35,903 nucleotides of DNA, taken from the IMG/VR virus record IMGVR_UViG_3300027963_000170, positions 1-35,903 of that record, one strand, 5' to 3'. The notes under the pieces were generated by a model, which was not told the origin of the DNA, searched no databases, and worked only from the letters and a program-made list of their open reading frames with translations. Below are positions 1 through 35,903 of the stretch, in pieces. A program made the translations under genes and the position numbers. Positions within the stretch are counted from its first letter, which is position 1; each line of letters begins with the position of its first letter. Source of the stretch: a virus (lineage: Duplodnaviria; Caudoviricetes).

Positions 1-9
1 CTTGGCGCC

Positions 10-1527
10 ATGCAAGGCACGCCGACGCTGGAATACCTAACAGCCAAGCGCGGGATAAATGTCGAGACGCTCAAAACCTACAAGATCCGCAGCCACCGAC
101 GCGCTAGCGAGCACAACACCGACTTCGTCGCCTTCCAGTTTGCGACGCCAGACGGCGAAATGGTGATGCTCAAATCCACCGGCATCAAAACCAAGGCCGA
201 CGGCAAGAAGGATACTTGGACCACCGCACCCTTCTACACCCTATGGGGTTGGTGGACCGTAAAGCCGAGCGACCGGGCAATCATCATCACCGAAGGTGAA
301 TACGATGCCATGAGCGTGCATCAGCTAGACCCCGGAATGCCGGTTCTATCTCTCCCTGCCGGTGCCAGCAACCTCACGTGGATTGAAAACGACTTCGACA
401 CCCTGAGCCGCTTCGAAAAGGTGTATATCTGCACTGATGCCGACGACGCCGGCGAGAAGTGCGCACAGGAAATGGCCAAGCGACTAGGCCAAGCCCGATG
501 CTATCGCATTAAGCCGCCCGCCCCATACAAAGACGCGAACGAGTTTCTGACCCAATGCGACGACGAAACCCAAGGCATTCAACAGTGGATGGAGGCAGCA
601 ACCAGCTACGACCCGCCCACCCTACGCAGTTCCTCGACTTTTCGTGAGGATGTTAAGGCCCGAATCAAGCGCGAGTTGACCGAAGACGCGCAAAACACCT
701 TCGTCTTTTGCGACCTTGAGTTTCAATACCGCCCCGGTGAATGCACTCTACTCACCGGCTACACCGGCCACGGCAAAAGTGAGTTCATGTATCAGTCCCT
801 TGTCCACGAAATGGGGAATGGGGAAAAGGTTTGCATTGCGTCTATGGAGATCGACGCAGCCGAGATGATTTGCAACATCGGCACCCAGCTCATTGGCCAC
901 AAGCCCAAGACCGACACAGAGATTGACGTTGTGATCGACTGGCTTGACGGACGCCTTTGGTTTATCAGCCCGAAGGAGGGAGACGACGACAAGCCTACAA
1001 CCAGTGCCGAGCTGTTCAACGACTTCGACTACTCGGTCCGCCGATTTGGCGTTACCCGTGTCGCCATCGACTCTCTGATGTTTCTTGTCGGCAAGGAAGA
1101 CTACGACGCTCAGGACGCACTAGCCAAAGCCTGCCGCAACTTCTGCCGCAAGCGCCATCCGAACACCCACGTCATCCTGATTGCCCATTCCGCCATCAAG
1201 CAAGGAGAGGAAAAGATGCCAACCGCCAGCGCCGTGCAAGGGTCCACCGGAATCCTCGCGCCGTTCAACAACATCCTGACTGTCTGGCGAAACATTGAGA
1301 AGGAAGAGGCGATGGAGAAAGCGGAGGGAGATGCCATGAAGCAGAACGAGATTCGCCAGCAACATGACGGCATTATAAAGGTCTGGAAACAGCGCCGGAC
1401 TGGCAAGCGCCCACGCGCCCGCCTATGGTTCGACCTGGCCAGCAAACGATTTCGCACCAGCCCCGAAGACCGTTTGCCCCCAACCATCGCCACAGCCAAA
1501 GCAAAGCCTAGTGTTGACGACTTCTAA
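10..1527 (+). CDS. Primase-helicase (TOPRIM + SF4 helicase, T7 gp4/Twinkle-like), probably N-terminally truncated by the window
   Basis: TOPRIM motifs IITEGEYDAMS, CTDADDAG and KDANEFL; Walker A GYTGHGKS; Walker B AIDSL; ILIAH and GSTG SF4 motifs. The frame is open back to base 1 and no zinc-ribbon domain is seen, so the start may lie upstream. Confidence 0.93.
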   Translation: MQGTPTLEYLTAKRGINVETLKTYKIRSHRRASEHNTDFVAFQFATPDGEMVMLKSTGIKTKADGKKDTWTTAPFYTLWGWWTVKPSDRAIIITEGEYDAMSVHQLDPGMPVLSLPAGASNLTWIENDFDTLSRFEKVYICTDADDAGEKCAQEMAKRLGQARCYRIKPPAPYKDANEFLTQCDDETQGIQQWMEAATSYDPPTLRSSSTFREDVKARIKRELTEDAQNTFVFCDLEFQYRPGECTLLTGYTGHGKSEFMYQSLVHEMGNGEKVCIASMEIDAAEMICNIGTQLIGHKPKTDTEIDVVIDWLDGRLWFISPKEGDDDKPTTSAELFNDFDYSVRRFGVTRVAIDSLMFLVGKEDYDAQDALAKACRNFCRKRHPNTHVILIAHSAIKQGEEKMPTASAVQGSTGILAPFNNILTVWRNIEKEEAMEKAEGDAMKQNEIRQQHDGIIKVWKQRRTGKRPRARLWFDLASKRFRTSPEDRLPPTIATAKAKPSVDDF

Positions 1528-1856
1528 TGAGCCAGAATGTCGGCACAGTCCAAGTAAGGCCCGTGATCGGAGAATTAGGGCGCTTCTACGTCGAAAGCTG
1601 GGAGCGCCCCAATCAACCGCACATGGTAGACTTGCTCGCCCACCAAGGTCAGGGGTGCTGCTCATGCACTGACTGGCAGACGCGATGCCGCCCAAATCAG
1701 AAAGAGAACCCAATGGCATTTATCCCATACGGCACAGCCAAAGCGCCAAACCCCGAGCGCCATGCCTGCCGCCATGTCACCGCCGCCCGGTCCTTGTTCC
1801 TAAAAGAGATCCTGATAGGTTTGGCCAAGCAACACCGCGCTGGTGATGGAACGTGA
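1527..1856 (+). CDS. SWIM-type zinc-finger protein
   Basis: CSCTDW...CRH matches the SWIM CxC-xn-CxH pattern; TAATG coupling to the helicase stop. Confidence 0.7.
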   Translation: MSQNVGTVQVRPVIGELGRFYVESWERPNQPHMVDLLAHQGQGCCSCTDWQTRCRPNQKENPMAFIPYGTAKAPNPERHACRHVTAARSLFLKEILIGLAKQHRAGDGT

Positions 1857-2209
1857 AGCCACGCCATGCAACCCCCTACCAACCACCACAAGAACCGCCG
1901 CGAACAATGGCCGAACAAGCCCAATCCTTTATTGGTAAAATCGCCACGTTTTTCCCTAATCCTGCCGCAGTGACCAAGGGCATGACAGCCCCCGATTCCG
2001 TAATCTATGCCGGCCAAGTGACCGCGGCCGCATTTAACGGCCACAAGGGAGCCGGCAAAATCCCCGACTTTACCCTGACCGTTCGAGGAAAGACCGGAAA
2101 AACAGCCACCGTTTCCATTTACGACAACCACGTTCAAATCCACGACCTTTGGGACACTGCAATCTCTTATGCAAAATCCACCAGCCAACCTAGCCGATCT
2201 GTTCCCTAA
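1853..2209 (+). CDS. Hypothetical protein
   Basis: GTGA overlap with the upstream stop; globular, beta-rich sequence; alternative ATG near 1907. Confidence 0.65.
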   Translation: MKPRHATPYQPPQEPPRTMAEQAQSFIGKIATFFPNPAAVTKGMTAPDSVIYAGQVTAAAFNGHKGAGKIPDFTLTVRGKTGKTATVSIYDNHVQIHDLWDTAISYAKSTSQPSRSVP

Positions 2210-2606
2210 AGCATCGGCGTCATTCCTAAAACTCAATCAACCTACCAATGCCCCACAAAACACAGCTAGCAATCCCCCCATCCCCGCAATCAACACCCAA
2301 GGTGTTTTGCCTTCACATCCCAGCACCCCTCCCAAGCCTAAACGCAGTGCTCGCGCTCGGCCACTGGCAAAGAGCCAAGTTAAAGCGAACGATTCAAGAT
2401 TCTACCTTGTCCGCGTTACGAGCGTGCGAAGCCGCCTCATTGATACCGACAACCTGGTTCCCAAATGGCACATCGACGCCCTCCGTTACGCTGGAATCCT
2501 ACCTTCGGACGCTCCAGACAAAGCGAGAATTGAGACGAGCCAACGCAAAGCCAAAGACGGCGAAGCGCCGCACACGCAGATTCAGGTAATTGAGATAACA
2601 ACGTAA
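2169..2606 (+). CDS. rusA: RusA-like Holliday junction resolvase, catalytic (C-terminal) part
   Basis: VRVT..R.RLIDTDNLVPK..IDAL..AGILPSD matches the RusA DxDN..K...DAL...G...D signature; the usual N-terminal strand and helix are absent from this frame. Confidence 0.85.
   Translation: MQNPPANLADLFPKASASFLKLNQPTNAPQNTASNPPIPAINTQGVLPSHPSTPPKPKRSARARPLAKSQVKANDSRFYLVRVTSVRSRLIDTDNLVPKWHIDALRYAGILPSDAPDKARIETSQRKAKDGEAPHTQIQVIEITT
2248..2589 (+). CDS. Nested alternative-frame ORF encoding the RusA N-terminal strand/helix module plus a basic tail
   Basis: VFCLHIPAPLPSLN...HWQRAKLKRTIQDSTLSALRA resembles the RusA N-terminus (E. coli YSITLPWPPSNN, from memory); own ATG; open for 113 codons entirely inside 2169-2606. 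Confidence 0.7.
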   Translation: MPHKTQLAIPPSPQSTPKVFCLHIPAPLPSLNAVLALGHWQRAKLKRTIQDSTLSALRACEAASLIPTTWFPNGTSTPSVTLESYLRTLQTKRELRRANAKPKTAKRRTRRFR

Positions 2607-2666
2607 CCAATTTGGTAATTTTTATTCTTGCTTGCCCGCTATAATTCCAACTTAACCCACATTGCC

Positions 2667-2852
2667 ATGAAAAAAATCGCATTCAACGTCACGCCAGCGC
2701 AGTTCGACGCCTTCGAGAAATTGCGCAAAGCCGACACTATAACAAGTGAACCTAGGGCACCTTTTGCCCGTCGCCTGTTCCTAATTGGCCTAGTCCGATC
2801 AATGACCACCAATCAAATTGACGAAGCACTTAACAAAACTGACCAACAATGA
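2667..2852 (+). CDS. Probable ribbon-helix-helix DNA-binding protein
   Basis: MKKIAFNVT alternating beta strand followed by two helices; ATG at 2667 after an AT-rich gap with TATAAT at 2640-2645. Confidence 0.55.
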   Translation: MKKIAFNVTPAQFDAFEKLRKADTITSEPRAPFARRLFLIGLVRSMTTNQIDEALNKTDQQ

Positions 2853-3001
2853 GTTCACAATGCCATGGAGAATACTTGCTTTGGCGCGCCGCCGAGGGCC
2901 TACCCTATCCCGACGACGGCGACCACGCCGCCGCCGCTCAGGAGTTGGCGGAGGAATACTTTGAAGAAGCACCCCCAACCCAGCCCGAGAGGGCTGAATA
3001 A
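2849..3001 (+). CDS. Small acidic hypothetical protein (50 aa, not in the ORF track)
   Basis: ATGA coupling to the upstream gene; MSSQCHGEYLLWRAAEGLPYPDDGD...AE-stop fills the gap before 3014. Confidence 0.55.
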   Translation: MSSQCHGEYLLWRAAEGLPYPDDGDHAAAAQELAEEYFEEAPPTQPERAE

Positions 3002-3013
3002 ACAAACCATCAC

Positions 3014-3367
3014 ATGACTAAAGAAGAGGCCCTCAGGGCATACACTCACCACATCAACCTTTACTGGCATAACCACCATGCGATGCACAAAGCCAAAAAA
3101 GAAGTTGACGCTACTGTAAAAAACGCGACCACGCAACTAAAGGCAAAGGTTCGCAATCTTGTTAAGGGCACCAAATGGCATGTCAAAGAAGCCAAATGGT
3201 GGCACCTTATCGACCACAGCAGAAAACCAGTAACCGCATCCGTGCAAGGCACCATAGAACTGGATCGCTTGGAAACTGGTCTGGGCGGCAGCACGCTAAC
3301 CTTTCAGTTTAGCGAAGAGTCCACTGCTTTTATTTTGTCCGAAATTAAACGCATCACCAACCCATGA
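3014..3367 (+). CDS. Hypothetical protein
   Basis: 117-aa ORF in the operon, ATGA-coupled to the next gene. Confidence 0.65.
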   Translation: MTKEEALRAYTHHINLYWHNHHAMHKAKKEVDATVKNATTQLKAKVRNLVKGTKWHVKEAKWWHLIDHSRKPVTASVQGTIELDRLETGLGGSTLTFQFSEESTAFILSEIKRITNP

Positions 3368-3591
3368 AATCATACTACTATTGTTATCGCCCAGCCGGTT
3401 TTACCGCACCGCAGGTTAAACACGAATGCTTTACTACCGCAAAAACTGAGGCAGAGCGTTTGGCCGCAAAATACCCCGGCGAATCTATTGAGATCCTTCA
3501 GTGCATTGCAGTCTCCAAGATTGTTGCACCAGCCATCACAGTATTCATGACTGGATGCGAGCCCGCAAACGAAGCCACCGACAAATTTTGA
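3364..3591 (+). CDS. Small phage hypothetical protein
   Basis: P..KH....A..EAERLA.K.PG pattern typical of small phage proteins; last gene of the + block. Confidence 0.7.
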   Translation: MKSYYYCYRPAGFTAPQVKHECFTTAKTEAERLAAKYPGESIEILQCIAVSKIVAPAITVFMTGCEPANEATDKF

Positions 3592-3601
3592 CCCTAGGGT
3601 C
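3590..3601. repeat. Perfect 12-bp palindrome GACCCTAGGGTC at the convergence of the + and - gene blocks
   Basis: Self-complementary sequence read directly, overlapping the + block stop and running into the gap before the converging stop at 3613. Confidence 0.6.
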
Positions 3602-3612
3602 GCGCGGGCCTG

Positions 3613-3828
3613 TCAGGAATGCCCGGCGGTGTTCTTCCACTCCTCGCCGCCGTCGTCGTCGTCCTCGACCTCGCAGTCTGCGTTGGCCTGATCGGCGAGG
3701 ATGCGAATCATGCTGCGCGCGTGAGCCTCAATCACCTCCAGCGAGGTCTTGTCGGGCAATTCGACCGTTGAGTCATAGGAGCGTTCTCCGTCCGTCGCTT
3801 GGTGTCGAACGGTGAACGTGATTTTCAT
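3613..3828 (-). CDS. Small acidic hypothetical protein
   Basis: 71-aa ORF packed 2 nt after the previous stop; acidic C-terminus. Confidence 0.65.
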   Translation of the reverse strand: MKITFTVRHQATDGERSYDSTVELPDKTSLEVIEAHARSMIRILADQANADCEVEDDDDGGEEWKNTAGHS

Positions 3829-3830
3829 GA

Positions 3831-4067
3831 CTAATTCGGTGCGTAGAAATTGATCAGATGGCCATCGTATATCGACTGCGTCACGGTGATTTTACCTGCC
3901 TTTACCATGCGTTTCAACTCGATACTGGCTTGCTGCCAGCTGCGGTTGTTTAAGTCGGCATATTCGGCGACGCTCAGGTGCTTCGGGCTGGGCCTGCCAA
4001 CCTTCCGCTGCTTCATTAACTTTTCCCAGCCGGTGGGGACTGGGATCTTTTTCACGGTGTGGCTCAT
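3831..4067 (-). CDS. Winged helix-turn-helix-like small protein
   Basis: LSVAEYADLNNRSWQQASIELKRMVKAGKI followed by a beta wing; ATGA-coupled to the phosphoesterase. Confidence 0.6.
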   Translation of the reverse strand: MSHTVKKIPVPTGWEKLMKQRKVGRPSPKHLSVAEYADLNNRSWQQASIELKRMVKAGKITVTQSIYDGHLINFYAPN

Positions 4068-4882
4068 AGTGCTACGGAGTCAGGAGTTGGTGGTTCGAAG
4101 ATGCAGGAGCGCACGCGCGGAATCTCGCCAGATTCTTGACCTCGGAAATCGAGAGCGAAGACTCCAGGGTAGGTGCGAGCCTGAGAAACCACCTTGTGCC
4201 CAAAGCGAGTGAGCGCCTGCCACGGTGGCGAAACCACGACGATGCCCTTGTGGTTACCGCCGTGGTCGAACTTGTGGCGGTGGGCGCAACATAAAACCTT
4301 GGGCAGAGGATCTCCAGCGCGGGCGGCTTCGAGCTGTTCCTCGGCGAGTTGCACGCCTAGTTGCGTAAGGGACAGCGCGAGGCGGGTTGACGTGCCGATG
4401 TGGTGGCGGAACACGCAGCGCACGCCGTTGACGTCGAGTAGAAGGCGGTCCCATGCGCCGGCTCCGTCGGGCGCGGGTTGGGCGCGTAGTGCCTTGCCGA
4501 TGCTGTTTTCGATGCTACCCGTATGGCATTCAGTGCCTCGGACAAGAAACACCTTGGCGGCGGATTTTGCCAGCGGGGTGAGAAGGTCAATCGCGGCAGC
4601 GGCGTGGTCCGCGACGTCCGGCGATATGATTTGCATCGTCCGGTGATGGTTGCCCTCGATTAAGTCGCCATTGATGACAAGGGCGTATGGATCAGAGCCG
4701 GCGGTTTCGCGTATCCATGCGTCGGATACAAGCCAACATTTCCAAAACCATTTTTGGACCGCGTTAAGGGAAACCACGTTGCCCTCTAATGTCTGAAAAC
4801 CCGGCGGCAAAACCGCGAGGGTTGAGCCGCAATGCAAATCGCTCAAAACAAAAACAAGTTTTGGGCGTTGGTTGGTTTTCAT
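4064..4882 (-). CDS. Calcineurin-like metallophosphoesterase
   Basis: Metal-binding motifs SDLH, NGDLIEG, RGTECH (variant of GNH), RHH and AHRH. Confidence 0.88.
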   Translation of the reverse strand: MKTNQRPKLVFVLSDLHCGSTLAVLPPGFQTLEGNVVSLNAVQKWFWKCWLVSDAWIRETAGSDPYALVINGDLIEGNHHRTMQIISPDVADHAAAAIDLLTPLAKSAAKVFLVRGTECHTGSIENSIGKALRAQPAPDGAGAWDRLLLDVNGVRCVFRHHIGTSTRLALSLTQLGVQLAEEQLEAARAGDPLPKVLCCAHRHKFDHGGNHKGIVVVSPPWQALTRFGHKVVSQARTYPGVFALDFRGQESGEIPRVRSCIFEPPTPDSVAL

Positions 4883-4921
4883 AAAATGATCAGGTCTTCG
4901 TGCCTTCGAGGTGTGCTACTC

Positions 4922-5551
4922 TCAAACTGACCTTTCATCTTTTGTCATTGCCGTGTCCTGCGCATTCTTGCGCGAAGTCTCGGCGCACCAGATTTGCGGA
5001 GCCATCACCCGGTAATCCAACGGCAGGCCAGGCTTTACCCATGAGTCATCCTTCCAGACGATCCGGTTATTTGGCTGCGCAGCAATTTGACCAGAGCCGT
5101 CATTTAACAGCAAAACATGGTAGCACTTGTGCTCAGGCGGATAGTTGGAATACCCATTATCGGTATGGTCCAACGTGAACCAATACGTCGCCGGCACAGG
5201 TTGACCATTGCGCTTCTTAAACTGGCAGGTCATTTCCCTCAAATACTCGTAACGAGTAACCGAGAAATCCCAACCGTGGCAATCCCACATTTGCAGCTCG
5301 TTCAGGTCGTGCAATGGCGCGCCAGCGCTAGGTAACGCCCACCTAAGCATATGCAGAGGTATCCGCGCCCATTGCGCCCCGCTCTCGCACATAATGGAGA
5401 AATGCAACGCACGCGATGGAATCGACGTAACTCCAAACACAACCGCCTTGTCAAACTTGCCAGCTTCCGCAGGATCCAATCCCCTCAGAATTGAACGGTC
5501 AACATAACCGTAGAGGTGGTGGATGGATGCGTTGTGGCAATGATGATTCAT
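4922..5551 (-). CDS. Conserved phage hypothetical protein
   Basis: 209 aa, ATGA-coupled; motifs WDC, YWFTLD, EHKC.H and AAQPNNR resemble a family I recall from aquatic phages; function unknown. Confidence 0.75.
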   Translation of the reverse strand: MNHHCHNASIHHLYGYVDRSILRGLDPAEAGKFDKAVVFGVTSIPSRALHFSIMCESGAQWARIPLHMLRWALPSAGAPLHDLNELQMWDCHGWDFSVTRYEYLREMTCQFKKRNGQPVPATYWFTLDHTDNGYSNYPPEHKCYHVLLLNDGSGQIAAQPNNRIVWKDDSWVKPGLPLDYRVMAPQIWCAETSRKNAQDTAMTKDERSV

Positions 5552-5778
5552 TGCTTGCTGCCTTCTAAGTGAGCCACCCGTATCGACACCTCGGCAATCG
5601 CCGCCTCTGCCGCAACCACCCTAGCCCTCAGCTCGACCATTTCCCGTTCGGCTTGTTCATGCCGTTGCACCGCCAGCGCCGCAGCAGTTGCACCCGCCGT
5701 TTGTCCCTTGAGCATCCAGACGATGCCACCCAAGACAAGCGATGTCAGAATCGTGTTTACGTCGAGCGCGAGATTCAT
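5548..5778 (-). CDS. Single-TM plus coiled-coil membrane protein (holin/antiholin-like)
   Basis: N-terminal hydrophobic helix TILTSLVLGGIVWML followed by a coiled coil. Confidence 0.6.
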   Translation of the reverse strand: MNLALDVNTILTSLVLGGIVWMLKGQTAGATAAALAVQRHEQAEREMVELRARVVAAEAAIAEVSIRVAHLEGSKQ

Positions 5779-5957
5779 TTGGCCGCTTCCTTTAATGCCT
5801 CTTTACTGATATGAATAAGGATGTCGAATGCCTGTCCATACACCTCAGGCCCAAAACGCAACGGAATGCAGCCATCCTGGCCCCAGTCATAGGGCGGGAG
5901 ACCGCGACGGTAACGCTGATAGTCCTCGGCAATTTCAATGGCTTCTGAGAGTTTCAT
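5775..5957 (-). CDS. Small hypothetical protein
   Basis: 60 aa, ATGA-coupled on both sides. Confidence 0.6.
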   Translation of the reverse strand: MKLSEAIEIAEDYQRYRRGLPPYDWGQDGCIPLRFGPEVYGQAFDILIHISKEALKEAAK

Positions 5958-6442
5958 TTCGATTGAATGGTGGCGTTTGCGGCCGCATTCCCAAAACGAA
6001 TTGTGCTTTTGTCAACAGCACGCTGGCCGAACCACCAAGCAATCATCATTCCAGCATAGGTTCCAACCGTCATTGCCAACGTGATGCCCGGTTCGGACAC
6101 AGGTGGAAACACGCCAAACCAGAACGTAAACAGCAACGCCACCCAAGTAAGACCTGGCCGAGTAAACGCCCGGAACGATGTCACCCAACGATGCTCGCCG
6201 GCCAAAGCGGACTCGGCCCGTTGAGACTCGGTGAATGCGTCAGCCGCACCACGCTCCCGCGCCACGGCAATCTCGCCAGAGGTTTTGGCCGCGTTCAATT
6301 CGCCTTCCAGTCGCGTGCGCTCAATGAACTGACTATGTTCCTGCCGGCGCCGGAAGTAGCCAGCTACCTCGCCAAAGGCCGTGCCCACTAGGCCCAGCAC
6401 GCCACCCGACGCCACGTTTCCAAGGATAGATGTCCAGTCCAT
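5954..6442 (-). CDS. Holin-like protein (3TM holin type)
   Basis: Gly-rich N-terminal helix, soluble coiled region, then WV..FRA.TRP.LT and two TM helices ending WWFGQR. Confidence 0.75.
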   Translation of the reverse strand: MDWTSILGNVASGGVLGLVGTAFGEVAGYFRRRQEHSQFIERTRLEGELNAAKTSGEIAVARERGAADAFTESQRAESALAGEHRWVTSFRAFTRPGLTWVALLFTFWFGVFPPVSEPGITLAMTVGTYAGMMIAWWFGQRAVDKSTIRFGNAAANATIQSK

Positions 6443-6446
6443 GATG

Positions 6447-6908
6447 TTATTGTTTAGGTAATGGAAATAAAGCTACGGCAACGACCTTGCCGATGTAATT
6501 ATAGGGCGTCACAAAACCAAGACCCCCGTCAGGATTCCGATCGCCATAGGTGTTGTTTATGCCAAACGCCAGAAACCCCCGTTCATCCTGCTCTCCCAAA
6601 CGATGAATAATCAACTGACCAAACCTTGAGTAAATTACCACATTGCCCGACTTTAACTGGCTATACGGAGTTGAATCAGTGCCGGCGTAGGCGACGACAA
6701 TCTTGCGTCCCAATGGGTGCGCAGGAATCCAAGGCGCCATTGATCCGGTCCCGAGCACTGGCACAACTTTCAGTCCTCGATTGATGATGACTACCTTGGC
6801 CGTTGCCTCATTTGGAAACGATTCTGATTCAGGCAATGGCTCAAGGTGCGGCCCGCACCCAGCTAGCGCGAGAACCAGAACCGTTAAAACTACACGAATA
6901 GGCTTCAT
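6447..6908 (-). CDS. S26 signal-peptidase-like lipoprotein (Ser-His, SipW/Sec11 type)
   Basis: Signal peptide with lipobox LAGC; box B GTGSMAP; box C GNVVIY; box D IIHRL; box E GINN...D and YIGKV. Confidence 0.75.
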   Translation of the reverse strand: MKPIRVVLTVLVLALAGCGPHLEPLPESESFPNEATAKVVIINRGLKVVPVLGTGSMAPWIPAHPLGRKIVVAYAGTDSTPYSQLKSGNVVIYSRFGQLIIHRLGEQDERGFLAFGINNTYGDRNPDGGLGFVTPYNYIGKVVAVALFPLPKQ

Positions 6909-6909
6909 G

Positions 6910-9264
6910 TTAAGGCTTTTTCAGTAGCTGTCGACCGCCCGCCGTGGTCGTGTAGAGCGTGCCAGAGGCCAGACCTGCCGCATCCGCAGCAGCATCGTTC
7001 GTATAATTAGGAATTGCGGGAACAATAAGCCCAAGGCCAGTTAAAACAAGTCGATCAACAGTAGGATTGTAATGAAGGGTTTTGCCCGATCCCCACGAGA
7101 TTCCGTTTGCCAATGCAGTGTTACCTGAAGTTGGCATTTGTAACCGTGCGTAACCAGCCGGCGTGACTCCGCCAACCGCTATGCCAGCTTCATTAGCGCC
7201 AAGATACGCATGAAGTGGCACAACTTCCAATCCAGTGGCAAAATTTTCCGCGCCTTCATAAGTAAGGTTTGTGGCCTGTAATTCTGGACCTCGGTTGTTT
7301 GCTGATGCACCCAAAATCCGCGACGCCCACATTTGCGTTGAACCAGCAGCGCGGGCCAATTTTATGTAAGGCTTACCTGAGGCATCTCCAGAATTAACTG
7401 TCGTCTGTTGCGGGGGAGTGCCATAAGACGAACCAAGCGCACCAAGAGCTAATCCAGCTACCAGCTTTGATTCGTTGCGCATTTTCTCGGCAAGGTAGCG
7501 CTGCGCCGCATCTGCAAGATGAACGCCATCATTGCCCCAACCCAACGCATTGACAGTAGCCCAGTTTTTGCACGCTTCATAACCGTCAAAATAATAACGA
7601 CCTTGCGCAAGCGCGTGCGCTTTCAATGTTGCATTGGTCGTCAACGTGCGAGCGTCCTGCGTAGTATCGGACATTGGTGGAGCGCCCGAAAAAATCCACG
7701 AAGCATACGGCACTACAGCATCAAATCGCGCCTGCATAATTGAAAGCTGCGCAGCGAACGCGGCCACCTGAGCATCGTCCGATACTTCGCGCATCTCAAA
7801 CATCACACAGTCCGGCGCAAGCGCCGTCAATAGTGACGACATAATGCCGGAGTTAACTGTGTTCATTTGCTCTAACGTGGTGCCGGAATAATCAATTTGA
7901 TACCACTCCACACCACTTTTGGTCGCATGTCTAAAAAGTGGTCGGAAAAACTTTACAGTGCCAGAGAGACCAACGACCTGCGCGCGATAAGCTCCCGCCG
8001 CCTTAGAAAGAGTAATGACCCCAAGGCCGAGCGTGGTATTCGCACTGACACTAGTGTATCCGGTTTCATCAACGTAGGACGCGCCTGCAAGCGAAGTTTG
8101 CACCTTAAATGTCCCAGCGCCCGGGCTATTCAGATAGAAAAGCACGATTGTATCGCAAAGAAACGAATTGGACGAACCATCACCAAAATTAAGTGTTCCA
8201 CCGCTAGGCAGTGTCCAGTTTTCGCCAGTGGGGAAAATTGTGAAATCTTGCGTTCCGGCAGCAGCACCACCTGTTGCGGTAACGGTAGCGGAGCCAACCT
8301 GACCGGCACGCCCAAAAGTTGCTACAATGTCAGGCAATGCAAATTTTGGCTTAAAATAACCAAGGCTATCGCCAAATGACACAACTCGCAATTGCGCAGT
8401 CGTTCCAGATGCCATTGATAAAATTTTCTGATGAGCCTTTCCACCAGAAAGATTAAACTTTATACGCGTATCTGTGTCTGGAAGATCAGACGTATAGGCC
8501 CATGCACCAGAACTATATGATGCCATAACAACACGCCCTGCCGAATATGACGTTCCTCCAATTGTTGCGGTTCCTGCGCGAACATCTATTATGTAACCCT
8601 TGCCTTGGACGCCAGTTGGATTTGTAACCGTAGCCGAAGCCGTAACCCTATAATAAGCATCGTTTACGGCAGTAAAATTACCTGTTTTCTCAACCCACTG
8701 CCCAGCCCCGCCCGCCGCCGCCGCCGCACTTGCTGCGGCAGATTCAGCAGCGTCAACGGCATCCGCCGCAGCTGCCGCGTCTATATTGGCAAAGTCAATC
8801 GCACCAGTATCACTGTCAAAATAAAGATACTTACCCTTGCGATCAGCCAATGCCAACGTTCCGTCTAGCGCTTCGCTCTCACCAAAGTGCAGTCCTCGGT
8901 TCGTGGCTTCTTGCTGCGCCTGCGAAATCATTGTCAGTTTATCTAGCGCCCGTTCATGCGTCTCAGCTGGGAACTTGTCATTATAAACGTAGTCAACCAA
9001 CTGCGTGATCGGCACATCACGACGAATGGTGATTACGTTGCCAATGGCTACGCCTGTTCCCGTAAGCGTGATCGACCCACCGGCGTTATTCCCTGCACCC
9101 GTAACCGTATAGTTGGTGCCAGTCGTCAAAACGGTATCAGCACCGCTCACGGTTTTTATGACCTTGAGGTGACTGCTTTCGAGGAAATAGAATGGCACAC
9201 TCAACGTTTGCGTCGTTGAGGACAGGGTGTAAGCTACTTTAGCGGTAGTGGTTGAGACGCTCAT
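6910..9264 (-). CDS. Tail fibre/tailspike with an N-terminal podovirus anchor and an SGNH/GDSL esterase domain
   Basis: N-terminal T7 gp17-like anchor (YTVTGAG...FPAETHERALDKLTM), Ala-rich linker, FGDSL and DGVHL catalytic blocks. Confidence 0.85.
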   Translation of the reverse strand: MSVSTTTAKVAYTLSSTTQTLSVPFYFLESSHLKVIKTVSGADTVLTTGTNYTVTGAGNNAGGSITLTGTGVAIGNVITIRRDVPITQLVDYVYNDKFPAETHERALDKLTMISQAQQEATNRGLHFGESEALDGTLALADRKGKYLYFDSDTGAIDFANIDAAAAADAVDAAESAAASAAAAAGGAGQWVEKTGNFTAVNDAYYRVTASATVTNPTGVQGKGYIIDVRAGTATIGGTSYSAGRVVMASYSSGAWAYTSDLPDTDTRIKFNLSGGKAHQKILSMASGTTAQLRVVSFGDSLGYFKPKFALPDIVATFGRAGQVGSATVTATGGAAAGTQDFTIFPTGENWTLPSGGTLNFGDGSSNSFLCDTIVLFYLNSPGAGTFKVQTSLAGASYVDETGYTSVSANTTLGLGVITLSKAAGAYRAQVVGLSGTVKFFRPLFRHATKSGVEWYQIDYSGTTLEQMNTVNSGIMSSLLTALAPDCVMFEMREVSDDAQVAAFAAQLSIMQARFDAVVPYASWIFSGAPPMSDTTQDARTLTTNATLKAHALAQGRYYFDGYEACKNWATVNALGWGNDGVHLADAAQRYLAEKMRNESKLVAGLALGALGSSYGTPPQQTTVNSGDASGKPYIKLARAAGSTQMWASRILGASANNRGPELQATNLTYEGAENFATGLEVVPLHAYLGANEAGIAVGGVTPAGYARLQMPTSGNTALANGISWGSGKTLHYNPTVDRLVLTGLGLIVPAIPNYTNDAAADAAGLASGTLYTTTAGGRQLLKKP

Positions 9265-9282
9265 GGTATTGGTTAAAAGGTT

Positions 9283-12200
9283 TTACTCTGCTTGCGTGGG
9301 TTGTTGCTGTCTGAACTTGTAAAGAGCTTGCGCGGTTGCTGCCCGAGACAAACTGGACATGTAGGCCCGGGCCTGACTCCGATCCTCGTCATCCAATTGA
9401 TCCGATAAACTAGCCAACCTTTTAAGCCGTTCCTCGTCATTTGCGAGCAAAATAGCCTTTAGGTTGCGACCACGCTCGACCGAGAATTCGTAGAACTGTC
9501 CGCCCATTTCTTTGCGGTATCCGTTCAAATCGGACGGCATGACATCCCGGTCCGCCCATGTTTTGTAGATACGTGCGCTTGGACTGTCATCCTTTTCCCA
9601 GTCCGCCAGCCAGCCTATGCCAAACCGTCCTTTGATCGGCTCGCCTAGTGCGTCTATGGCCGGGTCATTGAACTGAGATCCAAACGGTAGCTGTGCCAGC
9701 ATGGCCGATTTGATGTCGGCCCGAGATTTCTTTTCTCCGCCGGCCAAGGTTTCAAGTGACCGGAAGAATCCTGCCATTGGCACAAGGTTTGCCGCTTGTC
9801 CAACAGTCGCCCGCGCTACTACGTTGGAGATTGCCCGTTCACTTGTGGGTCGGTTTTCGTCAGTGGATAGCACTAATTCCTGCAATGAGGTCATAGGCGA
9901 TTGGCCTAGCGCAGCCGTGAACATACCCTGACCAAACACATAAGCCTCATAAACGACCTCCTGATTGCGGTCTTTGCCGTAGCGACGACGGTCATGAACA
10001 AAGCCGATTGCGGCCAAGTAGGGGGCCACTGGCATGAGCCGGTAGTCAATGAATGCCTTGCCGCCACCAGGTAGCTTTACCTCTAGGCTGTATGGTTTCC
10101 ACTTTCGCCCGTTCTGCGTTAGATCCTTGTCTCGATTGCCTGACCCGCGTCCGTGGATTTGCAGAAATGGCACGTTTTTCTCATCGTCCTCCGGCGCCGG
10201 CGGCACGCAGGCAAGCAATAGCGCCCCCATTGCCACTGTGCCGTAGATGCCGCGCATGAGCACGCGCTGTTTTTCTTCGTCGCTACGCTTGTAGTCCTCT
10301 CCGCCCGGCACCATTACCGGAACATCGGCAGCATCAAACATGGCCCGCACTAGCCCGACCGGACCATAGTCCAAACCTCGGTTAAACACGTTTGCCGGAG
10401 TGCGAATAAACGGCACGCTGTTGACCCGTAGCCATGCCGTCGCAGCTTTCAGCGCCTTTGCCTTGGCTCCAGTAGCCGGGAGACTTTCCGCAAACCGCAT
10501 AGCCCGGCCAAATGCTGCATCCACCGACAGTGCGACAACACCAATAACGCCCTCAGGTTGATACTGGAACGTCGCACGCCGAGCCATTCGCGTAGCTAGC
10601 TCAACCAATTTGCCGTCACGATCCATTTGCCGTAGTTCGTTGGCTCGGTTTTTGATCCACGTTTCTTCATCGGTTTGGCGTTGGATGTTCTCAGTTAGCG
10701 CATCCCACTCGGTCTTGGCCTGTGCGGCATGGTTGGTTTGCTGCTCGGCAGTCAGATTCAGCATCCGCTCAACTTCATATGGCGCCATGTCCTGCGTGAT
10801 TTCGCCGGCATCCACACGGTCCTGCACCATCTTTATGGCCAAATGCCGCGCCGTCAGTTCGTAAACGGACGCTTGAAACGTGGCATCCGTTGCGCTCATG
10901 ATACGTCCGATATATTTGCTGATGGCCCGGCTTTGCTCCATTGGCGCAGCAATCGCCCTTGGCCCTGCAATTGTGGTCCTTGACTCCATTGCTCCACCGC
11001 CACGTTCGACAGCCGCGTCCTGCTGCTGAATAGGCGAACGCCGTCCTTCTGCTATCTGCGTTCCAGCCAACCTCAATCCAATTTTCAGCCCTTCGACGGC
11101 CCCGTTGCTGATTTTGGCGTAGTAATCTAATGCTTTGCCCGGCTCAGTCAGGAGCTTGGTCGCCGCCATTTCGCCTACGTCAAACGCCATAAACGCTGCA
11201 TTGCCCAAAACGTTGCGCGCATTGGTAAGAATGGAGGATAGCACTCCAGAATACCAAAGCCCCACGCCGACATCTACCCAGTCGTAAGGCCGGATTTGCT
11301 CGTGCATGTAAGCGAACAGTTGCAGCGTTTGGTAAACACGTTCGTTGCTGCCAATCGGAGTGCTGGCAATGTTGCGTGCCAGCTTGGCCAGTTCGGCATT
11401 CTGTTGCGGGCTTGGCGTCGGGAGCTTGTATTTGTTGCGAAAGATTTGCTCTAGCCCCTTCACCGAGAGTTTACCGGCATTGAACATCTTCAGCGCACGG
11501 CCAATAGTCTGGCGCAGGTCGCGGGTTGTCGCAATGTCCTTGGCCTTCATCCGGCCAATCAGAGCGATTTCCAGTTGTTCTGCGGTAATGGTCTTGGCTC
11601 GCAACTCCTCCCTGACCTTTGCTGTTTCCTCGCGCAGTGCCTTCAGCCTGGCGTTCTCATCGGGCAAGCGACGGGAATCCAAGTAAGCCACAATCTCCTC
11701 GTCGGTGCCGGACTCCAGCAGTTGCTTGGCCTTTTGCAACTCCTCCTCCGCCAAAAACTGGCGCTGGATTTCCTTGCGAGTAATGGCTGTGGCGACCTCT
11801 GCCCGCGCATCGACCAACATGTTCTGGACAATGCCGCTGACTTCCTGAGCAATCGACTTGGCAAAGTCTTGGCTGAACAAGCCGGCGATCTTGCTGGTAA
11901 TTAACCCCTCTACTTCCATTGCCTTTACCGTTCCCTCCGCCGCTACCTTGCGCGGAGTGGTGTTGGCCTCATCAAACGCCTGCTTGATTAACTTGTTCAG
12001 AATGACCGTAACCGGAGAACCTCCTAGATCCTTGGTCTTGAGCGCCGCTAGCGCCGCGTCCTTCTGCTCCTCTGTCAAGACTTCGCTAGCCTCAATGCGT
12101 TTACGCGCCTCGGCGATAATCCCCTTGTAGCGCTCGGGCTGACTGAGGATGTCCGATGCCCGGTTGGCCAGTTCTTGCGCCGTTGGCTGCTCTGCCGCAC

Positions 12201-15200
12201 CACGCTCGGCCTCTGGTAACGCCGCCAGAATCTCGGCCTGAATGTCGGACGAAAAGATTTGCAGCAATGCCTTGCCCGCTCCGCCGTCCTTTGGCGTGAC
12301 TTTGGCTTCAATGGCATTTGCCACGCTGGCCTTGTAACGCTCCCATAGCGTTTGCTTGGCTGCATCGACAAACTTGCGCAAAGCATCGGCTCGGCTCACC
12401 GGCAGCGGTCCATCCATCTTGAGCCACGCAAGCTGACCCTCGCCCATCCGCTCCTGCATATCCTGAAACACCTGAAACAACTCGGCCGCAATCTGCGGAA
12501 TCGCTGCCTTCTCCTTTTCGCTCAACTCAGGTGCGTTGCGGTTATTGCGGTCGATCTCGCGCCGGAAGAACGCCTGCGCCCCCTCTTCAGTGTCGAGCAC
12601 GACAAAGCGCTTTAAGCCTTCGATAAACTGACCGGCTTCGGTGGCCACAGGCGCCCAAATGCTCAGGATGTCAGACACGGCAGCGTAGTCACCGCGTTTA
12701 TTTGCGGCTTGCATGAGGATTTGCGCAATCGCCGTCTTGGTGTCCATGTGAATTTTGTTGGTTCGGTCCATGATGACCTCGCGCAACTTGGCTACGTCCC
12801 CACCGTGTTTTGCTATAATGACCTGTGCTTCGTCATCGCCCACCGAGCGCGAGCGCACGTTGTAGGTCATGGCCGCTGCCGCCTTCCTCACTTCGTCGGC
12901 GTATTGCGGGTCCTGCTCGACGCGCATGGCCACACGCCGCTGTTTGATCGTTTCTTCTAGCTTGTTTGTGTAATCCTCATCGGACAACGAGTAAGTGATG
13001 TCCGGATTCGCCGCGTCAAACGTGCCGCGGTTGCCGGTTGCGCTTTTGATTTGAGTGGGGGAAAAAGCGATAAAGTAGCGATGTTGTGGCGCGCCCTCGG
13101 CATCCATGATGGCACCATCGAAACCTTTTGCCATCAATGCTTTTGTGAAATCATTAGCAATCTCCTTTATTTCAGGAAGTGATCTTGCTGTCTGCATCGT
13201 GCGACCAAGCAACTCCTTTTGTTTCCCAAAAATCACGCGATCTCCACCCCGCAAATCAACCGGGTTTTTAATCGAAAGAAATGCAAATACGACATTTTTG
13301 CCGTAACGTTCATCAACCGCCGTTTCAGTAAAATATCCGCCACTTCCCGCAACTCCTGTGCTTCGCTCCATGTCAAAAACCGTAAACTTTTCATTCGTGG
13401 CATGCTTAACCACTAACGGCTTGCCTTCCGCATCCACGACCTTGCTCGCGCCAAACCACGCACGAAACTCGGGCGTGTCGATTTGCGCCAGTGAGTAAGT
13501 GCGCACCAATGGATCATAACCCGTAAATGGTGAAATCATTTGCGCTACCTTATCAGGAAAAGTCTTCCCTTCATTGAAGCGTCGTATTCCAGCCAATGCC
13601 ATGTTAAGGTCTTTTGCGTTTTTTATACCACTTTGCGCAGCATAATCGCGTATATGATATGAAACGCCCTTGGGGTCTTCCGCCGTGCGCAAAAAAGCAT
13701 TTACAGCATCCACCGCTCGGTCGCGGTCGTAAATGCCGCGCTTCACTAAATCGTTCAATTCCTCTAAAGTGCGCCGCTCCGTGCCTTTTGGAAATGAACC
13801 ATATTCCATGGATTTATTTCCATAAACTGTTTTTCTTGATTCACGTTCTGCTATCGTTTTGTAATTAAACAACAATTTTGCCTCTTTAATATAGGCCTGC
13901 AATTCATCGCCACTAGGTAATTCAATTCCTTCCAGACTATACGTGTCACCCCACTGCATTCCAGACGCCACTCGCCCAACGCCAGTCATTGTCGGCCACA
14001 CCTTTTTACCCGCTGCCTCCATTCGATAGGCATCTTCAATAGCGGTAATCATGTCCGACACGAACGGAAAGTCAAAACCCTCTTCCGTTAAACTCTCCCG
14101 CACGCCATCTAGTGAGCCCCTTATTTTTTGTTTTTGACCCGCTGCATCGCGCTTAAACGTGACAAATAACTTAAGCCGGTCCTTTGGCATCATGTTATTA
14201 TAAAGCTGCTTCCAATCTCCGTGCAGAGGATCTTCTTTTAAAGTCGATGGAGCCGGTAATTTACGTGAACGCAAAATGCTCATCAAATCGCCATACTTGC
14301 CAAAGTCGGCCTCCATGTTCGCCTGCATCTCTTGCGCGGCCTGAATCCGATTTACATAGGCGTCATCCAATTTGAGCGCCCGGCGCAATTCACTTCTGAA
14401 GCCAATGGGAAGGTTTCCGTCCTGCTCCATTTGGATTAACCGCGCAGTCAATTCCATTAGGTTGGCAAAAAACTCCCGCAGTTGCTCCATGACCGCACGC
14501 ATGGTCAATGGCAGCGCCTTCTCTTGTTCGCCACGCCCAAGGACGTAAGCCTTTGCCGATTTGCTGAAAAACTCGACGGCAGCGCGGTAACGCGTCTCCT
14601 CGTTCATTCCGGCCCGATCCTGCTTCCCCTCAACCTGGTCCTGCCAGCCTTCGATTTCAGTAATCCCGACGTCACCCCTGTCTATCTGCTCCTTGATATG
14701 AGTCTCGGTCTTTTCCTCAACCAAAGTAAGCGGATTGGCTCCTGCCCAAAGCCGCTCCGCATAGCTATAAATCTTGGTTTTTGCGTCATACACCCGAATG
14801 CTCTCGCCGGGTATGGTGACGGTTTTTGCAGTATTGCCGGGCTTAATTGCCCCCATCTTAATGTAGAGGTCCACCAGAGCATTTGCCTGCTGCTCGGTCA
14901 TCCCGCCTTGCTCCTCGGGTTTACCTATGCGGTCCGACAAGCGCTGAATTGTATTTGGGTCGTAAATGGTCGATCCGCCCAAACGTGCCTCAAAAAAGTC
15001 AATCAGGTCGCGCACCCGCTCTTCGTTTGTGGCCATCTCCGCCTTATCCACATCCTCCTTTAATGCCAGCGCATCCTCTACGGTTGCGGCCTCATCCACG
15101 TATTGGCCCACGGAGTTGTAAACGGCATACGTGCCGGCATCGGTTTGCGCTATGCTCGCACCTTGGCTCTGACTTGCTGAATACCCGGCCATTTCCGATT

Positions 15201-17181
15201 CCAATGCGGCCATAGCCTGCCGCTGTTCATCGGTGTCCATTTGGCGCTTTTCCTCATTGTCCCAGAAGCCATGCACCATTTCATATACTGCTTCTTGCGT
15301 AGGTGCCGAAAGAATCTCCGCCGCCGCTTCTTTGGTAAAACCGACCGCCATAAGCGAACGCTCACTGGATAGGTATTGCCGGCCAAACGCTTTATCCGCA
15401 AAGGTGGCGTTTACCGTTCCGATAAGGGTCATTGGCAACAAAGCAATAGCCGTGGCCGGCAGGGTTGCTCCGTAGGATTTAAGATCCTCCATCGTTGCAG
15501 CCGGTATGCTAGGGTCTAGTCGGCTGGCAATGGTCTGGAAAACCATTCCCATGATGTCCTGACTGGCTTCTGTCGCAAACTCTGGGACGTAGGTGGTAGC
15601 AAATTGAAATGCTGCCCGTCCTGCAAATGCTTTGGCTGTCTGCGCCGTCAGCGGTTTTGCCGCAATGCGTTGAAGCACTGGCAGAGTGCCAAACAGAAGT
15701 TTTTGCCCAATGAAATGCTCTAGCGCCGTTTGCACTGCCGCCGACCCCATAGAAAACGTAGAGGTGTCACCCCATGCAACGCCACGACTGCGAGCATCCC
15801 GCATTTCCTTGTTGTAGGTCGTATTTAGAACCAGGGGAATGCCCACGTATGGCACTGCCGACATTGCCGTATAGGCAAACATGCCCGGAGAACTGGCCAA
15901 GGCATCGACGATATAATTGTCGAACTTCTGTGGATTTATTACGCCGTTTGCCAATCCATTAACAAAATTGGCCGCATCTATCTGTTTTGCGTCCGCTGCA
16001 TTTCTTGCCTTGAATGCCTCAAAGTCGGCGGGCGTGAACTCAATCGCACCGGCTTTTTGCTCCAGTCCAAATGGAACAGCACCTTGATTTAAGGTGCCTG
16101 CCATCTTTGCTTCTATTACGCGCTTTGCTTGCTCGTAAGGTAGCTTTGCAGTGCGCGCATTTTGCTCCACCTCGGCTTGATTCAGGTCAATAGCGTCCTT
16201 GAACAAGTCCACGAAATCACGGGACGCCCTCACGCCAAATTTTGCCGCGCCTTTTCCAAGTATAACCATGCCGCGATCAAGCATGGTTTGTCCCTTGCCT
16301 TGCTCATCTGCCCCGAACGTCGAAGGCATTTCCTGCGCTGGTTTATTCTTTGCCTGAATCAATGATGCCAGCACCGGCCAATCTTCACGCGGCAGGTTGG
16401 CAATTTCACTTGTCAGGTTTTTGAGGGAATCAGTGTTCCATACCGCACGGCGCAAATTGGTGGTGCCGCCATACGTTTTAAGCACTTCTACCGCATGTTC
16501 AGCCAGTGGCGTAAGCTCGGTCGTCTTGGTCTGGAGCTTGCCGTAAAAATCGCGAAATTGATTGCGACGAAGGTCGTGGGTTTTTTTGTCCCACCGTTGA
16601 TCGCTCCAAATGCCAACCGTCATGTATTCCCATGCGTCAGCATAACTTCTTCCTTTAATCGCAGAATCAGCCAGCGAAGCAGCACGTTCACCCCACATAG
16701 CCTGCTCGTCGTCCTCCTTTTGAAAGCGCTGCCCAATTAACTGGTAAAGCTCTTCATCCTGAATGTTGTCCCGCTTTATGCCCAGCACATGGTCGGCGTA
16801 AACTGACTTCGTGGCGTCCCAGCCATGTTCGTTCCACCCTGCCGGCAGGTTGCCAATGGTCTCAGAAATATGCTGTTCGACAATGGCTCGTGCCTTCACG
16901 CCACGCGGATTATCGGCGCCCACCGTTGCGTCATCTAGGGTTTTTGCTTTATCGGCCCCAAGGGCCACGTCTAGCTTGTCTAGGCCGGCAAAGTTAGCTC
17001 GCTGGCGATCTCTGGTTATGCGCTTTTGCTCGGCTGACGGTTCAAATGGAGCTAGCCCCTGCTCGCGTTTGGCGGCAGCGTAAGCCTGAAGTAATGGTTT
17101 TGCCTGATCTTGCTGTGGCTTATCCAGATGAGGCAGCGCATTTGTCAGCGTCAGGGCATCGGTATCTGATAGAATCGTCAT
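9283..17181 (-). CDS. Giant internal virion/ejection protein (polyvalent protein) with an ART-PolyVal-like cassette and an LPD38-like C-terminus
   Basis: Occupies the T7 gp16 position; mostly helical with hydrophobic segments; FRAWFGASKVVDAEGKPLVV.H.T...GYFT...LSIKNP...GFDG...QIKSATGNRGTFD; C-terminal PFIRTPANV...PYSL. Confidence 0.85.
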   Translation of the reverse strand: MTILSDTDALTLTNALPHLDKPQQDQAKPLLQAYAAAKREQGLAPFEPSAEQKRITRDRQRANFAGLDKLDVALGADKAKTLDDATVGADNPRGVKARAIVEQHISETIGNLPAGWNEHGWDATKSVYADHVLGIKRDNIQDEELYQLIGQRFQKEDDEQAMWGERAASLADSAIKGRSYADAWEYMTVGIWSDQRWDKKTHDLRRNQFRDFYGKLQTKTTELTPLAEHAVEVLKTYGGTTNLRRAVWNTDSLKNLTSEIANLPREDWPVLASLIQAKNKPAQEMPSTFGADEQGKGQTMLDRGMVILGKGAAKFGVRASRDFVDLFKDAIDLNQAEVEQNARTAKLPYEQAKRVIEAKMAGTLNQGAVPFGLEQKAGAIEFTPADFEAFKARNAADAKQIDAANFVNGLANGVINPQKFDNYIVDALASSPGMFAYTAMSAVPYVGIPLVLNTTYNKEMRDARSRGVAWGDTSTFSMGSAAVQTALEHFIGQKLLFGTLPVLQRIAAKPLTAQTAKAFAGRAAFQFATTYVPEFATEASQDIMGMVFQTIASRLDPSIPAATMEDLKSYGATLPATAIALLPMTLIGTVNATFADKAFGRQYLSSERSLMAVGFTKEAAAEILSAPTQEAVYEMVHGFWDNEEKRQMDTDEQRQAMAALESEMAGYSASQSQGASIAQTDAGTYAVYNSVGQYVDEAATVEDALALKEDVDKAEMATNEERVRDLIDFFEARLGGSTIYDPNTIQRLSDRIGKPEEQGGMTEQQANALVDLYIKMGAIKPGNTAKTVTIPGESIRVYDAKTKIYSYAERLWAGANPLTLVEEKTETHIKEQIDRGDVGITEIEGWQDQVEGKQDRAGMNEETRYRAAVEFFSKSAKAYVLGRGEQEKALPLTMRAVMEQLREFFANLMELTARLIQMEQDGNLPIGFRSELRRALKLDDAYVNRIQAAQEMQANMEADFGKYGDLMSILRSRKLPAPSTLKEDPLHGDWKQLYNNMMPKDRLKLFVTFKRDAAGQKQKIRGSLDGVRESLTEEGFDFPFVSDMITAIEDAYRMEAAGKKVWPTMTGVGRVASGMQWGDTYSLEGIELPSGDELQAYIKEAKLLFNYKTIAERESRKTVYGNKSMEYGSFPKGTERRTLEELNDLVKRGIYDRDRAVDAVNAFLRTAEDPKGVSYHIRDYAAQSGIKNAKDLNMALAGIRRFNEGKTFPDKVAQMISPFTGYDPLVRTYSLAQIDTPEFRAWFGASKVVDAEGKPLVVKHATNEKFTVFDMERSTGVAGSGGYFTETAVDERYGKNVVFAFLSIKNPVDLRGGDRVIFGKQKELLGRTMQTARSLPEIKEIANDFTKALMAKGFDGAIMDAEGAPQHRYFIAFSPTQIKSATGNRGTFDAANPDITYSLSDEDYTNKLEETIKQRRVAMRVEQDPQYADEVRKAAAAMTYNVRSRSVGDDEAQVIIAKHGGDVAKLREVIMDRTNKIHMDTKTAIAQILMQAANKRGDYAAVSDILSIWAPVATEAGQFIEGLKRFVVLDTEEGAQAFFRREIDRNNRNAPELSEKEKAAIPQIAAELFQVFQDMQERMGEGQLAWLKMDGPLPVSRADALRKFVDAAKQTLWERYKASVANAIEAKVTPKDGGAGKALLQIFSSDIQAEILAALPEAERGAAEQPTAQELANRASDILSQPERYKGIIAEARKRIEASEVLTEEQKDAALAALKTKDLGGSPVTVILNKLIKQAFDEANTTPRKVAAEGTVKAMEVEGLITSKIAGLFSQDFAKSIAQEVSGIVQNMLVDARAEVATAITRKEIQRQFLAEEELQKAKQLLESGTDEEIVAYLDSRRLPDENARLKALREETAKVREELRAKTITAEQLEIALIGRMKAKDIATTRDLRQTIGRALKMFNAGKLSVKGLEQIFRNKYKLPTPSPQQNAELAKLARNIASTPIGSNERVYQTLQLFAYMHEQIRPYDWVDVGVGLWYSGVLSSILTNARNVLGNAAFMAFDVGEMAATKLLTEPGKALDYYAKISNGAVEGLKIGLRLAGTQIAEGRRSPIQQQDAAVERGGGAMESRTTIAGPRAIAAPMEQSRAISKYIGRIMSATDATFQASVYELTARHLAIKMVQDRVDAGEITQDMAPYEVERMLNLTAEQQTNHAAQAKTEWDALTENIQRQTDEETWIKNRANELRQMDRDGKLVELATRMARRATFQYQPEGVIGVVALSVDAAFGRAMRFAESLPATGAKAKALKAATAWLRVNSVPFIRTPANVFNRGLDYGPVGLVRAMFDAADVPVMVPGGEDYKRSDEEKQRVLMRGIYGTVAMGALLLACVPPAPEDDEKNVPFLQIHGRGSGNRDKDLTQNGRKWKPYSLEVKLPGGGKAFIDYRLMPVAPYLAAIGFVHDRRRYGKDRNQEVVYEAYVFGQGMFTAALGQSPMTSLQELVLSTDENRPTSERAISNVVARATVGQAANLVPMAGFFRSLETLAGGEKKSRADIKSAMLAQLPFGSQFNDPAIDALGEPIKGRFGIGWLADWEKDDSPSARIYKTWADRDVMPSDLNGYRKEMGGQFYEFSVERGRNLKAILLANDEERLKRLASLSDQLDDEDRSQARAYMSSLSRAATAQALYKFRQQQPTQAE

Positions 17182-18647
17182 TTGGTAGGTTGATCCAGGC
17201 GGTAAAGTCCCAAAATCTCAAGTGCGGTCCGCCCTTGATTCATGTTTTGCCCGCTTACGGGCACCGGAGCAACGGCATTGCCTTGTGGCGCTATCGCCTT
17301 TCGAGCATTTACCACATAGTTTGACAGCGTGAGGCGCTTAAACTCCATAAACGCCGTCTCTCGGGTAGCGGTAGGATTATCTAGCCACCATTTTTCCATC
17401 AAGTCCTTGGTGCGATTGAAATTCTCGTAAGCCGGCAGCGCTTGTTTTGTGTCAAACGGTTCGTTGGCATAGGTCGGTTTCACCTTCCCGAAATGACCCT
17501 TTTCAAACAGGTCATTCATCTGCGCATCCATGTCCTTCTTGATTGGGTTTCCGCCGCCTTGCTTGCGCTCGGTGTCCTTAGACCGCAAACGTGCGGTTGC
17601 CTCGTCCATTGCAATACCTTGCGGCATTGACGCCACCAGTTCCGTCAGCTCAACAAACTTGCTGCTATCGGTATCTGCGCTGGCGTCGTAGGCATTAACC
17701 AACGACAAAACCTTGGCCGAGTAGGCTTTTGACTCCGGCATCATCGTCCTAGCTCCGCTTTCCGCTTCCTTGGCCATCCGCTTTTGCTCTTTGATTATGG
17801 CCTTTGCGGTAACCGCATTTATGCGACGCGTCTCCGCCAGAGCCATCAATTCGTCGTCGGGGATGATTTCGCCAGCCAAGCGCCGCTCTTGTAGCGAATT
17901 GGCCACCTCTATGCGCTCATTGTTCATGCCATTACGGGCCTGATTCAACAGCGCATAGCGCCGCTCTTGGTTCAGCGACTCAAAACCTTTCCCTTCCTTT
18001 AGTTTATCAAAAGCAATAAATGGGTCCGCCGCCACTTCTTGCAACCCGACTTGGTATTGCAATTTAGGCAACACTTCGGCCTTTAGCGCCATTTTGTTTA
18101 CTGGAGATAGGCTCATCTTGTCTATTGCCTCAAACGCAGCTTCTACCTTGCCCGCTGAAATGTTTTGCTCCATGTTCACGGTAAGTGCCGTGTTGTCCTC
18201 ATTGATTTGCGCTTTGTCGGTGTGGGTCTTATATTGAATCCCGAGCCGTGTGCGCTCGTCGTTGTATTTGATGCCATCGACCTCGGCGGCGCGCTCCGAC
18301 CATCCATCTTCTTTTAGCCGCTTCGCCCGAGCCGACTCGTATTCACGCCAGGTGTCGTCGATGTAGGTCCCCCACTCCTTTATCGGCTTCTTCGCCGGGT
18401 CCAGTTCGGCCTCTATCCGTGCCGCAGTCTCCAGCCGGATGTTCTCCTCCTTGGCCAGTAATCCGTTATCGTGATGCTCCTGTTTCATCACGGCATACTT
18501 GTTCACCGTTTGCGCTACATCGGAGATAGCGCCGCCCACGTTGACCAGCGCTTGATATGGCGCAGCAAACGCCCCGGCATCTGCCCTTGGCGCGCCGATC
18601 TGCGCCGTGGGAACGGAAGAAAGCGGAATGGTGGGAATGTTTGCCAT
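17178..18647 (-). CDS. Internal virion protein (gp15 position)
   Basis: 489-aa helical protein between the gp14-like and gp16-like genes; ATGA-coupled. Confidence 0.7.
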   Translation of the reverse strand: MANIPTIPLSSVPTAQIGAPRADAGAFAAPYQALVNVGGAISDVAQTVNKYAVMKQEHHDNGLLAKEENIRLETAARIEAELDPAKKPIKEWGTYIDDTWREYESARAKRLKEDGWSERAAEVDGIKYNDERTRLGIQYKTHTDKAQINEDNTALTVNMEQNISAGKVEAAFEAIDKMSLSPVNKMALKAEVLPKLQYQVGLQEVAADPFIAFDKLKEGKGFESLNQERRYALLNQARNGMNNERIEVANSLQERRLAGEIIPDDELMALAETRRINAVTAKAIIKEQKRMAKEAESGARTMMPESKAYSAKVLSLVNAYDASADTDSSKFVELTELVASMPQGIAMDEATARLRSKDTERKQGGGNPIKKDMDAQMNDLFEKGHFGKVKPTYANEPFDTKQALPAYENFNRTKDLMEKWWLDNPTATRETAFMEFKRLTLSNYVVNARKAIAPQGNAVAPVPVSGQNMNQGRTALEILGLYRLDQPTK

Positions 18648-18655
18648 GTTAGAAA

Positions 18656-19213
18656 TTAGCCGCCGATGCCGCTACGAACAGATAGTGCCGTTGGCGCGCC
18701 CGCTGCTTGCATACCCGCCGCTGTGTTCGGGCCAGGAGTTGCGGCGGGCCGTGATGCCATCGCCCCCATACCAGCCGCTTGCCCCGCCCCTTGCAGCAAT
18801 GTGGCACCAGCGTTGATGTAACCAGCCTGCTCAGCATTCTTGCCCATTGCTAGGTCCATTGCTCCTTGTTGGCGGAGATTCTGCGCATTGATGCGTTGCT
18901 GACGGTTGTAATCAAGCACGTCTAGCTCCATGTTCCCCGCCGTTTCCGCCATAACCTCTAGCGGCGTGCCGGCCTCCATGACGCCAGCCTTTGCATACTT
19001 GGACCGCTGCGTTGCCAGTATCCGGGCGTTTTCCTTGCGTTTGCGCCGGATGTTCTCGGCAGCATCCATTTCAGTTTGCTTAGCCTGCGCCTCTGCCATT
19101 TTGGCGTTATATTTGCCAATCGCCTTGGCTTGCTGCGCTTGCTGAACCTGACCATAAACTGAAACCGATGTGGCTACAACGGTTAATGCTACTGCCGTCC
19201 ATGCCATTGTCAT
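18656..19213 (-). CDS. Internal virion protein (gp14-like)
   Basis: Hydrophobic N-terminus, Gln/Ala-rich coil, A.AGV...GTPL motif, Gly-rich tail. Confidence 0.78.
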   Translation of the reverse strand: MTMAWTAVALTVVATSVSVYGQVQQAQQAKAIGKYNAKMAEAQAKQTEMDAAENIRRKRKENARILATQRSKYAKAGVMEAGTPLEVMAETAGNMELDVLDYNRQQRINAQNLRQQGAMDLAMGKNAEQAGYINAGATLLQGAGQAAGMGAMASRPAATPGPNTAAGMQAAGAPTALSVRSGIGG

Positions 19214-19650
19214 TTTGCGTCCTCCAATAATTTTTGGACCTCTTGATCCGTTGCATCGGTAGAGGCGTTAATGTCGATTAGCTTTGGTAGCAGTTTCTCT
19301 AGGTTTTTTTCTTTAGTGGGATGAACGGTCATCCAAATCATATCCTCCAGAATGTAGAGCACTTTACGCACTCCTTTCTTTGATATGAAATTAAATGGTG
19401 CCTTTATTTCATGAACCACACCATTCATAAGCACACGCGCCTTTCCCTGAATAACGATGTTGATGTGCTCGGTGTTGTGAACGTGACCAACTACAAAAGT
19501 GCCTGCCGGCATAAAGATTTGCCGACAATAAACTCCAGGTGGCTGATAATGCGTTATTGGGCATTTGACTTGCGGCATACGCGATAGCTCGTCCGCCGTC
19601 AAATCTCCGGTCGAAAAACCCTCAATCGCCATACTGGTTTCAGTTGTCAT
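19210..19650 (-). CDS. Cupin-fold protein in the virion module
   Basis: GVYCRQIFMPAGTFVVGHVHNTEH...G.RKV...W.TVH cupin-like pattern; the ATG at 19650 lies 1 nt after the nozzle stop (the ORF track starts at 19671). Confidence 0.7.
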   Translation of the reverse strand: MTTETSMAIEGFSTGDLTADELSRMPQVKCPITHYQPPGVYCRQIFMPAGTFVVGHVHNTEHINIVIQGKARVLMNGVVHEIKAPFNFISKKGVRKVLYILEDMIWMTVHPTKEKNLEKLLPKLIDINASTDATDQEVQKLLEDAK

Positions 19651-19651
19651 G

Positions 19652-21937
19652 TCAGTCTCCGGTAATGGCATACTTGGTGATGATTGCCAGCAAGCACAGA
19701 GGAAGTGGCTGCGTCTGTTTTACGATAACCGGCGTATCCAAGTCAAAATTGCCGTCAAAGTCGATTTCCTTGTCTCCAGTAAATAAGGGCGGCGGCGCAT
19801 CCATGTGGTCCGCCGTATCTCGGAAATTGAGGTTATAGGTCGTTGTCCCATCCCCGTAAGATAGGCCCAGTGTCTTGCTTAATCGCAAAACAATTTTGCG
19901 CACCTGCTTTACCTGACCTTGACTATTGCCTACCGCCGGATCCATGTCTAGACGCATAGGCTGGATGATCGTTTCGTAAGGTAACCCAACGTGAACCACA
20001 CTGGCAGAATCGCTTAACGTCACCGCACCATCTACGACAACTTGGTCGGCCACTGGCGCCCCATCCGCCAAAATAGCCACGGTTTTTCCTTCTAAATGAC
20101 CAAGCCCAGAAAATTCAGTCGCTGGATCGCCACTATAAGTTAGCCCAGAATCAACGTAGAACGCATTTTCAATACTGGTCCATGCGGCGGGATTTAACCG
20201 CTCCACATAGCGCCTGGGCAGTCCATCAATCTCTCGGTTTACTACGCACCAAATTTCGTCTGACCCTGCCCCATAAACCGTAGCCACAGACTCAAACAGC
20301 CCATCCGTAGTATGACGATGCCATCCCACGACGTTTTGTTCGCGCTCATAGGTCATGCCAACTAGGTTTCCGTTTCCGGTGACTACCCAGACAATGCTTT
20401 GTGTTTGTTGCTGAATTGCCGTTTCCGATATGCCGCCGGCGGTGATATGCTCGGACAGCACCGTCAAATCAGGCGAAACATAACCATCCCGCTCAAACGA
20501 GTAGGTCATTTCTCGAATCCGCAGCCCTTGGCGTTGAACAAACAAAACAACTTCGTTGACCAAATCGGCCTGAATTGCTTTTGAGCCGTAGTTGGAGTGA
20601 CGGCGAACAAGCACATTGGTGGCAGTCAAAGCCGAATCCGTGCTACCTTGCATGGACCACTCGCCGGAGGTTGTTCCAATCAAAAGCGCTTTTTGCGCTA
20701 CCAGCCATTGAATCGAGTTTCGTTCCTGCGCTCCAATCGAATAGGCGAAAGCGTCCGCATCGGTGGTCCCGATCTTAAAGTTCTCGTAGTCGTCCAGCGC
20801 CGACCCCCAGACCGTTTGCGGTTGATAGGCCGTGCCCGCAAAGCATAGACGTTGCTCAAACAAGGTAGCCGCGACAGGATACCCGCGCTTTGCGCTCCAT
20901 GCCCCTTCCGACCAATAGCGAGTGGCGGCAGTGCCATACAACCCCTTTTCCGTTAAAACGGTGGCAACGGCAGTGGTGGAATCTGTGACTTCATCAATGA
21001 CAACGTAGCCGCGACCATACGGGTCATCCAATTCAAGAATTGCTCGCGGGCTGTTCGACTGGGATACCCAATTTTCAATTTTTATTCTGTAAATGGCATC
21101 CTCCGACTCAGTCCCCTCTTGATCGTAATTTGAATCGCTAGACGACTCCACCTTGCGCACAAGTTCCCATGTTGTTCCAGCGTTATAAGACCGCTGCACC
21201 AATACGTCAGCATCCCATGTCCCAGATGTCCGTAGGCGCCATTTTCCACTAATCCGCATGGTAGGCGGCGGTGGACTGCTGGGCGTATTGGCCGTAATAG
21301 CCGCACGAATAGAGATGTCGGTGCGTAGGTAAACAATTTCAAAAGTGGAACCAACGTGCGTCGATTCAAATAATGCGCTTGAAGCAGTTAAATCAATGGT
21401 TCCTGTCAATGCGCTAGGTGTTAGCGTGGTAGTCGTGATGTTTTGATCCAACAAGGGAGGATCCTTAAACACCACGCTACCAATAGTCCAATTTTCATCT
21501 GCTATTCGTATCAGCTTTTGCACAGGATACGATGGGTGCGTGATGTAAACTACGTCATTGATTTGAGCAAACTGCAGGTCAAATATATCGGCTTCCGCAT
21601 AATCGGTAGCTATTTCATATGGGTCGTCATCTACTACTACCTGCGCCCCATTACTAAAAAACCGCATGTAAAAATCGCCAATCTCAATGACAAACGTAGT
21701 CGTGGTCGAAAACTGAAAATCTAGCAAACGGCACTTTTTGTCAGCATACTTGGCCTCTGCGATAAACTGCAATCCGGGCCGACGTCGCGCTGCCCCATAG
21801 GTCTCAATAATGGCGTTCTGGAGCTGCCTGCACCCATTGTTGCTTTTTTCTAGGTCAATACGGGCATCCAGCAACGGGGACAGTTCGCCCGCATTGAAGC
21901 TAACCTGACTCTTTTGGGTGCGTGCTCTTTGGGCCAT
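19652..21937 (-). CDS. Tail tubular protein B / nozzle
   Basis: N-terminal SFNAGELSPLLDAR.D...G.ARRRPG; beta-propeller composition; W.RH.T and HLEGKTV motifs; size and position. Confidence 0.9.
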   Translation of the reverse strand: MAQRARTQKSQVSFNAGELSPLLDARIDLEKSNNGCRQLQNAIIETYGAARRRPGLQFIAEAKYADKKCRLLDFQFSTTTTFVIEIGDFYMRFFSNGAQVVVDDDPYEIATDYAEADIFDLQFAQINDVVYITHPSYPVQKLIRIADENWTIGSVVFKDPPLLDQNITTTTLTPSALTGTIDLTASSALFESTHVGSTFEIVYLRTDISIRAAITANTPSSPPPPTMRISGKWRLRTSGTWDADVLVQRSYNAGTTWELVRKVESSSDSNYDQEGTESEDAIYRIKIENWVSQSNSPRAILELDDPYGRGYVVIDEVTDSTTAVATVLTEKGLYGTAATRYWSEGAWSAKRGYPVAATLFEQRLCFAGTAYQPQTVWGSALDDYENFKIGTTDADAFAYSIGAQERNSIQWLVAQKALLIGTTSGEWSMQGSTDSALTATNVLVRRHSNYGSKAIQADLVNEVVLFVQRQGLRIREMTYSFERDGYVSPDLTVLSEHITAGGISETAIQQQTQSIVWVVTGNGNLVGMTYEREQNVVGWHRHTTDGLFESVATVYGAGSDEIWCVVNREIDGLPRRYVERLNPAAWTSIENAFYVDSGLTYSGDPATEFSGLGHLEGKTVAILADGAPVADQVVVDGAVTLSDSASVVHVGLPYETIIQPMRLDMDPAVGNSQGQVKQVRKIVLRLSKTLGLSYGDGTTTYNLNFRDTADHMDAPPPLFTGDKEIDFDGNFDLDTPVIVKQTQPLPLCLLAIITKYAITGD

Positions 21938-21940
21938 GAC

Positions 21941-22549
21941 TTATCCCTTGGTGGAATTGTAGCGCGAGGACAAGAACATGGATTCCTTAGTGGGATCAAA
22001 ACGAATGCGGCGCTTTTGATTGCCATCTTTGGTGCGCGCCTGCGGAAGTGAAATGCGGTGATACTCGGTCAACAAACTAGACGCCATATTTTCGTCCTGA
22101 CGGATTGAAACCGCAATCTTTGACGCAAGCAGCACTACTACCGCGTTGGTGAATAAAGCGTCCCAAATGGACGTATCCTCGACGTAAGCCGTGTATTTTA
22201 CGTCGGCCCGTTCTGCGTCAGTGAGCAATAGGCGCCCTTCAATCTCCCAGTCATCCTGCGGTTGGCCGTGGTAATCGACGCCGTTAAGCTCAACCAAACT
22301 GATAAAATCGGACGGTAGTTGGTATTGATAGGCCCATTCAAATGCCGGGGTGGCTACCAGTTGTCCAAGCGTGGTCCGCACCCTCAGACAATTCCAGTCG
22401 CCAGCCCTCGCCACTTCTTTAATCGTGGCCTCAATGGCGTTTTTGCACACGCGAGCGCTCTTGCTGTCATTGTCGTCAATCGCCATGATGCGTTGCGCAC
22501 CAATGCGTCCAAGAGCCTGATTGCAGATGTCGGTAATCGTGAGGGCCAT
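21941..22549 (-). CDS. Tail tubular protein A / adaptor
   Basis: ICNQALGRIGA...W...YQYQLPSD...LASKIA pattern; about 200 aa, directly before the nozzle. Confidence 0.88.
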   Translation of the reverse strand: MALTITDICNQALGRIGAQRIMAIDDNDSKSARVCKNAIEATIKEVARAGDWNCLRVRTTLGQLVATPAFEWAYQYQLPSDFISLVELNGVDYHGQPQDDWEIEGRLLLTDAERADVKYTAYVEDTSIWDALFTNAVVVLLASKIAVSIRQDENMASSLLTEYHRISLPQARTKDGNQKRRIRFDPTKESMFLSSRYNSTKG

Positions 22550-22585
22550 TGTAAATTGTCCGGGATTGTCCGCCCGGTCGGATTT

Positions 22586-22993
22586 TTACGTGAAACTGAC
22601 CGCAACCTTGATTTCGCCTGCCGCCACCGCATCTGAGGCTGTGTCTCCAGCGGATACGGTTGTTGCCAGCGCAATGCCAGTGGTGAACCGCACGCCATTA
22701 GACCCAATGGGAATGGTTGCATTGTTTCCGGTGGGGAGATGCAAGGTAAGCACCGGAACATCGGTTCCCACCACCGGAGCCGTAGCCTTGTTGTAGAGCT
22801 TCAGATAACGCACGCTTGCATTGGTGTTGCACGCAAGGATGCTCCAAACGGTTCCTGCACTAGCTTTGACGCTGGTCGCATTGGTAGATGCCGTTGAATT
22901 GATAAAGGTAGTCGTCGGCGTGTTGACAAGGGCCGCAATATCCTCGGTCGAAAGAACGACTGCCGCTGATTTATCTGCACTGAGTCTGCTCAT
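22586..22993 (-). CDS. Beta-rich structural/decoration protein
   Basis: Thr/Ala-rich jelly-roll-like sequence (VKASAG...YLKLYNKATAP.VGTD) between the capsid and tail genes. Confidence 0.65.
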   Translation of the reverse strand: MSRLSADKSAAVVLSTEDIAALVNTPTTTFINSTASTNATSVKASAGTVWSILACNTNASVRYLKLYNKATAPVVGTDVPVLTLHLPTGNNATIPIGSNGVRFTTGIALATTVSAGDTASDAVAAGEIKVAVSFT

Positions 22994-23013
22994 GGTAAAA
23001 TATGGTTTTGATT

Positions 23014-23052
23014 AAAGAAAAGCCCGCCCCAGCGCATAACGCCAAGGCGGGC
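23014..23052 (-). terminator. Intrinsic terminator after the capsid and decoration genes
   Basis: - strand GCCCGCC...GGCGGGC stem followed by TTTTCTTT. Confidence 0.8.
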
Positions 23053-23072
23053 AAAAACAACCGTCGCCAGCC

Positions 23073-23537
23073 TTAGGCTACGGTGTGATAGACCATATTG
23101 AGCGTGATCTTCTTTCCGGTAGTAATAGCGGAAGAAAAGGTCAGGACGCCAGTGATGGTTTCATAGCCGTCAGGAACACCAACCGGAGTAACGACTTGTC
23201 CGTTGGTGGGGGTAAACGCCGTAGAGCCAGCGCTGGCAACCGCCACCGAAGTGCTGGAATAACGGTTATCAACGCCACCGTCACCAATCTTGGTGATAGC
23301 GCCAGTGCCGCCGATGCCATCGCTACTGATGCGGCAAAGGCCCGGAATGACAACTGCACCCTCTGGCAGACGACCAAAGTTAATGGTGTCGGCAGTGGTT
23401 TCAGAACCAGTCACGGTGTAGGTAAACGTCGCATAGCACATCGCGCCGGACACGTTAACGGCAGAGGCGCGACCGCCAAAGCCTTTGGTGCCAGCTTGAG
23501 TCTGCTGAGTGTAGATTGTAGAATTAAGAATAGCCAT
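23073..23537 (-). CDS. Capsid decoration/cement protein
   Basis: Directly after the capsid gene; strong AGGAGA Shine-Dalgarno; DTINFGRLPEGAVV jelly-roll pattern. Confidence 0.72.
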   Translation of the reverse strand: MAILNSTIYTQQTQAGTKGFGGRASAVNVSGAMCYATFTYTVTGSETTADTINFGRLPEGAVVIPGLCRISSDGIGGTGAITKIGDGGVDNRYSSTSVAVASAGSTAFTPTNGQVVTPVGVPDGYETITGVLTFSSAITTGKKITLNMVYHTVA

Positions 23538-23583
23538 TTGAGTAATCTCCTATGTTGTTAGTTGTATGTTGATTCCCTAAACA

Positions 23584-24480
23584 TTAGGGGGATTCGTCGC
23601 AGGCGATCAGAACCACGCGCTCTTCCTCAAGGCGGGTAGCGCCAATCATGAGAACGGTGCGGATCTGAACGGTGTGGTTAAGGTCGGCGCGAATGTCGAT
23701 CTTAACGGACTTGTCCATGCCAATACCAAAGGCCAAACCGTCGCGCTGGTAAGCAACGCAAGTGCGGACATCGGTGCTATTAAGGGAAAGAAGCTCGGTT
23801 TGCACAAACTCAAAACCCATGAAGCGGGTAATGGTGCCGTCAACCAGGGCTTTCACGTTGTTGTAGTCGGTGGACTTAACTTCGACCACATTGGTGAGGA
23901 GGTCGTTTAGCTGCTTGGCAGTAACGATGATATAACGTCCATCCTTCTCGACCTCGTTTTTGTCGAGGATATAGGCGGCACGGGTGAGTTTAGCCAAAGT
24001 AAGACCGGAGTTAGCGGCAGCGCCACTGAACACATAGTCCACATCGACTTTTTGGCCAATACCGAGGTCAACGGCGGTGGTGCCGTCTTCGCCGATATAA
24101 GCAGTGCCGGTAAGGGCATCGATGATTGTTTGGTCCATCGTGCGCTTAGCGGCGCGAGCGTGGGACTCAACGTGCTCGGACTCAGGAGTGGGAAGCTCGC
24201 CCAAAGCAATCTGGTCGAACTGGTCGATGAAGGTTACCTCGTCATAGCCTTTCGGACGCAACCAGCGTTTGGCCATAGGCGTGTCGCTAGGAATGGTCTT
24301 GCCGTTACGGGTAGTGATGAGGCGCATCTTGGATTTACCAAGTTGCGAAAAGGTGCGCTCTTTACCTTTGACGGTAACGCGCTTCACCTTGTTTTCGAGG
24401 CGGGATTCTTTTTGCTGAACCAGGTGGTCCCAGTTGTCGGCAAAGTCTGTCTGAAAGTGTTCAGGAAGTTGAGTAAGCAT
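23584..24480 (-). CDS. Major capsid protein
   Basis: QQKESRL...RTMDQTIIDA...STDYNNVKALVDG.I..FMGFEF...GATRLEE.RVV; GGAG Shine-Dalgarno upstream of the ATG at 24480. Confidence 0.92.
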   Translation of the reverse strand: MLTQLPEHFQTDFADNWDHLVQQKESRLENKVKRVTVKGKERTFSQLGKSKMRLITTRNGKTIPSDTPMAKRWLRPKGYDEVTFIDQFDQIALGELPTPESEHVESHARAAKRTMDQTIIDALTGTAYIGEDGTTAVDLGIGQKVDVDYVFSGAAANSGLTLAKLTRAAYILDKNEVEKDGRYIIVTAKQLNDLLTNVVEVKSTDYNNVKALVDGTITRFMGFEFVQTELLSLNSTDVRTCVAYQRDGLAFGIGMDKSVKIDIRADLNHTVQIRTVLMIGATRLEEERVVLIACDESP

Positions 24481-24643
24481 TTGATTGGTCTCCAGCGTGC
24501 GCAACGTATTGCGCTAGGTTTTTTGCCAGCTTCGGGCTGACTACCGTTCCTCGCGCTTGGGTTTCCGCTTGGGCCTTGCGCTTCGGACTATGCCGAGGCC
24601 GAAAGGCTCGTTTTGCGAGGTGTCTTCGTGCTCTCTGTTTCCT

Positions 24644-24672
24644 GTATTGATGACGCTCTTAATGCGTGTCAA
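24644..24672 (-). promoter_or_regulatory. Candidate sigma70-type promoter for the capsid operon
   Basis: Perfect TTGACA (24672-24667), 17-bp spacer, weak -10 CAATAC; lies just downstream of a terminator hairpin. Confidence 0.5.
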
Positions 24673-24677
24673 CTATA

Positions 24678-24706
24678 AAGCCCGTTCCCACCACAGGAAC
24701 GGGCTT
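24678..24706 (-). terminator. Strong hairpin (probable terminator) after the scaffold gene
   Basis: Perfect 11-bp stem AAGCCCGTTCC/GGAACGGGCTT with a 7-nt loop; short U-tail. Confidence 0.65.
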
Positions 24707-24739
24707 CCCCCAGTTAGTCCACCAAAAAGAACCGCTGAC

Positions 24740-25789
24740 TTACATAGCTCTGGCGGGCTTTTGCTGCTTTGCAAGCCAAGATTGAGTAAATCTTGATTTT
24801 GTTTCTACCGCCTGCGCGTGTTGCGGATGGCTTGGGTTGTGATACGCTTGGTAGAGCGGATTGTTTGGATTTTTCATGATGTCCAAACCTTTTGCCCGGT
24901 CATCCATACCGGCATTTGCCGTAGTTTCACCAGAAACAAGCCGATCCTCGGAAATCATTGACGCAAACTTGGCCACCATTTGCACAACCTTTGAACTCTT
25001 AAACACTGGGTCGTTTGGCTCAAAACCTAGCGTGCGGGCACCGCGCACAGCTAAATCAATGTTTTTGGCGTAATCCGCTCCCCATGCGTCTTTTAATGCC
25101 TTGGCTTCTGCCGCCTCGGCTTGCGCTACGGCGGCTTTGCTTTGTTCACCAATTTTAAGGCCATGACTTTCGTCAAACGCCATCAATTCCTTTGCTGCCT
25201 CCGGGCTGACTTGGTGCTTATGCAGAATTGCAGCGACGCCATTAACGTAGTCGCCATTCCACATTTCCTCTGGAATGTTGTCAGGGCGCTTAAAACCGTA
25301 TCCTTCTGGCTTTTCAGGCACGTTATTAAGCTGGGCCATGACCTTTGCCCGCTCGGCCTTGGCCTCCGGCGAAGCATCGGGCGGCAACGGTGCCAATGCT
25401 TTCTTTCCAGCCAAACTCGACACGTTGGCAAAACCGCCAAGCAATGCCTCAACGGTCTGATATTTTGAAAACGTATCCTTGTGGGCTTTGAGGTGGGCTG
25501 GTAACGCGTCAAACTTGGCCGTGTTGAGTTTACCTGATGCATCGTAAAGCCCGACATACCACGCCTCCCCGCCGGCTACCTGCGCGGGGATAGGTGGCGG
25601 CGCACTAAGCGGAGTCGATGCGGAAGCGGGCGGCGTGGAGGCAGGCGGAGTAGTAGGTGCCGAAGTAGGCGGAGCCGAAATCAGAGAAGATACTGCATCG
25701 CCCCCGGCTGGTGCAGATGCGGCCCCGCCACCACCGCCGGCATCACCACCGCCAGCTTCATCGTAAAGACGTTTCGTGTAAATGTTCAT
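24740..25789 (-). CDS. Capsid scaffolding protein
   Basis: Low-complexity Gly/Pro N-terminus, PEKPEGY, LKDAWGADY, SED and C-terminal AY.NP.HP.H motifs; between portal and capsid genes. Confidence 0.85.
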   Translation of the reverse strand: MNIYTKRLYDEAGGGDAGGGGGAASAPAGGDAVSSLISAPPTSAPTTPPASTPPASASTPLSAPPPIPAQVAGGEAWYVGLYDASGKLNTAKFDALPAHLKAHKDTFSKYQTVEALLGGFANVSSLAGKKALAPLPPDASPEAKAERAKVMAQLNNVPEKPEGYGFKRPDNIPEEMWNGDYVNGVAAILHKHQVSPEAAKELMAFDESHGLKIGEQSKAAVAQAEAAEAKALKDAWGADYAKNIDLAVRGARTLGFEPNDPVFKSSKVVQMVAKFASMISEDRLVSGETTANAGMDDRAKGLDIMKNPNNPLYQAYHNPSHPQHAQAVETKSRFTQSWLAKQQKPARAM

Positions 25790-25795
25790 AGCTGA

Positions 25796-26320
25796 TTAGT
25801 TGCTGTCGTAGGTAATGCCGCCTGATTCATTGGCTTCGCTCTTTTCCGTCAAATGGGTTTTACGGCGGGAAATGACCGCATCCGTCTCGTATGCCTCAGT
25901 GCTCAATTCACCGCGCTCATTGGGCACTTTGCGATACTTGGTAACGGTGCCATTGCCGAGAATGCCGTAGCGCGCCCGGTATTCTTCCGGTTTGTATTTA
26001 CGATACCACTCGACAACCGCCGGAGTCTTGTCGCCCATTGCCCAGTCTTTTTGCGGCATAGGTGGAATCTCGCGCTTTGCCTTAGCCGACGGCTCATCGC
26101 CCTCTCGGTAAATGGCAGTTGGCGTCTTTCCATTGGCGTTCAAATAGCGAACAATGGCCGGACGCAGCTTTTCCCACGCCTCGAACAGCACAAGGATGTT
26201 TCCTTCCTTTAACGTGGCCACATGAACTGCGCCATCTTTGTCAGTGCGGATAACTTGGCCATCGTCGCTTACCGAGTAAACGATACTTGGAGCGGTTTGC
26301 TCTACTTGTGAATTGCTCAT
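25796..26320 (-). CDS. Hypothetical protein in the head module
   Basis: 174 aa, ATGA-type overlap absent but 4-nt overlap with the upstream gene; motif MGDKTPAVVEWYRKY.PEEY..RY. Confidence 0.7.
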   Translation of the reverse strand: MSNSQVEQTAPSIVYSVSDDGQVIRTDKDGAVHVATLKEGNILVLFEAWEKLRPAIVRYLNANGKTPTAIYREGDEPSAKAKREIPPMPQKDWAMGDKTPAVVEWYRKYKPEEYRARYGILGNGTVTKYRKVPNERGELSTEAYETDAVISRRKTHLTEKSEANESGGITYDSN

Positions 26321-26616
26321 TTTAGCGTAGCTTTAGTTTTTGTTTTTGTGGTGCCGAGCCTCTTTGCCCGGTCCAAATAATTGAGGGTGTCGAGGTGGAA
26401 AATGCGCATCCCCTCTGCGATTTCCATTTTGACCGGACATACCTTGCCGTCGGCCATAGCCACGGCAGTAGATCGCCGTAAATAGCCTCGATGCCACATG
26501 TCCTGCATCACCAATTGCTGTTGCTCCGTGCGGTGCGCCTCATCGCGCCCAAAGACCATTGCATACGCAAGGGCCAGTTTATCTGCCTGAGACTCCGGTT
26601 TTACGTTTTCATCCAT
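26317..26616 (-). CDS. Bbp19-like small protein after the portal gene
   Basis: AY..VFG...Q.V..D...RST...EG.R pattern and position. Confidence 0.65.
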   Translation of the reverse strand: MDENVKPESQADKLALAYAMVFGRDEAHRTEQQQLVMQDMWHRGYLRRSTAVAMADGKVCPVKMEIAEGMRIFHLDTLNYLDRAKRLGTTKTKTKATLK

Positions 26617-26619
26617 AAA

Positions 26620-28308
26620 TTAACTCAACCCCATCTGCTTCCGAATCTCAGGGGTGGCGGCGCTTACATCTTTGGCCGCTTTGGCGCCTACTCGGGCGGT
26701 TTCCAGTGCTTGCGCTTGTTGTGCTGCCTGAGCGCGTTGCTCGCGCATAGCATCCCGATCTTCTGCCGAGCGTTCCCAGTCCACGGGTATAGCCAAATTG
26801 CGGCCAATACCTCGACTGGCTTTGTCTAGGTCAAAGTTATCCATTACGTCGGGCTGAATCTGAGCAATCGGAGCAATAATTTGCATCATTTGGATGAACG
26901 AATTATTCTCCGCCGCCTTGATTGCCATTGCCAACTTGGACGTAAGCGTGACCTCGGGCACCGCAAGCGCCTGCGATTTTCCGTCTGGCGATACAACCAT
27001 GACGGATTGCGGCGGTGGGGGAAACTTGCCTGCCCTGAACAAAACCGAAAAGATACGCATGAGTAGCGGATTTGTGACTTCGGTCTGGAGCCGGTAAAAT
27101 GTCGGGCTGAACGCAGTGACTTTCTCGGCCAAACGCTGCTGCACCTCGTAGGCCGTCATCTGACGCTCAATTTGCTGAAGCATCATAAACAAATCGACGT
27201 GGTATGCCTCTCGAATGGCTTGATCCTTGGTCTGAACGCGTTGGCCGAGCGTCCGGTCATCACCAATCGTTCCCCATTCACGTGGCAATGCGTTTGCTGC
27301 GTTAGGATCAAAGGTCGTAATGCCGCCAGCGCGAAGATCCACGTCCCCCTCCATGCCGTCAGGAATCAAAATACGGGGAAATGCCTTAATCTCAGTAAGC
27401 GCATCCCAGTTTTTTTCCAGGCTGTTCACCTGCCGAATAGTAGGCAATGCCTCAATGCTTGGCGAGTAGCCATAAACCGAGTCGCCCCACTTGAGGAATC
27501 GAGACGCAGCCAACGGCGCCTCAAAATAACCATCCTCCTTCACCACCATGCGGTCATCACGACTGACGTAACATGATGCAATTGGGCGATTCACGCCGTC
27601 AACCTTTTGTGGGTCATATGTGCCTTCTTCGCGTGGATAAATGCCGTGGATGAACTTAAACTTTTTATCCATCTGCTGCTCATCCATGCAAGCCTTGCGG
27701 ACAATCGGACCAAGGTTTTGCTCGCCAAACTTTTGTTTGGCCTGCCGGGCAGTAAGCTCAAACTCGCGCATTAGGGTATCAACATTCCCCTCGTGGTCCT
27801 CGGAAATAACAAACGTGCCTACGTCAAATTTGTGAAACGCCAACAAGCGACCCGCCCGTCCTTCTTCGCAAAGAATAGCCGCAGTGCCAAACGCACCGCG
27901 ATCCAATAGCATTTCATGAATCTCTAGGTTCCAATTAGACCGCGACAATTCCCGCATTGTAACGTCAGTGCATTGGCGATACCACGCCTTGGCTACGTCA
28001 TCGGCCTCAAGCTCCACCGACGGCTCAAACGAGAACCATTTTCCGGTAAAAAGATAGTCCATCTGGCCAGACGCCAGGATTTGATTGGCCCGAATTGCCG
28101 TCAGGTTGTAGAGATCGTCAGTGTAGCCATCGACCCCTTCCGTTTTCTTGGTCGTTATCTGGCTTTTGCGCGGCTGAATGTAGTCAGCAATGTGCTGCCA
28201 AAGCGTGTCCCATGTGCCACGGTCGCCTTTCAAGTTGTCGTAGCGACCAATCAGGTGCTCCGCCTTCTCGTCTTTGTCATTCCGGCCGCCGCGTTCTTGG
28301 GTTTCCAT
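26620..28308 (-). CDS. Portal protein (head-tail connector)
   Basis: W..IADYIQP, FGTA, YGYSP..EALP, MTAYEV..R..EK motifs; 562 aa. Confidence 0.95.
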   Translation of the reverse strand: METQERGGRNDKDEKAEHLIGRYDNLKGDRGTWDTLWQHIADYIQPRKSQITTKKTEGVDGYTDDLYNLTAIRANQILASGQMDYLFTGKWFSFEPSVELEADDVAKAWYRQCTDVTMRELSRSNWNLEIHEMLLDRGAFGTAAILCEEGRAGRLLAFHKFDVGTFVISEDHEGNVDTLMREFELTARQAKQKFGEQNLGPIVRKACMDEQQMDKKFKFIHGIYPREEGTYDPQKVDGVNRPIASCYVSRDDRMVVKEDGYFEAPLAASRFLKWGDSVYGYSPSIEALPTIRQVNSLEKNWDALTEIKAFPRILIPDGMEGDVDLRAGGITTFDPNAANALPREWGTIGDDRTLGQRVQTKDQAIREAYHVDLFMMLQQIERQMTAYEVQQRLAEKVTAFSPTFYRLQTEVTNPLLMRIFSVLFRAGKFPPPPQSVMVVSPDGKSQALAVPEVTLTSKLAMAIKAAENNSFIQMMQIIAPIAQIQPDVMDNFDLDKASRGIGRNLAIPVDWERSAEDRDAMREQRAQAAQQAQALETARVGAKAAKDVSAATPEIRKQMGLS

Positions 28309-28313
28309 TGTCT

Positions 28314-28544
28314 TTACGATCCAAGCAGGGTCTTTTTCTCGTCCGCAACGCCACCCGTCTCACCGGCCATGAGCGTAGCCTGCATCCCTTTGCGTTTGGC
28401 CGCAAGTTGACGCTGCTCCAATTCCATCGTTTTTTTCAGCACTGGCGATTCAGTGACCGGCGGAATTGCAGGCGGCACAGGAGGTGGTTTGGCTCCCTTG
28501 AAAAAACTGCGGTCACGAGGATAATACGGATGAGTGAAGTTCAT
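28314..28544 (-). CDS. Small pre-portal virion protein
   Basis: Pro-rich N-terminus, RKG..ATL, C-terminal KKTLLG; typical of the gene before podovirus portals. Confidence 0.72.
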   Translation of the reverse strand: MNFTHPYYPRDRSFFKGAKPPPVPPAIPPVTESPVLKKTMELEQRQLAAKRKGMQATLMAGETGGVADEKKTLLGS

Positions 28545-28927
28545 GGTTTGGTAGGTAAAAGGTTTCCAGATAATCGACGCATAGACGCCAGCCGATGAAA
28601 ACGCAAGACGTTGTTACGCTCATATGAAATTGTTGGCAAATCCCAAGGCAACATTCCCCACGCTCTCGCTACATTGCCGGCCATCAAATAAACGTGCCAG
28701 CAATCACATTGACCCGACGGAAAACGATACAACCCCGTTATCAATTCCTGCCTGTCCCATGACCTTACCGGCCTGCCCATGACAAAAAAATCAGGGCGAG
28801 AAAAAACAAACCCGTTTTCCAAGTGCCATTTCAAATCCTCCTCAAACGTTCGCGCACACTCCTCTTTTTGATAAACCAACCTGGCCATCATCAATGGACT
28901 CATTTGGCACAGGGTATGGGTGTTCAT
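28541..28927 (-). CDS. Hypothetical protein (possibly a degenerate GNAT fold)
   Basis: ATGA-coupled on both sides; GFVFS...FVMGRP...CWHVYLMAG. Confidence 0.65.
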   Translation of the reverse strand: MNTHTLCQMSPLMMARLVYQKEECARTFEEDLKWHLENGFVFSRPDFFVMGRPVRSWDRQELITGLYRFPSGQCDCWHVYLMAGNVARAWGMLPWDLPTISYERNNVLRFHRLASMRRLSGNLLPTKP

Positions 28928-30543
28928 CGTATGACCCTAGGTTTTCTCCAGCTTGCCAACCCAGTCAAGCTCTGCGGGCGCCTTTGCATCTGCGCTTTTG
29001 GCCGCACCGGCATGGCCGAGCGATCCACGCACAACCCTAGCCGAATTACCTGATGTGTGTAGCCAAACGCCGTCGAGGCATGAGACGCCCAATCATGGAC
29101 CGGCACGTTTTTAACCGTCCCAGTGTCCCCTCCTTCTTCCTTTGCCCTATAAGCCTCAAGTGAGTTAATCCCCCACTCGCACCCCTTCGCATGAAGGAAA
29201 CAGCGGGAAAACGAGGTCAGCGCGTCGTTAATGTTATCCCAGACATCCGTCGGCCTCGGCAAACACACCACCCCACGTAATTCCGACTCCCGCAACAACC
29301 GCGCCCACAAAGTTTCCCCATCATGCGGCAGAAAATGCCCGCCATACGTGTAGGCCGTTTTTGCTTTTAACCTGCGCGCCCAATCTCCGGGCGTGTTGCA
29401 ATCATCCCCACCCCTCAAACACTCCAAGTAATTGATTCGATCCCCAATAATCTGCCAGAGCCAGCAAATCGTGTTGGTCGGCGCGCCAATGTCGAAAGTC
29501 GAGTAAACCGGAAACCCCTCGTAGTGCATCACGTTTGGCCCAATCCGACCAGCCAATCGCGCCTTGTCCACCTCCGGCCCATAAATCGCTCCCACAATCG
29601 GCGTCATCCAACTCTCTTCCAAGGTCGTCGGAAACTCCGCGTAAATCTTTCGCCCCAACTCCCTCCGCTTTTTGTAGTAAAATAGCCTCTGCCCATCCGT
29701 AAACCGAAAGTCCATCCCTCCTTTCATCTGAATCTCCAGTTCCTTACCCGCCAAATACTCCCTCACCTCCCTATCCACTTGCTCCACATTCCCATTTTCC
29801 GTGTAGCGCGGTTCCATATACCACGGAAAAAACATCACTCGAAAATCCTTCGATGTCCGATGCTCCTCCGGCGTCTCCAGACTCCGTTTCAGCAACTCAT
29901 ACCAATCCCCTCCCTTCCCTCCTTCGTGCGTCGATTCCGCAAAAATCAATGCCTTGTCACCAGACGCAGCCTGCAAAACACCCGTCACAATCTCCGCCGA
30001 CCTAATCGGATCCCTATGCGCTATCGGCCCCCACTCCGAAATATGCACCACCTGCGGCGTTCTACCACGCGCTTTCATCCCCGCACTAATGCTGGACCCA
30101 TTCTCAAACTCAATCGCCCCCTTGTTTGAAATCAGCATCTTGTCCTGCAACTCCTTTGGCAGTCTCTCCCACGCAAACTTGATCTTTGCCAACTTCGCCT
30201 GCGCATCGTCCACACTCTTGTCGATAATCACCCCACGCAGACTGCTCCCCTTTTGACAAAAATGGACCGTATCAAACTGAATCAGGGCTATCAGGGTGGA
30301 AAAACCTAGCTGTCTGGCCTTGGGAATCGCTATGCGCTTTACCCCATCCACAAAAACAGCGTGCAGCACCTCGCACTGCGCACGGTTCGGGACAAACTTC
30401 ACTGCCTTTCCGTCCGCATCCTCAATGCTGTAAAGATTGCAAATCCGAATCAATGGGTCCCCCAAACGCGCAAGAACCTCCCCATCGCTCAAACCTTCCG
30501 GCAGCACGTAGTCGCTAGGGTCTATTCGTTGACCAATTTTCAT
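28924..30543 (-). CDS. terL: Terminase large subunit
   Basis: Q motif PNRAQ, Walker A IPKARQLGFST, Walker B VVHISE, AEST, FFPW, nuclease motifs FDIG, LPHD and PVHDWASH. Confidence 0.95.
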   Translation of the reverse strand: MKIGQRIDPSDYVLPEGLSDGEVLARLGDPLIRICNLYSIEDADGKAVKFVPNRAQCEVLHAVFVDGVKRIAIPKARQLGFSTLIALIQFDTVHFCQKGSSLRGVIIDKSVDDAQAKLAKIKFAWERLPKELQDKMLISNKGAIEFENGSSISAGMKARGRTPQVVHISEWGPIAHRDPIRSAEIVTGVLQAASGDKALIFAESTHEGGKGGDWYELLKRSLETPEEHRTSKDFRVMFFPWYMEPRYTENGNVEQVDREVREYLAGKELEIQMKGGMDFRFTDGQRLFYYKKRRELGRKIYAEFPTTLEESWMTPIVGAIYGPEVDKARLAGRIGPNVMHYEGFPVYSTFDIGAPTNTICWLWQIIGDRINYLECLRGGDDCNTPGDWARRLKAKTAYTYGGHFLPHDGETLWARLLRESELRGVVCLPRPTDVWDNINDALTSFSRCFLHAKGCEWGINSLEAYRAKEEGGDTGTVKNVPVHDWASHASTAFGYTHQVIRLGLCVDRSAMPVRPKAQMQRRPQSLTGLASWRKPRVIR

Positions 30544-30731
30544 GGCGTAAAGTGTATGCCTATTTCAATCCGGCTGTAAACCCCCGACCTCCCTGCCACC
30601 GATTTGCCCCCCACCCCCACCCCCGACCCCCTTTCCGGCGCGCAAGGCCCCCACCCCCACCCCACCCGGCACGGCACGCACGCGGCACGCGCTGGGCACC
30701 TGCGCACGGTCGGCACGCCCGCACGGCTCAT
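30540..30731 (-). other. terS-terL spacer: two G-quadruplex-competent tracts, a GCACG array and a 63-codon bridging ORF
   Basis: C-run clusters at 30607-30631 and 30648-30667 on +; 8 GCAC copies in 30669-30724; ATGA overlaps with both the terS stop and the terL start. Confidence 0.6.
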
Positions 30732-31249
30732 GCCTCCCCCTCGGCTTCATCCAACTCTACGGCTTCACTTGCGACCGCGCTGGACTCGATTGCATGCCGG
30801 GCACCCTCAGCGGCAGCTAGCTCAATGACTGGCCGAGCAGCGCGTATGCGATCCAGTAGCGACCCCTCGACACTCACCCGCACCTCAGTGGGCTTGTCGA
30901 AGCCCAGCATTCGCGACGCCTGCGCGATTGCTGCGATCACATCCCGAGACGTTGCCTCACTGTCCGCCCCCTCCCGGTCGATGATACGCAGGAGACCGCG
31001 CACCAGGTCCGCCCGCGTGACCGCATTGACCCGAGCTTGCGCCGCCTGCCCCGCTTCCAGTGCAGCCTGCACCACCGGACGCCGCTTTAGCTCCGCCGCT
31101 TTGATGCGCAGATGCTCGATGCAGCCACTTTGCGAGTAGCCGGCCGCAAGGTAGGCGACAGACGGCGACTTGCCCTCAAGGAGCCCGCTCACGAACTCCC
31201 GCTGACGTGCAGTTAGTAGATTTCTTGGTGCCTTTGTTGCCATTACCAT
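30728..31249 (-). CDS. terS: Terminase small subunit
   Basis: LTARQREFV......S...AY.AAGYS HTH-type N-terminus; ...ASRMLGFD; directly upstream of terL. Confidence 0.88.
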   Translation of the reverse strand: MVMATKAPRNLLTARQREFVSGLLEGKSPSVAYLAAGYSQSGCIEHLRIKAAELKRRPVVQAALEAGQAAQARVNAVTRADLVRGLLRIIDREGADSEATSRDVIAAIAQASRMLGFDKPTEVRVSVEGSLLDRIRAARPVIELAAAEGARHAIESSAVASEAVELDEAEGEA

Positions 31250-31462
31250 GTTGTAAACTGCCCGACCCTCCCCGCTTAACTAGCCCCGCGCAAGCCCAAA
31301 GCGCACGCCGCGCTCCCCTGACCGCACGCGCACGCGATCAGCTCCGAAGCGCACGCACGTTAGCGCAGACCCTCCCGGCCCGACCGACCGACCGAGAGGG
31401 CGAGCGATTCCAGCAGACTCCGATACGCGGTCCGCCTTCGCTATTGCGCGCTAGCTGCCAGC

Positions 31463-31492
31463 AAGGTGGAGGCGCCGCCGGCTCGGTGTCAA
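31463..31492 (-). promoter_or_regulatory. Candidate promoter upstream of terS
   Basis: TTGACA at 31492-31487, 18-bp spacer, CACCTT; shares CTTGACACCG with the site at 32030. Confidence 0.4.
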
Positions 31493-32001
31493 GCTTGGAC
31501 CTTTTCGCACCAGCTTGCCCCACTTGGTTTCCCCGCACCCCTTCCGGTCGGACCCGATCCCAAACCTTTTCAATCCTTTCCCTCTCCAATCCCTTCCGCT
31601 CCAACTCTCCCCGCTTCCGTTGCCCCTTGGTTCCCCGGTTTGCTCTCTCTGTTCCCCCGCTCAGTCCCTCGCCGGGTCTTCGCTGGACTTACTTTGGAAA
31701 GACGATGAGCCGGAGCAAAGCCCCCCCTTCCCCCAGCGTGCAGCAGGAGGAGGGAGAGGACTTGCGTCTGGACAGACTTGGAAAGCCGTGTCGCCGTCGC
31801 ATGAGCTGGCAGGATTCGCGCTCGGTATGCCCCAACTTTGGCGCTACTTTATCACCCCACCAGAGAGGAGGAGGCCCCAGCCTTCCCCCAGCATTTACGA
31901 GCGCCAGCCGGTTAGTTGACCGAGGGCGCCCACCGATTGAAAAGGAACACGGCGAGGATAAACCCCCACCGGCCGGCAGAGAATTCCCCACCGACACGCA
32001 C

Positions 32002-32030
32002 ACCCTGAACAGCTCCGACGCCGGTGTCAA
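32002..32030 (-). promoter_or_regulatory. Candidate leftward promoter
   Basis: TTGACA, 17-bp spacer, CAGGGT, with an AT-rich UP-like tract upstream. Confidence 0.5.
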
Positions 32031-32147
32031 GCACGCCAAAAATAAATGCATTAAGCCCTCTTTTTGCGTATCCAAAAAAGAATTTTTGACCCCTACTTTT
32101 CAGAGGTAAAACCCCGTATCCAAACCATAACGCATGCAAAAAAGAGC

Positions 32148-32176
32148 TTGCACACACTCCCCTGTTTTGCTTTGGT
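32148..32176 (+). promoter_or_regulatory. Candidate rightward early promoter
   Basis: TTGCAC, 17-bp spacer, TGc-TTTGGT; A-tract upstream; hairpin CGGGCC-aattcc-GGCCCG (32185-32202) just downstream. Confidence 0.45.
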
Positions 32177-32221
32177 GTCGATGTCGGGCCAATTCCGGCC
32201 CGCCACCCACCACACCACCAC

Positions 32222-32455
32222 ATGACCACCACCACCACCACTGCCCAGAACGAATACACCGAGGCCGGCTTTGAAAACCGCCGCGCCTACTTGACCGACT
32301 TGGCCGAGCAATACGGCTTAGATACCTATATCGTTTTTTCAATGGCCTCGATCCTTGGCCGCTCCGAGGACTTCGACGGACTTATTTCCGCGCTGGAGGA
32401 CGAAGCCGACTGCCTAGCCTGCACCGAAGACCTTACCATTGAGGAAGCCGCCTGA
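32222..32455 (+). CDS. Small acidic early protein
   Basis: Y.E.GFENRRAYL..LAE.YG...A..LG..EDFDGL..ALED; first gene of the early block. Confidence 0.78.
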   Translation: MTTTTTTAQNEYTEAGFENRRAYLTDLAEQYGLDTYIVFSMASILGRSEDFDGLISALEDEADCLACTEDLTIEEAA

Positions 32456-32513
32456 CCAACCAACTCCAACCCGCCGGGGCGCTTCAAACGCTCCGGCTCC
32501 TTCCCCCCCCACC

Positions 32514-33032
32514 ATGACCACCACCGACACCACGCCCCGCCTTTACGTGGGCACCTACGCCAAATACGCCGCCGGCTCAATCGCCGGCGCTTGGCTCGAC
32601 ATGGAAGCCTACCACGACCGCGACGACTTTCTGGAGGCTTGCCGCGCCCTGCACTCGGACGAGTCCGACCCCGAACTAATGTTTCAGGATGTCGAGGGCA
32701 TCCCCTCGCCTTGGTATAACGAGAGCGAAGCACCCCCCGCCGAGCTTTGGGAATGGCTTGCGCTCAGCACCGACGAGCGCGAGGCATTTGCCCTTTGGGC
32801 GGATTACTACGGCGAAGGTCCAACCGTTGACCAATTCCGCGAGCGCTACGTCGGCACGGCAGACAGTGAAGCCGACTTCGCCGAGAATCTAGCCAACCAA
32901 TGGGGTGACATCACTGCCGACCTCCCATCATGGCTCTGCATTGACTGGCAGAGGACTTGGGATTCATGGTTTTTTTACGACTATTATAGCGTCCGCGCCT
33001 CCGACGGCACGCTCCACTTTTTCCGTCGTTAA
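32514..33032 (+). CDS. ardA: ArdA antirestriction (DNA mimic) protein
   Basis: PRLYVGTYAKY..GSI.G.WLD, DPELMFQD.E.IP, acidic composition, C-terminal IDW..TW...YDY...HFFR; best ATG at 32514. Confidence 0.92.
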   Translation: MTTTDTTPRLYVGTYAKYAAGSIAGAWLDMEAYHDRDDFLEACRALHSDESDPELMFQDVEGIPSPWYNESEAPPAELWEWLALSTDEREAFALWADYYGEGPTVDQFRERYVGTADSEADFAENLANQWGDITADLPSWLCIDWQRTWDSWFFYDYYSVRASDGTLHFFRR

Positions 33033-33044
33033 TCCCCCACCACC

Positions 33045-33434
33045 ATGCAGACCGAACTCTCTATTGCTGCCGAAATCTTTAACCTTTTCGCGCCGGTCCC
33101 CGCGCCCACGCCCGAGCCGGCCCCCGAGCCGCTCCCCGACTTTACCGAGCCGTCCCCTGTGCTCGATCCAACCCCGCTTCCCGGCGAGATATGGCAGCAC
33201 CCACCCAGCGCCACCATTGCTTTCCTTGACCACGACCCCCGCGACTGCTTGCCCTGGCGCTTTTCCCTCAGGAGCACCAACACGGGTAAACTTGTCGCCC
33301 AAGGCTACCACCATACACGCGACGCGGCCGACGCCGCCGCCTTGACCACCGCTCGCGCACTCGCCGACCAGCACCACGACGAGCGCACCGAGGCCCGCGC
33401 CTTTCCCGCCACCCGCACCAACTTCCACGATTAA
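33045..33434 (+). CDS. Hypothetical early protein with a Pro-rich linker
   Basis: CCACC-ATG start shared with neighbouring genes; WRFSLRSTNTGKLVAQGY hairpin. Confidence 0.7.
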   Translation: MQTELSIAAEIFNLFAPVPAPTPEPAPEPLPDFTEPSPVLDPTPLPGEIWQHPPSATIAFLDHDPRDCLPWRFSLRSTNTGKLVAQGYHHTRDAADAAALTTARALADQHHDERTEARAFPATRTNFHD

Positions 33435-33460
33435 ACCACCCACCGGCCCCTTTCCCTCCC

Positions 33461-33673
33461 ATGACCACCACCACACCCAGCACCAACCGCGATCTTCTTG
33501 CCCGCATATGGTGTGACCTGCGTTGCGTCCATTTATCTAACGACGGCGCCGACTCCCAGCGCATGACCAACGCGCCCGACCGCTTTCTCACTAACGCCGC
33601 CAAGCCTTACGCGAGCAACGCCATTAACTGGCGCGCCTACGGCCGCCAGTATTTCACCCGCACCACCGCTTAA
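33461..33673 (+). CDS. Small hypothetical early protein
   Basis: MTTTT start; C-ending codon bias like neighbouring genes. Confidence 0.6.
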   Translation: MTTTTPSTNRDLLARIWCDLRCVHLSNDGADSQRMTNAPDRFLTNAAKPYASNAINWRAYGRQYFTRTTA

Positions 33674-33684
33674 CTTTTCCCGCC

Positions 33685-33828
33685 ATGCACCCAACCACCC
33701 GCCAGACCATCAACCAAATCCTGCACGCCCGCGCCCAGGCCCAAGCCGCCCGCGCCGCCGCCCAGCACCAGCGTCACGCCCGCGCCGTGCGCAGCCTCAC
33801 CCGCGCCGGCGTCATTGCCCGCGCCTAA
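33685..33828 (+). CDS. Small Ala/Arg-rich helical peptide (47 aa, not in the ORF track)
   Basis: MHPTTRQTINQILHARAQAQAARAAAQHQRHARAVRSLTRAGVIARA; fills the gap between neighbouring genes. Confidence 0.55.
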   Translation: MHPTTRQTINQILHARAQAQAARAAAQHQRHARAVRSLTRAGVIARA

Positions 33829-33850
33829 CCCCCTCCCCCTTTTTCTTCCC

Positions 33851-34165
33851 ATGAACCACACGACAACAGCCAGCGCTCCAACAGCCAGCCACACGCCAGG
33901 CCCTTGGTTTGTCCACACCACGCCCCACGGCGTCCGACACATTCTAGACACCAAGTGCCCCACGCTTGCCACCGCCCCGATAACGACCTTTAACGGTACG
34001 GCATATTGGAGCCTCGCAGAAACCACAGCCAACGCCCGCCTTATCGCCGCCGCGCCCGCCATGCTCGCCGCGCTGCGCGCCCTAGTCCACCCAATAGCCA
34101 GCGACGAGGACGTTGACCACGCCCGCGCCGTGATCGCGGCAGCAACAGCCAGCGCCCAAACCTGA
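33851..34165 (+). CDS. Phage early protein of the HTPGPW...ANARLIAAAP type
   Basis: HTPGPW and ANARLIAAAP.ML.AL motifs; ATG at 33851. Confidence 0.82.
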   Translation: MNHTTTASAPTASHTPGPWFVHTTPHGVRHILDTKCPTLATAPITTFNGTAYWSLAETTANARLIAAAPAMLAALRALVHPIASDEDVDHARAVIAAATASAQT

Positions 34166-34177
34166 CTTATTTTTCAG

Positions 34178-34390
34178 ATGACCACACCAACCAACACCAT
34201 TACAGTTCTTTTACAGATTGCCTCCCCTGATGGGGAATCAGTCTTTTTCTACAGCAACGCCCGCGACGGCGCACCGCCAGACGCACCCGGCCCACGGCAG
34301 TTTGCCAGCTTAATAGCTGAGCTTGAACAGGCACTTACTGCAGCACACAAGAAACTATGCCCCTTGCCCGACGACCATGACCGCAACTAA
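34178..34390 (+). CDS. Small hypothetical protein
   Basis: MTT start; 70 aa within the operon. Confidence 0.55.
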   Translation: MTTPTNTITVLLQIASPDGESVFFYSNARDGAPPDAPGPRQFASLIAELEQALTAAHKKLCPLPDDHDRN

Positions 34391-34628
34391 GCATCACCTA
34401 CAGCACGGAGAACAGCCACGCGTGCGCCTTGCCAACGGCCCCACCGTTGACAGCAACACCGCGCAACTGTTCACCCTTTGGACCTCACGCGGCCCCAGCA
34501 TCGGACAAGTGATCGACCGTCTCACAAGCCACGCCCTGGCGTCCGGCTTTTGCCCCGTCACCTGCACAATAATCCCCCGCCACCCCGTTTTTGCTAGCAA
34601 CTTAACCAAACAACAGCCAGCGACATGA
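34377..34628 (+). CDS. Small protein, possible ribbon-helix-helix
   Basis: PRVRL...TV..NT..LF..W...G.SIGQVIDRL; ATGA-coupled to the SSB-like gene. Confidence 0.55.
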   Translation: MTATKHHLQHGEQPRVRLANGPTVDSNTAQLFTLWTSRGPSIGQVIDRLTSHALASGFCPVTCTIIPRHPVFASNLTKQQPAT

Positions 34629-35377
34629 GTAAAATTATTACTATCACCGAGCTATTATCTATGCCCCCCGGAGGCTCAGGCTCACCAGCCTACGTCAACG
34701 GAGAATTTGAAGCCGTCGTCGCCGACGCCAAAACCGTCCAAACCAAGACCGGGAAAACTATGTATAAGGCGAAACTCGCCGATCCACAAAACCCCAGCGT
34801 CACAATTGGCGCAACGGCATGGGGAACGGACTTCACCAGCAAGGCCGGCAAGGTTGTCCATTTTTCTGGTAAAGGAATGACACTCACCAGTTACAAAGAC
34901 ACAAACGAACTGACCATAGGCGACAAAGCCAACGTGCGCGTTGTTGGTTCCCACGCCCCAGCCGCCGCCCCAGCTACAGCAACAACAGCCAGCGTCCCGA
35001 CGGGCGCACGCCCCGCTACGCTCGGCGTGATCCACGGCGCAACCGTTGGCATGGCGATCAATCAGGCTATGGCCGCATTGCTGTCCAGCTACGCAGGCGC
35101 AGACATCAGCATGGTCCCCTCGTTTACCCGCGACCTTTACACGCTCGCCAGCGACATTATCCGCGTGAGCTTGCATCTGGAGCAAGGCAACCTTGCCCCC
35201 TCCCCCAAGGACCGAGCCAAAGCCAACAGCCAGAACGCCGACATTGACGAGACAGCGCCCGAACAAGTTCCTCCGCCTGCACCACCCCCACCACCTGCTC
35301 CACCTAGACGCGTTCCGCCAGCGTCCGACGGATTTAACGTAGCCATCCCACCCGACGGCGAAGACGTGCCGTTTTGA
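34625..35377 (+). CDS. Single-stranded DNA-binding protein-like (OB fold, helical domain, acidic tail)
   Basis: OB-fold-like N-terminus (KTVQTKTGKTMYKAKLAD...ATAWG), Pro-rich linker, C-terminal DGEDVPF typical of SSB tails; next to the exonuclease. Confidence 0.7.
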   Translation: MSKIITITELLSMPPGGSGSPAYVNGEFEAVVADAKTVQTKTGKTMYKAKLADPQNPSVTIGATAWGTDFTSKAGKVVHFSGKGMTLTSYKDTNELTIGDKANVRVVGSHAPAAAPATATTASVPTGARPATLGVIHGATVGMAINQAMAALLSSYAGADISMVPSFTRDLYTLASDIIRVSLHLEQGNLAPSPKDRAKANSQNADIDETAPEQVPPPAPPPPPAPPRRVPPASDGFNVAIPPDGEDVPF

Positions 35378-35414
35378 TTTACCCGCCACCTAACCGCTGA
35401 CACCACCACCTATT

Positions 35415-35903
35415 ATGGCCGAAAAATCCTCCCACTGGTATGCTGCCGACGGCAGCGCCCACCACACCGTCCCGGTAAAATCCAAGCCGGGCACCTACCG
35501 CCCCACCACCCTGCGCGACGCCAAGGAGTTGCGCCTTTACCCCAGCGTCACGACCATCCTCGGCATGTTCGCCAAGCCCCAGCTTGAGGACTGGAAGTTT
35601 CGCCAGATCACCGACGCAGCCCACGCCTCCCCACCAACAGCCAGCGAAACGACGCAGGAATACCACGACCGCATACTGGAGCGTGCCTTCCAGCAGGTCC
35701 AAGATGCGGCTGATGCCGGCACCCTAATCCACAAGGGAGCCGAACTTGCTTTGTCCGGACTAGAATACGACGAGGACGCGCCGGTGTTTTTACCCAGTTT
35801 GAATGCCAGCTTCCCACTCAAGACCTTTATTGAGCCGATTTGCCGATTCGTCGCCGACGAGGAGATCAACGTGACCGGAAACGAGTTGCGACTAGTTAAT
35901 CAG
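35415..35903 (+). CDS. PD-(D/E)XK exonuclease (Cas4-like phage recombination nuclease), truncated by the window end; not in the ORF track
   Basis: Manual translation: MAEKSSHWYAADG...TTLRDAKELRLYPSVTTILG..AKPQLEDWK...AADAGTLIH...E.RLV; no stop before the end. Confidence 0.85.
   Translation, partial: MAEKSSHWYAADGSAHHTVPVKSKPGTYRPTTLRDAKELRLYPSVTTILGMFAKPQLEDWKFRQITDAAHASPPTASETTQEYHDRILERAFQQVQDAADAGTLIHKGAELALSGLEYDEDAPVFLPSLNASFPLKTFIEPICRFVADEEINVTGNELRLVNQ

Follow-up and report, generated by a model that had tools for sequence, protein, structure and literature searches.

Plasmid and phage iterons, to which winged-helix Rep proteins bind, are direct repeats roughly 17-22 bp long that follow one another at short, regular intervals next to AT-rich DNA. 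Phages P1, P7 and Bacillus phi105 have operators that belong to temperate immunity systems and are tied to promoters. The repressors of these three phages bind multiple asymmetric operators, according to the available part of PMC1934351. In Cluster A mycobacteriophages, a monomeric repressor binds asymmetric sites of 13-14 bp that are oriented with transcription and halts elongation (available parts of PMC9283540 and PMC6550527). Lambdoid phages without RecBCD inhibitors are enriched in Chi between the origin and the packaging site (Bobay et al., PMC3784561, available part), and the Chi motifs of Proteobacteria given in the available part of PMC8022716 are octamers. The array described here resembles asymmetric-operator systems in its geometry and is not a member of them, its sites being few, intragenic and without an immunity module.

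The window, that is, the whole stretch of 35,903 nt that was analysed, comes from an uncultured freshwater phage and represents a nearly complete podovirus-like genome, whose capsid protein is 34-39% identical to the capsid proteins of HTVC010P-type pelagiphages and of Ralstonia phages. A 125-bp terminal repeat near terL has been reported in related pelagiphages (PMC10504331, available part). The late genes are on the - strand, running leftward from terS (30728-31249). The early genes, on the + strand from 32222, comprise ardA, small ORFs, a PHROG 1273 gene, e7, e8, an OB-fold ssb and a PD-(D/E)xK exonuclease, followed across the contig break by a T7-gp4-like primase-helicase; the break falls inside the exonuclease and the primase. 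A second contig (L001) agrees with the window at 100% identity for 11,279 nt and reaches 573 nt beyond it, with no motif copies in the extension; together they cover all but roughly 130 nt of the primase gene (estimated from the primase of a relative). The window has no tRNA that was found, Pfam and PHROG scans gave no polymerase, initiator or integrase, and none of the 47 ORF translations scanned had a family match to an integrase or a recognisable immunity repressor.

Seven copies of an invariant 10-mer core, CAACAGCCAG, were found between 33864 and 35644, all of them on the + strand and in the sense direction (7/7, none reverse), and none elsewhere in the window. In five copies the core is part of a 12-mer, exact at 33864, 34143, 34611, 34983 and 35635 and absent from the - strand. 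The original prediction, which had claimed these five on one strand and no full copy in the late block, was thus confirmed on both points. Ten columns are invariant across the seven copies and the next two are conserved in 6/7 and 5/7, giving the motif sharp edges. The core has no dyad symmetry, and successive copies are separated by 15, 264, 468, 372, 241 and 411 nt.

The 12-mer had 14 matches at up to two mismatches, against a mean of 4.57 and a maximum of 10 in 100 dinucleotide shuffles. When the codons of the 18 plus-strand genes were shuffled synonymously with the proteins fixed (2000 shuffles), 12-mer counts of 0, 1 and 2 were obtained in 1922, 77 and 1 shuffles, the observed count being 5, and the 10-mer never exceeded 2, the observed count being 7. 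The counts are far above those expected under a codon-preserving shuffle, and the copies are in one orientation only. In a post-hoc control that admitted any non-simple word (400 shuffles), the best 12-mer reached 3 and the best 10-mer reached 5, once. The seven copies are a real, statistically strong and lineage-specific array of cis-elements.

As had been proposed, the copies lie in four genes (three in the PHROG 1273 gene, one in e8, two in ssb and one in the exonuclease) and are read in all three codon phases, although unevenly: five of the seven are read as xTAS, one as QQPA and one as NSQ. The five T-A-S sites all use ACA for threonine, preceded by an xCA codon. ACA is a minor codon, accounting for 33 of the 219 early threonine codons, and the seven other TAS peptides of the genome are encoded by other codons. 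With the tandem copy dropped and the first site conditioned on, the chance of identical codons at three further independent sites was about 4e-7. The codon choice, the synonymous shuffles and the residue changes in relatives described below support the earlier claim that selection acts on the nucleic acid and not on the protein.

Three of the near copies of the 12-mer differ from it by one mismatch (33879, 34092 and 1220) and one differs by two (35224). Those at 33879 and 35224, which had been taken for near copies, proved to be full members because the invariant core is the 10-mer and not the 12-mer. The near copy at 34092, put forward together with them, and another at 34023 fall on conserved peptides of the PHROG 1273 family (HP[IM]ASD and ANARL), and a relative, X2, has one more change inside the former. 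The match noted at 1220 in the helicase exists, but it uses the common threonine codon ACC and has a score well below those of the members: with a profile trained on the seven copies, these scored 20.7-25.7 bits and 1220, the next best, only 13.6. At 34092, 34023 and 1220 the resemblance to the motif appears to be a coincidence of coding, and none of the three was counted as a site given the conserved peptides at the first two and the low score of the third. A shorter core, ACAGCCA, occurs 13 times across the early block and was not counted, since each of its four occurrences away from the cluster is a Thr-Ala codon pair.

Site 1 (33864..33882) consists of the 12-mer, 4 nt and AAC, this tail being the start of site 2, and is read as T-T-A-S-A in the PHROG 1273 gene (33851..34165, + strand, function unknown), whose motif-bearing ends are kept in relatives with a replaced core. 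Site 2 (33879..33897), with the 10-mer core followed by CC, begins 15 nt after site 1 and is possibly its tandem duplicate. The C-terminal tail of the same gene holds site 3 (34143..34161; 12-mer, 4 nt and AAC). The tail of e8 (34377..34628, + strand), a conserved gene for 83 aa of unknown fold that motif-less relatives have too, contains site 4 (34611..34629), a 12-mer translated as QQPA; the ssb start codon is 2 nt downstream of it. The ssb gene (34625..35377, + strand) encodes an OB-fold single-stranded-DNA-binding protein with an acidic tail, as judged by its predicted structure. It carries site 5 (34983..35001; 12-mer, 4 nt and GAC) in a low-confidence linker past the OB fold and, close to where the tail begins, site 6 (35224..35242; 10-mer core, AA, 4 nt and GAC), translated as NSQ. 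The exonuclease gene (35415..35903, + strand, PHROG 298), which is cut by the contig end and complete in L001, has site 7 (35635..35653; 12-mer, 4 nt and GAC) within a segment that varies. All seven sites, each on the + strand, are intragenic, within 1.8 kb, and in unconserved linkers, tails or segments that tolerate change. Association with promoters was at the chance level (one site found, 1.1 expected).

A triplet, R-A-C, was found 4 nt past the 12-mer (+16 to +18) in five of the seven copies, and the other two keep two of its three letters, whereas the four letters separating it from the 12-mer are different at every site. The triplet was spotted post hoc in seven sequences. When positions of the same codon phase were drawn at random, three of the 30 flank columns were as informative as the triplet window in 14 of 10000 draws for the seven copies, in 75 of 10000 for the six copies other than site 1, the one whose triplet also begins site 2, and in 43 of 10000 for the five outside the tandem pair. 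Relative X2 also has purine-A-C at the triplet offsets though the neighbouring letters differ, this being the loose end of the match. These data suggest that the full site is bipartite and about 19 bp long, with the core followed by R-A-C. A long, asymmetric, sharply bounded and probably bipartite word, always in the sense direction, has the anatomy of a putative protein-binding site, and the copies are likely to be binding sites for one sequence-specific protein, probably encoded by the phage.

The core was not found on either strand in 17 loci from relatives, among them about five independent lineages that share the e8-ssb arrangement and have primases at 57-81% identity; several of the loci are identical or nearly identical genomes. 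A word scan of ten of these loci revealed no comparable intragenic array. A Pif1/Dda helicase and two more genes are present in the motif-less relatives, all three missing from the window, and the ssb proteins of relatives with primases in that identity range are only 39-50% identical to that of the window. Traces of the array were seen in the closest relatives. The exonuclease motif peptide was present in 1 of the 120 homologues listed and in cluster members at 98-99% identity, and absent from sisters at 79-81%. Of 32 ssb homologues, the two closest had the TAS of the linker and the ANSQ peptide; three others, with TAS in a conserved helix, were left out of the count. Three of the 36 PHROG 1273 homologues start with TTTASA, two of them having the ATAS tail as well, and the cores of these proteins are only 48-61% alike overall. 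KQQPA, the peptide of site 4, is retained in two of the three other members of the e8 cluster.

Residue changes in the close relatives, read via their proteins, fall mostly on bases that the motif leaves free. In P0014, T>P precedes TAS and V>A follows it, although the intact TAS is by itself unremarkable because about 6 of the 26 linker residues differ. In the PHROG 1273 proteins, A or D follows TAS in the tail, and residues 2-3 vary whereas TTTASA is fixed in 3/3. Site 4 is lost in P0005, site 3 is altered in P0046 and site 2 in P0049. The diverged relative X2, whose long pieces are mostly 85-97% alike, matches the window up to 34154, the last base of the 12-mer in site 3, and then continues into a different gene. 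Judged from sequence comparison, the array is recent, lineage-specific and not absolutely fixed, because it is absent from the motif-less lineages, leaves traces in the closest relatives and has suffered some losses.

In other phages, a scan for tandem cores covering 27 of 64 parts of the viral contigs gave no dispersed 12-mer array among 118 loci, and the multi-copy loci inspected among these were tandem repeats. A scan with the start-context pattern returned three loci, an identical genome and two unrelated single matches, and scans of viral and metagenome data for DNA of close relatives returned only identical or distant loci. GenBank phages had no match to the early region, to ssb or to two small candidate regulators, and no relevant description of such an array was found in the literature within reach, most subscription papers lying outside it.

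Copying without function could also produce an array of this kind, if template switching over short distances or microhomology recombination had carried the word into tolerant C/A-rich linkers and tails. The direct orientation, the tight clustering, the 15-nt tandem pair, the location of every site in an unconserved segment and the recent origin with some losses agree with such copying, as does the presence of other 12-mers three times in the region; these other words, however, are made of common codons or represent start contexts. Copying would require six independent fixations in four genes, no comparable array was seen in the five syntenic lineages, and the spacer letters vary at every site yet the triplet is kept, which copying of contiguous patches does not predict. 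We therefore regard this origin as doubtful. A role in replication, in which the sites would be bound by an initiator in the manner of iterons or would serve to load the primase-helicase or a helicase of the host, appears rather improbable. As in iterons, the repeats are direct and about 19 bp long, and free bases split their conserved blocks; the sites lie within the ssb-exonuclease-primase module, no DNA polymerase or initiator was detected in the window, and a lineage lacking the Pif1/Dda helicase of its motif-less relatives could start replication differently. Unlike iterons, the sites are inside genes and the intervals between them, 241-468 nt, are irregular and much longer than those of origin iterons; the region has 58-65% GC in 1-kb windows, the cumulative GC skew does not turn there, and no Rep initiator was among the Pfam and PHROG matches of the window, scans that remote initiators could escape. 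A signal on single-stranded mRNA or DNA, such as a translational operator or a loading mark bound by the phage OB-fold protein, is unlikely. It would account for the sense orientation of every site and for the position of site 4 only 2 nt ahead of the ssb start; moreover, the modelled N-terminal domain of ssb matches, besides simple SSBs, the sequence-specific telomere OB folds of Teb1, TEBP and POT1, and ssb is more diverged from its relatives than the primases are. But OB-fold likeness does not imply sequence specificity, six of the seven sites are not immediately before a start codon, a shared fold was absent (z of -0.9 to +1.7 in six windows), there was no Rfam match at gathering level (a C4 RNA scored 23.8 bits against a cut-off of 45), and the - strand has no complementary copy.

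The original prediction favoured mimicry of the host Chi, a shorter word within the 12-mer attenuating a host RecBCD or AddAB enzyme that enters from a terminus near terS. The polarity of RecBCD is established, and the orientation of the sites fits an enzyme moving rightward, as had been argued; this part of the claim is sound if a terminus lies near terS, where the data are those of a contig. Like the Chi clusters of lambdoid phages (PMC3784561, available part), the array is a polar word clustered between replication and terminase genes, and its - strand has GCTGG in common with several Chi octamers (PMC8022716, available part). Family matches to Gam and Abc2 are absent from the window, and RecB was above the cut-off in two of five candidate-host genomes, both Chthoniobacterales. 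A Chi octamer or shorter word, however, would not fix ten columns invariant in 7/7 copies plus a probable triplet. Between terS and the first copy lie 2,601 nt (31250..33850), with a non-coding gap of about 970 nt, ardA and small early genes. Nothing in them comes within fewer than two mismatches of the core, not even in the gap, in which a site would be free of cost, and the 8-mer sub-words are absent from the other early genes, except for AACAGCCA, which occurs twice. The coiled-coil protein of the relatives was not identified as a Gam-like end-binder either, having no Pfam Gam match, no PDB sequence match and no fold match under E 0.001.

In the candidate hosts tested, no dispersed enrichment of the 12-mer was found. 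Exonuclease relatives at 42% identity were found in two Chthoniobacterales, one Burkholderiaceae and one unclassified genome, none of them syntenic, and primase relatives at 31-35% identity in 4 of 401 Verrucomicrobiota genomes, weakly suggesting a host in the Verrucomicrobiota. The 12-mer has at least one copy in 217 of these 401 genomes, with counts that resemble those of the reversed control; the highest count, 11, is largely a repeat near contig ends, and dispersed enrichment was seen in none of the 401. The 9-mer ACAGCCAGC, which covers two candidate octamers, had a two-arm polarity of 0.62 and 0.61 in two single-contig candidate-host genomes (computed from 50 of the 58 sites in G002 and 100 of the 110 in G201), values that were matched by 316 and 131 of 500 shuffles. 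A 20-nt match in genome G376, with no further similarity to the window and apparently coding, was taken as chance. The array word is thus longer than the Chi motifs of PMC8022716 (available part) and probably bipartite. Chi is over-represented and polarised in its host, but the candidate hosts tested show neither dispersed over-representation of the 12-mer nor polarity of the 9-mer. With the 2.6 kb nearest the presumed end empty as well, Chi is unlikely and we give its mimicry a low probability; if it were true, a candidate Chi would have been found for a host group with none described in the literature found. Of the alternatives to Chi raised in the original prediction, an array bound, as we propose, by a protein fits the data better than a Chi mimic.

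The reading that we prefer, tentatively and as one possibility, is that the seven copies are stoperator-like roadblock sites, acting in one direction for one protein and throttling transcription of ssb, the exonuclease and perhaps the primase. One protein would bind double-stranded DNA at the sites and, by analogy to mycobacteriophage stoperators, act on elongation in one orientation. The absence of an integrase and of an immunity repressor, the incomplete conservation and the presence of only seven sites, all intragenic, count against this reading. The candidate reader is the product of the last late-strand gene (3831..4067, - strand), a predicted winged helix-turn-helix protein of 78 aa with an Atlas score of 0.91 for FaeA/PapI by features and an IclR-type HTH by predicted structure. 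The gene was not detected in 13 loci from relatives without the motif, and two of these loci extend across the early/late junction; two further searches gave no relatives of the protein; its link to the array is this joint absence in few relatives, from which a gene of 78 aa is easily missed. Late expression of such a reader would damp ssb, the exonuclease and the downstream primase as the late genes come on. Resemblance of e8 or of the gene at 2628 to a ribbon-helix-helix binder was by eye alone and was not supported.

It seems unlikely that the fullest version of the roadblock reading holds in all its parts, namely that a phage free of lysogeny genes has recently had such sites written into its replication module, where the late winged-helix protein would read them as a replication-to-packaging timer, gained with the loss of the Pif1 helicase and its two neighbouring genes. 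If the sites are bound, a multi-site cis-regulatory code would have arisen quickly inside coding genes, where disordered linkers and tails offer room for it, in a phage without sign of lysogeny, and sister lineages with and without the array provide a natural comparison.

The sites share with the stoperators of Cluster A phages (L5 gp71, Bxb1 and TipsytheTRex; PMC9283540 and PMC6550527, available parts) their asymmetry, similar length, multiple copies, orientation with transcription and lineage-specific sequence. Stoperators measure about 13-14 bp in these sources, and the sites of the window have a core of 10-12 nt, or about 19 nt with the triplet. L5 is described there as having 20-30 sites genome-wide, at promoters and in short intergenic gaps, whereas the window has seven in 1.8 kb, all inside ORFs; likewise, the L5 reader is the 183-aa immunity repressor of a temperate phage, in contrast to the window, with only the 78-aa predicted winged helix and no integrase. 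The operators of P1, P7 and phi105 are alike in being multiple and asymmetric, and differ in that the window has no promoter link or repressor shown. As a separate observation, the L5 operator given in the available part of PMC1934351 has a 7-letter stretch in common with the - strand of the motif, which was taken as chance.

In the PHROG 1273 gene (window 33851-34165, + strand) and its homologues P0046, P0049 and P0071, the ends were fixed and the core was swapped among close relatives. The early gene immediately downstream (e7) was also replaced in the diverged relative from sequencing run X2, directly after site 3 of the 12-mer array (34143..34161). Three genes were common to the relatives lacking the motif and absent from the window: a coiled-coil protein of 300 aa belonging to PHROG 10477 (L010:155-1054, L013:5175-6092, L014:4925-5824 and L015:94-972), a Pif1/Dda helicase (L010:6626-7915) and a gene sited between those of the exonuclease and the primase (L013:9019-9552).

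In the window, early-gene starts were preceded by C/T-rich leaders without a Shine-Dalgarno motif (32215, 32507, 33454, 33828-33851 and 34175), several of which contained ATGACCACCAC (repeat families D1, D2 and D4). The relatives had short words of their own, AGTCACGC, TCCAGTCAC and CTAAATTTTCC, mostly located directly 5' of start codons (L013:4702, 6894, 7275, 9610 and 11541; L014:3725, 6821, 9619 and 11990; L010:139, 1051 and 6612).

GTAC occurred only once in the 35.9 kb of the window, against 44-318 occurrences for each of the other 4-base palindromes, and CCWGG was likewise depleted, suggesting that the phage host possesses a restriction system with GTAC as its target. GTAC was also scarce in the loci L012-L015 and L139. 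Among the Verrucomicrobiota genomes scanned for the 12-mer, G041 contained it within a repeat family of ~108 nt present at several contig ends (L155 and L156), with no similarity between this repeat and the window beyond the 12-mer itself.

The last gene of the late strand (3831-4067, - strand) encoded a predicted winged helix-turn-helix protein of 78 aa; no relatives of this protein were found in searches that included 13 loci of the motif-less relatives. In a virion protein of 2632 aa (9283-17181, - strand), residues 1250-1388 corresponded to an ART-PolyVal ADP-ribosyltransferase domain. Within the RusA-like gene, two long reading frames of the + strand overlapped (2169-2606 and 2248-2589), and both were open in L013 and L014 as well. 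Finally, C strongly exceeded G on the + strand at 29000-34000, where the skew fell to -0.39 and showed no turn across either the late or the early genes.
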